In this document: in pieces, positions 1 to 64,000 of the stretch
How the letters are laid out: each line of letters starts with the position of its first letter
Numbering within the stretch: position 1 is the stretch's first letter
Origin: Podarcis liolepis
Taxonomy: Eukaryota
Reading direction: 5' to 3' (one strand)
DNA length: 64,000 bases
Assembly: GCA_965112155.1 (NCBI GenBank)
Contig: OZ218098.1
Notes under the pieces: generated by a model
Told to the model about the DNA's origin: nothing
Database searches by the model: none
Seen by the model: only the letters and a program-made list of their open reading frames with translations
Made by a program: the position numbers and the translations under genes

Positions 1-1030
1 AGAAGTGGAGCTTCAATGTCCTGAGCAGGTGACTGCCTCTCTCCATGGTGCTTATTCAGCTTCAACCCTTCTCCATCTTTCAGTGCCCATTGACTACTCT
101 TATTCATGGCTGCATGTGACTGCTGCTCCAAAATCTGTAAAAATGCAATGGTTTATAATCAATTAATGATGTGCATTAGTTATCGTGAGACTAGCATTTG
201 GGTTTCTTTGGTACCTTATCAAGCTCCTCATCCCCTCTTTTCTTTGCACAGAAGTTACACATCCTGTACTTGTGATGTTGTGTCAGCTATGGCATATATC
301 TAGCAAATATCTAGTTTGTCTCATGGTTCAACAAAGTGCCAGCTCAAGGGTCTGCTGTCAGTTTGCCCCTAGTTTTGTTGCAATCTGAAAAATATAGTCT
401 CAACAGAGCTGTATGGTGTGATTCTTCAGAATGTGTAGATTGGCTCATACTTAGCCAGAGCCCGCAAAATTACAAAGCTGATTTATGGAGGCATTTTTGA
501 CATGTACTAATAAATGACAAATGGACTGTTTACTCTTCTTGATCTGTTGAACTCAGGACACATCATGATGTTTCCCATGGCAAGGAAAACGTATAATGCA
601 TCATCTCTATGGCTATAGCTGTGTGTGTGAACAACACTTTGGGGACATTGTCAAAACCAGATGATGCAGATTACCCACTCTAATCTGAATGTGGGATTAC
701 ATAATGCTGAGCACACATTCCAAATGGGAAACAGCTCAGAGTTGACTTTGCACAGCTCTGCAACCCAACGTACATACTCCTGAATAAAGAGGAAAGTGCA
801 ACTTGGAAGCTGTAAGTGATTCTGTGGAAATGGCCAAAGAGTAGAGATGGTGATGAGGTAGAAATGCAGGGGGTGGCAAAGCAGACAGGATGTGTGGTAG
901 AGCTGGGGGACGCCCAGGTTGGCATGCAGTATTTGCACCAGAAGGCTCTTCCTGGTTTCTGCTTCTTTGCTGTGCTTATGAGAACAGTGCCCATTTGCAG
1001 TCCTTCCATTTCCTTAGCCTTACTAAAGTA

Positions 1031-1226
1031 CAGTGGTACATCGGGTTAAGTCCGTGGTCTGTTCTTAACCTGAAGCACCACTTTAGCTAATGGGGCCTCC
1101 TGCTGTCGCTGCGCCGCTGGAGCATGATTTCTGTTCTCATCCTGAAGCAAAGTTCTTAACCTGAGGTACTATTTCTGGGTTAGCGGAGTCTGTAACCTGA
1201 AGCGTATGTAACCCGAAGTACCACTG
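1031..1226. mobile_element. Tc1/mariner-superfamily (Tigger/pogo-like) MITE
   Basis: TIRs CAGTGGTAC...GTACCACTG flanked by TA on both sides. Homologous, in inverted orientation, to 47077-47317. Confidence 0.85.
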
Positions 1227-3461
1227 TATGATGACCCTTCTGCATTTCCAATCAGCACTCACTGGTATTCAGGATTCCACTAAGTGCAAGATAGGTCTTA
1301 TATATGTCTGATATATGGTATGAGGTTAGGCCTCTGGATACCTGCTGCTAAGGAGCAAGATCAAGGCAGGGCTGTTGCTGTTTTGGGTTTCACATAGGCA
1401 TCAGGTTGGTCGCTGTGGGAAACAGAACACTGAATTAGATGGACCTTTGGTCTGATCCAGCAAGGCTCTCCCTATGTTATGAAGAGGTTGCATGTTTTTG
1501 TACCACACCCCATTACACAAGGGATGCCTCATTCTAGAGCTATTGCCAGTATGATGCAGAGCAGAAGCAGTTCATGACGGGATCATAATGGATGACTATG
1601 AAGACAGGACAAATAGAAAGTGCAGCGCTGCCTGTGTGGTCTCATTCACAAGCACAGTCATTGCCTTCAAAGTTCATGGGTGGTGCACATGGATTCCTTA
1701 AACCCTGTGCTTTATAACTTCCTCTCTGGACATGTACCCAGGTCACTGAGTTGGGTTGAACCATTGCTGGAAATCCCCTGGCTGCCTCAGCTTCTCTAGT
1801 GACTCATTTTCTTCATTTTGATTCCTTCAGAACTTGCTGAGAATGGCAGAAGATGAGCCAGGCAGTAAGGAGCCTTTTTGTGCCCTCTTATCCAAGAAGA
1901 TAGGCAGAGATCCAAGTGGGGAAATCCCCTGTAAGATCTGTTAGCTCCACTATCTGGGACTCTGAACAGGCTGACAGCCTTCTGAATTTTAAGTGTTGCG
2001 GTGCTGAGGTTTCCCCTGAAATAAGCTGCTATTTTATATACCACCATCAGGTATCACACACTGTTAAGCCGCCTGCCACTAGACAAAAAATGGACAATAA
2101 TGAAACACTGGGCACAGCAGATTAATGTTATTCTTTGCCTTCGTGGTATCAATCCATGCCTTCCTAGCCCATAGCCCTATCTTAGATACCCAAAATGCAT
2201 TGCATTGCATGTTGCAGACTGAAAAAGTTGAATGTGTCTTTGATGGGTAGTAAATATGAAGGAGGAAAACGTTCAGGAGTTGATGCACAAGGAAGCATGT
2301 GGGCTACACCAAGTGCCTGAGCACAGGGAGCCTCACCAAACCCCCTCTCTGGCCTTTGAAATTTAGCAGAAACATGGCATATTTTCAAGTTCTTCTTTAT
2401 GACCATGAAAGCAGCAAAATTGTTCTTTTTAGAAATGAACATTGAGATTACAGTATCTGGATGTTCCATGTGACTGCATCTGACATGAAACAGGTTTGTA
2501 AGTTTCTCCCAGGAGAATTGAAGCCCCTTGGATTCTAGGGTGAGGAGATTCCTGGGACTAGCCTCCCCAAAAAGTTGACAACAGACACATTCTGAAGTGT
2601 GATGAGTAAAACCCCTGCACTGAGAATCATCTGGTAAACCAAGGAGGAAAGCTGGCATAAACCCAGAGCTTGTTTACTGGCCTTTATCATTTTTCAAGGC
2701 CAGTCAGCTGTTTCCTCGCAAGAAAGATGTTTCCCCTGTTTCTCTGGATTGTGCTGTTCCCTACCCCAGAACAAGCAACATTTCTAGAATTCATTAAGTT
2801 GTATCCAACTTAAGTAATACACAGGGTGGACCTATTGAGAACAGTTATTATTTATGCATAAATTAAGTCAATTGATTTCAATTGGTCTGCTCTTGGGTAT
2901 GACTTGGTAAAATGCAACCTACTGTATTTTATGGACTTGTTTAGCACTATGGACCATTCTGCATAGAATAAAGTGATAGTGAGATGACCTGTTCTTAGAC
3001 TATACCATGTCAGACTGTAGATAAGAGTATTTATTTTTATTTTTTAAAACCCACTCTGTCTATAGAAAACAAGCATGGCTGAAGAAGAGATTTAGTGTAA
3101 CCCTTTCCTTAAGGTTACTACATTCAGGGAATTAAAAGAAAATATGGGGAAGTATTCAAAGATATATATGACCCACCCCCCTCTTACTTGTAGTCTGAAG
3201 TACAGCCCAGAATTCTACAACCCCAGGTCTCCCATTCTATTCTGTGTAGAATAGTTCCCAGTGTGTAGAACAGCTTCCCAGTGACAAGTGAAGATCAAGC
3301 TGCCCTGGCCTAAGGGGGAAAACAAGTCTCAAGTTATGTCAGAGTAATTCGCTAAAAGGCCACCTAAAAGTCAACTGGTGGTGATTTTTTTTTGGGAGGG
3401 GAGGGGGAGTCATGTGAAACAGCTGTCAGATTGAGAAAGTGGCAGCTAGGAAAATATATAG

Positions 3462-4412
3462 CAACAACAACACCTTTATTGTCATTGTACAACTTGTGTA
3501 AAATGAAATTAAACAAGCCTCCCCCCAAAAAAAACACTCAATCTCTTTTCGAACAACACACCACCTCGCAAGTCAATTTCGCTGTTATTTTCCATTCAAC
3601 AGCCTAACAGTCCACGGATAGAAGCTATTTTTTAGCCTATTGGTACGGCTGGTTAAATATACTTATATATCTCCTGCCTGAGGGTAGAAGATTAAAGAGG
3701 TGATAGCTGGGGTGTGAGTCATCCCTGAGAATTTTTTTTGCTCTCCTAAGGCAACGATCCCTTGCAATGTCATCTAGCGGACTCAAGGGACAGCCCATGA
3801 TATGTGCTGTATTCACCACCCTCTGTAGAGACTTTCTGTCCGTGGCTGTCAGGCCAGCATACCACACTGTGTTACAATATGAAAGGACACTTTCTATTGT
3901 GGACCAGTAAAAGGAGTTAATCAATTGTTGTTTAACATTATTCTTTCGCAAGACCCTGAGGAAATGGAGTCTTTGTTGGGCCTTTCTGACCATCTGAGTT
4001 ATGTTGATTTTCCAAGTGAGGTCCTCACTAAGGTAAACTCCCAGGAATTTAAAGGAGGAGACACTCTCCACACAGCCCCCCTCGATATACACTGGGGCAG
4101 GTTCCCCTCTCTTCCTCCGGAAGTCCAACACCATCTCCTTTGTCTTACTAATATTTAGGTGCAAGTTATTCTCTAAGCACCATGTAGATACTTTTTGAAC
4201 CTCCCCCCTGTACGCTGTTTCATCTCCGCCTGCAATTAGGCCCATTATGGTAGTATCATCTGCAAACTTAATAATTACTGTGAATGGATCAGATTATATG
4301 CAGTCATATGGGTACAATGAGTACAGGTAGGGACTTAGCACACATCCCTGTGGGGTGCCAGTGCTAAGCTTCAGGGAGGTAGATGTAACAGTCCCAATCC
4401 TCACCGTTTGTG
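3462..4412 (-). mobile_element. 5'-truncated, decayed Rex1/Babar-clade non-LTR retrotransposon (reverse transcriptase C-terminal half plus 3' UTR)
   Basis: Minus strand reads STGTPQGCVLSPYLYSLY...IIKFADDTTIMGLI...WCLENNLHLNISKTKEMVLDFR...FKFLGV...KAQQRLHFLRVL...LLPSGRRY, then after a frameshift TSRTNRLKNSFYPWTVRLLN. There is one premature TAA near 4294. The 3' end is ...CAATGACAATAAAGG(TGT)n. Confidence 0.9.
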
Positions 4413-5376
4413 TGGATGCCGGTTCTGTATATACCAGAAGTAATTTCATTGGCTAAGCACAATGCAGAGTTGGAGGGTCCTTTGGTGTAAGCCAGCATAG
4501 CAATTCCTATGTATTTAAGCTGAGGACAAACCACAGGCAATGAGTGCTTTTTGCCTTGTTAGTGAGTATTCCCAGGGCATCTGGTTTGCTATTGTTACAG
4601 ACAGCAAATGTGCTTTTTAGTCTGACCTAGCACAGCAGATGTTTTTGTTGTAGTAGTTAGGTATTTTATAACTTTTGTAATCCATTCTTCACCTAAAGGG
4701 CCCAGAGCACAGAATACATATTAAAACAATACAAAAATATATATAATTCAAAGTACAGTAAAGTCACAAAGTAGGAGCAGAAACAATATGCACTTAGGAT
4801 GCTCCTCAGAGAATGAGGTTTACGCTTATTCCTGGGACTTTAGCTAGGATTTACATCAGTCATCCATATTCCTTGAAAATACATACTGTCAAACTTTGAA
4901 TACAATAAAGTGTTTTTTTAATTACTTATAAGAGCATCTGTATTGTAAAATACTCAACCCCAATGCTTTTTAAAGTTGGCTTTGCATCCATTTAGAAGAC
5001 TGAATTCTATTCTGCCTCCTTTTTCTCATTAGATCAGTGTAAGTTATTTGAGTGTCACCTACTCTAAAACCTCAAGGCATTGCTATGAACAAAATAGGAA
5101 ATAAAGCCCATAAATATGATGGACTTAAAAAGGAACATCAATAACCCAACCCAAAGCTATGTAGGGGGAACCTCCCTGTCCAAAACAACAACCCCAATAA
5201 AGAACAATTGTCAACTGGAAGATGTGGACTCAAAACCCCTAATAACTGTGCCACTATTAAAACTAATAAAATTGCAACAAATTTACTAAAAATCAGAGGG
5301 GAAATTTAAAAAAGTCTTCTTGTTTCTAGACTGGTTTTGCATAGACACCTGGGTTCAGTGGATAATTTTATCATTT

Positions 5377-5810
5377 TGGGGCTTTCCCAGATGGTTGCTA
5401 TTTGCAGGTGAGATTCAATCACCTGCTGGCAAATTAAGGTTGCACAATTAATGCTGATTGGAAGGTCTTACGCAACAAACCTGCTTCCGCAAAAGACAGA
5501 CTTTTTGAGAGAAGGAAAGTGATAGAAAAATGCACTGGGACATGGGCGTAGCCAAGGGGTGTAGCCCGTCCCCCCAAATCCTCAAAAAGTATTGAAAAGC
5601 AATGAAAATACTCAATTAACTGAGGTTCTGCTCCCCCCACCCAGCAGAAGCCTGACCCCCAAACAAAAGCCATCTCCCAACAAAAATCTCAGCTGGCTAC
5701 GCCCATGCACTGGGAGCTGTGGAATAACACTTGCCTTGATGCTACATTGTCTAGCTTCCCTGCATAAGATCAGAATGAATGCTCATTTAATAGCCAACAT
5801 CATCTAAACT
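5377..5810. repeat. Interspersed repeat (unclassified, probably a non-autonomous DNA element); host of the 5541-5707 MITE
   Basis: Aligns in reverse complement with ~59675-59950 on both sides of the MITE. Boundaries approximate. Confidence 0.7.
5541..5707. mobile_element. hAT-type MITE nested in an older repeat
   Basis: Perfect 14-bp TIR CATGGGCGTAGCCA / TGGCTACGCCCATG and perfect 8-bp TSD CACTGGGA (5533-5540, 5708-5715). Confidence 0.9.
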
Positions 5811-5949
5811 CCCTGCAAACAAATCAGGATTAATGCTCAATGAAAATGTCCCCTGGAAAACACCCAATATCGTTGATGCCTATCCTAGGCCTAACCATTT
5901 CTATGTAGCTAGAGTGTTTTTCCTTTTCTTTTCCCTCCAACCTCTCCAG

Positions 5950-6170
5950 GGCAGTGGGCAGCCCATTGGTCATGGATCCCAACAGCATCTGCCGGAAGAC
6001 CAAGCGGCTGGCTGGGAAGCAGGCTGAGCTGTGCCAGACGGAGCCTGAGATCATGCAGGAGGTAGCCAAGGGGGCCAGGCTGGGCGTGCGGGAGTGCCAG
6101 TACCAATTCCGCTTTCGTCGCTGGAACTGCACCAGCCACAGCAAATATTTCGGCAAGATCCTACAGCAGG
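5950..6170 (+). CDS. WNT6: Wnt-6, coding exon 2 (exon 1 not found in window)
   Basis: Pyrimidine tract plus CAG acceptor ending 5949, and donor G|GTGAGC at 6171. Translates (W)AVGSPLVMDPNSICRKTKRLAGKQAELCQ...ECQYQFRFRRWNC...ILQQ, the Wnt6 N-terminal domain. 221 nt, phase compatible with the next exon. Confidence 0.97.
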
Positions 6171-8559
6171 GTGAGCTGTTGTTTGGGGAGGCAATTTCTC
6201 CCTTTGGGATTTTCCCAGAGACTAGAAGGCAGGTCTAGCTCTACCACTGGGCAAAGCGATGCAGAATCAGCAGAAATGCTTTTCTGTCTGGCCACATCCA
6301 CACCTTACATCTAAGGCAGTATCCTACTAAGCAGTCATGGCTTCCCCAAAAGAATCCTGGGAAGTGCAGTTTATTAAAAGTGCTGACCACACAAAGCTGC
6401 GGTTCCCAGAGCTCTTAACAAACTGCAGTTCCCATAATTCTCTATGATAGTTAAAGTGGAATAGGAGACCTGGTGTGTGTGTGACCTTCTGTCTATGCCT
6501 GAATGCTGAAGTGTATCCATGAAGAGAAGCATCCCCTGCCCCGCTGTGATATGCTGAAAAGTGCTGAGGCCTCCAGACAGCAACCATATTTTTCAGTCAG
6601 CCTGCAAAAACCTCACACATCACCAGCTCCAACTTTGTGTGTACACAGAAAATATGTCAAGGTTGTGAAGTAGTCTGCATTCTGTTGCCACATGCATTTC
6701 ATAATTTGCATGAAACGTACATGTCTCTGCAGCTGTTGCATGTGATGATACACACAAGGGTTTCAAATCATTTCCAGCACTGAAGTGCTTTCCATGTTGG
6801 AAAATATTGGGAAGAAACCTTTATATGCTACAAGCCCTACAACTAATTTCATTTATATCATTTATAAGGGAAGAAGGGTTATCCATTTTTCTGAAGGGCT
6901 GCAACATGGTTGATTAATTGATTGAAACCTTTTTGATCAATTAAAAATGTTCCTCCAGGCAGCAGATATTTAAAAACAAATTGTAATTATTTTAATTGCT
7001 AGGTACTTACAAAAACCACAGTAGCAGGCTCTTCTCAGAAGCAGCTCCCCTTTTCTCATCCAAAGCAAGAAATGGCTCTTTTAAGATGCCTGTTGTGACA
7101 TGTGCATAGATCACTGAAAGGCAAAGGAAATATGCATTTTATGTATAGCTACCGATTTATTCATATGCAAATGCACACAAATTTAAGTGATTGATTTACT
7201 AAGATTTCTTTAATCTGGGGACAGTCCTCAAAATGAAACTGGGTGTTGCCTTTCATTGCTTTGCGCATGAAATCAAGGCCAATCATGGAAAAAACAACAC
7301 TTTCCCTGTCCAAATATTTTCTGCACTGTGGCTGGATGCAATAGCCAGTGTGGTACAGGAATTAGATGTTGGACTAGGACCTTTCTGGGAGCAGAAGGAT
7401 CTGATACATTTTCCAAGGTGGGGGGGGGGTTGCTTTGTGTCTCCCCCTCCTCTCGCTCCCACAGAAGGCACAGGACAACACCGCATTAGAGTATGTGAGG
7501 CAAGGGAATTGCTGGGTCCTCAGGGCGGCACAGGTTATTGCTACAGGCCGAAGGTTTACTGCTATGACATGTCTCACTGTCCTTGTAATGAAGCAATTAT
7601 GGGTGCTCCCAGACAATACAGCAGCTTTTAATAAAGCCCAAGAATGTATCCGTGTCTGGGAGTGATTTACTGCCCCCCCATTCCGCCCCCCTCCCATTAG
7701 ACTGTGCTCCTACATGTCCTTATAGCTTCCTCCAGGCTTCCCAGCAACCTGACAGAATAGGGGCCTGGGCAATAAATAACACCCCCCCCCCCAGGAAGCC
7801 CCCTTGCCACAATACTGGATGGTGTATTTTTTTCCAACCCTGCCCCAAATGTAAGAGGACAGGCAGGTCAAAAGGACAGGGCAGGATCCTGGTGCACTGC
7901 CCTAGGGCCAGCAACAGGCACACTATGGGCACGACTAATGTTGTCAGGCTCATAAAAAGGGTTCGTAAAAATAAGAGCCACCTTTTTGAGGAAAATTTCA
8001 TGTGACGTTTTGAACACCAACTTGGGAGGTCATTGTTATAAATTTCTATCTACTGGAATACAAAACAAGTGGCTCTACACATCCCACTCCCAATACCTGC
8101 AAAAGTTTCAGGGTGGACATACTGCTCATATCCCATAACTTCCTACTGAAATCCTATAACTTTAAACCACAAAGTTACTCATGCTGTTGTTTTTCTTGAT
8201 TTTGTTGTCCCCTTTCAGATGGCAATAATACAGTAATACTGGGGAAGCATTGCAATGCAACTAACAAAGCAGAATGGTACAAGGATGGTCCAATATAAAC
8301 CCACCACCAATGCACTATTATTGTATTAATAACATGTTGCAAAATGCATCCCCCCCAAACCCCCACCACCCTCACCAGTCTATAGGGGCTTGTACACAGT
8401 GGCTAACATTTCTATTGAGAGCACATGCAGACGATGACAATATTTCCCTTAGATATTTGATCTTCAGAGCCCTTTCCAGCCAGAGCAGAAGCCCATCAGG
8501 CTTCTAACCTAACTTCCAAAGTACGAAAGTAAAGGAATGGAAGGCTCTTTCCCTTGTCG

Positions 8560-9610
8560 GTCATTTCACTCCCTAATTAGCGAGCTGCGGCATTGTGTTT
8601 CCACCCGCGCTTCTCCCTTGGACATTTAGATGTCTTAAGGCGACGATTAGAGTCCAAGAGACTAAGCAAGTGAACCTTGGTGGCGGCGGAGCATGGATAG
8701 AAACAGGATCGGGGGTGGTGTTGCTTGTGCAACGCAAGAAAGTATGCGCGAAGATGCTGCGGGCAAAATGCATGGGAGCTTGTTGCTGCCGAGCCGGGTA
8801 GCCGGCCGGCCACGTAAAGGAATGCCCTCCTGCAACGCAGAGAGAGAAGCCCACCCGTTTTCATCCCGTCCTCCCTCCGTGTCCTTCGCTCCTGGTATCT
8901 CAGCCCGGCGGGCCGCTCCGGGTTTGTAACAAGCCGGGCGACTACTGGCAAAGTGAGAGGAGGAGGGCGGGCGGGCGGGAGAGACTGAGCCCCCGGCGGG
9001 TGCGGCGCCTGGTGCCGGAGCAAGCAAAAGGAGAATCCCCCTTTGGCTGTGGCAGGTCCCGGCATGGCGAGGGATGCCTGGAACTCGTGTCCCGCGGCGG
9101 AGGGGCGACTGGCGCCCCGCTGTCAATAAGAATCCAGGTTATTGGGGTGGAGGAGGAGGAGAGCGGGGGGCATTCCAACCTGGCCTTGCCCTCCTGGTTG
9201 CCGGGCTCGGGCAGCAAAGCAATTCCTTATTGGAGTAGATTGATTTTTCCACCCGCCGCGTTTTCCGACGGGCTGCTGAGCAAGAAGAGCTCAACCGGGG
9301 CCGTGCAATTCTCGTCCGTAGCTGCCGCGCATTTTTCGCTGAGATTTGCGCGGGGTAATCTCCCGCTGGACTGTGCCGGGTGAGGCAACTATGACCGCCT
9401 CCCGCTCTGCCGCCCTTTGCATGGCACCCCAAGCTGCTGCCTCACTCGGGTTAAAAACAAACGAACAAAAACAGCCCGTGGTCGCCACTCGAGCAGCAGC
9501 CTCTTGTCCAGGCCGCCAGCCCTCGTGTCACCTCGGCGGGGAAAGCTGCAGTACTTCCTTCCTGTATAGTCCAGTCCCACGCAGCCGTAGGCAGACATTT
9601 AAAGCACATC
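8560..9610. promoter_or_regulatory. Intragenic CpG island in WNT6 intron 2
   Basis: ~1 kb GC-rich and CpG-dense (e.g. GGGCGGGCGGGCGGG GC boxes near 8965-8980) against a CpG-depleted background; overlaps no coding exon. Boundaries approximate. Confidence 0.85.
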
Positions 9611-10199
9611 GCTCCAAAGAATCCTGGGGACTGTAGTTTACCTTTTACGGAGCTACAGTTCCTAAAACCCTTAATAAATTACAATTCCCAGTATTTATTG
9701 GGGGGTGGGGAAGTGTGTTCACTAGTTTAAAAATGTCACCAGCGGGCCTGCTGATTACAGTGGGCCTTACTCCCAGCATAAGGCTGCAACGTTAGACTTA
9801 GATAGATAGCTGGAGTTTGAAATTAATATTGGAGGCCGAGATAGGCCTCTTTGGGTGATAGCTGACTGGAGACAGGGCCAAGAGGTTCTTAAGCCTGGCA
9901 ACTTAGTTCTACTAAGGAGCAGAGTTTACTTTCTCTCACCCTACTTTAAAAATGTGTTTAACAACGGGGAGGCAGAAACTGAACAGGTGCACCCACCCCA
10001 CCTGGAACTGCAGTGGGGGGAATCTTCACTGGTTGGATTTCTGCTTGTTATGGTTTTTTTAAAGGCGGTGCTTTTTGCCAGACTTACCCCTGGCAGGCCC
10101 ATGAACTAGTGGCTTGTTTGTTTGTTTAAACCTGACTCCATTTGATGTTCTCCATTTCTTTCTTCTTCCCCTGCTCTGTCCTCTCACTCTCTTACACAG

Positions 10200-10501
10200 A
10201 TATCCGGGAGACAGCCTTTGTCTATGCCATCACAGCGGCCGGCGTGAGCCATGCCGTCACCCAGGCCTGCAGCATGGGCGAGTTGCTGCCATGTGGTTGT
10301 GAGGCGACTCGGAGCCGGTCCCCTCCTCTGCCCCCTGCCATCACAGGGTCAGAGGGCTCTGCTTGGGAGTGGGGCGGCTGCGGGGATGACGTTGACTTTG
10401 GCTATGAGAAATCCCGCCAGTTCATGGACGCTAAGCGCAAGCGTGGCAAGAGCGACATTCGAACTCTCATTGACCTGCACAACAACGAAGCAGGACGCCT
10501 G
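10200..10501 (+). CDS. WNT6: Wnt-6, coding exon 3
   Basis: Acceptor ...cttacacag ending 10199, donor CTG|GTAAGG at 10502. Translates DIRETAFVYAITAAGVSHAVTQACSMGELLPCGC...WEWGGCGDDVDFG...LHNNEAGRL. 302 nt keeps frame. Confidence 0.97.
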
Positions 10502-12821
10502 GTAAGGGCAGCCTCCCCTCACTACTTGGGTACCTGGAATCCTCTCTCCACAGGCAACCCTGCCTTCTTCCTTGGTGGGTGGAGAGAACTGTGACTGCCC
10601 CATTACTTGCCAGAACATGGCCTGCTTAGGCTTAACTTGGCTGCCTGTCACATCCTCACTTCCACTCCAGTGACGCAGCCCTGCCTTGTGTCCAGACCTA
10701 TTTCTATGGTCAAGGTCATCACCCCAACTGCTCTCACACAGCTTGAGCCCTCATCCGGTTCTAGGGCTAAGGATTGCTGTCATGCATGTGCATTTGGCCA
10801 TGCTCTGTTCCATGCAGTAATGGGGCAGAGTATCCTGTGGCTACAGCAGCATGCTGTAGTCCCTTTTGTTTGCAGACACTCACTACTGCTGCCATGTTAT
10901 CTGCTAATACTGTACAGGCACATCTATATGTGCACATAAAGCTGGAGGTAGGGGCTTTAGGACCAACAAGTAGAGAAAATCAGTGTAGGTTGTTCTGTTG
11001 GGCATATTTTCTTGGGGTAATCTATTGGTGAGTGAGGGGAAAGCCAGCAGTGGCCCAGAGCCAAAAGTGGAAGGGTCCACCTCTTTTCTCCCCATTCTTT
11101 CTGACACCCCTCCCACCTCTCTCTCACACACCCTCAATTTTCTCTTCCTCTGCCCCCTTCCCCACTGCCCTGCAGGCTGCCAGAAATTGGGTAGATTGCT
11201 CATTACAGAGGGCTGAATTCAGCGCTTGCAGAGGGATTAAAAAAAATGGCCAAAGGCCACATAAAATTAGATCAAGGCCTGCAGCCGGTGGCAATATAGG
11301 GCACAAGTGCCACTGCCAGGTATTTGGCCATCCCTGCCTCACTGGGCCTCATTTCCATGGTACAGCAAGCCGTGTAGAACAATTTGGACACTTTTTACTA
11401 TTGGGAGTTGGAGGAACACTTCCCTGCCAGAGAATCCGTACACAGCTATACCATAAAATCCCACACATCAGAGTAACAACTGATTAACAAAAGTATTTAT
11501 ACCCACCTCAAATTCATATCTAAAAATCATCCTTTAGCTGATCAGGCCTGCTTTAAGCTGTTGTCCCTTTAGTTGGCCATCATTTTTAACGGTGCAAAAA
11601 TGCTACTAGAGTTGGATGAAGTGTTTATTCCCAACTCTCCATCCCAAGCATGCACTCTCTCTCTTACCCACCCACATCAAACTCTTTGTATTTTCCCTCC
11701 CTTTCTGCAAGCTTGCTTCTAACTTCATGATTCAACCCTGTATGCTATATAACCAAAGCATGTTCCCTTGATAGGCTAGACACCTCTTTCAACCTGCCTT
11801 CATTGCCTGCCACCTGAATTTCCCTCTGTAATCTTTAGGTATCCTCTTCCTCCTCCTGCCTCTGCCTGTCTTTTCCATCCCCTCAATCAGTCCTGGGGCT
11901 CATCCTGGATTACCACCAAAAACATACTGGTTGGCAGAACAAGATTTCATGATCCCCATCAGAACCATCAATTTATCAATGGATAATAATACAAAAGGCC
12001 AGAGGGGACAGTTAGACAGTTTATGAACAGGTATGCAAAGCAGACAGATCTATGCACTTACATGCATAGAGAGCTCATGTGATGTAGTACTGAAATGTGG
12101 GAGGTGCATGAGCCTGGATCAAATCCAGTAGCAACAAGCTCTGTAGGGGTAGATTTAGGCAACTGGCAATTTCAACCCACCACCCTCAATATGAGGATAA
12201 TAACACTGGCCTACACTGCAGGGTTGTCTTAGAATTCTTGATATAGCATATGTAAAGTGTTCCAAACGTTCCAGGACTGTATCACATAAATGCTAAATAT
12301 TACTGTTGTATTACATGCTCTCACATGTAGAAGAGGGTAACCCAGTCAGAGTCTTTTGGTCCATATTCAGAATATGGGAAGGAGGTGGGGACAGGGAACC
12401 TAGTTCTCCTGAGATATTATCTCCTTCATAATCTGGCTTCTAAAGCATGGTGCTGTTGACATCACCTCCCTCCTCTTTTGTGAATGTAAGGCACTGATAG
12501 GCAATGTCATTCTCAGGGTCTGAGGGCCAGAACACAGTAATCTGACTGTGGATGACATGCATTTTCATTTTCTCTTTTAGGCTCAAAATGAGCTATCTTC
12601 CACCCCACCTTCTCTTGTAGTTGAAAGCAGCCTTTGCCAACCTAGTGCCCTCCAGTTGTCTTGGGCTACAGCTCCCATCAGCCCCAGGCAGCATAGGCTG
12701 ATGGGAGTTGTAGTTCAGCTCTGTGGTGAGCTGATGTTGATTTTGCCACTTTCACCATTGCAGTGTGTTCTTGGAGGTATGAATTGTTTTCTCCAATGGC
12801 TGTTTCTTTTCCTCCTTCCAG

Positions 12822-13283
12822 GCAGTGAAGAACCACATGCGGACAGAGTGCAAGTGTCATGGACTTTCGGGTTCCTGTGCATTACGCACCTGCTGGAAGA
12901 AGATGCCCCCTTTCCGGGAGGTGGGAGACCGCCTCCTTGAACGCTTTAATGGGGCCTTTAAAGTGATGGGTGGCAACGATGGCAAGACACTCATCCCTGT
13001 GGGACGGAATATCAAGCCCCCGGACCGGCAGGACCTCATCTACTCTGCCGACTCACCTGACTTCTGCGTGGCTAACCGCAAGACGGGTTCGCTGGGCACG
13101 CGTGGACGAGTGTGCAACAGCACCGCCATGGACATGAGTGGCTGCGATCTGCTATGTTGTGGGCGCGGCCACCACGACGAAACACTTCTCTTGGAAGAGA
13201 ACTGCCTTTGCCGCTTCCATTGGTGCTGTGTGGTGCAGTGCCGGAAGTGCACGGTACGCAAGGAGCACAGCTTATGCATTTGA
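12822..13283 (+). CDS. WNT6: Wnt-6, terminal coding exon 4
   Basis: Acceptor ...cctccttccag ending 12821. Encodes AVKNHMRTECKCHGLSGSC (Wnt signature with the acylated Ser), SPDFC, CCGRG, CRFHWCCVVQC; stop TGA at 13281-13283. Confidence 0.97.
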   Translation, partial: AVKNHMRTECKCHGLSGSCALRTCWKKMPPFREVGDRLLERFNGAFKVMGGNDGKTLIPVGRNIKPPDRQDLIYSADSPDFCVANRKTGSLGTRGRVCNSTAMDMSGCDLLCCGRGHHDETLLLEENCLCRFHWCCVVQCRKCTVRKEHSLCI

Positions 13284-13796
13284 GTGGGTACAGAAAGGAC
13301 ACTGGGCAGGGATGGCCCAGAGCATGAGGGCAAGGATGATGCCCAACTTGTCACAGAATCCAAAGACAGGGAGCATAATCAAGCCTGCTATGGGTTTGAG
13401 GGAACATGGATCATTCTGGACTGCCTTGGATCCCCAGAGCATGGAAATGGATTGTTTCTGAAACTTTGGTTCCCTGCAGTTTCCAGCACTTGTTGGTTAT
13501 AACCTCCTCTGTGGCAGGCCCTGCGCCTCCATTACTCATTGACTGGACATACACTCCTGAAGATGGGAGACTGGTGTCACCTGACATTCTCCCATCATCA
13601 TCCTCAGCATCTTGGTCCTATGTGGGTCTCTGACTATAGGCCATGCACAGTTTCCCTGGAGGGAAGTGTTGTGCCTCATTTATTAATGGATCTTTCCTGT
13701 GTTTGAGAGAACAGCAGAGGTTTCCTTGAGCTTGACTGCTCACTCCTGTGGCTTCCTTGCTCCCCTTCAGCTGGGGCTGCTGTTTCTCTCTGCATT

Positions 13797-13802
13797 AATA
13801 AA
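13797..13802 (+). terminator. WNT6: Probable WNT6 polyadenylation signal (AATAAA)
   Basis: First canonical AATAAA I find after the stop codon, ~510 nt downstream. Confidence 0.75.
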
Positions 13803-14428
13803 GCTATTTAAACTAACAGTGTCTTAATCCATTGTTGCAAAAGGAAGTGTTCACAAGCGCACTTAATAAGGATGAGTAATTTAACTAGAAGTTTAAACTA
13901 TTTTCTTGTTCATCCCATAGGCATCTGGTTGCTCCACTGTAAGAATAGGATGTTGGGCTGGTTGGCCTTTGGTCTGAACTAGCAACAGGGTTTTATTATG
14001 TTCTTATCTAATCAGAGCATTTAGAGTGGTATGAAGGTGACTTTGCCTAACATTAATGCATTGCTGTTAAGTGACCTTGGGAGCATGTCCAAGAGTGTTG
14101 AGAGATTATGTCTCTTGCAGGTCAAGAGCTCCTGTGGAGTTAGAGATGCTGGGGTTGAATTGTGATGTATTTGATGTCGAGTTAGGATTTGGACTGATTT
14201 GGTATGAAAGGCATGTCCTATATGTTTTGTAGGTTTGCAACATTGTTCCTTATTTACACTGTCAAAGTCACTTGTGGAAAACCTCTAGCACTTCACTTGT
14301 GCAGACGAACAAGTGAGGCTCCCAGCAGGTAAGTGACATGTGCAGGTAGGTCACACACATTCATCAAGGAGTCTTCATACACAAGAATTCATCAGCCTTT
14401 TTTTAGGTGTGTCAATTTGGGGGAGGTC

Positions 14429-14473
<45 letters not shown>
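14429..14473. repeat. (TAA)15 microsatellite
   Basis: Direct reading of the sequence. Confidence 0.95.
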
Positions 14474-14474
<1 letters not shown>

Positions 14475-17400
14475 TTCATCAATTCTTTCTCTTTTCCCCC
14501 TCCTAAGCTGCCTCGTAAGAATAAATTAATGCCAGAACCCTCATTCTCTTTCATGCATGGAGACACAAAACACAGAATTCTTCCCTAATTAACTTACTGA
14601 TGGCAGTTTGAGGAACCTTTTTCCCACCAGAGGGCGCCAAGGGCTTAATGTAGCATTGCATGTTGCTGAGAAAGCAGCATTCTGGGTTAGACAGCATTGC
14701 TATTGTGAACTTCCAGGTGTGTGTGTCCTAGCAGAGTGGGTCAACATAGTCCAAGAGGGTGCATGGTCTGTTTGCTTTCTCCTGATGCAGCTCCTACTCC
14801 CATCTTAAGGATGAAGCCTCTTTGGACTGATTAGCTGTGCATCAGATTTATGCTGATGGGTCTACCAGGTGCAAAGATTCTACTAATGAGGAAAGGTGTA
14901 GAATCAACCAAAAACTGGAAGCAATAGTATTTGGCCTGGTTTTGATGAGAACAGAAGTGGGATTTGGGGGAGTATTAAGGACCTGTCAGCATGAGGAATT
15001 GTTTCTTGTTAAACTTCCCTTGCAGTTTTGTAATCACTGCCTTTGAGTCGTCTTTCTATGCCTTTTTCTTGATTGCGATCTCCTCTGATGTTGCACTGAC
15101 CCTAGTAGTCATGCAGATTAATCATGCACCTGCATCTGTTACTGGCTTACACACTATGATCTCATGAGAGGTGTGACAGCCTTGGCCTTGGGAACCTTAG
15201 TGCTGGAGGGGAGCAGAGATAAAACTTGGAAGACCTAAGATTCTGAGCGCCAGCATCTATACAATTTATGTCAGTGGAACACAGGCTTCCAAGCAGCATT
15301 TTATCAGTGCATATTGATTGCTCAGCAGCCTCAGATGAAAAAAGATATACCAAATCTATATTTATGCCAATTAAAACTGAAAAAAGTTCCCCCACCAAAG
15401 AAAGAAGCCTAGTATTGTATGGCTTCTGGTCAGGTGGGAAGCTGTGGACATGCAATCACACATGAGGCCATACATGCTGCTTGTTTGCATATAGGCAAAC
15501 ATGCATGCGGGCACATACACACAGACCTCTACTTGCCCTCTGTTGGTTCATTGCTTCCCCCTGTGCTGCAGCTGGGATGTGTAGAGCGGGTAGCTCAGTG
15601 TACCATGACGGGGATAGGAACATCTGATTCTTCCAAAGTGAAGCCATGTGTCAGCCTCACCACAACACAGGCAGATAATGAGAGGTTTCTCCCAGCATGG
15701 CGGGAGCAGCAAAAGGGGTTCCTCTGGGCTTTCTTGCCCCAGGCGTTACTAGAGGGTTCATTGCAGGTCACAATGGAACTTCCCTGCTATCATCATCATC
15801 ATCTGGCTTGAATTGTGGTTTTCAAACTGCTCCCTGACACTGGGCAGGAAGGTGCACACAGAAGCAGCAGTCAGCTGGGTTTAGGGTGGGGTTTTCTTTT
15901 TGTAGGATCTTCCCCCCACCTAGAAGTATTCAGTCTGCCCTTTTCCAGTTGCTGGGAATTGCAAGGGAGGAGCATGTTTTTGCACTCAGGCGCTGCTTGT
16001 AGGCAACTGGTTGGCCATGGTGAGAAATGGATGGTGAATTAGATGGCCCTTTGGCTTTATCCAGCAGGGCTTTTTTTGTTTTGTTTTGTTATTACCGCTC
16101 TAAGTCTCTCCCAGACTCTCATGCCTGTAGTTCCAAGAGCAAGGGTCTCCTTGCTGTGCTGTGTGTATCGCTGAATTTCCCTTTTCCTACAATGGGTTTC
16201 AGTTATCACATATGACCTTACTTACAAATACGATAAAAACCATATAAGATGCAAATAACGCAGCAACAGACTCAAATACAATGCTGTCTTGCCTTGCCAT
16301 TCAGACACAAATTCTGCCTTCATCTATCACTCCACCAACCATGTTGCCCCCTTAAATGGGTCTTTTCAGCTTCCTGTATCATAGGACCAGACCTGCTTGT
16401 AGCTTGCCTCAGTTTCCTGCCCCCCATTCCACCCCTCCCCTCCCCAGCTTCAGTTCAGTTCCTGGTGCTATTGAATTTCAAGTCTCTCCTCCCACATGAC
16501 TTCCCTCCAAGAATCCTGGGAAATGTAGTTTCTTAGAGGTGCTGGGAGTTGTAGCTTTGTGAGGTGCAAACCACAGTTCCCAGGACCCTTTGCGGGGAAG
16601 TAATATACTTTAAATGTATGGTGTGTACTGCAAAATCCCCACCTGAAATTAAAGTCCCTCAGCTTCTTTGTTGCAGAGTTCTTAGGGTTTTTAGGCACAT
16701 CACCAATTTCAGAAGACGGGGAAATGTAATTATTGCGGATTGTTTCTCAATACGTTCTACTGAGAGTAGACCCATTGAAAATAATGTGCATAAGTTCATT
16801 AAGTCAGGGTCTACTCTGAGTATGGCTAATGTTGGATACAAACCAGCATTCAGAAGACAGAGAAATACAGAATTACGTCAAACATGACCCTGTACGGTTG
16901 CGGCTTCGTGTTTTGTCCCGCCTTAAGTTCAAGTTTATATGATTTTTTAACCATAGGTCATTACAAACCTAATTGCACAGTATAAAACTGTATTAAAACA
17001 ATATAAATGGTGAAAATACTGAAATAGTAAACCAAATAATCAAATTAGGATAATGACAAGTGTCACCATGACGGATCCCAGTGTTAATTTTAGTTTCTGC
17101 ACTGCCACAGCAAATAAAGAAACTGGGCGGGTGACAGACGTGTTTCTTTTGATCTCTCAGTAAAGGACAATTTTTGTTCAGCTCATTCCCAAGGCTATAA
17201 ACTGGGACACCGGAACAAAAAATTTGGTGTTCTGGAATGTACGAATGAAACACCTCCATGAAAAATATCCTCCACACAAACATTGGTTAACTGAAAGCTT
17301 GCCGTAACATCCCTCCAATGTCTGAAAATCTTGGAGCCATAACAAAGGCTATAATAATAAAGAAAGAGCAGTGCTGGATTTAGGGTGGTGCAGGCAGTAC

Positions 17401-20400
17401 CCCTGCACAGGGCACAAAGCTGAGGGGGTGCAAAATGGATAAGATCAATAACTGAGAAGATCCATTTGGGGGCATCAAATTTTGGCCTCACACAGGGCAC
17501 CATATTATGAAATATTACCAAAGGCCGTCGCTGAAGAAAGGTATCACAATATTGGACCCTTTTGTATATGGAAAAATAATAATGATTCATCTTCATGCCC
17601 TGATGAATGCTGTAATTGTTAATTCTTCTTTTTAACCAAAATTTTAGTATGCCTTGCCTCTGTTTCTACTTAAGGAAGTAAATCTAGGCCATCCTGCTGA
17701 TCTAAGCTTACACACTGCTGCACTCAGTTCACATTAACTTTTTTTTCCTAGCTAGAAAGAATGTGGGTTCTTCATAAGGCAGGGCTTAAGCCAATGCAGA
17801 ATGAGGGTTTCATTAGCAGATCTTAAAGCCTATTACTGTTCGCAGTTGAGCTACTGGAATGCCTTGAGGCAGAGCAAGGTATGATCGCCAAATTTTTTTT
17901 TGAAGGCTTTCAAGGGAACTAATGCTTTCACGTCCCCACACCTAGAGTTGACAGAGCTATGGCATCATCTTTCTTATGAATATATTCAGTGCCGGAATTA
18001 CTAAGTTTCCACCTGTTCCACAGGTAAAGTTCCACATTGCTTAAGAAGTTTTGAAAGTTTTAAATTTAACAATGTGCTGGGGTAGCCAGGAGCATTTTCC
18101 AGGGAAAGTATATCCAGAAATGTAAAGGTTTTGACCTGTTCAATTACATGCCCATCCATAGTCTGTCTGTACCTGGGGCAGGGGTTGTGGTTGTATTTTA
18201 CGAAACACTACAACTTTTGCTTTGGAATAAATTATTAGTAATTCCTTGCAGAAACTTTGAACATCTCTCATTAGCCTTCTCAAGTTTATCTATGTATGTG
18301 AAACCAAAACCATATTGTCAACATGCATTAAAATAATCAACTATGTTCTAAAATGGAGACTAGGAAATATTTCACCTCCTTCCTGTTCACTTATTATTAC
18401 ATAAACCCTAAACAAAAATGAGAACTGGCAAACAGTCTTGGTATACATCTCTTTCAGTAGGTATTTTATCAGAATTGAATTTCCTTCTCTTTCTACTGGA
18501 ATAGCCAAACTGGAACAGGTTGCCAGGAACAACCACAGTGAGTGACAACAGAAGAATCACCAACAGCTTAAGTGCTTCCTCTCTCCCCACCTGTAGAACA
18601 TTGAAAAAGTACCACCAGAATCAGCAGTGTCAGCTGTACTAAACATGGAAACAGCATAATGCATGTGAGTAACTTGCGAACAATACATGTTAATGAGAGA
18701 GAGCAATATTGCTCCAAGCAACATCACAGCCAGACACTCAACACCATAAGGCCACAAGTGAGCGAAATAGTGAGGCCAGGTTCATGCCTTCATTCAGCAA
18801 CGTACAAAGACAGAACCACATGTCCCTACAATGAACATATTTACCGGTAGTTAGGCAGTGATGCAGAATGGGAGGCACATCCAACATTGTAGTGCCACAA
18901 AAAGCTGCCAAGTTACTTAGGCACACCAGTCCTCTGTGAATTAGCTACTTTAAGGGAAGAGATTGTAATGGAGTCTGGGGATGGAGAGAAAGACCTGCTG
19001 CTCGAGTGACTGTGAAATCATCTCTTTGGCTCTAGTAAAACAGCAGCAGGAAGGGGATACCTTCACTTGGATCCAATTATGTCATTAAGGTTTGGAGACA
19101 GATCAAAGCACTTCCCTTCATATTTGACTGGAAATTGATGTGTGTATTTAGGATCCCCACAAGCATCTGCACTTCTCAAAGCAGCTGTTGTGGTCTCCCA
19201 CTGGCAGGGGAAGTTGTGGGCCTAACCAGGTAGTGTGGTCCTCAGGTGGGAGTTGGTACCAAGCAGGGAGGTGACTGACACTGAAGACTGTGGAGAGACT
19301 AAGTGGTTTCTACAACAAGTATGGGTGATGGAGGAGGAGAAAATGCCAAAAAACAAATTTAGTTTGAAGAATCACACTTTCCTAGCAATTTTGTTTTAGT
19401 GGAAATTCCCTGAAATGTGATTTTTTAAAAAGGCTATTAATAGAAGAAGAATAAATATAATCTGTTTATTAATTTTGTTCAAGATCAAACCAGTTTTTAA
19501 TTAATAACGTATGGGCCTTGTGAATAAACTAGCAATTAAACCCCCCCCCCTGCTTCAGGTGTTCAGTTTGGGGGTATCAAAATGCTCATCTGCATAGGCA
19601 TATGTCTGTGTACCAAAAATGTGACCAACACATGTTCTGCAACCCCCTCAGCTCCAAAAAACAACAACACACATTTCACTTCGAAAGGTGTATTTCATCC
19701 AGAGATTTTCTACTGGAAACGATAGGCCCCCAGTGTGCCACACATAATCTGAGGAAGAAACTCAGGTGAATGTCCGAGTTACCTGTTGCAGCTTATGTAG
19801 CTACAAACACATTATGGCTCAAATAATATTCAAATGGTGTCTCATAAAGTTCAATCTCTGAAGTGAAACAATTCTGGGCCTAGCCAGGGCAGGGGTGTTG
19901 CATTCCATTTCACTGCCTGAGGTGTAACAGGAACGTGACACGCCACTGCAGCCTCCCTGACCTGGGTTGCGAAGGGACAGCGAGTTCTGGCAAGATCTCG
20001 TGAAATCTATCCAGAATCTCTTGAGATCTCATGTAAGATCTCACAAAGTCTTGAAAATCTCTCGTAAGATTTCAGAAGCCAGTGCTGCTGTCAGCAGAGG
20101 CAGCAGGGCGGGCAAGGGCGGGCAACTGCCTCACCCTGCCTCACAGATTAGACAGCCCTGCTCCATTGGGAGAACTGTCCTTGTTCCTACTCTCTGCTTC
20201 CTCTTGACCAAATTCCTGATCCACAAGAGGACCTGGGCTCTTTTTCCTTTCTCAGGACTCTCTGGAGGAGGGGGAATGCGTTTTAAATGTATGGTGAGTC
20301 TGCAGCCACCACCTCCTATCTCCTCCCACCTACCTCCAGCCTGAATTCGTGTCACAGTGAAAGAAGCTTCCTACAGGCCAGACTGAGAGGGATTGAAGAG

Positions 20401-20835
20401 GGTGAGGCCTAATTTTCAGCTTTCATTGCTCCCAAGGAGACAAAGACTAGTACTTTATCTGGGACATGGCAGATTGGCACTTAAAGGGGTGTTGTTCTCA
20501 ATGGAATGAACTCAAGACTTTCCTCTTAATTCCACTGTTGATTGTTTATCCTGCCCAACCCCATCTCTATGGAAGGAGATCAGATTAGAAAGTCTCTGGT
20601 GAGTCTGGAAGAAAATCCAGCACTTTCTGTGATTCAGCTGCCAGTGCTGTTGAGTAAGGCCCCTTTATTGCTAAGGTTTTATCAGGGATCTCGAGACCCT
20701 TGAAAGGCATTAAGGGCCTAATATGCAAATCTCTGTTGCCCTAAACCGTTGCCTTGTAACTAGAAGGCTGATATTGAAAGGTGACTTCTCCTGGGTCACC
20801 TTGATCACTACTTCACTGAAACTGTGTATATAAAT

Positions 20836-20968
20836 CGAAGATGGGGAACTTGTGGCCATCCAGTTATTACTGGACTCCCAGCTTCCATCAGCATAGCCAA
20901 TATAGGCCCATGGGATTCTGGGAGTTGTAGTCCAGAACACCTGGAGGGCAACCAGTTTCCTATCGCTG
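20836..20968. mobile_element. hAT (Charlie-like) foldback MITE
   Basis: Degenerate TIRs with a perfect 8-bp TSD ATATAAAT (20828-20835, 20969-20976). Related copies lie near 12650-12725, 38397-38527 and 56190-56326. Confidence 0.7.
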
Positions 20969-21202
20969 ATATAAATGTTGCTTTACCTTCTGATGGAAAG
21001 GCCAAGCCTCCTCAAAACTGTCAACAATAAGGAGTTTAAAATCTTTCATTAGTCTCTGGCGTTTAGTTGATGAATTACATTTTAGGGCAATTATATATTG
21101 CAAAAGAGCTGTGGCTTAGTGGTTCAGTCCCTGGCATCTCCAGGTTGGGCTGGGAAAGATTATTGTCTGAAACCCTGGAGAGCTTCTGCCAGTGAGCCAT
21201 AA

Positions 21203-21265
<63 letters not shown>
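21203..21265. repeat. (AAT)21 microsatellite, next to a SINE remnant (~21104-21196)
   Basis: Direct reading of the sequence. Confidence 0.95.
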
Positions 21266-22504
21266 TTCAGATTGAATGTTATGCAGTGGGCTTCCTGAGG
21301 TATGCTGGTTTGGAGCAACAGGTGGAAGAGATGAAGTAATGCTTCTATGTTTGCTGCCTCCTGGGCTCCTTTGTAGAGCCTGCTTTTGTTGGCTTACAAC
21401 AAGAGAACTAAAAAAGGGGTTGAGATTCTGCTAGTTAAACCAAGTAGGCACTGCAGATGCTTTTCATCTAGCATAGTCATTGGGCCTTGCCATATTAGAA
21501 ATAGAAGGATGTCAAAGTTTTACCAGAGGGGCTGGATATTTGAAGATATTTTAGTCTTTATTAGGTATAGCAAGAGCGAGCTTGAAATTTAGGGGGAGGG
21601 CTGTGGCTCAGTGGTACAGAATCTGCTTTGCTCCAAAGTCATGCTTGCTTAAGACGAGATGTCTTAAGCGAAATGTTTTGTGTATGCAAGGGCTTTGCTG
21701 TCAGCATGAGAGGCTTCCGTCAACATAGTGATGTTTCTTGGTGTCTGTATAGTATGTTCTGTTTCCACAGATTGATAGAATCATGTATCCGGAAGAGTTC
21801 CTATGGGTCATACCCAGCAAATTCCTTAAATTTAAATGACACCCAGCAGCCAATCACCCATTTTCTCTTGAAAACCTCCAGATAAAGAGATTCTATAATT
21901 TCCTTGGAGACAAATATTCAGTGGTTATTTCTCTGAGGGTCCCACGTAGAGAGATTAAGCTGCTTCCTGAAGGAAGCCAATCCATCAACACAGGGTTGAC
22001 GGATTGTTTTAAAAATCCACTAGGCAGAATTGCAGGCTTGTGGTTATTCTCTAAAACGAGGGCATCCTTGGCAGATTAGCATCTGCCTGCATAAGGGTCA
22101 AATGTAGAGTTATAAGGTTATAGCCCAGTCATAGCCCCAAGTAATAACAGTTCCCATCTCGACTACAGAAAAACATGGATCTTTGCCTAGGTGGAAAAAT
22201 GCAGAGCCAGCTACTGTCATGGTGCACCACATTTGAACACCCAGCACAGGCCATTTATACAAAGGCTGTGATTATAGAGAGGAAAGGGATTATTTGAACA
22301 CCTGTAAATAGCAGAGGAAAACCCCACTGCCATTCCGGATGATTCTAGATAAACCCCACAATCCCATATCCACTGTGGTCCAAAGCGCTTAAGGATCCTC
22401 CATTCCAGAGAACTCCCCAACCTCGTGGAATTTATCATGCTTGGGTCATGAGATTCCCAATGAAGAAAAATCCCACCCAGAAAATAAAAGCCTCTTAGCC
22501 TAAC

Positions 22505-22684
22505 TAGGGTTGCTAGAAATTTCCCAGACATACATGGAATACTGTATCTGGAAGCAGTGTCCTGGCAGAAATTGGCTAATTTTTGCTGATCTTCCTAAAA
22601 AATGGCCAAATTCTTTGTGATTTTGCAAAAAAGGTAAACAACTTTTCTGTCCAGATGTTCACTTTTTGAAATATGGCAACCCTA
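22505..22684. mobile_element. hAT (Tip100-like) MITE inserted into a SINE remnant
   Basis: TIRs TAGGGTTGCTA / TGGCAACCCTA and perfect 8-bp TSD AGCCTAAC (22497-22504, 22685-22692). The host SINE 3' part continues to ~22790. Confidence 0.85.
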
Positions 22685-23317
22685 AGCCTAACCTACCTCA
22701 TAGGGGCATTATGGGTAGTCTGTGAAGAGCTACAAAGCCACCTTGAGTTCCTTGGAGGAAAAGGTGGGCTATAAATGAAATAAATAAATGCTCTGATTCG
22801 GACCAAGGCAACTTCCTACATTTGTCATAATAAATAACAAGATAAAAAAAATCTTTTTAAAAATAATTTGTTATTAATTTTTAATAATTCCAGTTATTAT
22901 TCAATCAATTCCTACATTTGATTCTTCCTGATGTTTTCATAACAGGATGCCCAGAGCCTCAACACATTCGTCATCAGAGTTAGAGGTATAAAAGGAACTG
23001 AGCAAAGCAGAGCACTGGCTTCCTACTTGAAGCGCCAACCTTTTGTAACGCAGCCCAATCTTTGCCTTTTTCTTTCACCTTTTCTTATGCAAGAGCCTCA
23101 CAGTTGCTGGCTCGTGTTCAGGTTGTGGTTAAAAGAAACTCAGTGCTGCTGCCTCGCCAGGTTTCTCTCCTTTTGTAGTTAAGTACCTGATTTGTCTTTG
23201 CAAAAGTTTATCTTAATGTGCTAATCCTTAAAAAGTTTTATCGAAATCATCCCGAGTTTCAACTGAATCCTCCCAATGTTCTCACTGCTGCATAGCTCTG
23301 TAACAATTTCCAGAGGG

Positions 23318-23422
23318 GGTAGCCGGGTTGCTGTGTAGTCCAACAGAAACAACAAAGAGTCTTGTGGCACCTTAAAAACAAACACATTCCTTATGGTAAA
23401 AAAGCATTCTGTGGACTACAGT
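23318..23422 (-). mobile_element. Old Penelope-like remnant
   Basis: GGTAGCCGGGTTG...AAAGAGTCTTGTGGCACCTTAAA... parallels the left arm of 59129-59237. Confidence 0.55.
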
Positions 23423-23585
23423 TAGCACTGACTTAATTTCTGAAACTATGTTAGGTAATTTGATGGAAAGCGTCAAAAGTACTAGAGCCAGGTAGGCAGA
23501 TATTTGCAGAATGCTCACGAGTCAGTGCACTGTACAAGCTAGCAGTTTCAGCTGAGGACTGCACTGCCAGGCCCTTTGGCAAGAC

Positions 23586-24058
23586 CAGGGCTGGCCCTAC
23601 CATTAGGCAAAATGAGATGCATGCCTTAGGTGGCGGATGATGGGGGGTAGTAGGGGAAGCATATTGGCTGTTTCTCTCCCCCCTCCCCCCGGCACTCTTT
23701 TGGAAGACAGAATTACATTTGTTGTACAGCCTATCCTGTCTACCCGGGAACCAGCCTGCTGCCTCAGGATGCTATTCCATCATCAGAGTGGAAGGCAAAT
23801 TCAATTTTCACTCTAGCAGGGGCGTTCCCAGAAGTTGGTGAAGTTGGCCCAAGAGGGTGCAAAAATTGTGAAGAAAGACAGAGAGAGACAGTGATTGCCA
23901 GGGGCACAAGGATATGGGGCAGGGATACAGCTCCTTGCCAAGGGTACAAGAGAGCCTAGGTACACCTCTGCACTCCGGTCAGCTTCTGTACCTGGAATAG
24001 GCAGGAGGCACCATCTTGTCTTTCGTCTCAGATAGAAAAATGTCTTGGGCTGGCCCTG
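23586..24058. mobile_element. hAT-type non-autonomous element
   Basis: Termini CAGGGCTGGCCC / GGGCTGGCCCTG; flanks GGCAAGAC and ATCAAGAC (6/8). Related to 44558-44757. Confidence 0.65.
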
Positions 24059-27000
24059 ATCAAGACATTTTCCCATCTGGGATATGAACAGATCTGATCT
24101 ATCTTTCACACTCTAGATTACTGGCATAGTGTGTGTGAAACATTTTGGACCCTCTAAATTTCTATATTAATGAATTAAGCTTTCCCTATTATTATCATGT
24201 TATTATTTACAGAATTCATAGCAGAATTCACATTAACAATTTCCCAAGTCTGCCTTTTGCTCCATCTATGTGTGCATCCATTGAGCAGCAGAGCCATCTA
24301 GTCACAGCGGGAGTAAGACGGGGATGGGGGGATATATGTTCACTGGATGCACATCTGTCCAACACCCAAACCTTTATGTGGATTCGGCCCATGAGGTCTC
24401 AAAGTGAGCAATGCCAGTGCCAAAACCCTTGAATTCTCAGGTGAAACCACAAGTATCAAAAGCTGTTTATTATGAAACAGAAGACTACAGAGGTGCATGC
24501 TAGCATTCAGAAAAATAAACAGAAAAATATGTATTCACTTTTACCGTGGTTGGTAGTTACGGGTTGTTGTTTTTTTAAAAAAGAAATGTCATTATTTATT
24601 TGAACTTTAACTGATCGATCCACCAGGCAAATGATTTATTCTAGTTTTAAACCCCTGCCCTTCCTTCAAGGAACTCAGGGTGGCAGCGTGTGGCTCACAC
24701 CCCACACCCCTGCCACACTTTATCCTCACAACTACAAGCCTGTAAAGTAGATTAGACTAAGAGATAACTCCTGTGCAGGAGTGAAAACCTGGGCAATGTA
24801 AACATGTAAGGGGAAATACTGGCAGAAGCTGCTGTTGAGCTGCCCCCCTGACAGCAGTGTCACTGCCCCTTACCTGGATGGTGGGGGGAGGTGCAGGGTA
24901 GGTGGGGCGCTGTGGTTGGGGCGGCACAAGAAATCAATCCTCACTGTGTCCTGCCCCAAGTGGCAGCCACACTGCTGTTGGGGAGGTGGCTTTGCAGCCC
25001 CTTCATGGCAGCTTATTCTGTGTACTTGGCCTGGCTCTCTCTAATATTTTATTGGGGGAGGGGCAAAGGTACCTCGACCCCTAGGAGTTGGCTCCTATGC
25101 TTCCTCAGTCACCATTACCAAGTTGGAAGGCAAATGAAATGATGGGGAGGGGAGTGAAGCCAGCACCCTTGCCTCTGCTGCTCCTCTTCACATGGTCACA
25201 TTCACCCTACTTGTAAAGTCTACATCTGCAGATGTGGTTTGCAGCTGATTTCTCCATAGGCATCAAGTGGCAGCTTCTCTTTTCTCTCAATTGGCAGCTT
25301 GAGGGCTCACAGACTTTGGCCCAATATATAGCAAGACAAGGCAATCTCTGGCAGGGGTGGGGAATCTCAGAGCTCTCCATCTGGCCCTTGGAACTCTCTC
25401 CAGGCCATACTCTCAGTGCCCCCTCCCCGTATTTTTACCCAGCTGGAATGTGTCCTTGGAGATGTGGGGGGAAGAAGTGTTCTGCTCTCCATTCCCTCCT
25501 GTTCTAAAAATAATATATATATACAAATAAGGGTGACATGCGATTAAGCAGTTGTTAAATGTCCCCCCCTACCTTTTTGTGCCACGTCTCTCCATCTCTG
25601 TAAAGCTCTCCCCAGGACAGTATGTCTGGCTCTGACACCTTTTCAGCTCCAGGCTAAGGACTTTTGAATGCACCCAAGTATTTGAATGTTCATAGTTGTT
25701 CCTTGCTTGCTTTTTAGATCTTTTTAGCTGCTTGCTGTTTTGTGGTGATTGCTTCTGATAATTTCATGGTGGGAAATATTTACTTGGGGGATGTTCAGTG
25801 TGGTCACTTTTCATGTGCGTCTTTAATATTTACTTGTTTGCTATGCAATTCACCTTGAGACCTTTGGATGTAAGATGAATCGTGAATAAAGTAATAATAA
25901 TAAGAAATCGGGTAAATAATGCTTTCCAGTTTGCTTGGGTGGAGAATAGAGAGGGTGTGTGAGAGAGAGGGTGTAGAAAAGTAGTCTACTGTACAAAGGT
26001 AAGCTTTACATTTGTTGCCCCGCCTACTTTTGCCTCTTGCCCCACCCATCTCTGCCATGTGGTTGCCCATAAGGTTGCCCAGAAGAGAATGTGGCCCTCA
26101 AGCTGAAATAGGTTCCCTACCCCTGGACTAAAGGAAGTTTAAAGCTAACACTATCTATCTGCATTCTGATTAATGACTGTAAACTTCAAAAAGCCTTTCA
26201 GGCCAACAATCTCATTTCTTAATGCTTAAGAATGGCAGCAGACATGCAGATATTTCTCAAACCCTCAACAGGGATTTGAAGCACATTAAAGGTGCTTGAG
26301 TGTCATAAATGTAGGTACAAATAATGCTAATAAAAATACATTTTGTAAACAAACCCATCCATTTCCCCCCAGGCTATTTCATTACCATGATGGGAACTGA
26401 TAATTTTTAAAGGTTTCAGAAAGCTCTGGTTATCCTACAGCACCTACCGAATAGTCAAGGCCTCATAAGGAACACCATCTAGAGCCCAGACTCCTATGAG
26501 GCAGGAGCAGCCATTGACCAGCAAGCCCGTCCTCCACTCTGTCCATCTACCCAGAACAGACAAGTCCTAGCTATCTAATGATTAAAGAGCAGGGCTGTGT
26601 AACTGAATGACACATGGGGCAATTTGTCTATTAATTAAAATATTCCTAAACTGCCCTATATCTGTTGATATTAGAGCAGGATACAGCAATAACGTAACTA
26701 ATGAACCCTGTACCTGTATGTGTGAATATGGAAAAGCTAAGGCTGTATATACACGTGTACCTAGAAGGATCCATGGACCCCGTTTGCAAGATTCTTTGTT
26801 TACACGAGGACGCATACGAACAGGTTGTACGTAACTGGCCAGATGATGGTGATGTGTTTGCGAGCCTTGAGCTATCGGATTGCAGAGCTGTGCGTGCATT
26901 TGTGTGGTCATTTGCAACCGTGTCAGTAGGTGCTGCAGTTGTGTTTCGGCCACACACAGTGATGCAGCTGCATGCCCGGGCTGGAAAGTCCGGCGGATAG

Positions 27001-27069
27001 TTAGCAAAAAAGATACATGGAGTGAGTCTGCAGCTTATAAATAATCTATGCAAATAGTGTTTGTGACTC

Positions 27070-28301
27070 CTGGGTGTTGCGCCTGTTTTGCGCGAACGTG
27101 TTGTGCGCCCATTTCTCCTGATACGCACCCTGCTGTGTGCATGGCGATGCGCGCCTGTGCGCGTGTTCTCAGCGTTGGGCTGTGCACGTGTGGGCGTGCA
27201 TGCAGCGTTGGAGCCGTTACTTCTGCAAAGGAGGTGGGCGCGCAAGTGTGGCCGGGGTTGCACGGGATGGCTGTGCGCGTCTCTGCAGATGCGTGCGTGT
27301 GTGTGCGAGGGTGCATGTCTCAGGGTGTGCGGTTGGCACACGCTTCCCAGCCCGTCCTTTTCCCGCCTGCCCGCCCGAGGGCTCCTGCACGGGCGTGTCG
27401 GGACTCGGGCTTGGGGCGCTGGCTCGGCGGTTGCTCGCTGCGCGTGGAGAGCTCTTTGCTGCTTTCCCGTCCCGTCCAGGCCGAGAAGAATCCGCCTCCG
27501 CCGTGGTCGCCGGTCGCGGCGCGCTGCCTCGTGCGCCCTCCGCCCCGCGGCTCGGTCGCCAGCTGCCCCGGCGGGAGCAGCCGCGATGAGTGGAGGGGCG
27601 GGCTGCGGGGGCCGCACGTGCCCGCCGGGCCCGGCCTGACCCCACCCTTGCCCCCTCCCTTCCCCCCGGAGAAAGATTACCCTGCCCAGATAGAGCCGCT
27701 GCAGCCCCTGCTTGCAACTTCAGCAAGCCGGGTGGGGGGTTCAAAAGTTGCAAAGGAAAGAGGGTGTGTACATAAGACAGGGAGGCAGAGAGAGAGAGAG
27801 AGATCTTTGCCAGCCTCCTTCTTTTTCTTCCCAGCGCTCTCGGATGGGGGGTGGAGGAGGAGGAGGAGGACCTGCCCGCATGGAGCTCCGAGGACAACCG
27901 TGGAGCCCGTTGCTACCTTCACCGACGACGACTAACCCTCGACGCCTCTTCGAAAACCAGCTGCCCTGCTGAAGGAACGAGAAGGGTGGGGAAGAGAGAG
28001 GGAGAGAGAGAGAGAGAGAGAGAGAGGGCAGGCCCGAGGTGCTCGCTGCAGTTTGGGCTTGCAAATCTTTGCAACGAGCTGTCGAAAAAACAAAAACACC
28101 TCCCTCTCCAATCCAAGGCGATCAATGAGGTCCTAAAAGAGCAGGGGAAAGTGACAGGAATAGAGAGAAAGAGCGCAAATCGACAGCAGCAGCACCAGCA
28201 GCAGCAAGCAGCGAAGAGACAACCTACCCCCATCCCCACCCTACTAGCCCTTAAACAAGAAGAACCAGCTGGTAGACAGACTAAAACTTCCAGCAGCCAG
28301 G
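27070..28301 (+). promoter_or_regulatory. WNT10A: WNT10A CpG-island promoter and 5' leader
   Basis: Strong CpG island (~27070-27960) with GC boxes and CACGTG E-boxes, directly upstream of the signal-peptide exon. The TSS cannot be determined from sequence. Confidence 0.85.
27993..28026. repeat. (GA)n tract in the WNT10A 5' region
   Basis: Direct reading; a shorter (AG)n tract lies at ~27787-27803. Confidence 0.9.
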
Positions 28302-28363
28302 ATGGGACAAACTCTGCTTCTTTGGCTCTGCCCCCTGCTTCTCCTCAGTCTCTGGGGCCAAAG
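28302..28363 (+). CDS. WNT10A: Wnt-10a, coding exon 1 (signal peptide)
   Basis: ATG in strong Kozak context (AGGATGG) with an in-frame upstream TAG at 28245. Encodes hydrophobic MGQTLLLWLCPLLLLSLWGQ. Consensus donor AAG|GTAAGA at 28364 in phase 2, matching the exon 2 acceptor phase. Too short for the ORF track. Confidence 0.88.
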
Positions 28364-31094
28364 GTAAGACCGTCTCCTTTTGGTTTTCTCGGGCTTCCCC
28401 GCTTTCCAAACCCTCTCCACTCGCTGGCGAGGCCTTTACCACGCAGCCCGCAATTGACAGCCTTCCCCCGCTCCAATGCCCCCAGCATACGCACCATGCT
28501 AAGAGGAGATTAATTACATATCCCCTCCTAATGCAGCCCCTCGAAACCCCCAAGGGCTTGGAGGAGATGTCACTTGGGAGCCGTTTCTATAATTACAACT
28601 CTCCCAGGAATGCAGTGTCGAAGCAGATTTGTCTCTTTTACGAGTGGTTCTAGTCATCAGGATTATTTCACGCCTCCTCTCCCCCCCACCCCCCAGCACC
28701 TTATAATCCGGGCTGTCATCTCCCTCTACAGACATATTCTCTCACCCTGTCCGTAATGGTGAAATTCTTGCCAATGGGCATTTGCTTTGACATGAAAACA
28801 TTTTGGGGGAGAGCCTCCATTCCTCTGTCACTTTTTGAGTTCTGGGTTAGGGGTCTGTGCCTCTTCTCCTGGAAGTGGTGCTAGAGAAACTGAGGGAACG
28901 GGCTCCTGGATGTCTGCTCTCATTTACCAGTCACAATTCCCGCTTTGGAGCCGGGAATTTAAGAGTCCCAATGCCATGTATAGAGCAAAATCCATTGGTT
29001 TTATCCTCTGGGTAGGATTGACACTATCTACGACTAGAACAAAACACCAGTTTGCTTGAGGCAATGGGTAGCTCTTTTTGGTCACGCTGAATTCATTCAT
29101 TCGAGACTCTTAGAAATTTGGCAATCTTTTCTCTGAGAGGGCCTTACTCATTTTCCAGCACAGGATCCTTCTGGTGTGCAGGAGCAGGTGAAAATCTCTT
29201 TGTTTCCCAAAAGTCAGTTGTACTACACTTAGCTAAGCTTTAATAAAGAGTGTTGCATAGGATATAAACCCAGTAATCTGTCCTGCTCTGTGTTATCATA
29301 GGTTGTGTTCTATTACGATGGTAAGTCTATTAGGGACCTCACTTTTTTCTCTTCTTTCTTGATTGGGTAACCTGTTAGGGTGCATTGGATCCTTCTGTAG
29401 TCCCAAGATTTCAGCTGAATGGCTTTTGGTTTCATTGCAGCTACCCAATTTAGCAATTTTATGGGGGAGTGCTGCAGAACCAACCAACCCCCCCCCCAAT
29501 TATCTGACTGGAGTTTAAGCACATGGTTTGAGTTCTAAGTCTGGGCGTGAGAAATTTTGTTCAAATCCCTGGCTTAGTCATGAAGATCACTGGGTGGCTT
29601 TGAGTTTCTATCCCATCTCGCTGTCCCTTTTACCTTCTGTATAGGTTTATATTGATGATCAACTGGGATTGCCCGTGTTGAGATTTTTGGGAATGGGAAA
29701 ATGCGTATGTGGGAATAGAAAGTGAATAAATAATTAGCCACAAGGAGCAGCATTAGTACTGAAAATGTGTTAACCCAAAATAGGTTTAACAGTGAAGTTG
29801 TCAGCAGAAAATGACCATCCATTCATAGAAGAAGAGGAAACTTGGAGGATATAATCACCAATATCTATTCTAGCAATGGGAAGGAAGCAGCGTTCAAAGC
29901 ATGTGGGATGGGTGATCATTACCGTTCCAGTTTAGGGAGAGAATTTGGGGTCTAGTGGAGAAACTGGATTCCTGTGTTCACTTCTGAAGTCCTGGCTGTT
30001 GTATCATTCTGTGGGATTAGCAGCCACATTGTTCCTTTTTGTGAATCATTTAAACAGGAGAAAAATGTTTACGTACTTTGTGTTTTTCAAAGACCCCGTG
30101 GGGTTGGAAGCATTTTCTCATATATACACATGCCTATATAAAAGGGTGGGGGGAGGTGATGATTTCATTAATTAATCAATCAATCAGCATCATGTTTGGA
30201 AAAGGCTTGGGGATGCTTGGATGAAAGGCATGCGCCAAGGCATGCAGAAGGCTGCTCTCATTAGGGAGAAATGCCGCGCTGTTCTGAGCTGCCTTGTTAT
30301 GAAAGACACACAATGTCTTAATCGTTTTCTTCGAAGGGCAGGTCCCTTCCTTGAGGGCTAGAGCCTGATCCGTGCCAAAGAGCAGAAACGCCTCCCCTCT
30401 GAGTTTGGGGCCTGGTTGTTTTGGGGCTCAGAGTGAGCCTTGCATTTGGCACAGACTCTGACACCAGCTCTTCCTGGGAGCCCTTGGGTCAGTCCCTTCC
30501 CTCTTGGTAAATAATATGCAAGGTAACTGTCTCTCTCAGGCTCCTGTACATGGGTGCAAGGAAGGAGTCATCTCTTGGAATGGGTTTTGGGGGAAGTGAG
30601 CGCTTCCTAACACCCTGAGCCACACATCCCTCTGCACATGAGCGATCTTGCAAATTCTGCTGTCAGCTGAGAGTAAGGCAGTGGATACTAGATTTCTGGT
30701 TGTGATGTCAGATTTCAAAAGGAAATACTACTCCTTATCAAGAGGCTGTGGTTAGAAGGGCCACAGACACAAAGTAGAAACAGAGCATGTTTTAACACTG
30801 CAGCGGACTGGCCTCATAACTATCAGACTGTCATACCCAGTTAAAGCTGGTGGGGACATCTAGGATACAGTCACTTCCCTCCTGGGAGTGTGAATTGGTA
30901 AGAATAAGTTCATTGCTCATTTTTGTTTAGCCTTAGTCCTGCTCTCTCTTAGATATCAGATTACCATGCTACATTTGGGTGGGGGGGCACATAGGAGGTA
31001 CAACCAGTGAAATAAGGGAATAATGAATGGATTATAGTAGCCTTTCCCAGTCTTGTGTTTGGGACCACAACTCCCATAATTCCATGTTGGCGGG

Positions 31095-31404
31095 GGGCTT
31101 ATGGCTCCAATAATGACAGGAGGACAAACTTACTTTTCCTATGCGCTTTCCGGGCACTGCCTGCTCTTTAAATCTCTGTGTCCGAGCACATTTTTTTTGC
31201 TCTTGAGCTTTCCCCATGGAAACCTGCTCTTTACAGCTGAATTGGAGCAAACGGCAGTCCACGGAAAACACAAATTGATGTTTGTTGTGCATTGGTTTTA
31301 AAGAGCGGGTTTTTGCAGGGAAAGAAGAGCTCTTGGATATGGAGCGCTAAAGTTTGGGCCTGTGCCTGGAAAGCATAGGGCAAAAGGTAAGTGTGCATAA
31401 GCCC
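31095..31404. mobile_element. Foldback MITE, same family, more degenerate
   Basis: Right TIR AAAAGGTAAGTGTGCATAAGCCC; interior similar to 37270-37567; left TIR disrupted. Confidence 0.7.
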
Positions 31405-32094
31405 CAGGTTGAAGGGAGGCCTGCTCTGAGAGCACATCCAGTCTGGGTGCTTGTAAATAGTCAAATGCACCTGATTCAGATTAAAACGTGGATACTTTTT
31501 AAAAATTGTTACTTGCTGTCATTTGCCTTGGGAACAGGGTGAATTGTCCAGTCTTTGCCCGCTTTTTCTTTTTCCTGATAGAGTTTTTCTGCTGTGCCAG
31601 CAGAGGCAGTGAAAAGCAGAAATGCCTCAGAACTTTTCCTTATGATGGCAGCGCTGTGCTGGGAATTCACCTGCTGCATTTCTGCCTTTTGCCACACAGG
31701 TGTTGAAGGTAGAAAATAATTTGGCATCTCTGCCAGCCGTTACAGTCTGCAGCCCAGAGGCAATGATCAAGGCTTGGGAGCCTACATGTTGCTAGAGCTT
31801 GTGAGGGAGGTGGTGGTGGGGAAGACCTTCTCCTAAACACCTCGAGGCTCTAGTCTACTGTCTCGGATGAATACAGGTGGTCAAATCACATGTTCTCAAA
31901 CAAACTTCTGATTTTGTTTTGTGGTGATGCTGGAACATTTCCCATTTATTTTGAATTGTGGGGAAGCTACGACACCTGTTTGAACTTTAGGTCACCTCAA
32001 GAAGTGGAAGACTCAGGCTTGTCTGTGCATAATTAGCCTGGAAAAGAGGAAACTGAGAAGAGATAGGATAGCCATCTTCCAGTATCTTCTTGTT

Positions 32095-32175
32095 TTAGCT
32101 GAGATTCCTGCCTTGCAGGGGGTTGGACTAGATGATCCTCAGGGATCCCTTCCAACGCCACGATTCTATGATTCT
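32095..32175 (+). mobile_element. CR1-type 3' end fragment
   Basis: GGGTTGGACTAGATGATCCTC...CCCTTCCAAC...GATTCTATGATTCT. A similar minus-strand fragment lies at ~34757-34830. Confidence 0.75.
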
Positions 32176-34254
32176 GTACCTTTAAAGCACATTGGAAACA
32201 CATTTTCCACCCTTTAGGATTTTGGGCACTGTAGTTTATCTCTCCAGTAATCCTTAAGAAACGACAGTGCCCAAATTTCCTTGTGGGAAGAAATGTCATT
32301 TGAATGTACTTGAAGCGCGTAATGTGCACTCAGCCTCCTGTTTCTTAAGGTTACCTCAGTTCAAACAGGTATTATGGCTCCCTCTCTCCTTCCCCCATTT
32401 TGGGATAAATGGGAAATGTTCCTCATTTCATCATTGTGTGCTACTATCTGCCTCCTGATTGAATCTCCCCCCATCACAAAACATTTGTGTTGAGAGTCTG
32501 GGGAAGGGTTAATAATTATATATACTTCCTTCCCCCTCCCATCTCCATTTTGCTTTGTTTTGTTTGTAATAGTTATTTTTGGGTTGGTTTTTTTTCCTCT
32601 CCACCCCCTACTGCCACCCCTCCCAAAAATATAATTTATTACCGTTGGAACTTGTATTAATTAAAGCAGTAGCAACCACAGCCTGTGACCTGCGGGCCTT
32701 TCACTGTGAAATCGTGTTTCAACTCATTTAGTGCTATAGAGTGAGAGGGTGGGGGGAGCACAGGTCAATCAGATTCAAAGAGCAGACATGGTAAACTGCC
32801 CTTCTCAACACTTCCATCTTTCCTCTCCCCAAACTCTGTGGGTCTTTTTGCAGGGATCCACCCCACCCCCCATAAAAGTCCTTGTGCTTTTTGGGCCAGA
32901 CAAGAACATGTGCACGTGGTGTGTATGTGTTGTAATGCCTATTTGGGGAGGGAGAATGAAGAAAGGGGGATTAAGGAAGTCTTGCTTCTGCGGGGGTGGG
33001 GATGATCTCCGCAGGGGCGTAAGAGCGATGTCAGTGTATATGTCGGTTATTTGGATGGCAGGATGTGAGGGGGAGGAAAGGACACCGGTTTGGGTGAGAC
33101 TTGGATAGCACAAGAAACTTGCCTGCCAAATGGGATAAGTGAAAAAGCCTATAGTCAGTTCCTAAGACTGACAGACACTTGCTTCTCAACACTAAAACAG
33201 TGGAAGGATGCTTAAGGCTAGGGTAAGTGGGGAATGATAGTGGCAGTGGCGGATCTTGGGGTCTCAAAGTTCAGCAGCACCCCATGTGATACTAAAATTC
33301 AGCACCCCTCAACCTCTTAACTAAATCATAGTTAAGATGCCCCCTGGGGCCCGGAGGCTCTGTCCCCAGTGCGATTGAACCAGTCATGCTCCCCTCTATC
33401 TGACAGTGGGTTGGGCTCTCAGAATCCAACCCAACCATCCCTTGGCCATCACGAGCCACCCCAAGTGAGTGGAATAGGTTCTGTTCAATGAAGTGCTTGG
33501 CACTCTCCACCAGGATGTAGCTGCAAAGGGAGAGAGAAGGCCTGTTGCACTTAATCCATGGGGAATTTGCCAATGTCCCAGGTGAAGGTCTGGAAAAATG
33601 CATTTCAGATCTATTATAAGAAACACTTAGAGGAGAACTGAGGCACAGTGGCATGTAAGGCAAACCACTGGGTGGGGGTGGGGGTGGGGGGGGCGAGAGA
33701 GAGAATTGGTTATGTACATGCAAGGATGAATGTCTACAGAGTGTGTTTCTGCTTAGTATCTGCTTATGCAATTGTATGGATAGAACAGACAATGTGATGG
33801 ACTTGTTGTCGGCATCCCTCTGTCTTGAGAGACAATGGATTGTGTCTCCAGGGGGGTGAAGCCAGGGGGCAAGCAGCACTGAAGTGACCTTCCTGGGCCA
33901 CAAGCCTAGGTAGTGTGTAGGGAGGTCCTGGGCTGCCCAGACAACAAGACCCGCTCACCGATGTGGCCGAAACGAAAGCAGAGCAATATGTTTGGCACCA
34001 GCTTGGCTGCAGGAGTTGCCGGTAAGGAGGCATACTGTATGTATATGTGTGTGTATTTTATGTGGGTGAGGGGTGTGTGTGTGTGTGTGTGTGCGCAAGC
34101 AAGCAGTGTTGGACTGTGGTTGTGTGGGTGTATGGTGAGTGAGGAGCTTGAGTTCACGATTCTAACAGGTCTTTGCAAATGCACCTACTTTCTGATCTTG
34201 TGTTTGCTCTTACAGTGTTCTGCGGTTCCCACATTACAGATGTGTTAAAGGGCC

Positions 34255-34476
34255 AGAGGGTCCAGTGATGTAGTGGTTAGAGTGTCTTACTAGGATATGA
34301 GAGACCAGGGTTCAGACCCCTACTTGTCCATGAAGCTCACTGGGTGACCTTGGGCCAGTCACTGCTGCTCAGCCTTCACAGGGTTGTTGTGGGGATTAAA
34401 TGAGGAAGGGAAGAACCTTGTACAACAACTAGAGCTCCATGGAAAAAAGGTGGGATATAAATGCATGAAATAAGTA
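34255..34476 (+). mobile_element. tRNA-derived squamate SINE (Squam3/MIR-like)
   Basis: A-box-like TGTAGTGGTTAG, B-box-like GGTTCAGACCC, CTGGGTGACCTTGGGCCAGTCAC core and A-rich tail. Confidence 0.75.
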
Positions 34477-35979
34477 ATATACAGAGTTTGTGATAGGGAT
34501 GAGACTTGAACTTGGGACCCATGGACCGAAGTACAAATTTCTGTCCACTAGACCAAATGGATGAGCTTTTTATTACTTTGGGGTGAGGAAATATGGAGTG
34601 GAACATTCCCTGAGTAATATTCTCTGTGGGATGCTACATGCAGCCAGGAGTAGGAGCTGGAAGAGGCATAAACTGCCCCAATATATTTACAAAACTAGTG
34701 ACTGTTCTTAAGCGTGGTCAGATGTAAATAAGGTCCATGGATTTCAGGGATCTTTCATAGAATCTTAGAATTCTAGAGTTAGAAGGGACCACAAGGACCG
34801 TCTGGTCTAACCCCCAATGCAGGAATCTTTGCATAGATACATATAAGATTGTAGTCATAGCGTGGATTGGTTTCCATGGGACAACTAGTAATCATCCCAG
34901 GTTTTTCACAGTTCCCATGGCAGGAGGGTAAGCCTACATGGATGAAGTACAGATTCCAACCTGTGTTAATGATTGTCTCAGTACAGAAGCAGAGGATGTT
35001 AGCTTTTCCCAATTAGTTAAACAAGGGTGTGATCCTGTGTACATGGCGTCTGATGCCTGGTAATCAGATTTCAACACTATCTGAATGTGTTGGGGTGACA
35101 TATTGCAGATTTGCTACTGCATTTCCTTTTTATAAGACAGGAGGGTGGAGCTTATTTCGTGTGTGGTCCCGGGTAAAGTATGAAGTCAACCATTTGCCTT
35201 TTCTTGGCAGCTTAGCCTCAGGTCTCCTTAAGTCACAGTACACTGGTTTGATATATGTTGAATCTTGACTGTTGCAATAAATGAGACCTGACTATGTCTG
35301 AAGAAAAACGTCATCGGGCTGCTGTTAAAAATCTTGAGCAGGTCAAAAGGTATCTGCTTTTCTATTTGGTGCCTCCTGCTCTGTGAGAGCGACACACCTA
35401 TGATACCTGGTAGACCAGCACCATGGGGGATTCTTCACCTGCATATCCTTAACAGTGCTTACAAATCAAGGAAGAGGTGGGGAAGGGTTGAAAGAATGTT
35501 AAGTTGTTTAGCACCACCGTAGGCGTTGGAGTCATATAAAAAAAGAGCGATCCTGTACTTCAGCTTTTCTGGCTGCTAAGACATAGGATTTGGCAGAACT
35601 CCTGCCGTGTTGACAAAACAGGAGATATATTGACAGAGTATTGCAAATCTGCTCTGCCAGTGAGACTGTGCTGGTGGAAGTACTGAAACGGAGTTGTGGG
35701 CAGGATGGGGTTGGCACAGGGGAGGAGCAAGCTTGCACTGTTTCCTCAAGACTATGATCACACCCCTATTGATGGTGGAACTTTACATCCCACAGACCTG
35801 GAGTAAGAAATCTCCCTCCTATTAACTAATGGGAGGGGTTTTTGGTTTCTGTTTTTTAAGCTGCCCGGATACTCATGGCCACCCCATCATGTTGTCACAG
35901 TGGAGCATAAGATATGGATATATATGCCACAGCCAGTACAGGCACCTCATCTTGGGACTTCAGACACCAACTTCCAGCA

Positions 35980-36143
35980 CATGGGTGTAGCCGGGTGGGG
36001 TGGGGTGGGGTGCAGCTGTCTCTCTAAATCAAGTAAATGAATACAAATACTGAACTAACTGACCAATTACATCAGAGATAATTTTATACCCCCCACCTAA
36101 CATAATGCCCGCCCCCCTAAAATAAAGCCTGGCTACGCCCGTG
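35980..36143. mobile_element. hAT-type MITE, same family as 5541-5707
   Basis: Termini CATGGGTGTAGCC / GGCTACGCCCGTG; flanks TTCCAGCA and ACCCAGCA (6/8 TSD match). Confidence 0.8.
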
Positions 36144-36597
36144 ACCCAGCAGTGACTTCTGCACCTGGGGAGGCCGGGAGACAGCAGTCCACACAGGTAA
36201 ACACAGGGAAAGGGGAGCAGGTTCTTTAACAGATAACTACTGCAACTGCCTCTCATATATCTGAGCTCTATTGCTGTTCCTCCCCAACAGTGAGGGGTGA
36301 TGTTTCCCCCATACAGGGAAGATGCCCACCCCCATATGCGGATAAGCCCACTGTTGGCAAAGGCTAGACACTCTACGCAACCAATGCCACTGCTGTTTCC
36401 AGGGATGCTGAGAGCATGACAGCTTTTCTTATGCTGTTCCGCAATTTTCTGCGTTTGTGTGTTTCCCTGGCCTCGGCAAGCCTAGGACGGGGGATATTCT
36501 GCTCTCAAAGTACCAGCAGCATATCTCCCACTCCCATGTACCTGGTGCATACAATTGCTCTGTAAGTGTCTTCACAGGAAGAAAGCATGGATTCATT

Positions 36598-36960
36598 AAA
36601 GGTAAGGGTACCCCTGCCCGTACGGGCCAGTCTTGTCAGACTCTAGGGTTGTGCGCTCATCTCACTCTAGAGGCCGGGAGCCGGCGCCGTCCACAGACAC
36701 TTCCGGTCACGTGGCCAGTGTGACATCGCTGCTCTGGCGAGCCTGCACCAGAGCAACACACGGAAACGCCGTTTACCTTCCCGCTATAAAGCGGTACCTA
36801 TTTATCTACCTACACTTTAAGGGTGCTTTCGAACTGCTAGGTGGGCAGGAGCTGGGACCGAAAGACAGGAGCTCACCCTGCCGCGGGGATTCAAACCACT
36901 GACCATACGATCGGCAAGTCCTAGGCACTGTGGTTTTACCCACAGCGCCACCCGCGTCCC
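36598..36960 (-). mobile_element. Full-length Sauria SINE
   Basis: Minus-strand tRNA-like head GGGACGCGGGTGGCGCTGTGGG... with B-box-like GGTTTGAATCC, characteristic body (CGGAAACGCCGTTTACCTTCCCG on +) and ACCTTT tail. CpGs are largely retained, suggesting a young copy. Confidence 0.9.
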
Positions 36961-37269
36961 GGAAATAAAGGATTGGCAGCTGGTTGGAAGTGGGGTACTC
37001 TCCATCATGCAGAGAACACACCTGTGCAGTGAATGGGAAACTAAGGTGGTGTACACATTATTGACATAAAACTCAGCTAGGCCATTCCTTTTCCTCAGTT
37101 CATAATGAAGCTGGCATGATGGGAAGATGCATCTAAAGGCAACATTTTCATAAGAAACAAAAGGATAGATAAAGGATAGATAGTGGATTGTAACTAATGC
37201 CATTTGTGTACTGCTTCCCAAATCAGCAAAATAATCCAGAATAAACGGAAGTGTGGTCTACAGCTCAAA

Positions 37270-37567
37270 GGCTTATCCACACTTGCCTTTCCTCTGCTCT
37301 TTCCAGGCACTTTAAAGCTCCATGTTCAAGCTCCTCTTCCTTCCCCGCCCCCAAGGTTTTCCCACAGAAACCCACTCTTTAGAGCTCAGTTGAAGCAAAC
37401 GTCAATCCACGGAAAACCTGAATTGACAATTGCTCCAGTCCAGCTTTCAAGAATGGGTTTTCATGCAGGAAGCTTGGGAATGGGGGAACACACACTTGGA
37501 TATTATGGCGTGTTAAAGCACAGACCTGTGCCTGGAAAGAGCAGGGCAAAAGGTAAGTGTGGATAAA
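37270..37567. mobile_element. Foldback MITE, same family as 57078-57393
   Basis: GGCTTATCCACACTTGCCTTT ... AAAAGGTAAGTGTGGATAA. Confidence 0.8.
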
Positions 37568-40103
37568 CATGAGTTGTGACTTGCAAAGGTTTCCATAGCT
37601 AAACCTGAGAATGTTATGGTTACTGACAAGGCTGAGAATTATTTTAGATGGTGACTCTGCCAGGTTTGAGGGGCTGCTGGGCAAGATGCCCTTAGGGGGC
37701 AGGATGTCCCACTGATGATGCTTTGTTAGCCCCTCCCACCATTATCACAACCCCACACCCCTACCCCGCCGCCATCCCTGTCTGTCTTGTCTGACTCTTT
37801 CCCTTCTGCCTTGGTCACTCATTCTACAAGTGTTGGTGGCAGAAAGGCTGATACTAACTAGCCCATTTCCTAAAGCAGGCATGGGTAATCACTGGCCTCT
37901 AGGCCAAATGGGACCACCAGAGGTCCTAACTTGGCCTGCAAGGGGCGTTTTTATCCATACAGTCACTCAGCAGACCCAGACCTGCTTAGCTCCAGCAAGG
38001 TGGTGGGTTCATGTATCTTCTGACCATACCCTGGGACAAAGCAAGTGGAGGGCTCTGCTCTCTCTCCTTCTACTTGCCATCGCTTGGATGCTCAGAGAAG
38101 GCAGGTGAGCAGGCTGCCCCAATGAGAGGAGGAGGACTAGGAGGTTCTAGAGAGTAGACAAGTATATGGGCTTCAGCAGATGTACATTGAAACCTACTAC
38201 TCCTGACACCAGCCCTGAGTTGAGTTCAGATGGGCCCAGGTGACTTTTGTATGCAGAGAGCTGCCAGGTAAGCACTAAGGTGTTATGGTGATAGGAGAAA
38301 CTTGAGCTGCCAATTGTCTGACTGCCAATAGAGTTTTCTGAAGGCGTGGGGAACCTTTTGAGGTCAGGTATTGGTACAGCTGCCAGATTCAGCAGAACAG
38401 GTGTGGGGAACCTTTGGCCCTCAGACTACATCTCCCATCATCCTTGGCCATTGACCTTGCTGGCTGGGGCTGCTGGGAGTTGTAGTTCAGCAAAACATCT
38501 GGAGGTCCACAGGTTCCCGATACCTGGAGTTTAAGGAAGAGTCACGTTGTGTAGAGAGAAGATATACAGCATGATGTACAAAGAGCCCCACAAGGTGGAA
38601 ACCTCCCTCTTACACAACTATTAAATGCACAGCAGCCCAGTCCTCTGCAGAAGCTGGTAGCTTTGTCCTCAGCACCAAGAGAATGGTGGCAGGGTGTGGA
38701 AAAATGCTCCACAGGAATCTGGGATCGTCACTCATCCTTACGCAACACATGCTCACCATCTTGCTATGCTTTTGCTGCTACACGGTTAGAAAAGTGACAC
38801 AGAATCTCCCAGGCAGCTGCCACCTGCATTATGCAGATTGTGGGTGGTTGGGAATTTTGATCATATGTATGAGCTTGTGCTAGCCTTGTCTCGGCTGAAC
38901 AGAAATGGTGTAGTCCTGCTCTAAAACAGATGATTTGTAGACAAATATGAGTGATGGCCATGATCTGAGCAAGAGGAAATTCTCCGGCTGGGAGAACAGG
39001 CCAGTTTCTATTGCCGATGTGAAACCCATGACCCAGCTGGTGTAGAGAACTCAGTACCTCACTCCTCCACCTTTGATCAAGCACTGTCATTAGTGAGTTA
39101 TAAGCACCTTTTGCATCTCCCCTCAAATTGAGTCATTAGAGGCTCGAGTCAGGAGTCCCTGTTTTTTAAAACCGCCAAAGGGAGCACTTTGCCGTGTAAT
39201 TAAAGCCTTCTTGTCTATTAACCTGCGTCTCTCTCGCTCCCTCTGTTCACCTGGACTGGTAACTCGCTAGGCTGTTCACAGATCGAGGTGGTTGTGGGAG
39301 GGCTGGGAATATTGAGACACAGGAGCATGGGCTGGTTCTCTCCCCCTTTGACAAATCGTAAACAAGGATCTGAATCAAACTGCAAAGCTGATTGCTGTGT
39401 TGACAAGAAAAAAGCAGAGAGTTATTTATAGGAAACAATATCCTGGCACTGTGTATGTCATAGTAAATGTACAGTACAGTTCTTAACTTATAAAGTCCTG
39501 GACAACTTAGGACCAGGTGATCTGAAAAAATGCCTTTCCCCATACTGAGCTGCCCATTTACCGAGATCTTGGGAGGGTCCCCTGTTAGTTATGCTGCAGC
39601 CTACAGAAGCTCATCTCTCAGCAACTTGGAGGAGGGCCTTCTCCATGCTGGCCCCCAGTCTGTGAAATGAACTCCCCACAAAGATATGGCAGGCACCTGC
39701 TGTGGTGAGCTTCTGCCAGCTGTTAAAAACCTATCTGTGTACTTAAGTTTTCTCTCATCTCTATAAACAGTTGAACAGTTCATGGCTACTGTATTCAATA
39801 TGTGTTATTTTTATAGGATTGTTTCTATTGCATACGGAATTGTTTTTTGAATTATTGATTTATTATATTTGTTTGTCACTTTTCTCACAGAGGGACCCAA
39901 AGCAACTTACATAAAAACCAGATAAGGACATCCAATGGGGTGGGGGATCTAAAAACACAACTAAATGAATTTGCATGGAATTATTTTATTGTACACCATC
40001 TTGATGTTATTTTAATGGAAGGCAATATAGAAATATTTTAAAGAAATAAATGCAGTCCAAAATGCAGAGATCATGGACAATTATGAGGGAACACCTTCCA
40101 GTT

Positions 40104-40241
40104 CATAGAATCACAGAATTGGAAGGGACCACGAGGGTCATCTAGTCCAGCCCCCTTCAATGCAGGAATCTTTGGCCCAGTATGGGGTGCAAAGCCACAG
40201 TGCTGAGATTAAAAGCCTCATGCTTTACTGACTGAGCTATC
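40104..40241 (-). mobile_element. tRNA-Lys-derived SINE with CR1-type 3' tail
   Basis: Minus strand reads TAGCTCAGTCAGTAAAGCATGAGGCTTTTAATCTCAG (tRNA-Lys-like), joined to GGACTAGATGACC...CCCTTCCAATTCTGTGATTCTATG (CR1 terminus). Confidence 0.8.
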
Positions 40242-41544
40242 TGAAACATCTGTAGCTATTAAACATCCAAGTCACCAAATTAGAAGAACATAAATGAAAG
40301 TTCTGCCTGATACAGACATCTAATAAGATTCCCTTCTGTGCAATATGGAAATGCCCCTGAGACACTCACCTGGTGCCAAATTTGCTTTCAGTCTGCTCCC
40401 AGGCACAAACATTTTTATTTGTCTGGACTTTTAATAAGAAATAGTAGCTTGTTGTATAATATTTATAACTCTTTTGTTTAATATTTATGCTGCCTTTTTT
40501 TACTCATCACATATTGTGTGAATATGACAAATTATGGGCAAATTAAGCCTGAAAATTCTGATGTAGACCTTAGCATTTGGACAATAACCTAATGGATAAT
40601 TGCCAACAACATTCAACACAAGTGGTTTGGGAATCTGGTCTTTAGATAGATTCAGCTTTCTTGCTTTCTTTTTAAAAAAGAGGTAAATACGTAGTTATCT
40701 AGCCTTCATGATAACAAAACTTCAAAACTGGGGGGCTGTGCAAGGCTTCCAGTGGTGATGGTGGACTTGTTCAATTTGCTTATGGAAGTTAAGAAGTAAA
40801 GACTTTAAATTATGTGTTTTAACTCTCTTTGTAGCCCTTTCTATATTGACCCAGGGTACTTGTCTGTAATTCAGCATAGTGCTAAGTGGGGTATGCTTCC
40901 GGAGAATGAGGTCCACTCACATAATGGCACTTTCCCACCATTTGCTAATTTAGGGCATTGGGGGTGGGGTGAGGGGGGGTCCCATTGCAGGAACAGGTCT
41001 CATTACACACATGCAACAACTTAGATGAATCGTGCCCTTTGTCTCAAAAAGGTAGAAACTTATATGGATTACTTTCTTCTGTTCATTTTGTAAGGATTCC
41101 TTTCTAAAAACTCAGGGTAAAAGAATATTCATAAGGGGCAAGGAAGAGTCTGTTTATAGAATGCAAATACAAAACAAGGTAGTTCAGTAGGGTATTTTCC
41201 ATAAAAAATGCACTATACACTGGAAACTTCATAACCAACATGGAAGTAGTTTGGCTAGTGAAATACAAATTGAACATACTTATGTAGCTTCAGCCTGGGA
41301 TGTTCTAGCTCTAAGAACAATCACGATTTGGAAGCAGCTTTCAAGGGAGATTGCAAAGTTTGCCTTGCTAAAAGGTTTCCTTTTTTCCTCTGCAGTTTGC
41401 AGTATCAGCTCCAGAGATAGTTGCAGCAGTGGGTGTTGCCCATCCTGGATGTTGACATTCGCTTTCTAAGAAAAAATGTTAGCTTTTAAGGTCACTCTGG
41501 TGTACGTGGTGATGGCACCACTGACTTGTCTGTTTTCTTCCCAG

Positions 41545-41807
41545 CTCCTTATCCAACGAGATTCTGGGCCTGAAGTTGCCATTGGAACCTGTGCTTAATG
41601 CCAACACGGTGTGCCTGACCTTGCCTGGTCTGACACGGCGACAACTGGAGGTGTGCGTGCGGAATCCGGACGTGACGGCTTCTGCCATTCAAGGCATCCA
41701 GATCGCCATCCACGAGTGCCAACACCAGTTCCGCGATCAGCGCTGGAATTGCTCGAGCCTGGAGACCAAGAACAAGATCCCCTATGAAAGCATCATCTTC
41801 AGCAGAG
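41545..41807 (+). CDS. WNT10A: Wnt-10a, coding exon 2
   Basis: Acceptor tgttttcttcccag ending 41544, donor GAG|GTTAGA at 41808. Translates [29 protein letters not shown]...[35 protein letters not shown], typical of Wnt10a. 263 nt. Confidence 0.97.
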
Positions 41808-42085
41808 GTTAGAGTTCTCTTCCTGCCATTGGCTCTGTGAAAGCTCTGAGCAGGCAAAAATGATCACATCCTTGTGGGCGCTTGGCTGGCTAAAAATCTG
41901 AGAGCAATGAAAGAAATGATGGAATGGGGATTTGTTGAATCTGGTACCATGTTCCTGGGTTTTAAGGCAAGCTCATGAATACCTGTGATACAGAGGTTTC
42001 CACATGTGCTTTATTGTGAAATGGAAATCTGATAGTTTGATCACATTGAAAAAGAATCTTAGATTTGGACAGAGGTGGGCTGACA

Positions 42086-42117
42086 TTTGTTTGTTTGTTT
42101 GTTTGTTTGTTTGTTTG
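42086..42117. repeat. (TTTG)8 microsatellite
   Basis: Direct reading of the sequence. Confidence 0.9.
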
Positions 42118-43076
42118 ACTACAATTTAGTGGCTGGATTTACAATTCAGGGGTGTGTTCTTGGGAACTGTCTGTTTACATTAAACTGAATTGGTCTTGTG
42201 GATGTTCTTCTGTTTCTGAACCTGCCTTGCTGGATTTCATCAAGGTTCAGCATTCTTTGCAAGAATCCCAGCTGCTAGAAGGCACTTGAATAAACCAAAA
42301 TCCTGTTATCCCACAGCAAGCTTCAATGTGCTTGTGACAGTTTTGAGGAGCAGTGGCCCTGCCTAACTCTAGCTGATTGGTAGAGCTATATGGAGGGGGA
42401 TGAGATGCATCATAGAAGCCTAGAGGTGTTCAGCACTATCACTCTTTCTTTAGCCTCAAGACATACCAAACCCATTCTTAGCTACAAAGCAATATGAAAG
42501 CTTTGTTCAGAATATTGCATAGCAGAGGACAAAGGTAAGAAGACCTTAGGAATTTCAGATTGTTATCAAATGGAAAGCCCTAAGGAAATATTTCGCTACT
42601 AACTGAATGAAACAATTTCCACACACAGGCTTTCACAAGTGGGTGGAACTTACTGCTGCATAATATTATGCATAGTATGAGAATTCAAGATTAAAAGGAG
42701 TGCAGAAGGACTATTTGCTTTGCATGCACACTGTTGACACTAATCACCCAAAGGAGGGAGACTTTGTTTGCTGTGTGCTCGCCGTGTCTTGATTCAAAAT
42801 GGTGCTTGGCATCCAAACATTGGCATGAACCCCACCTCAGGAAGCCTCATCCCGAGTTTGGCAACGTTGTCTTGAGATGCGGCCAAAACTATGTCACACG
42901 GAAATCATGTTTAGGTCCACCATTTGATTCAAAATGGCAACCAGCATCCAAACATCAACAGTGAGCTCTAACTCCACCTCTGAAACACTTGTTCCAACTT
43001 GTTTGGTGGCAATATCTCAAGAGGTGTCCAATGCATAGAAAACAAACAGACAAGCCACTTTCCAAAATATATAGTA

Positions 43077-43187
43077 CAGGGATGTCCAACCAGTAGATCG
43101 CTAGCTACCAGTAGATTCCCAGAGGATCCTGGCAGATCGCAGGATACTGGGATTAGATCACAGTCTCTTGGGAGTTGGACATGCCTG
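43077..43187. mobile_element. hAT (Charlie-like) MITE
   Basis: TIRs CAGGGATGTCCAAC / GTTGGACATGCCTG and perfect 8-bp TSD ATATAGTA. Confidence 0.88.
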
Positions 43188-44557
43188 ATATAGTAGATTG
43201 GTTCTGAACTGTCATGGCTTCCCCCAAGGAATCCTGGCAATGTTACATTTCTGAAGGTTCTGATACTTGTCTCTTAGGGATCCCTATCCCTGAATACCCC
43301 CCCCCCAATTCCCTGCTTTCTCTCAAGAGAAGGAACGACTGTCAGCTGAAGACTGTACCCCTATACACATTTATCTGGGCTCAAGGCCTGTTGGGCTTAC
43401 TTCATAGTAAATTTGCTATAGGCTTGTGCTGTAAATTCTCTAATCCATTGTGACTGTGCAGGCCCTGCCCCAGTCTGTTGTAAAAGCTAGGCAGCATCCT
43501 CTATTCTGCTTTACCCTCCATTGTCCAGTACCATTGCCCTCCAGAAAGCGTATGAAGCCATTCCTCCTAATGATCAGGACCATACAAAGCTACTAAGTTT
43601 TTGCCCTTTCCTGTTGCTTTTCCCTGAATCGTGGAGCAAGAATTTGACTCCTCAATCGAAATAGAGCCTGTTTGAGGGGAATTCCATAACGTTCCCTGGA
43701 CCTTGACAAGGATGTGCGTGTGCAGAGTGATGGCAAGGGGCAGATACACGAGTCCCTTGTCACCTGCATTAATGCTGCTTGTAAGGGTGAGGGTGAATTG
43801 TGTCTCGCTGCGTCTCACCTGGGAATTTCTGTTGCTTACGAGGATGGTTCTTGGTAACCTAAAGTGACAGATCCCTTGAATCTTTCATGCCTCTTCCCAC
43901 ATCCGCTGCCATCAGCCCAGCCATGCATGCTCCTCACTTTAAATAATTTGTAGATCACTCCATTCCTCCCCATACCAGTCCCTGATCTTTTACGCCTCAT
44001 CTTCTCTTCCAACCAAGTGAGAGAGAAAAAGAGAGGGAGGGAGAGAGAAAGCCCCACCAGTCTCTCAAGGCTGAAGAACTGGCTGCAGAAAGCTTGTCTC
44101 CTTCCAACCCTGGCTCAGCTAGGTGGACTGAACTGAATGGATGCCCATGTTCTGGTAACAAGACCCTCTAAAGACTTGGTAGAAGGTAGATGTGAAGCAG
44201 TTTTGTAGTGTGGGAACAAAGATGCTTGATATAAATGCTTGTGTCTTGCCAGATCCAATAAAATAAGGGTGCATCTTGATTATTATTTCTCCCTGGTAAA
44301 CTGTTGCAGAAAAATCACAATAGAAGCTGATACACTGCATACTGCACATCATGGAAATATAGATTTTTTTTGGCCATTCTTAATGCATTGCTTCCTGGAT
44401 CCCCCAACTTCTATTAATGCCAAGCATTTCCTTAATTCAACCTGTCATTATGCATACTACTTCTGGACAGAAGTCTCTCTCTCTCTCCTTCCTTCCTTCC
44501 TCCCTCCCTCCCTCCGATAACCCCCAAAGGGGGTGGGGGTGCTCACTGAAGCATCTG

Positions 44558-44757
44558 CAGGGCTGGTCCACCCATGAGGCAAGGTGAAGCGACTGCCTCA
44601 GGTGGCAGAATCCACTGAGGCAGCAGATCCCAATGTTAGTCTTTCTTTCCCCCTTTGTTCCTGATGTAGATCCTCCCCTACCTCTTTTTCCCTGTTGGGA
44701 AGGGAAGCATCATTTTGGGGTCTGCCTCAGGTGCCAAAATGTATTGGGCCAACCCTG
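44558..44757. mobile_element. hAT-type MITE
   Basis: Termini CAGGGCTGGTCC / GGGCCAACCCTG; flanks AGCATCTG and AGCCTCTA (6/8). Confidence 0.7.
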
Positions 44758-47076
44758 AGCCTCTAAGTATGATCTGTGGAGGAGAAATGGTGGACAGAGC
44801 AAGGGTTAAGCATTCCCTCTTCCTACCATTTCTCCATTCTAAATTCGACTTCCCTCAGCCTGCCTTCTTTTTCTTTCTTTCTTTTTTTAAATGGTACACA
44901 TTTGCATGTAGCATATAGCTAACCTTTTACATTCCAATGTTTGGGGGGCAAGGAATAAAGTATAGTTGCATTCCGACCTCAGATGCTATTGTCAGCAAGA
45001 GGACCATGTGGTCCCAATGAAATGTGGCCAGATTCTTCCAGCCTGGAGAGTCACAGCTTGGAAAGTTTTGGCAGCTCTAGGGTCTGTAATGTTAAGAAAG
45101 GTCCCCTCCAGACAGCAGCAGTGCACTCATATTCGGGAAGCATTTCAGAACAACTAATAAAGCCGAATGGTGTGTGAACAAACCAGTATGAATCTACCAA
45201 CGAAGTTAAGGTTGAAGAATCATTGCTTTGACACTGGTGATCTTTGCTTCTTTCAGTACACTGACATTAGTTTACCTGTCTTCCCAAGTGATGTGTACAA
45301 TTTTTGGGAGATACTGTTGATGGAATACTTCGAGGAGTTGGAGATGGTATTTATAAGTGGTCCATGTTTTGCAAGTGTACAGTAAAGTTGGTGTTACAAT
45401 GGCTTTCTAAACAAGCATTTTGGTTTCCCTGTGAATGTCCTGATCCTCAAACACTCTGCACTTCAATTGGAGAACAACCTTTACCAAAGGTGTCATGGAC
45501 TTTGAAGAAACACGAACGCAGGGCGAAAAGGAGAAACGAGCTAAGAGGAAGGCACTTTTGGCAAACCCACACCGTGATCAACTCTCACATGAAACCTATG
45601 TCCCCACGGTGGAAGGACGTGTGGATCCAGAATTGGCCTCCACAGTCACGAACTCACTGTTAAGACTGTTTTCATGAAAGACAATCTTACTCAGCTACGA
45701 GTGATCTCCAAAGAGAAAGAAAGAGATGAATCTACCACTAATGTACTGTTATTGTGCCAATGGTATGTTGCAGAAAACCACCAGTCTAGAGGGTCCCTCA
45801 AGTTCTACGTCTTTTGGTGCACATCACTTGGCATGTTCTGCAGCATGATGTTGAAGATCATTAGCTGGACATGAGTTTGACACAAGCTTAGTCGGGATAG
45901 TGAAAGAATGGATTCCCTCGTATGTGGGAGTAGAGGACAGGAAGATCAGTCAAAATATTCTGCTCTCTTTCTCCCTATCTACTTTAGATTTGTCAGTTAT
46001 TCAACTGTATAATGTTTGTTTTTAGGAAGCCCATGAAGAGATGAATAATCCTCCTATTGCTTTCTTCCTTTTCCCCAGCCTGGGGGAGCTTATGATTAAT
46101 TCTCCTCCTCTTAACATTTCTACCTTTTCTCATAAGAAACTAACAATTTCCAGCTCCCAGCTATACTTCTATCTGATTAAGGTACTTAAAACATTACTGC
46201 TATTAAATCCTGTCCAGAGAATCTGTTTAATAGTTCCTTGATTCCTTGGGCTCTTGCCAGTGCCAGTTTAAATGTTACATTACTCTCTACAGAGCAGGAT
46301 CCCAGCCAACCAAGGCCTTCTCTGCAACATCCTAAATCTTCCCAAAGTGCCCGCCAGCTGCCTGCAAATGGGATTAGGGTCCCTCAAAATTCTCTGAAAA
46401 TCAGGACATGGTGGCTGTTACCACACGACTTAGGAGCAGTGGCTATCTTTCTAAGCCCAGTGTAGCTGTGGAAGTTGGTGATAAAGCCAGTGCACTGACA
46501 ATCACAATGCTTTCTGGGAGGCACAAGGATAGGACAGGGTAGAATGGAAGAGTTTGTGACATGCAATGTGTGCTTATGAGATCTTTCCTGTGTGGCATGG
46601 AAGCAAGTGTAAAAGGATGCGCAAGTGAGTCACACTTACTCACAAATGTATCTTCACACAAGACAATGGAACCATAGAATATGCACAACCCACTTGTATA
46701 TATCTTGTTAGCACCTCATTTTCACATGCAAACCCACCTTTGTGTCAGGAGGGGGGGTGTCATTTGTCTGTGTCCATCTTTTAACAAAGATGGACAGGTC
46801 AGGTCAGGTCAAAAAGAGAACTATTAGGCTGAGCTGAGGGGCTCCCAAAATATGTTTCAGCACAGGGCTTGTCCTTGATTCTCATTGTTAGGCTATTCCC
46901 CCCTGAACTCTTTTGCAGTCTTATAATGCTAAAACTTCTGCCTAGCCATGGATCCAGAATTCACTGGTTCTCAGCCTCAGTGCCTTATCTGTAAAATGGG
47001 TTGATTATGACCTACATATATCTCAGGTTTGTTATGATGCAAAAGAAATTGACCATTGGCAGTGTTTAAGCATATA

Positions 47077-47317
47077 CAGTGGTACCTCAGGTTACAGACG
47101 CTTCAGGTTACAGACACTTCGGTTACAGACTCCACTAACCTAGAAATAGTACCTCGGGTTAAGAACTTTGCTTCAGGATGAGAACAGAAATCGTGTGGTG
47201 GCGGCGCGGCTGCAGCGGGAGACCCCATTAACTAAAGTGGTACCTCAGGTTAAGAACAGTTTCAGGTTAAGAACAGACCTCCAGAACGAATTAAGTTCTT
47301 AACCCGAGGTACCACTG
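47077..47317. mobile_element. Tc1/mariner-superfamily (Tigger/pogo-like) MITE, second copy
   Basis: TIRs CAGTGGTACCTC(A)GGTTA...TAACCCGAGGTACCACTG, TA target duplication, and internal CAGGTTA repeats. Confidence 0.88.
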
Positions 47318-50300
47318 TATAGTTAACAGTGGGTGGGATTCACCTAAGCATAATGGGACTCTCCCCTCCCCCTGCATGCCCCCAATGCCCCTGAAATTGG
47401 CTTGGAGAAAGGGCATGCTGAGGGAGGAGAGGGGAACGCTTTTGCAGATGGAAAAATTGGAAGAGCGACATTGAATTCCACCTAGGAAGTCCTGCAAAGA
47501 GGAGGCTGTCTCTTACCTCCCTAGCACAGCCCTCTGCAGCTAGAGCGATCAAGGTCTCAGGGGCTGCTTTGGAAGATGGAGGGAGGCAAGTTAAGATCCG
47601 CAGCAGAGAGCTCAAGGTCTGGCGTGTTGCCAGTCCCTGGCGGGTTCACCTGCAGTTTAATTAGGGAACGAGGGAGATGGGGCAGAGGAGAGGGAAAGGG
47701 AGGCATGTTTCAACTGGCTGGCTGCATAGCCTTTGGAGGAGTTGGGAAGGGGGAAGCAGTAGGCAGCAGCACTTGGGACATGGCAGACTCTCCCTGCACC
47801 CTGGGCAGGAAATCATCCAAGTTTTGACATTGCCGGAGGAACCGTGGAACTAACTGAGGAGCCCTCTGTTACTAGGGCACACTGCAGTCAGTTCAGATGC
47901 TGTGTATACCAAGAGGAACTCCATTGGAGAGACGTTTTAGCAATTAGTTGTAGAGGAACAGAAAATCAGATTTACCTTTGTGTGCTCAAAACTTTATCAT
48001 ATAGCAACATCTAATTATTTTGCAGGATTTATGCAGGTGTGTAGTTTTTCCTCTGCATTTTTGTAGCTCTGTGGGAACTTCCAGCAGTATTATATTCTCT
48101 TGTAATTGTCGTACATTGTGTCAACAAGATGTTCACAGTATGAATTTCCTTACCTACATATTTAGCAGACAAAAGACACTTGCAAAAACAGCCTCTCCTA
48201 GCAGGCTGTTCATGTTGGTGAAGCTCCTTTACAGCCCATTGCAAAGTGAGGATCTGTTGGAAACGGGATGGTGGCAGATGGCCTGCTGTATTCTATGAAA
48301 GAGACATGTGCAGTGTGGTCTAAATTCTGCTGTGCTGGCAGATGACAGTGCTATGCCTATGCAGTTATGGCATTTTGCACTTGCAATACAAAATGCAGGT
48401 GTAAGGAGCAAACATTGGGCCAAATAGGCATGAGAAGATATGTGAAGCTAAGCCCTGGTTCTGAGCTCCCTCAAAAGTTGGTTCCACCATGTTGTAATGA
48501 CACTTATGCTCTATATGCCCACCCTGTGAAAATGTACTGGAGGATAGGATTGTGATTCATTTGGGAGCAAATCATGCACAGGAGTATACATGTAAAGGCA
48601 TTCAACTTGTATATTAAGCTGCATGGCATGTATGTGATGTTGTAGCATGGGGCTACATCAGTCTGCCCCCATGTCTAGAAGGTTGCAGTTACCCAAGTGA
48701 GAACTTGGTGGAGATTTTCCACAGGCATTTGGTTGAGCACTGGGAGTACAGGATGCTTGACTAGATGTGCCATTGGCCTGATCCAGCAGGTGCTTCTTGT
48801 GTTCTTAAGGGGAGCACTTTTGCACAAACAGCCAAGGCAACGACAAATATGAAAAGAGCAAATGATGACACTTGTCCTCCCTCAGAACGTTACAGGTCCT
48901 CCTGCTGCAGAGATGAACTGTTACACCCTGGCTGCATTCGGGGCTGCAGGAACAGAGCAAGGTAAGCAAGACAAGACCTTGGTCAGGAAAGTGGCACCTA
49001 TGCTTCAGAGTATGACTCCTGAATATCCTATATACCCCTCTCCCTTGAGCAGCCCAAGAAGTCCTGAACACTCAAAAGCACCCAGGAGCACAAAGTCTCC
49101 CTTTGCAATGTGGCTTAAAGCGTACTGGCTTAACAGCCTGCTCTTGCTCTGAAAGGTTGTGGCTGTGTCTCCCACACAGGGCAATAATGCACTCTGCAGG
49201 CCAGGGAGTTTTTGCAGACCACAACCCTCTTCTCTCTGTAGATCAGTTCCTGCAATATCCCGAGAAAGGCTATAGGGAACACACCCACATTTAGTGAACA
49301 CTGACCCCTCCACTCCACCCAAACACTAATGACACTTTCTTTTTTGTAGGAGCCGACTTGGGGATACACGAAGCAGAACAAACTTTAGCCAGAGACAGAG
49401 CTCCACGGCAGCTTCCTGCCCAGGATAGATGACTATTGTCTCAGGGATTGCATTATATTTCCCGAGAGGTGACATCGGGGGAACTGCTGATAGGAGAGTG
49501 GGGAGTGGGACTGGATGGCTGGCAACTTTAATGTGCCAGCTGCCCATGGACACCCAGTCACAGGAATTGCTTCTTGGCAGCTGTTGCTCCTTCTTAGATA
49601 CCATCTCCACCTCTGTGGAGATGGTCCTTCTACACTCCCAGAGGCAAAGATGTTTCTGCAACCAATGCCCAGCATGCTGTGTAGACCACAAGCAAGGCCT
49701 ATATCAGCAGTGACCTGCGGGGAAGTGGCTGTTCCAATGTGGGGTTTCCACCTTTTTTTCACCCCCGGACTTCCTGTCTCTTGGAATTGGGCTGCAGACA
49801 GGATTGTAGCAGGTGCCAGACGTACCCAGTGTGGAGGTTTAGTGGTGGGGGAAGCTGCCCTCTGCTGCTGGGCTGCCTGCCAGCCATCTAGTCCTCAAGA
49901 GGCATGGAGGTCATGCGCAAATAAAAAAAACTGTGCTTATGAGATGTTGTCAGAACTCCCTCCGCTGTTGATGCTGCTCAATAAAAGCGATGACTGTTTC
50001 AACTGCCTGTCTCTGTTTCCTGTTGGTCAGCTGATAGGTAAGCTGCACTTCTCAGCAATTCTGTATTTCAGACATCTTCAGGATGGGACATGCAGCAGGG
50101 GGAGACAGTATGTCCTGTGCTGCAGCTCCACCTGAACATTTTGTCTCCTCTTCCCATCTAAACTTATTGTTGCCAACAGGTTGCCCAAAGATGGACTTGA
50201 GTGGCTTGTAGTCACTACGTTTCCATTTTAGAAGTATGAGGGACAAACTCACCCGCTTCTGTTTCCCATTGTTTTACTCTTTCCCACTGAATTTACAGCC

Positions 50301-53300
50301 TGTTCAAGGTACTGTCTCTTTACCTTTCGTTGCCGCTGATGTGTTCATTCTTCCCTGTCTCTTTGTCCCCTGCTCCATTCCCTTCCAAAATGCTTGTTTC
50401 TTCCACACTGAAACCAACAGAAGTGCTTTGTGTACATCATATGTGCAACCTTTAGGACCACTGTGGGACTTGACCTCTCGTTCTAGAGGACCTGTTCATG
50501 CAGGCTTCTTGCCCACTGAGCTACGATGTAGGGTAGCTGTTGTGAAAGGAATAACACTCCTTCCTTTTAATTCTGGCCTTGACTATTGTCCTGTCCAAAA
50601 GTGTTGTTTTTAGGGTTGTTTGCTGACTGTAGCTAGAACTGTAGCCCTGAAACTAATCACACCCTCTCCTGGCAGTCACCTCAAAACTACTGTGATCTGA
50701 TCACAATTCTCCCAGTGTATAATTTTGTTCGTGAGATAACTTTTATAGGGTTTGTTTAGTAACAAATAATCATTGCAATAATCATTGTGTATCAATGTTC
50801 AGTAGTAATAATAGCAGAATGTGTCACACGTAAAACACCAACAATCCTGTATGCATTGCAATAAGTATTCCCGAAGAAGCTAATAAAGATCACTACCCTT
50901 CAGTTAACTTCCTCAGTTTCGACATAGGTGGTTTTCACCTTGCCTTCGCTGAGAGAATGCAAAACCTCCCCCCTTCCACATTTACTTTGATATTCCCTTT
51001 TGTTTTTTGTTCAAACCACTCCATGGCCTCTTTGATCATCGTTTGTGCAATACTGTCTGTGGCAGCCTTTGAACAACATGCTGAGCACCTATCATCCCAC
51101 AACTACAGCACTTGCTCTCTGCACTTCCTTTCCTAGGATGGGATGAAAATCCTGGTTTAATAGTTAAATAAATAACAATGTTGTGTTTGGGCTTCTGGGA
51201 CTGAGAGGTCCTAGCCTACTGTTGATAGCAAATATTTATTTCCTCCTCCCAGAGCTCTTGGGAAAGACTTGCATATGGTTCAGAGAAAGTTTCCCATCCA
51301 GGCAGCTTACAGGACCAGACCTGCATAGCTTCAGTAGAGAACTGTGTCACATGCCTAGTTCAGATAATTCAATCAAAAGGAAAGGAAAATAATTCACAGC
51401 TCAAGGATGGTGGAATAGGCAGGACAGTGAATTCTGAAATTAGAAAGTTTGGACATAAACTGAAGCCCAGAAATTTAGGAAGCTGTAGCTGGGAACAGAG
51501 ATAGAGAAACCCGAGAGAGGGAAGGAGGGAGCATGATGGTGGGAGCTAGGAATATTTGGATGCAGAATGAGGGCTGCTTCCAGACAGGTTTTTCTTGTAT
51601 ATTTATTCTGCTATGTTCCATCAATACCAGTGAGCATTTCATAGCTGCCATAATGGGGGAAAGGAAGGTCAAATTTGCTGAGTGGCCACTTAGAAAACAA
51701 GTTGCAAGCCATGATTTAAAATAAAATCAATTTATTGAATGCTAGCAGTTTATTCATTTAAGCATGATTGCTCTTTGCTTTTTGTGAAATGTCAAAAAAA
51801 AAAAATGTTTGTTATGGATTGTTTTGAAGTTTCTAAGAAAGAACGCAGGTTGATAAAATGGTGGTGACCAGAAAGGGTTCTTGCCCTCTGTTTTCTAAAT
51901 TAGAGTTCTAGTGCTATAGCACTCTTTCATTTTAAGCCATAGGTGGACAACATGTGGCCCCAACCTCATTTTTGGTAGCCTCCCAATATCTCCCCCAGTT
52001 GCCGCTGTCTTCTATCCTACTTCTGTTCCTTCTTACATTTCCTGGCTTTTTATAGTGTTTCTCCCCTTTTCTATATAGGTCTAAAGCAATTAGAAAGAAC
52101 AGTATTTTATTTGCTAAAACTAAATGTCATTACTTACTCATTTTTTGCTTGGTTGTTTGACTTGGGAAGGAACTCACCCCCCCCTGTCTAAAAACTTGTT
52201 GGTAGGCTGTTGCCATGTGTATATCTAGCAAAATGAGAAAGCAATTACTTTCACTTGCTTTCCAAAAACCCAAAAAACTGTACTGGTCTGTTTTACTACT
52301 GAAAACAGTAGTAAAGTATACCTCTGTATACTTTCTTGTGAGCAACTCCAGCAAACCCGGTGGAGCTTACCTGCATAGGTTTGGGAATTCTAATTGAGAT
52401 AGCCATGATGAAAATTGAAGCAGGGTGGTCTTTGTTCTGGATTAGTCAGAAAGTTGTCTTAGCACTAGAATGGTGTTATAAAATGGTACCTGCTACAAAG
52501 GTTATAGTGAATATGTGCTGAACTGTGATAGGTTCACCATCTGATAATCAGATACTGCCTCAAAAAACAAGCAGAAGAGGAGTGGCAAGAGCACTTACAC
52601 TAGTAGATATTTTGCCTTCTGCTTTCAAAAGTATCTGACCTTCTGCAGTAAGAAAAAAAAGACAGAAGCAGCACTAGGGAAAACATGAGAGGATTCCAGA
52701 ATGTGCGTGAACAACGCATGTCAATTTGACACTAAATCCTCAATGAGGAAGCAACCTGGCCTCTGGGTTGTTTCTTCTTTGGTGTCCTGTTCAGGTCATG
52801 AAGACGAGTCCATGGGGGCGGGGGGGGGTTTGCAAAGCAGCACCAAGGAGAGCTCCTAGTGAGCAACATGTTCCAACAGTGCCTGAGACAGTAATGAATC
52901 CTTTCATGCCTTGGCAGTTGGGGAACCCCATGCTGGGTTCCACCTCAGCCTTGAAAAGTGAGCCGCCTTAAAGGGTCAGCTCTTGGCCTAGAGGCTTGCA
53001 TTTTGCTGCCCCTATGGGAGGTCATGCCAGACTTGCTGCCTGTGTTTCCCCACAAACTCTGTGTATAGTATGAGGCCCCTGGGAGGTAAGTATGCCGGTC
53101 CTAGGCAGTGATGCAGGCTCTGGTCCAAGCTCAGGAGTTCCCAGTTAAGGGATCTCTGTCTTCTTGGTTCCAGAATCTCTGGAATCTTATTCTAGGATAT
53201 CCCTGGTTCAGTGGTGGTGCTTGGTCCCAGCGCTGCCTTGGTAACACTATTGGTTCCTCAGCCTTTGAGGCTGTCATGATACCACACTAGCAATCACAGT

Positions 53301-56300
53301 TGCCCACCTGGGAGAAAAGCTGGGAGCAGAGGCTGCAGACAGAAAAATCCCCTTTGACACATTAAACCTGGGGCCCTTGATGTAGTGTCTGTGGGTGCCA
53401 CAGTACCCTCGGACACCTCTCTTGGAACCTGCCACAGCTTTCTGCTCTTCTTGTTTTTTAATTTAGTGGTTTTTTAATATTTACTTTGGGAGATTTGGTG
53501 AGAGGGTGCATGGTTGCTGTTTGTTGGCTAGATGTTGCCTGTTTTGGTGGGGTATAAGTGTTTTGTCTGTGGGTTTTTTGCGGGGGGGGGGGTGTTTCTA
53601 AGCATTGCCAGCTTCTGTTCTGTGAAGTGGGTATTTTGTGTTGCCCATTTTGATTTCTTAGATTTACAAATGCATCTCCGACTTCCCAAAATGTTGGGGA
53701 GCCTGCATTAAACAAACAGGTGTCATTGGGGCCTATGGAATCCTCTTGGCTGGTTCCACTGGGTCTTGCTAAAAAACTGGGGTGTTTATAGGATTGCTAC
53801 CTCTCCTGGCAGATGAGTTGTCATTGCTCACTTGCATATATGAATAGAGCTAAATGTGTGCAAATTAAAATTCCAAGGCTTCTCATTAATGCCTGTCTAA
53901 GCCAAAACAACATACTGGATAGTTAGGAAACTGGTTAGCCTGATTTACTAGGCCAGATAGCAATCAGCTTATTGGCTGCTTCTATTGTCCTAAATAAAAG
54001 CCACCAACTCCTCATAAACACACTTAATCACAAATCTTATCTATCTGATGTGTACTTGCATACTTCATAAAACACACATACTTAATCCTTCGTGCATAGG
54101 ATATTTTGTCACAGGGTGTGTGTGTGTTCATGTGTGTTACTGCTTGTAATATGAAACCTTCCCTGGCAGCAGACTTTTGAACAGAGTTTGTCTTCTCCCA
54201 TTGATAAACTCAGTTCTGGAAATTCCCCTCTGCACAGTGAAACAATGCTGGGCTATGGGGATTGCAGCCTGCAGCTTGTGCTGTGGGAGCTTGCGTGACT
54301 CCAGCGCATCTCAGAGAGTATAAACAAAGCCAAAGCCAGAAACGTGCTCTAATTATAGCTGGCAAGCTTTGCAATGGTGAGAGACTCTATGGTGCCTAAG
54401 AGTTCCCATCCTCACCTCCCCATTCAAATTGCTCTTAACTGGAGGGTTTGAATGGATCTCCAAGGTCAGCTAGTACAACTCCTGGCCCCAAAGTTTGGCC
54501 TCTGGCAGCAGCCTGAGATCCAAGCAATAGTATGACACCAGAGCACAGGAGACTAAAGGACAACTACCTTAACACTGCACCCCTGTGCACTCTTTTAGCT
54601 TAGGAGTGAGGTCCATTGTGTACAGGGGAAATAATTTCTAATAAGTAAGGTAATAAGTAAGCATAGGCCTAGTCTGCCTGTTTATTTAATATATATTCTA
54701 CCTTTCCCCCAAGTTGTTATAAAATACGAAGTGGTCAAAAACAATAGTTAAAAATACAACAAAACACATTTAGAACCAGCTTTAAAATATGGATTGCCCA
54801 GATAGCAGTCCAGTGGTCAATGTACTCTGCACCTAGTTTTCATTGGTTGGTTTAAACAGGGAGCTCTTTGCCTTGTCCATTGCCGCAGTGGGCCTTAGTA
54901 GGATCTTCTCACCCTGGCATGGTGGTCTCTAGGGCTTTCCAGGCTCAAAGCCCAGAATGTTGGGTGGAACTCCATTCTGGAAAATGTAAGGCAGCAACTA
55001 CCATGGCTGCCAAAGAGGTCTTAGCTGCAAGGTCTTGACTTTTGCCCCCTTGAATCCTGGCAGAGGAGAGGAAAGCAGTAACTGCTCCTGTCTATCTGGG
55101 TCAGGTGGTCAGTGAAGGACCTCTTGTAGCAGAGGGAAGAGGATTGTGTTGTGGAGACTGAGGCTCAGTACACCCCAGAGCATTAACGCCCATGGGGTAG
55201 TCATAACTCAGGACTATTGACCAGTAACCTCAGCATAGTAGGAATTGTGCATTGTTCAACAGAGACTGAAGCGGGTGACAAGAGCAAGAAATTGCTACAG
55301 ATTTGGACAGTGAAAGTGTGGAGATCTGACTCACCTGTACCCCCATGTTCAGATAAGCGTGTCAGGAGGAATAAGGCAAGATCCTGTTTTCCCTGTATCT
55401 CCTTCTCCCATGCTGCCTAGTACAGACTCTGTCTATAAAGTCACCAGCCTGGTCCCTGGCAGAACAAATTTTAATAGCTCACTTGATCACACAAGTGAAG
55501 TGGGCTTGGGGGTTGGGGGAATAAATTTATTCCAGTTTGCAAACTCATTCTTCCTTAATCATCTGGAGGTGAACTCTACTCACCTATTTCACAAGTGTGG
55601 CCTAATGTGATGTGAAGCAAGAGTTGTGGTACGGGAGCCAAAGAACACTCCTCTCCCAATGTGCACATATAGAGGTCTAAGAGCTAATCACCCATGGAGG
55701 CGACAGGGACTGTTTGACAAGATAGCATTCACAGGCCTTAGGCCATCAGACAAGGGGATGAACAATCAGGCAGTGCTTAAGCTTTGAAGCTGAGCAGCTG
55801 TCTGAAATAAAAGGACACCAGTCCCTTATCTGTCGTCCTGAGGGGCTGGGATCAGAAGTGCCGCCTCATCTTTATCAAGGAACATAGTTTGTTGTTTTCC
55901 TATGGGCCAAAAGACAGTGTGATATGGAAGATCTATGATCAGGTCTCCAAATGCCTTTTTCTTGGTTAAAAGCAGCTGCTGGGGAGTGGGGCTGGATAAA
56001 GGGTAGGGCTGTGGCGCTGAAGAGGGGCTGGTTAACCCTTCACCTATCTCCAAAATCTCTTGCCTGAAACCTCTGTTACTTGAGGGGATAGGATTGCCAA
56101 AGGTGTAAAGTGCTGTGATTTTTGCTGTGACTTGAAAAGGCCATGCCTGTTGGAATGCCTGCTATGTGTGTCTGACAGCGGGGGGCCACAACAAGGACTG
56201 GGGAATCTACCACATTCCAGGTGTTGTTAGACTCCAACTCCCATCAACCCCAGCCAGTGTGGGATGAAGGGAGATGTAGCCAAGCAAAATCTGAAGGGCC

Positions 56301-56449
56301 ATCCCTTTCAGGTTTCGCCATCCCTGGAATAAGCTCATGGGCAAGCCATTAAGCCTACACACAACTGTACTGTGCAAGTGCAATGGAGGATCTCATGTGG
56401 GTGGTGAGCATTGCAATGGCAACTAAGTGAAATGTGCTCTTTCTTGCAG

Positions 56450-56826
56450 GTTTCCGGGAAAGTGCTTTTGCCTATGCCATTGCAGCCGCAGGGGTGGTAC
56501 ATGCTGTCTCCAATGCATGCTCCCTGGGCAAGCTGCAGGCATGTGGCTGTGACCAGAAGCGCCGTGGAGATGAGGAAGCTTTCCGCCTCAAGCTGCACCG
56601 TCTCCAGCTGGAGGCCATGAACCGAGGCAAGGGGATGATGCATGGAGTGCACTTGGAACACATGCCAGCTGAGGCCCCAGGCCTGCAAGACTCCTGGGAG
56701 TGGGGGGGCTGCAGCCCCGATGTGGACTATGGGGAAAAATTTTCCAAGGACTTCTTAGATTCCCGGGAGACCTACCGAGACATCCACTCTCGCATGAGAC
56801 TGCACAACAACCGTGTTGGCCGGCAG
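56450..56826 (+). CDS. WNT10A: Wnt-10a, coding exon 3 (exon 4 not found in window)
   Basis: Acceptor ctctttcttgcag ending 56449, donor CAG|GTGAGC at 56827. Translates [29 protein letters not shown]...[17 protein letters not shown]...[12 protein letters not shown]...[12 protein letters not shown]. Confidence 0.97.
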
Positions 56827-57077
56827 GTGAGCTGAAAGCGCAGCGATGGGTTGGGTGGGGAGTTGGAGTCAAGGCTTGGAAAAAGGTTTCCGGGAGGGAG
56901 TCAATAACCCAGACAGTTCCTGATCTATAGAAATAAAAGAGGCTGATCATTCCAGCTCAGACACTCATCTACCTGGTTGGTCCAAGATGGTTTGTGCAGG
57001 GCTGGCGTAACTGAGAAATGCTGTCTGCATTTAATGTGATGGCAACTTCTAATTCAATCAGATGCAGACTTGAGTCA

Positions 57078-57393
57078 GGGCTTATCCACACTTACCTTTT
57101 GCCCTGCTCTTTCCAGGCACAAGCCTGTGCTTAAAAGCTCTGTGTCTGAGCATTTGTTTCCTTTTACTTTTTTTGCCCTGGAGCTTTCCCCTCACCCATA
57201 GTTTAGCATTCAGTGGGAACAAACATCAGTTTGCGTTTTGGGCATATTGCTGTTTGCTCTGATTGAGCTTTAAAAAGCAGGTTTTCATGGGGAAAGCTCC
57301 AGAAGGGTGGGGAGAAAGGGCACTTGGACATGAAGATTTAAAGCGTGGACCATGCCTGGAAAGAGCGGAGGAAAGGTAAGTGTGGATAAGCCC
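57078..57393. mobile_element. Foldback MITE, PIF/Harbinger-like
   Basis: Long TIRs GGGCTTATCCACACTTACCTTT / AAAGGTAAGTGTGGATAAGCCC extending into an imperfect whole-element inverted repeat. Superfamily inferred from the GGGC...GCCC termini. Confidence 0.8.
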
Positions 57394-58643
57394 TCCCATA
57401 GTGTACTGTGCTTGCATTCTGCCAGTGCTTGATCCCTGCCTGGAGCAATCTGAGAACCAAGAGCATCAATTGTGGTTTGTTTACCAGCAGAAATGATAGC
57501 ATGGTAGGGTCATCCTCATCTCTGTTTCCCTGATGCATAGCTTCTCATACTTGCATTTTAGATGAAGCAGAAGTGTGGAACGTGCAAGAAAATTATGGTA
57601 ATTCAAGAGATTTATTGTTCTGTTTAACTACTTAATCCATAAGAAAAGGCCCCGTTGCGCTGCATACTCAAGTCTGATTCCAAGCTCACTGGAAAGCAAA
57701 TAAAACACCCATGATTAGAAGCAGTTTACTTCTAGTCACTGAATGCTTAGAGCAAACAGGGCATGGACTGTATTCATCTATTTGTTGACTATTTATCCCA
57801 CCATGACTAGAATGACTATTATGTTATCCTTTGCTTATGAGACTGACATGGCATTTGGCTGGACACGATGTGCATGAGAATGCTGAAAGAGATGGACCAT
57901 CTGTTTTCTTACACTGCTCGGTGGATTTCTGCTTTCCATAAGAAGTGAGCATAGATCTGGCTGCAGAATTGCAGCAGCAACCTGCCCAACATAGGGATAG
58001 TTTTCATACCTTGATACCCTCATAAGTGGCACAAGGGAGCAAATTCTTAAAGTAAATAGAGAAGACCATGTTTTCACTTTTGCCATAAGAAGAGCCTGCT
58101 GGACCAGGCCAGTGGCTCATCTGCTCTAGCATCCTGTTCTCTCAGTGGGTCACCAGATGCATGTGGGAAACCTGCAAGCAGGACCCGAGGACAAGAATAC
58201 TCCATTCCTGAAGTTTCCAGCAACTGGTATTCAGAAGCATGTGGCCTCTAACACTGGAGGCAGAGCAGAGCCTCCATCATGGCTAGAAGCCCTGAATTTG
58301 TCTAAAATTTACTAGCCAAAATGTATGCATTCCTGACATGCACAAACTGTACAATGACCAGTTCCAGCACTATATTTTCCTGGTGTAAACTGCCTTGTGA
58401 AATGGAGCCTGTAAAGTGGCAGCTGGTGTTGCCACAGTCAGCCCTTTGTGACATGCTTTTAAAATCCTGTCCTTGTGAACACACAAACACCGTCTCCTTG
58501 CACAAAAGTAGCTCAGGATGATTAAAGCTGTTGATCTGCTTAATGATCTGCATGCACATCTCTGAAATTGCTCTGTATTCAGAATATTTGTTGTTCACTG
58601 AGCAACCATCGAGCTGCAGGTAGTAGAGATACTATCTGTACAT

Positions 58644-58723
58644 GCATCTGGCAAAGTAGATTCTGGCCCATCAAAACTTACGCTACAATATATTTTAGTT
58701 TTTAAGGTGTCAAAGAATCTTTT
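58644..58723 (+). mobile_element. Old Penelope-like remnant with degenerate hammerhead motif
   Basis: GCATCTGGCAAAGTAGATTCTGGCCCATCAAAACTTACGC...TAGTTTTTAAGGTG resembles a decayed CTGANGA-stem-GAAA motif followed by the PLE ...TTTAAGGTG segment. Confidence 0.55.
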
Positions 58724-59128
58724 TTTCCTGCATGGCACATACTGAGATGTAGATCAGCCAGTGCAGTAACCCCCATCTTGGAGAAGAGCATTTGTGAGGT
58801 TTTGAGAAAAGCTTGATTCAGTCAAGCACATCATTCTGCTGATTTAGGTTTGAATGCTAAAATACTGAACAGTTTGAGTGGGTGGCCACCCATGATCTGA
58901 GCTAGGTTCAAGCCTCTTTATTCCCCCACAACTAATAGTTCTACAGGAAAATCCAGTGAGAGTTACTATTACTAATTCATTACCTGCAACTAGAAAGTGG
59001 TTTTATAATAACAAAAGATGGATGAAGAAGTTAATTGCTAAGGGAAGAAAATGGCAATGAACATTTTCAGTGGAAGTAAGCCTAGCAAAAATTGTGCAGT
59101 CATCTCTAAGTTGTACAGCTGGGGAGGG

Positions 59129-59311
59129 TAGTAGATAGGTAGCCGTGTTGGTCTGCCATAGTCAAAATAAAAAAATTCCTTCCAGTAGCACCTTAAAGAC
59201 CAACTAAGTTAGTTCTTGGTATGAGCTTTCGTGTGCATGCACACGAAAGCTCATACCAAGAACTAACTTAGTTGGTCTTTAAGGTGCTACTGGAAGGAAT
59301 TTTTTTATTTT
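59129..59311. mobile_element. Penelope-like retroelement terminal-repeat insertion in inverted (palindromic) arrangement
   Basis: GGTAGCCGTGTTGGTCTG...AGCACCTTAAAGACCAAC...GAGCTTTCGTGTGCATGCACACGAAAGCTC resembles reptile PLE terminal repeats. Flanked by a perfect 12-bp direct repeat AGCTGGGGAGGG (59117-59128, 59312-59323). Confidence 0.8.
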
Positions 59312-59674
59312 AGCTGGGGAGGGCCAACCTTTTTCTATTGATGGACACATTTGAGGGTCACATTCCCGTGGGAGTAATCTGTCAGACAACAGTAGAGTCA
59401 GAAGTGGGTGCAGCTACTCCCTTTCTGTCTTTTTGCCATCCACTTCTCTCCCCCCCTTGTCCTTTTCCACCTGTTTTTCCCATTTGCCACTCACACGAAG
59501 TTGGGCCAAGAGTTGCAGATTCCTCACCAGCATTGTATAGGTACACCTATCTGATCTGATGCATCCATTTCTAATAACATGCAAACAGAAAAAAGAGGGA
59601 TGTCTGCATGGACTTGCCCACTCCCTTGAAGAGAATGGGGAAGCCCCTTAGAGGCAGGGTGCTTCCAGGTGAAA

Positions 59675-59950
59675 GGTTTATTGAGCATTCATTCTGATTT
59701 GTTTTCAGGGAGGTTAGATGACATTGCATCAAAGCAAGTGTTATCCCACACTTGCTTTGATGCAGTGTCACCTCACCTCCCACACTTTCCAGTGCATTAT
59801 CCCATCACTTCCCTTATTTCCAAAAGTCTTATCTTTTGGCAGGTGGGTTTGTTAGTTGACTTTCCAATCAACTATAATTGCACAACCTGAATTTGATGGT
59901 ATATGAATCCTACCTGAATCTCACCTGAAAATGGCAACAGTCTGGAAGTG
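59675..59950. repeat. Second, inverted copy of the 5377-5810 repeat
   Basis: TGAGCATTCATTCTGAT, AAGTGTTATCCCACA, TTCCAATCA, AATTGCACAACCT and GAATCTCACCTG match the reverse complement of the 5.4-5.8 kb copy. Confidence 0.7.
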
Positions 59951-60014
59951 TTAGGCAAGCATTTGGATGGATTAATTTATGCAGCAAGATGATTGATCGG
60001 AGGACCTATTAAGG

Positions 60015-60174
60015 CAGGCATGTCCAAAGTCCATTTCAGGGGCCTAATCCGACCCCTGTGGCAGTTTATTTCCTGGGGTAAAATCCTAAAAAAAAGTCTA
60101 CAACCTTGGTCGGCCCTCACGGCCCTTCACTTCATCAAATCTGGCCCTCTTTGAAAAAAGTTTGGACACCACTG
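60015..60174. mobile_element. hAT (Charlie-like) MITE
   Basis: Termini CAGGCATGTCCAAA / TTTGGACACCACTG; TSD degenerate. Confidence 0.6.
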
Positions 60175-61858
60175 TACTTAAGGCTACTATCATTTGTCTA
60201 TCATAGACAAAGTTCTTCAGCAAAAATAGCTTTTGGCTGCACTTGATACCTGTGAACAGAGCTGTGTGTAATCTGTGACCACTCTGTGCAAGTGTAGAAG
60301 TAAGCATTGGAGACACCTTAATTTCATTTTAACTTCAGTTGTTTAGGTCAAAATTCAAAACCAGTACTTTGAATTGTTCCTGGAAAGCAGCAGGAAGCCA
60401 GTGCAGGTGTTCAAGCACTAGTATAATGTGTTCCATATTTTAGAGAGAACGATTACTTAACAATGCATTTTTTTGTAATTTAAGAGAAATAGTGTTCTAA
60501 TTATAGCTTAGTGCACCAGACATCCTCAAGGGTAGTATATGTAAGTGAAAACTGAGCAGTGCTTAACATTGCAAATTAAATAATATAGATGCATGACTGC
60601 AGACAAAAAAGCTTGTTACCTTAAAATGACTTCTGCCAGCACATCCACTTCCTCTATTACCTCTCAGTCTGCATCCTAAAAAGAAATGTTCCTAAAAATT
60701 GCATTGTTGAACTCAGAAGACAATCTGCAGTAATTTAGGATTGTTGCGCATCATAACAGCCTTTAGTCTTTTGCTCATCAGTTTATTTTATGATATATGT
60801 TTAAAGTACCAATTACGTGAAGTGGCCACAATGTATGTATGGTAAATTGAACTCTATTTTGGATTCACCATTCCTAACTATAAAGTCAGCCACAGTGAAC
60901 ATCAGTACTTGAGATACATCACATTAGGATAGAAGGAAGCCCATGAACTGTGTCATGTTACTTATAAGTAATCTCAAAATAAGGTATACAAGAGAGATGT
61001 CCAGTCGTATAGGGCCAACTTCTATTTATATGAGTTCATCAATTACAAGTACTGAAGGCTGGCACATCCAGATCCTGAAAGTGCTCCAGTGCCTTACAAG
61101 AATTTTCTAGAAGGGGTCATGGGTGGCTTTTCTGCCTCTGCATGACTTTGATGTGAAAAGCCATACATGGTGAAGCTTGGCCTTCTGTGTAAATCGTAAA
61201 AGGTGCATGAGTCCTCTCACACAATCAGCAGGTATGCAGTGAGCTGGGGAGTTGGTCCAATAGGACTGTTTTAAGAATCCATTGGAAAAGCAAGTGACTG
61301 TCCCACTGATATATACCACTGAGAACTAACTCATGTATGTGTTAAGCAAGACCACTTCATGCCAGCACTGCCAAGGGCTGCTGCAACAAACAGCAGTACA
61401 AGCCTTTGAGAGGCAGAGACATGAGAGGGCATCAGAGGAAGCAGGGAAGGAAGGAAAGAGGGACAGAGGCAGGCACCCCGACCATCATTCAAGGCACCCC
61501 AAGGTGCCACAACGCACTCGTTGAAAATCACTGGCCTGAAATGTTTTCCTTTCTCTCTATCATTCCTTTGAGATGGAAAGGTAAAATCTGCAGTTCAAAT
61601 GCCCTTGCTGTGTTGATATAGGAGAAATCTAATCCATGTTAATGACTGCTAATACAGGTTAAGCCTTCCTCCTGTAAACAAGCCTGCCCTAACTCTGACC
61701 TTTTGGCTCCTTGACAAGGGGGAAGGAGCCCTGCACTCTCTGCCTAATCCATCAGAGTCAGACCACTCTGCCACTGCTTTGTATCTGTGCATTTAGGAGA
61801 ACCATGGTTCCACCAAGGTTGGTACAAGAATCAGTGCTTTTGAAATCCAGGGAAATCG

Positions 61859-61916
61859 AGGTTATGTATGGGATACTTGGATGGAACAGGTTATGTATGG
61901 GATACTTGGATGGAAC
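61859..61916. repeat. Perfect 29-bp tandem duplication
   Basis: AGGTTATGTATGGGATACTTGGATGGAAC x2 (61859-61887, 61888-61916). Confidence 0.95.
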
Positions 61917-64000
61917 AATATGCCCAGGCTAATAATGGAATCTCCTTTTAAAAAAATATATAAATCAAAAATCTGTGGGGGGATACGTGATGTATAATAT
62001 ATTATGACGTATAAGATATTATGCTTCAGTGAGGAAAGGAGCTGGATCCCCAAGAGTCGATAAATCTGACTGCTAATGGCAGCCAGAAATTTAATTCTAG
62101 TGACCAGCGTTCCGCCAAAGGGTTACCCATTTTTCAAAACACTGGAAGCAAAGTGTTTTTTCCAAAACACTGGAGGCAGAAAGTGTCTCTATAAAAAAGA
62201 TGTTAGAGTGAGTCCCATGTTAGGATCTAGTATCAGTGTTAGGAGCTGGTGTTGGGTTTTCTTAATATTGATGTGGTCAGTGGTGCTACTCAGGTGTGTG
62301 TGTTTGTAATTATAACCTGCATGGCAGAACATCTGTGAGCTTTTCACAATTTAGCACACCTGAGGTATCTCAACAATTTAACTAATTAGCAGGGGGGAGT
62401 CTACCTACTGCACCGAATGCAGCGATGTGATAGGGTAATTGTTTATTTGAAAACTGTATTTAAGTTGATCAAGTGGTGTAGTGTGTACTGTTAGAGAATA
62501 CTGTTGAGGAGAGGTGTTGAGAAGAGGTGTTTTGCAGCTGTTTGATTATTATTTAAAAATAAAGTAAGCAAAGATATTGTGGGCAAGTTTTTATTCCATC
62601 GCCCCAGTAACTGCGTAAACTTGGTTGGCAAAGAAGGTCCAACAGCTGGGAAGGAGGGATTGCTACAAACAGTGTTAGAAACTGAGATATGAAAGCTAGA
62701 AGCTAAATGGCACCTTAAACCTAGGTTATGGGCACAACAACAGAATGTCTAGGCGCCCTTTTTTATAACAAGAATACAAAGCTGAAAATGAATGAACTGC
62801 AACTAAAATACTATGTTCATTTTTCACATGGTCTAGTCCTTCCCCTGCCCACCCCCCTAATATTCTTAAGAGGGTCTCTTCTCCAGTCTTCACACAATAG
62901 CTGGAAGTGGGGAGGCAGAAAAAGGTCTTCCTTTCCTTCCACTCTGCAGTTTTAATCTGAAATCTTAGGCACAGTACTGCGCCCAGAGCTCAGAAACTGC
63001 TTACCCTAATGAAATTATCTGTTGCAAAATGTGCCTAGAACAATGGGAGTTTGAACACTGGCTACAAATGCACCTTGCCCATTGATCTTCGCTTTGTGAA
63101 GCTCTTTTGACCAGTGGCAATTAAAAAGAATGCACCTATTTTACTCCTGTGGAGCAGGAAGGCTCACCTTGTTGCTAGAACCAGTGTTTGACTGCTATAT
63201 CCAGCCAAAATGTGTGGCTTTCTTTCATCTCTTAGGACTAACCTGAAACTGCTTTGAAGCAGGAGAATGATGGTGTGTGTGTTTGTGTGTACATGATATC
63301 AATGTGTTTGATAGGCGTGCAATGAAAAGACTATCAGGAGACAGCAGAGTAAGATCCAGGCAGCACAGGAGCCACAAAAGGCCCTCTCAAAGAGGCATAT
63401 ATCCAAGAATGGTGATTGGGCCTGGCAATGACACATGGCAGCTGCACAGTTTGCATTACATTGACACCCAGGTACCCCAGCTGGGTTCCAGGACTGCGCT
63501 GCCCACAGTGTCCCAATGTAGTATTTCTACAGTGTATTGAAATGGTGTATCAGACTTAGCCAGTGGGCACTGATCACAGCACTTTGCTGCCTACCTTATG
63601 CTATCATTGGGTTACCCTCACTGGAGTTTACTGGCATAGGACGTGCTCCACAAGAGAGCATTCTTCAGAAAAGACCTTTCAAACCTGTAACCTGGCCCTC
63701 AAGGTGATAGAAAGGGCTTGTTCTTATGGTGGGTTTTAGAGGGGAGACCTGGGAGGGAGGAATGGGACATATCTCAGTTGCAAGTTAATTTAATAAAGTG
63801 GCAATTCTACTTAATATGAACAAACTAGGCATATTTTGAGGAGCCCTAATAGGATTTTTTAGAACTGGCCTATGATGATGGGATACTTGTCCCCAATTTC
63901 TTACCATGTTAAGCATCTTTTTCTTTAAAAAAGCATTTTGATTCCCTCTGCCCTTCTCCCTCTTGAGACCAGTTTTCCACCGGATGCTTTCTTTGTGACC

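Follow-up and report, generated by a model that had tools for sequence, protein, structure and literature searches.

Insertion units of endonuclease-positive (EN+) Penelope-like elements (PLEs) are described as an inverted, 5'-truncated pLTR with a one-sided tail of 30-40 bp and a target duplication (PMC3846280; PMC8557442). Palindromes at the inverted junctions have been read as the result of self-priming on an antisense template (PMC3846280), and the mechanism generating the inverted ends is called open or undefined in PMC8557442 and PMC11167929. The latter paper reports that the Poseidon protein of the anole cleaves and extends both strands without a need for ribozyme cleavage, that it uses two internal start sites for reverse transcription, which bound the tail, and that it is predicted to form a dimer. 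Pairs of hammerheads on opposite strands have been described for metazoan PLEs (PMC4209133).

The insertion analysed here has a layout that is a known hallmark of PLEs. In the window, the whole 64-kb stretch of DNA that was analysed, positions 59164-59237 are the exact reverse complement of 59238-59311, confirming the spacer-less palindrome with 74-bp arms reported in a preliminary description. Its axis falls between 59237 and 59238, a position that at this locus (59117-59323) rests on the assembly, and the longest perfect palindrome elsewhere in the window has arms of only 8 bp. The insert measures 183 bp (59129-59311) and is flanked on the plus strand by identical 12-mers, the left copy (59117-59128) and the right copy (59312-59323) of a target-site duplication.

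The two arms are unequal. The long arm, running from stem II of a hammerhead through a tail, covers 116 nt on the minus strand (59129-59244); its left-hand 35 nt (59129-59163) form a one-sided tail that pairs with nothing on the right side of the insert. Read on the minus strand, this tail matches the start of the 910-aa ORF of the element and holds its first ten codons, with the start codon at 59159-59157. The short arm (59231-59311, plus strand) comprises stem II, the GAAA half of the hammerhead core and the downstream part of the pLTR, and ends at a T-tract; it is devoid of the CUGANGA box and the 5' strand of stem I. Stem II, a 14-bp self-complementary stretch at 59231-59244, is common to both arms. 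Each strand of the insert retains stem II and the GAAA half, a search of both strands found no CUGANGA box in the insert, and neither strand carries a complete catalytic core; the copy is predicted to be inactive in cis. The insert sequence and a search with the core pattern thus bear out the earlier statement that the join lies exactly at stem II and that the CUGANGA box was lost.

As RNA, the insert is computed to form a hairpin of 72 bp closed by a loop of 4 nt (-132.9 kcal/mol, z -21.9), in agreement with the double-stranded RNA of about 72 bp suggested before. Such a hairpin would be expected in the pre-mRNA, as for thousands of other copies. A role as an ADAR or Dicer substrate and cruciform formation in the DNA, both suggested before, are putative, as would be any effect on the Wnt gene. 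An Rfam search of 58500-60000 gave 27 matches, all below gathering scores and consisting of generic or miRNA-type hairpin hits; with no Rfam match above its gathering score, a microRNA precursor is not supported.

An intron of a plus-strand Wnt gene harbours the insert, 2,303 bp downstream of the donor site of the exon at 56450-56826 (plus strand; Pfam wnt, 2.2e-30), and the last exon of this gene starts at about 70.3 kb, outside the window (L111). Judging by the sequence and exon structure of WNT10A, we take the host gene to be presumably WNT10A and the exon to be its exon 3, which also sets the intron number. Exons of a second Wnt gene, presumably WNT6, are located upstream on the same strand (window 10.3-13.3 kb). 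The insertion site itself is ordinary. Its neighbourhood includes a 318-bp element (57077-57394) bounded by perfect terminal inverted repeats of 23 bp and containing further, nested inverted repeats, which looks like a non-autonomous DNA transposon, a 34-bp inverted repeat (59708-59781, 91%, 6-nt spacer) within another high-copy repeat, also found in the empty-site samples, and a perfect tandem duplication of 29 nt (61859-61916).

No further copies of the element were found in the 64-kb window. A protein search found element copies with open frames of 926 aa, and the pLTR-ORF junction matches the 116-nt long arm with 99.1% identity in four of the five stretches retrieved (L211-L214), all four of which carry such frames. 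The same four loci have matches to the arm on one strand at a spacing of 3,008 bp, with inverted copies alongside. The 910-aa ORF of L214 contains RVT_1 at residues 441-586 (1.3e-11) and GIY-YIG at 808-860 (2.2e-05). The parent element thus combines an ORF for a reverse transcriptase with a C-terminal GIY-YIG endonuclease and tandem or partial-tandem as well as inverted pLTR copies, and the insert adds a tail at one end that is within the 30-40 bp range (35 nt) and a 12-bp target-site duplication backed by an empty site. The match of the arm to the pLTR-ORF junction of elements with both domains establishes the Penelope-like identity that had been proposed, and the tail variant of the insert is that of the intact copies. 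Judging by domain order, we assume the family to be of Poseidon type. The full-length copies at loci L211-L214, on contigs C1, C2 and C3, are nearly identical, retain the 910-aa ORF intact and are arranged both in tandem, with a period of 3,008 bp, and in inverted arrays; the family looks currently active. The ATG within stem II of the young subfamily opens a frame that runs for nine codons up to a stop, and the long ORF has its first methionine in the tail.

The intact hammerhead pattern (CUGANGA - stem II - GAAA) is present in the pLTR of the parent element and has 11,974 exact matches in the genome, against none for a reversed control. Compared by eye, intact copies fit the minimal hammerhead of PMC4209133. 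An Rfam search with one intact copy gave no match; Rfam neither identifies nor rules out this motif, and self-cleavage by the hammerhead of the parent element is putative. Reads from four RNA runs of a second species label, placed on the intact pLTR, showed no accumulation of 5' ends at either the predicted start of the RNA or the predicted cleavage site. Since 82-85% of them continue into unlike sequence, their main source is truncated copies embedded in other transcripts, which swamp any start-site signal.

The insertion is real, recent and polymorphic. Fourteen sequencing runs contain at least half of the sequence words of the locus, and four of them were examined; no RNA run was among the matches listed for the locus, and a search for RNA from a carrier found none. 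A single contig joins 59116 straight to 59312 in three of the four (X2, X3 and X10), leaving out the insert together with one 12-mer. The single 12-mer that remains identifies the repeat as a true target duplication, so both the 183-bp insert and its 12-bp duplication stand as first described, and the empty site that was to be looked for has been found. Run X2 shares its species label with X1, while X3 and X10 bear the second label, whose two examined DNA runs thus both represent the empty allele. In X1, a contig crosses the filled right junction (59289-59594) with no differences; X1 may be the assembly's own sample and is then not independent. The occurrence of the empty site in three of four runs, one of them under the species label of the carrier, agrees with the suggestion of a very recent, possibly polymorphic insertion. 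The perfect arms, also offered as a sign of recency, are not special in this respect: of the 48 loci with the same axis that were scored, 35 have identical arm cores, as is usual in the class.

The join at stem II is not a one-off event. The exact 30-nt core around the axis occurs at 226 loci in the genome. When inverted joins were counted between 16-nt anchors, 16 loci had gaps of 0-13 nt, 229 a gap of 14, 170 (415 minus 245) gaps of 15-28 and 2,151 gaps of 29-58. Gap 14, which corresponds to the stem II axis, rises sharply above its neighbours, which average 1 locus per length for shorter gaps and 12 for longer ones (15-28), and it accounts for 9% of all 2,566 inverted joins counted around the hammerhead. 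The only other length counted singly, gap 30, has 156 loci and remains below it. The recurrence anticipated before is therefore confirmed by 226-229 loci, and of the proposal that stem II served as a priming or recombination point, its role as a joining point is upheld by the spike of 229 loci, whereas fold-back priming as a general route is not supported, given 42 of 63 neighbouring joins considered below. A second recurrent perfect-palindrome join (gap 48) was observed upstream of stem II, at a distance of about 17 nt; it retains the full core on both strands (L069, L141, L149, C1:19454732 class).

Hairpins are known to trouble sequencing, and no listed contig spans the axis at the present locus, as would be the case if the assembly or the library had removed a spacer between two copies of stem II. 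Such an artefact is nevertheless very improbable. A short-read contig of X1, derived from another copy (59188-59262, 7 differences), crosses the axis, reaching only 18 letters past stem II, stem II has decayed on one side in old axis loci, and 2,151 similar spacer-bearing hairpins were assembled without collapse.

Layout was compared between the first 50 listed axis loci, a non-random sample mostly from contigs C1-C3, and 67 first-listed non-axis loci, 5 of which belong to the rare class with gaps below 14. One tailed and one short arm were found in 49 of the 50 axis loci, and a target duplication of 12-17 bp in 48. The distance from the axis to the short end varies between 60 and 87 nt, tails are of two types, and the duplications differ from locus to locus with the exception of the pair L001 and L110. 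These two (C1:38.8 kb and C3:125.8 Mb) are the same axis insertion with shared flanks at two contig ends, that is, a subtelomeric duplication. The axis loci are separate insertions. The term "MITE-like" used for the palindrome earlier does not apply to the sampled loci, each of which was found with ends, a tail and a duplication of its own. A self-propagating family of this kind, copied from a master palindrome, would explain why the exact 30-nt core is common to 226 loci; given the variable short ends, the two tail types and the locus-specific duplications (L001/L110 apart), it is extremely improbable. A MITE family was rejected as a class, the termini being variable and asymmetric rather than uniform and the duplications ranging over 12-17 bp rather than being short and fixed.

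The same combination of a long and a short arm occurs in 63 of the 67 non-axis loci. The short arm reaches further upstream in 42 of these 63 joins and the long arm in 14, with 7 ties (binomial p 2e-4), and the non-axis short arms cluster at an upstream extent of 19-21 nt from the axis; for L056, the arm extents were used and the gap length was not, owing to wrong anchor pairing. Each arm in those 42 joins contains sequence that is missing from the other, the short arm an upstream part and the long arm the tail, which means that neither is a fold-back copy of the other. At their other end, the short arms of the two classes do not differ (median 74 nt in axis and 75 nt in non-axis loci, KS p 0.81), and the T-tract is likewise where copies lacking an inverted arm terminate, which marks this end as a priming site.

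The preliminary description had proposed fold-back priming at stem II. In such a route, which corresponds to the self-priming reading of PMC3846280, a single cDNA would halt in stem II, form a hairpin and copy its own first arm. The self-complementarity of stem II suits this proposal, as does the short arm of axis loci, which is contained in the long arm like a copy. Arms also share private variants (8 in 48 axis loci), and their T-tract variants agree in 32 of 42 axis loci (shuffled mean 19.2), but sharing is the same in non-axis loci (8 in 60, and 34 of 48 with a shuffled mean of 18.3). Agreement of T-tract variants above chance points to one source RNA or locus for both arms, and the shared variants fit fold-back or later homogenisation equally well. 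Arm-to-arm divergence is 1.0% in axis and 0.6% in non-axis loci, figures from a small sample with unequal anchors that leaves out loci whose arms were rearranged (1 of 49 and 7 of 67). The upstream sequence found in 42 of 63 non-axis short arms and absent from their long arms, the restriction of the tail to the long arm, and a short-arm end that coincides between both classes and with copies lacking an inverted arm make fold-back quite doubtful as the origin of the insert. This case rests on the neighbouring joins, in 14 of 63 of which the long arm does reach further; the axis product is symmetric, so that annealing, fold-back and fast collapse would all yield the same letters.

The cDNAs involved were probably short. 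Among 30 intact-core copies, 13 begin at a point 18-23 nt upstream of the axis (extents beyond about 95 nt are lower bounds in this count), where an initiator-like motif stands 30 nt downstream of a TATA box. A pronounced 5' boundary at this distance (18-23 nt) upstream of the axis of stem II is seen genome-wide (L016-L045, L116-L155), and from its sequence context it is probably the 5' end of the element RNA.

Considering the data together, we regard the insert as a dead head-to-head stub of an active EN+ Penelope-like element and consider it, with a probability of roughly 60%, to have formed in one event in which both target strands primed and the two cDNAs annealed through stem II. The element protein would have nicked both target strands about 12 bp apart, and the two 3' ends would have primed on the same source RNA at different sites, one at the tail and the other at the T-tract. 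Both cDNAs would have been short, since the RNA likely begins just 22 nt upstream of the axis, as suggested by the TATA box 30 nt before the initiator-like motif. Two cDNAs of the same sense could pair only through self-complementary sequence, of which stem II is the longest near that end; overlaps at non-axis joins amount to 0-5 nt or are replaced by fillers, and stem II offers 14 nt. Annealing through this 14-bp palindrome would have joined the cDNAs, and the unpaired flaps bearing the CUGANGA box would have been trimmed, the ribozyme motif acting here as a DNA palindrome and not as a catalyst.

The join could instead have arisen by collapse soon after insertion, if a product with two copies of stem II and a short spacer had lost the spacer through slippage or single-strand annealing, which is feasible since an inverted palindrome reads as a direct repeat. 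The sequence of the product would be identical, many longer joins retain stem II on both arms and are possible precursors, and gap 14 is near the floor of the distribution, with only 16 shorter loci. Axis joins do not take a larger share in an older subfamily (0.088, versus 0.106 in the young one), as shown by 15 axis to 171 longer joins in the older and 229 to 2,151 in the young subfamily (Fisher p 0.60), a comparison made with anchors of unequal length and only 15 old loci, in which lost old palindromes could mask a gain; stem II is intact in 5 of the 15 old and in 43 of 50 young axis loci. This indicates that collapse does not accumulate with age, and the present locus is still polymorphic yet already joined at the axis. 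Collapse as a later step is on these grounds unlikely; collapse within the insertion event may be compatible with the data.

Two primings joined through stem II at this locus lead to a wider and more tentative proposal, to which we give somewhat less than even odds, namely that PLE head-to-head structures routinely form by twin priming. A protein dimer would prime both strands at two internal sites of one RNA, the cDNA from the short site usually running off the 5' end of the RNA, close upstream of the hammerhead, and the tailed cDNA following and stopping earlier, with stem II as an inbuilt annealing site by which the insertion is closed. If true, twin priming would replace the published reading of antisense self-priming, and the approximately 2,600 joins provide a ready read-out. 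The preliminary description was right about the identity of the element, the join and its recurrence, and probably wrong about fold-back and the MITE comparison. The locus itself carries little weight, being one polymorphic dead stub among thousands and at most a presence/absence marker. The arm asymmetry and the join spectrum tie the two-strand, two-start-site activity seen in vitro to genomic products, and sharp predictions follow from them for the published anole assay. The family seeds more than 2,500 near-perfect hairpins of at least 70 bp in the genome, which may make it a candidate source of double-stranded RNA. Literature searches, with limited coverage of subscription papers, found no account of a stem II join or of twin priming in PLEs.

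Among known systems, twin priming of L1, reportedly described by Ostertag and Kazazian in 2001, is said to prime both strands and to leave an inversion joined at microhomology inside the target duplication. The two pieces of the L1 product do not overlap, while here the same 74 bases are covered twice and form a palindrome. Metazoan PLE minimal hammerheads, as described in PMC4209133, share with the family the core boxes, the bulged base before stem II, the G-C closing pair, a helix I of 4-5 bp and the palindromic 15.2-16.2 region; the insert differs in the absence of the CUGANGA half from both strands, with predicted inactivity in cis. The Poseidon element PAc of Anolis carolinensis, compared through its description in PMC11167929, likewise has an ORF with RT and C-terminal GIY-YIG domains, a hammerhead near the ORF start and two outer ends bounding a tail in the first codons of the ORF, and differs in that the anole ORF starts at stem II, whereas the first methionine here lies in the tail behind the hammerhead. 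With EN+ PLE units, as documented in PMC3846280 and PMC8557442, the insert shares head-to-head arms, a tail (35 nt) at one end, a duplication (12 bp against 8-10 bp in the rotifer examples) and a palindrome at the inverted junction. It differs from the units described there in its minimal size of 183 bp and in a junction palindrome that is the hammerhead stem II and has been counted genome-wide, and the arm asymmetry found here argues for two primings over self-priming.
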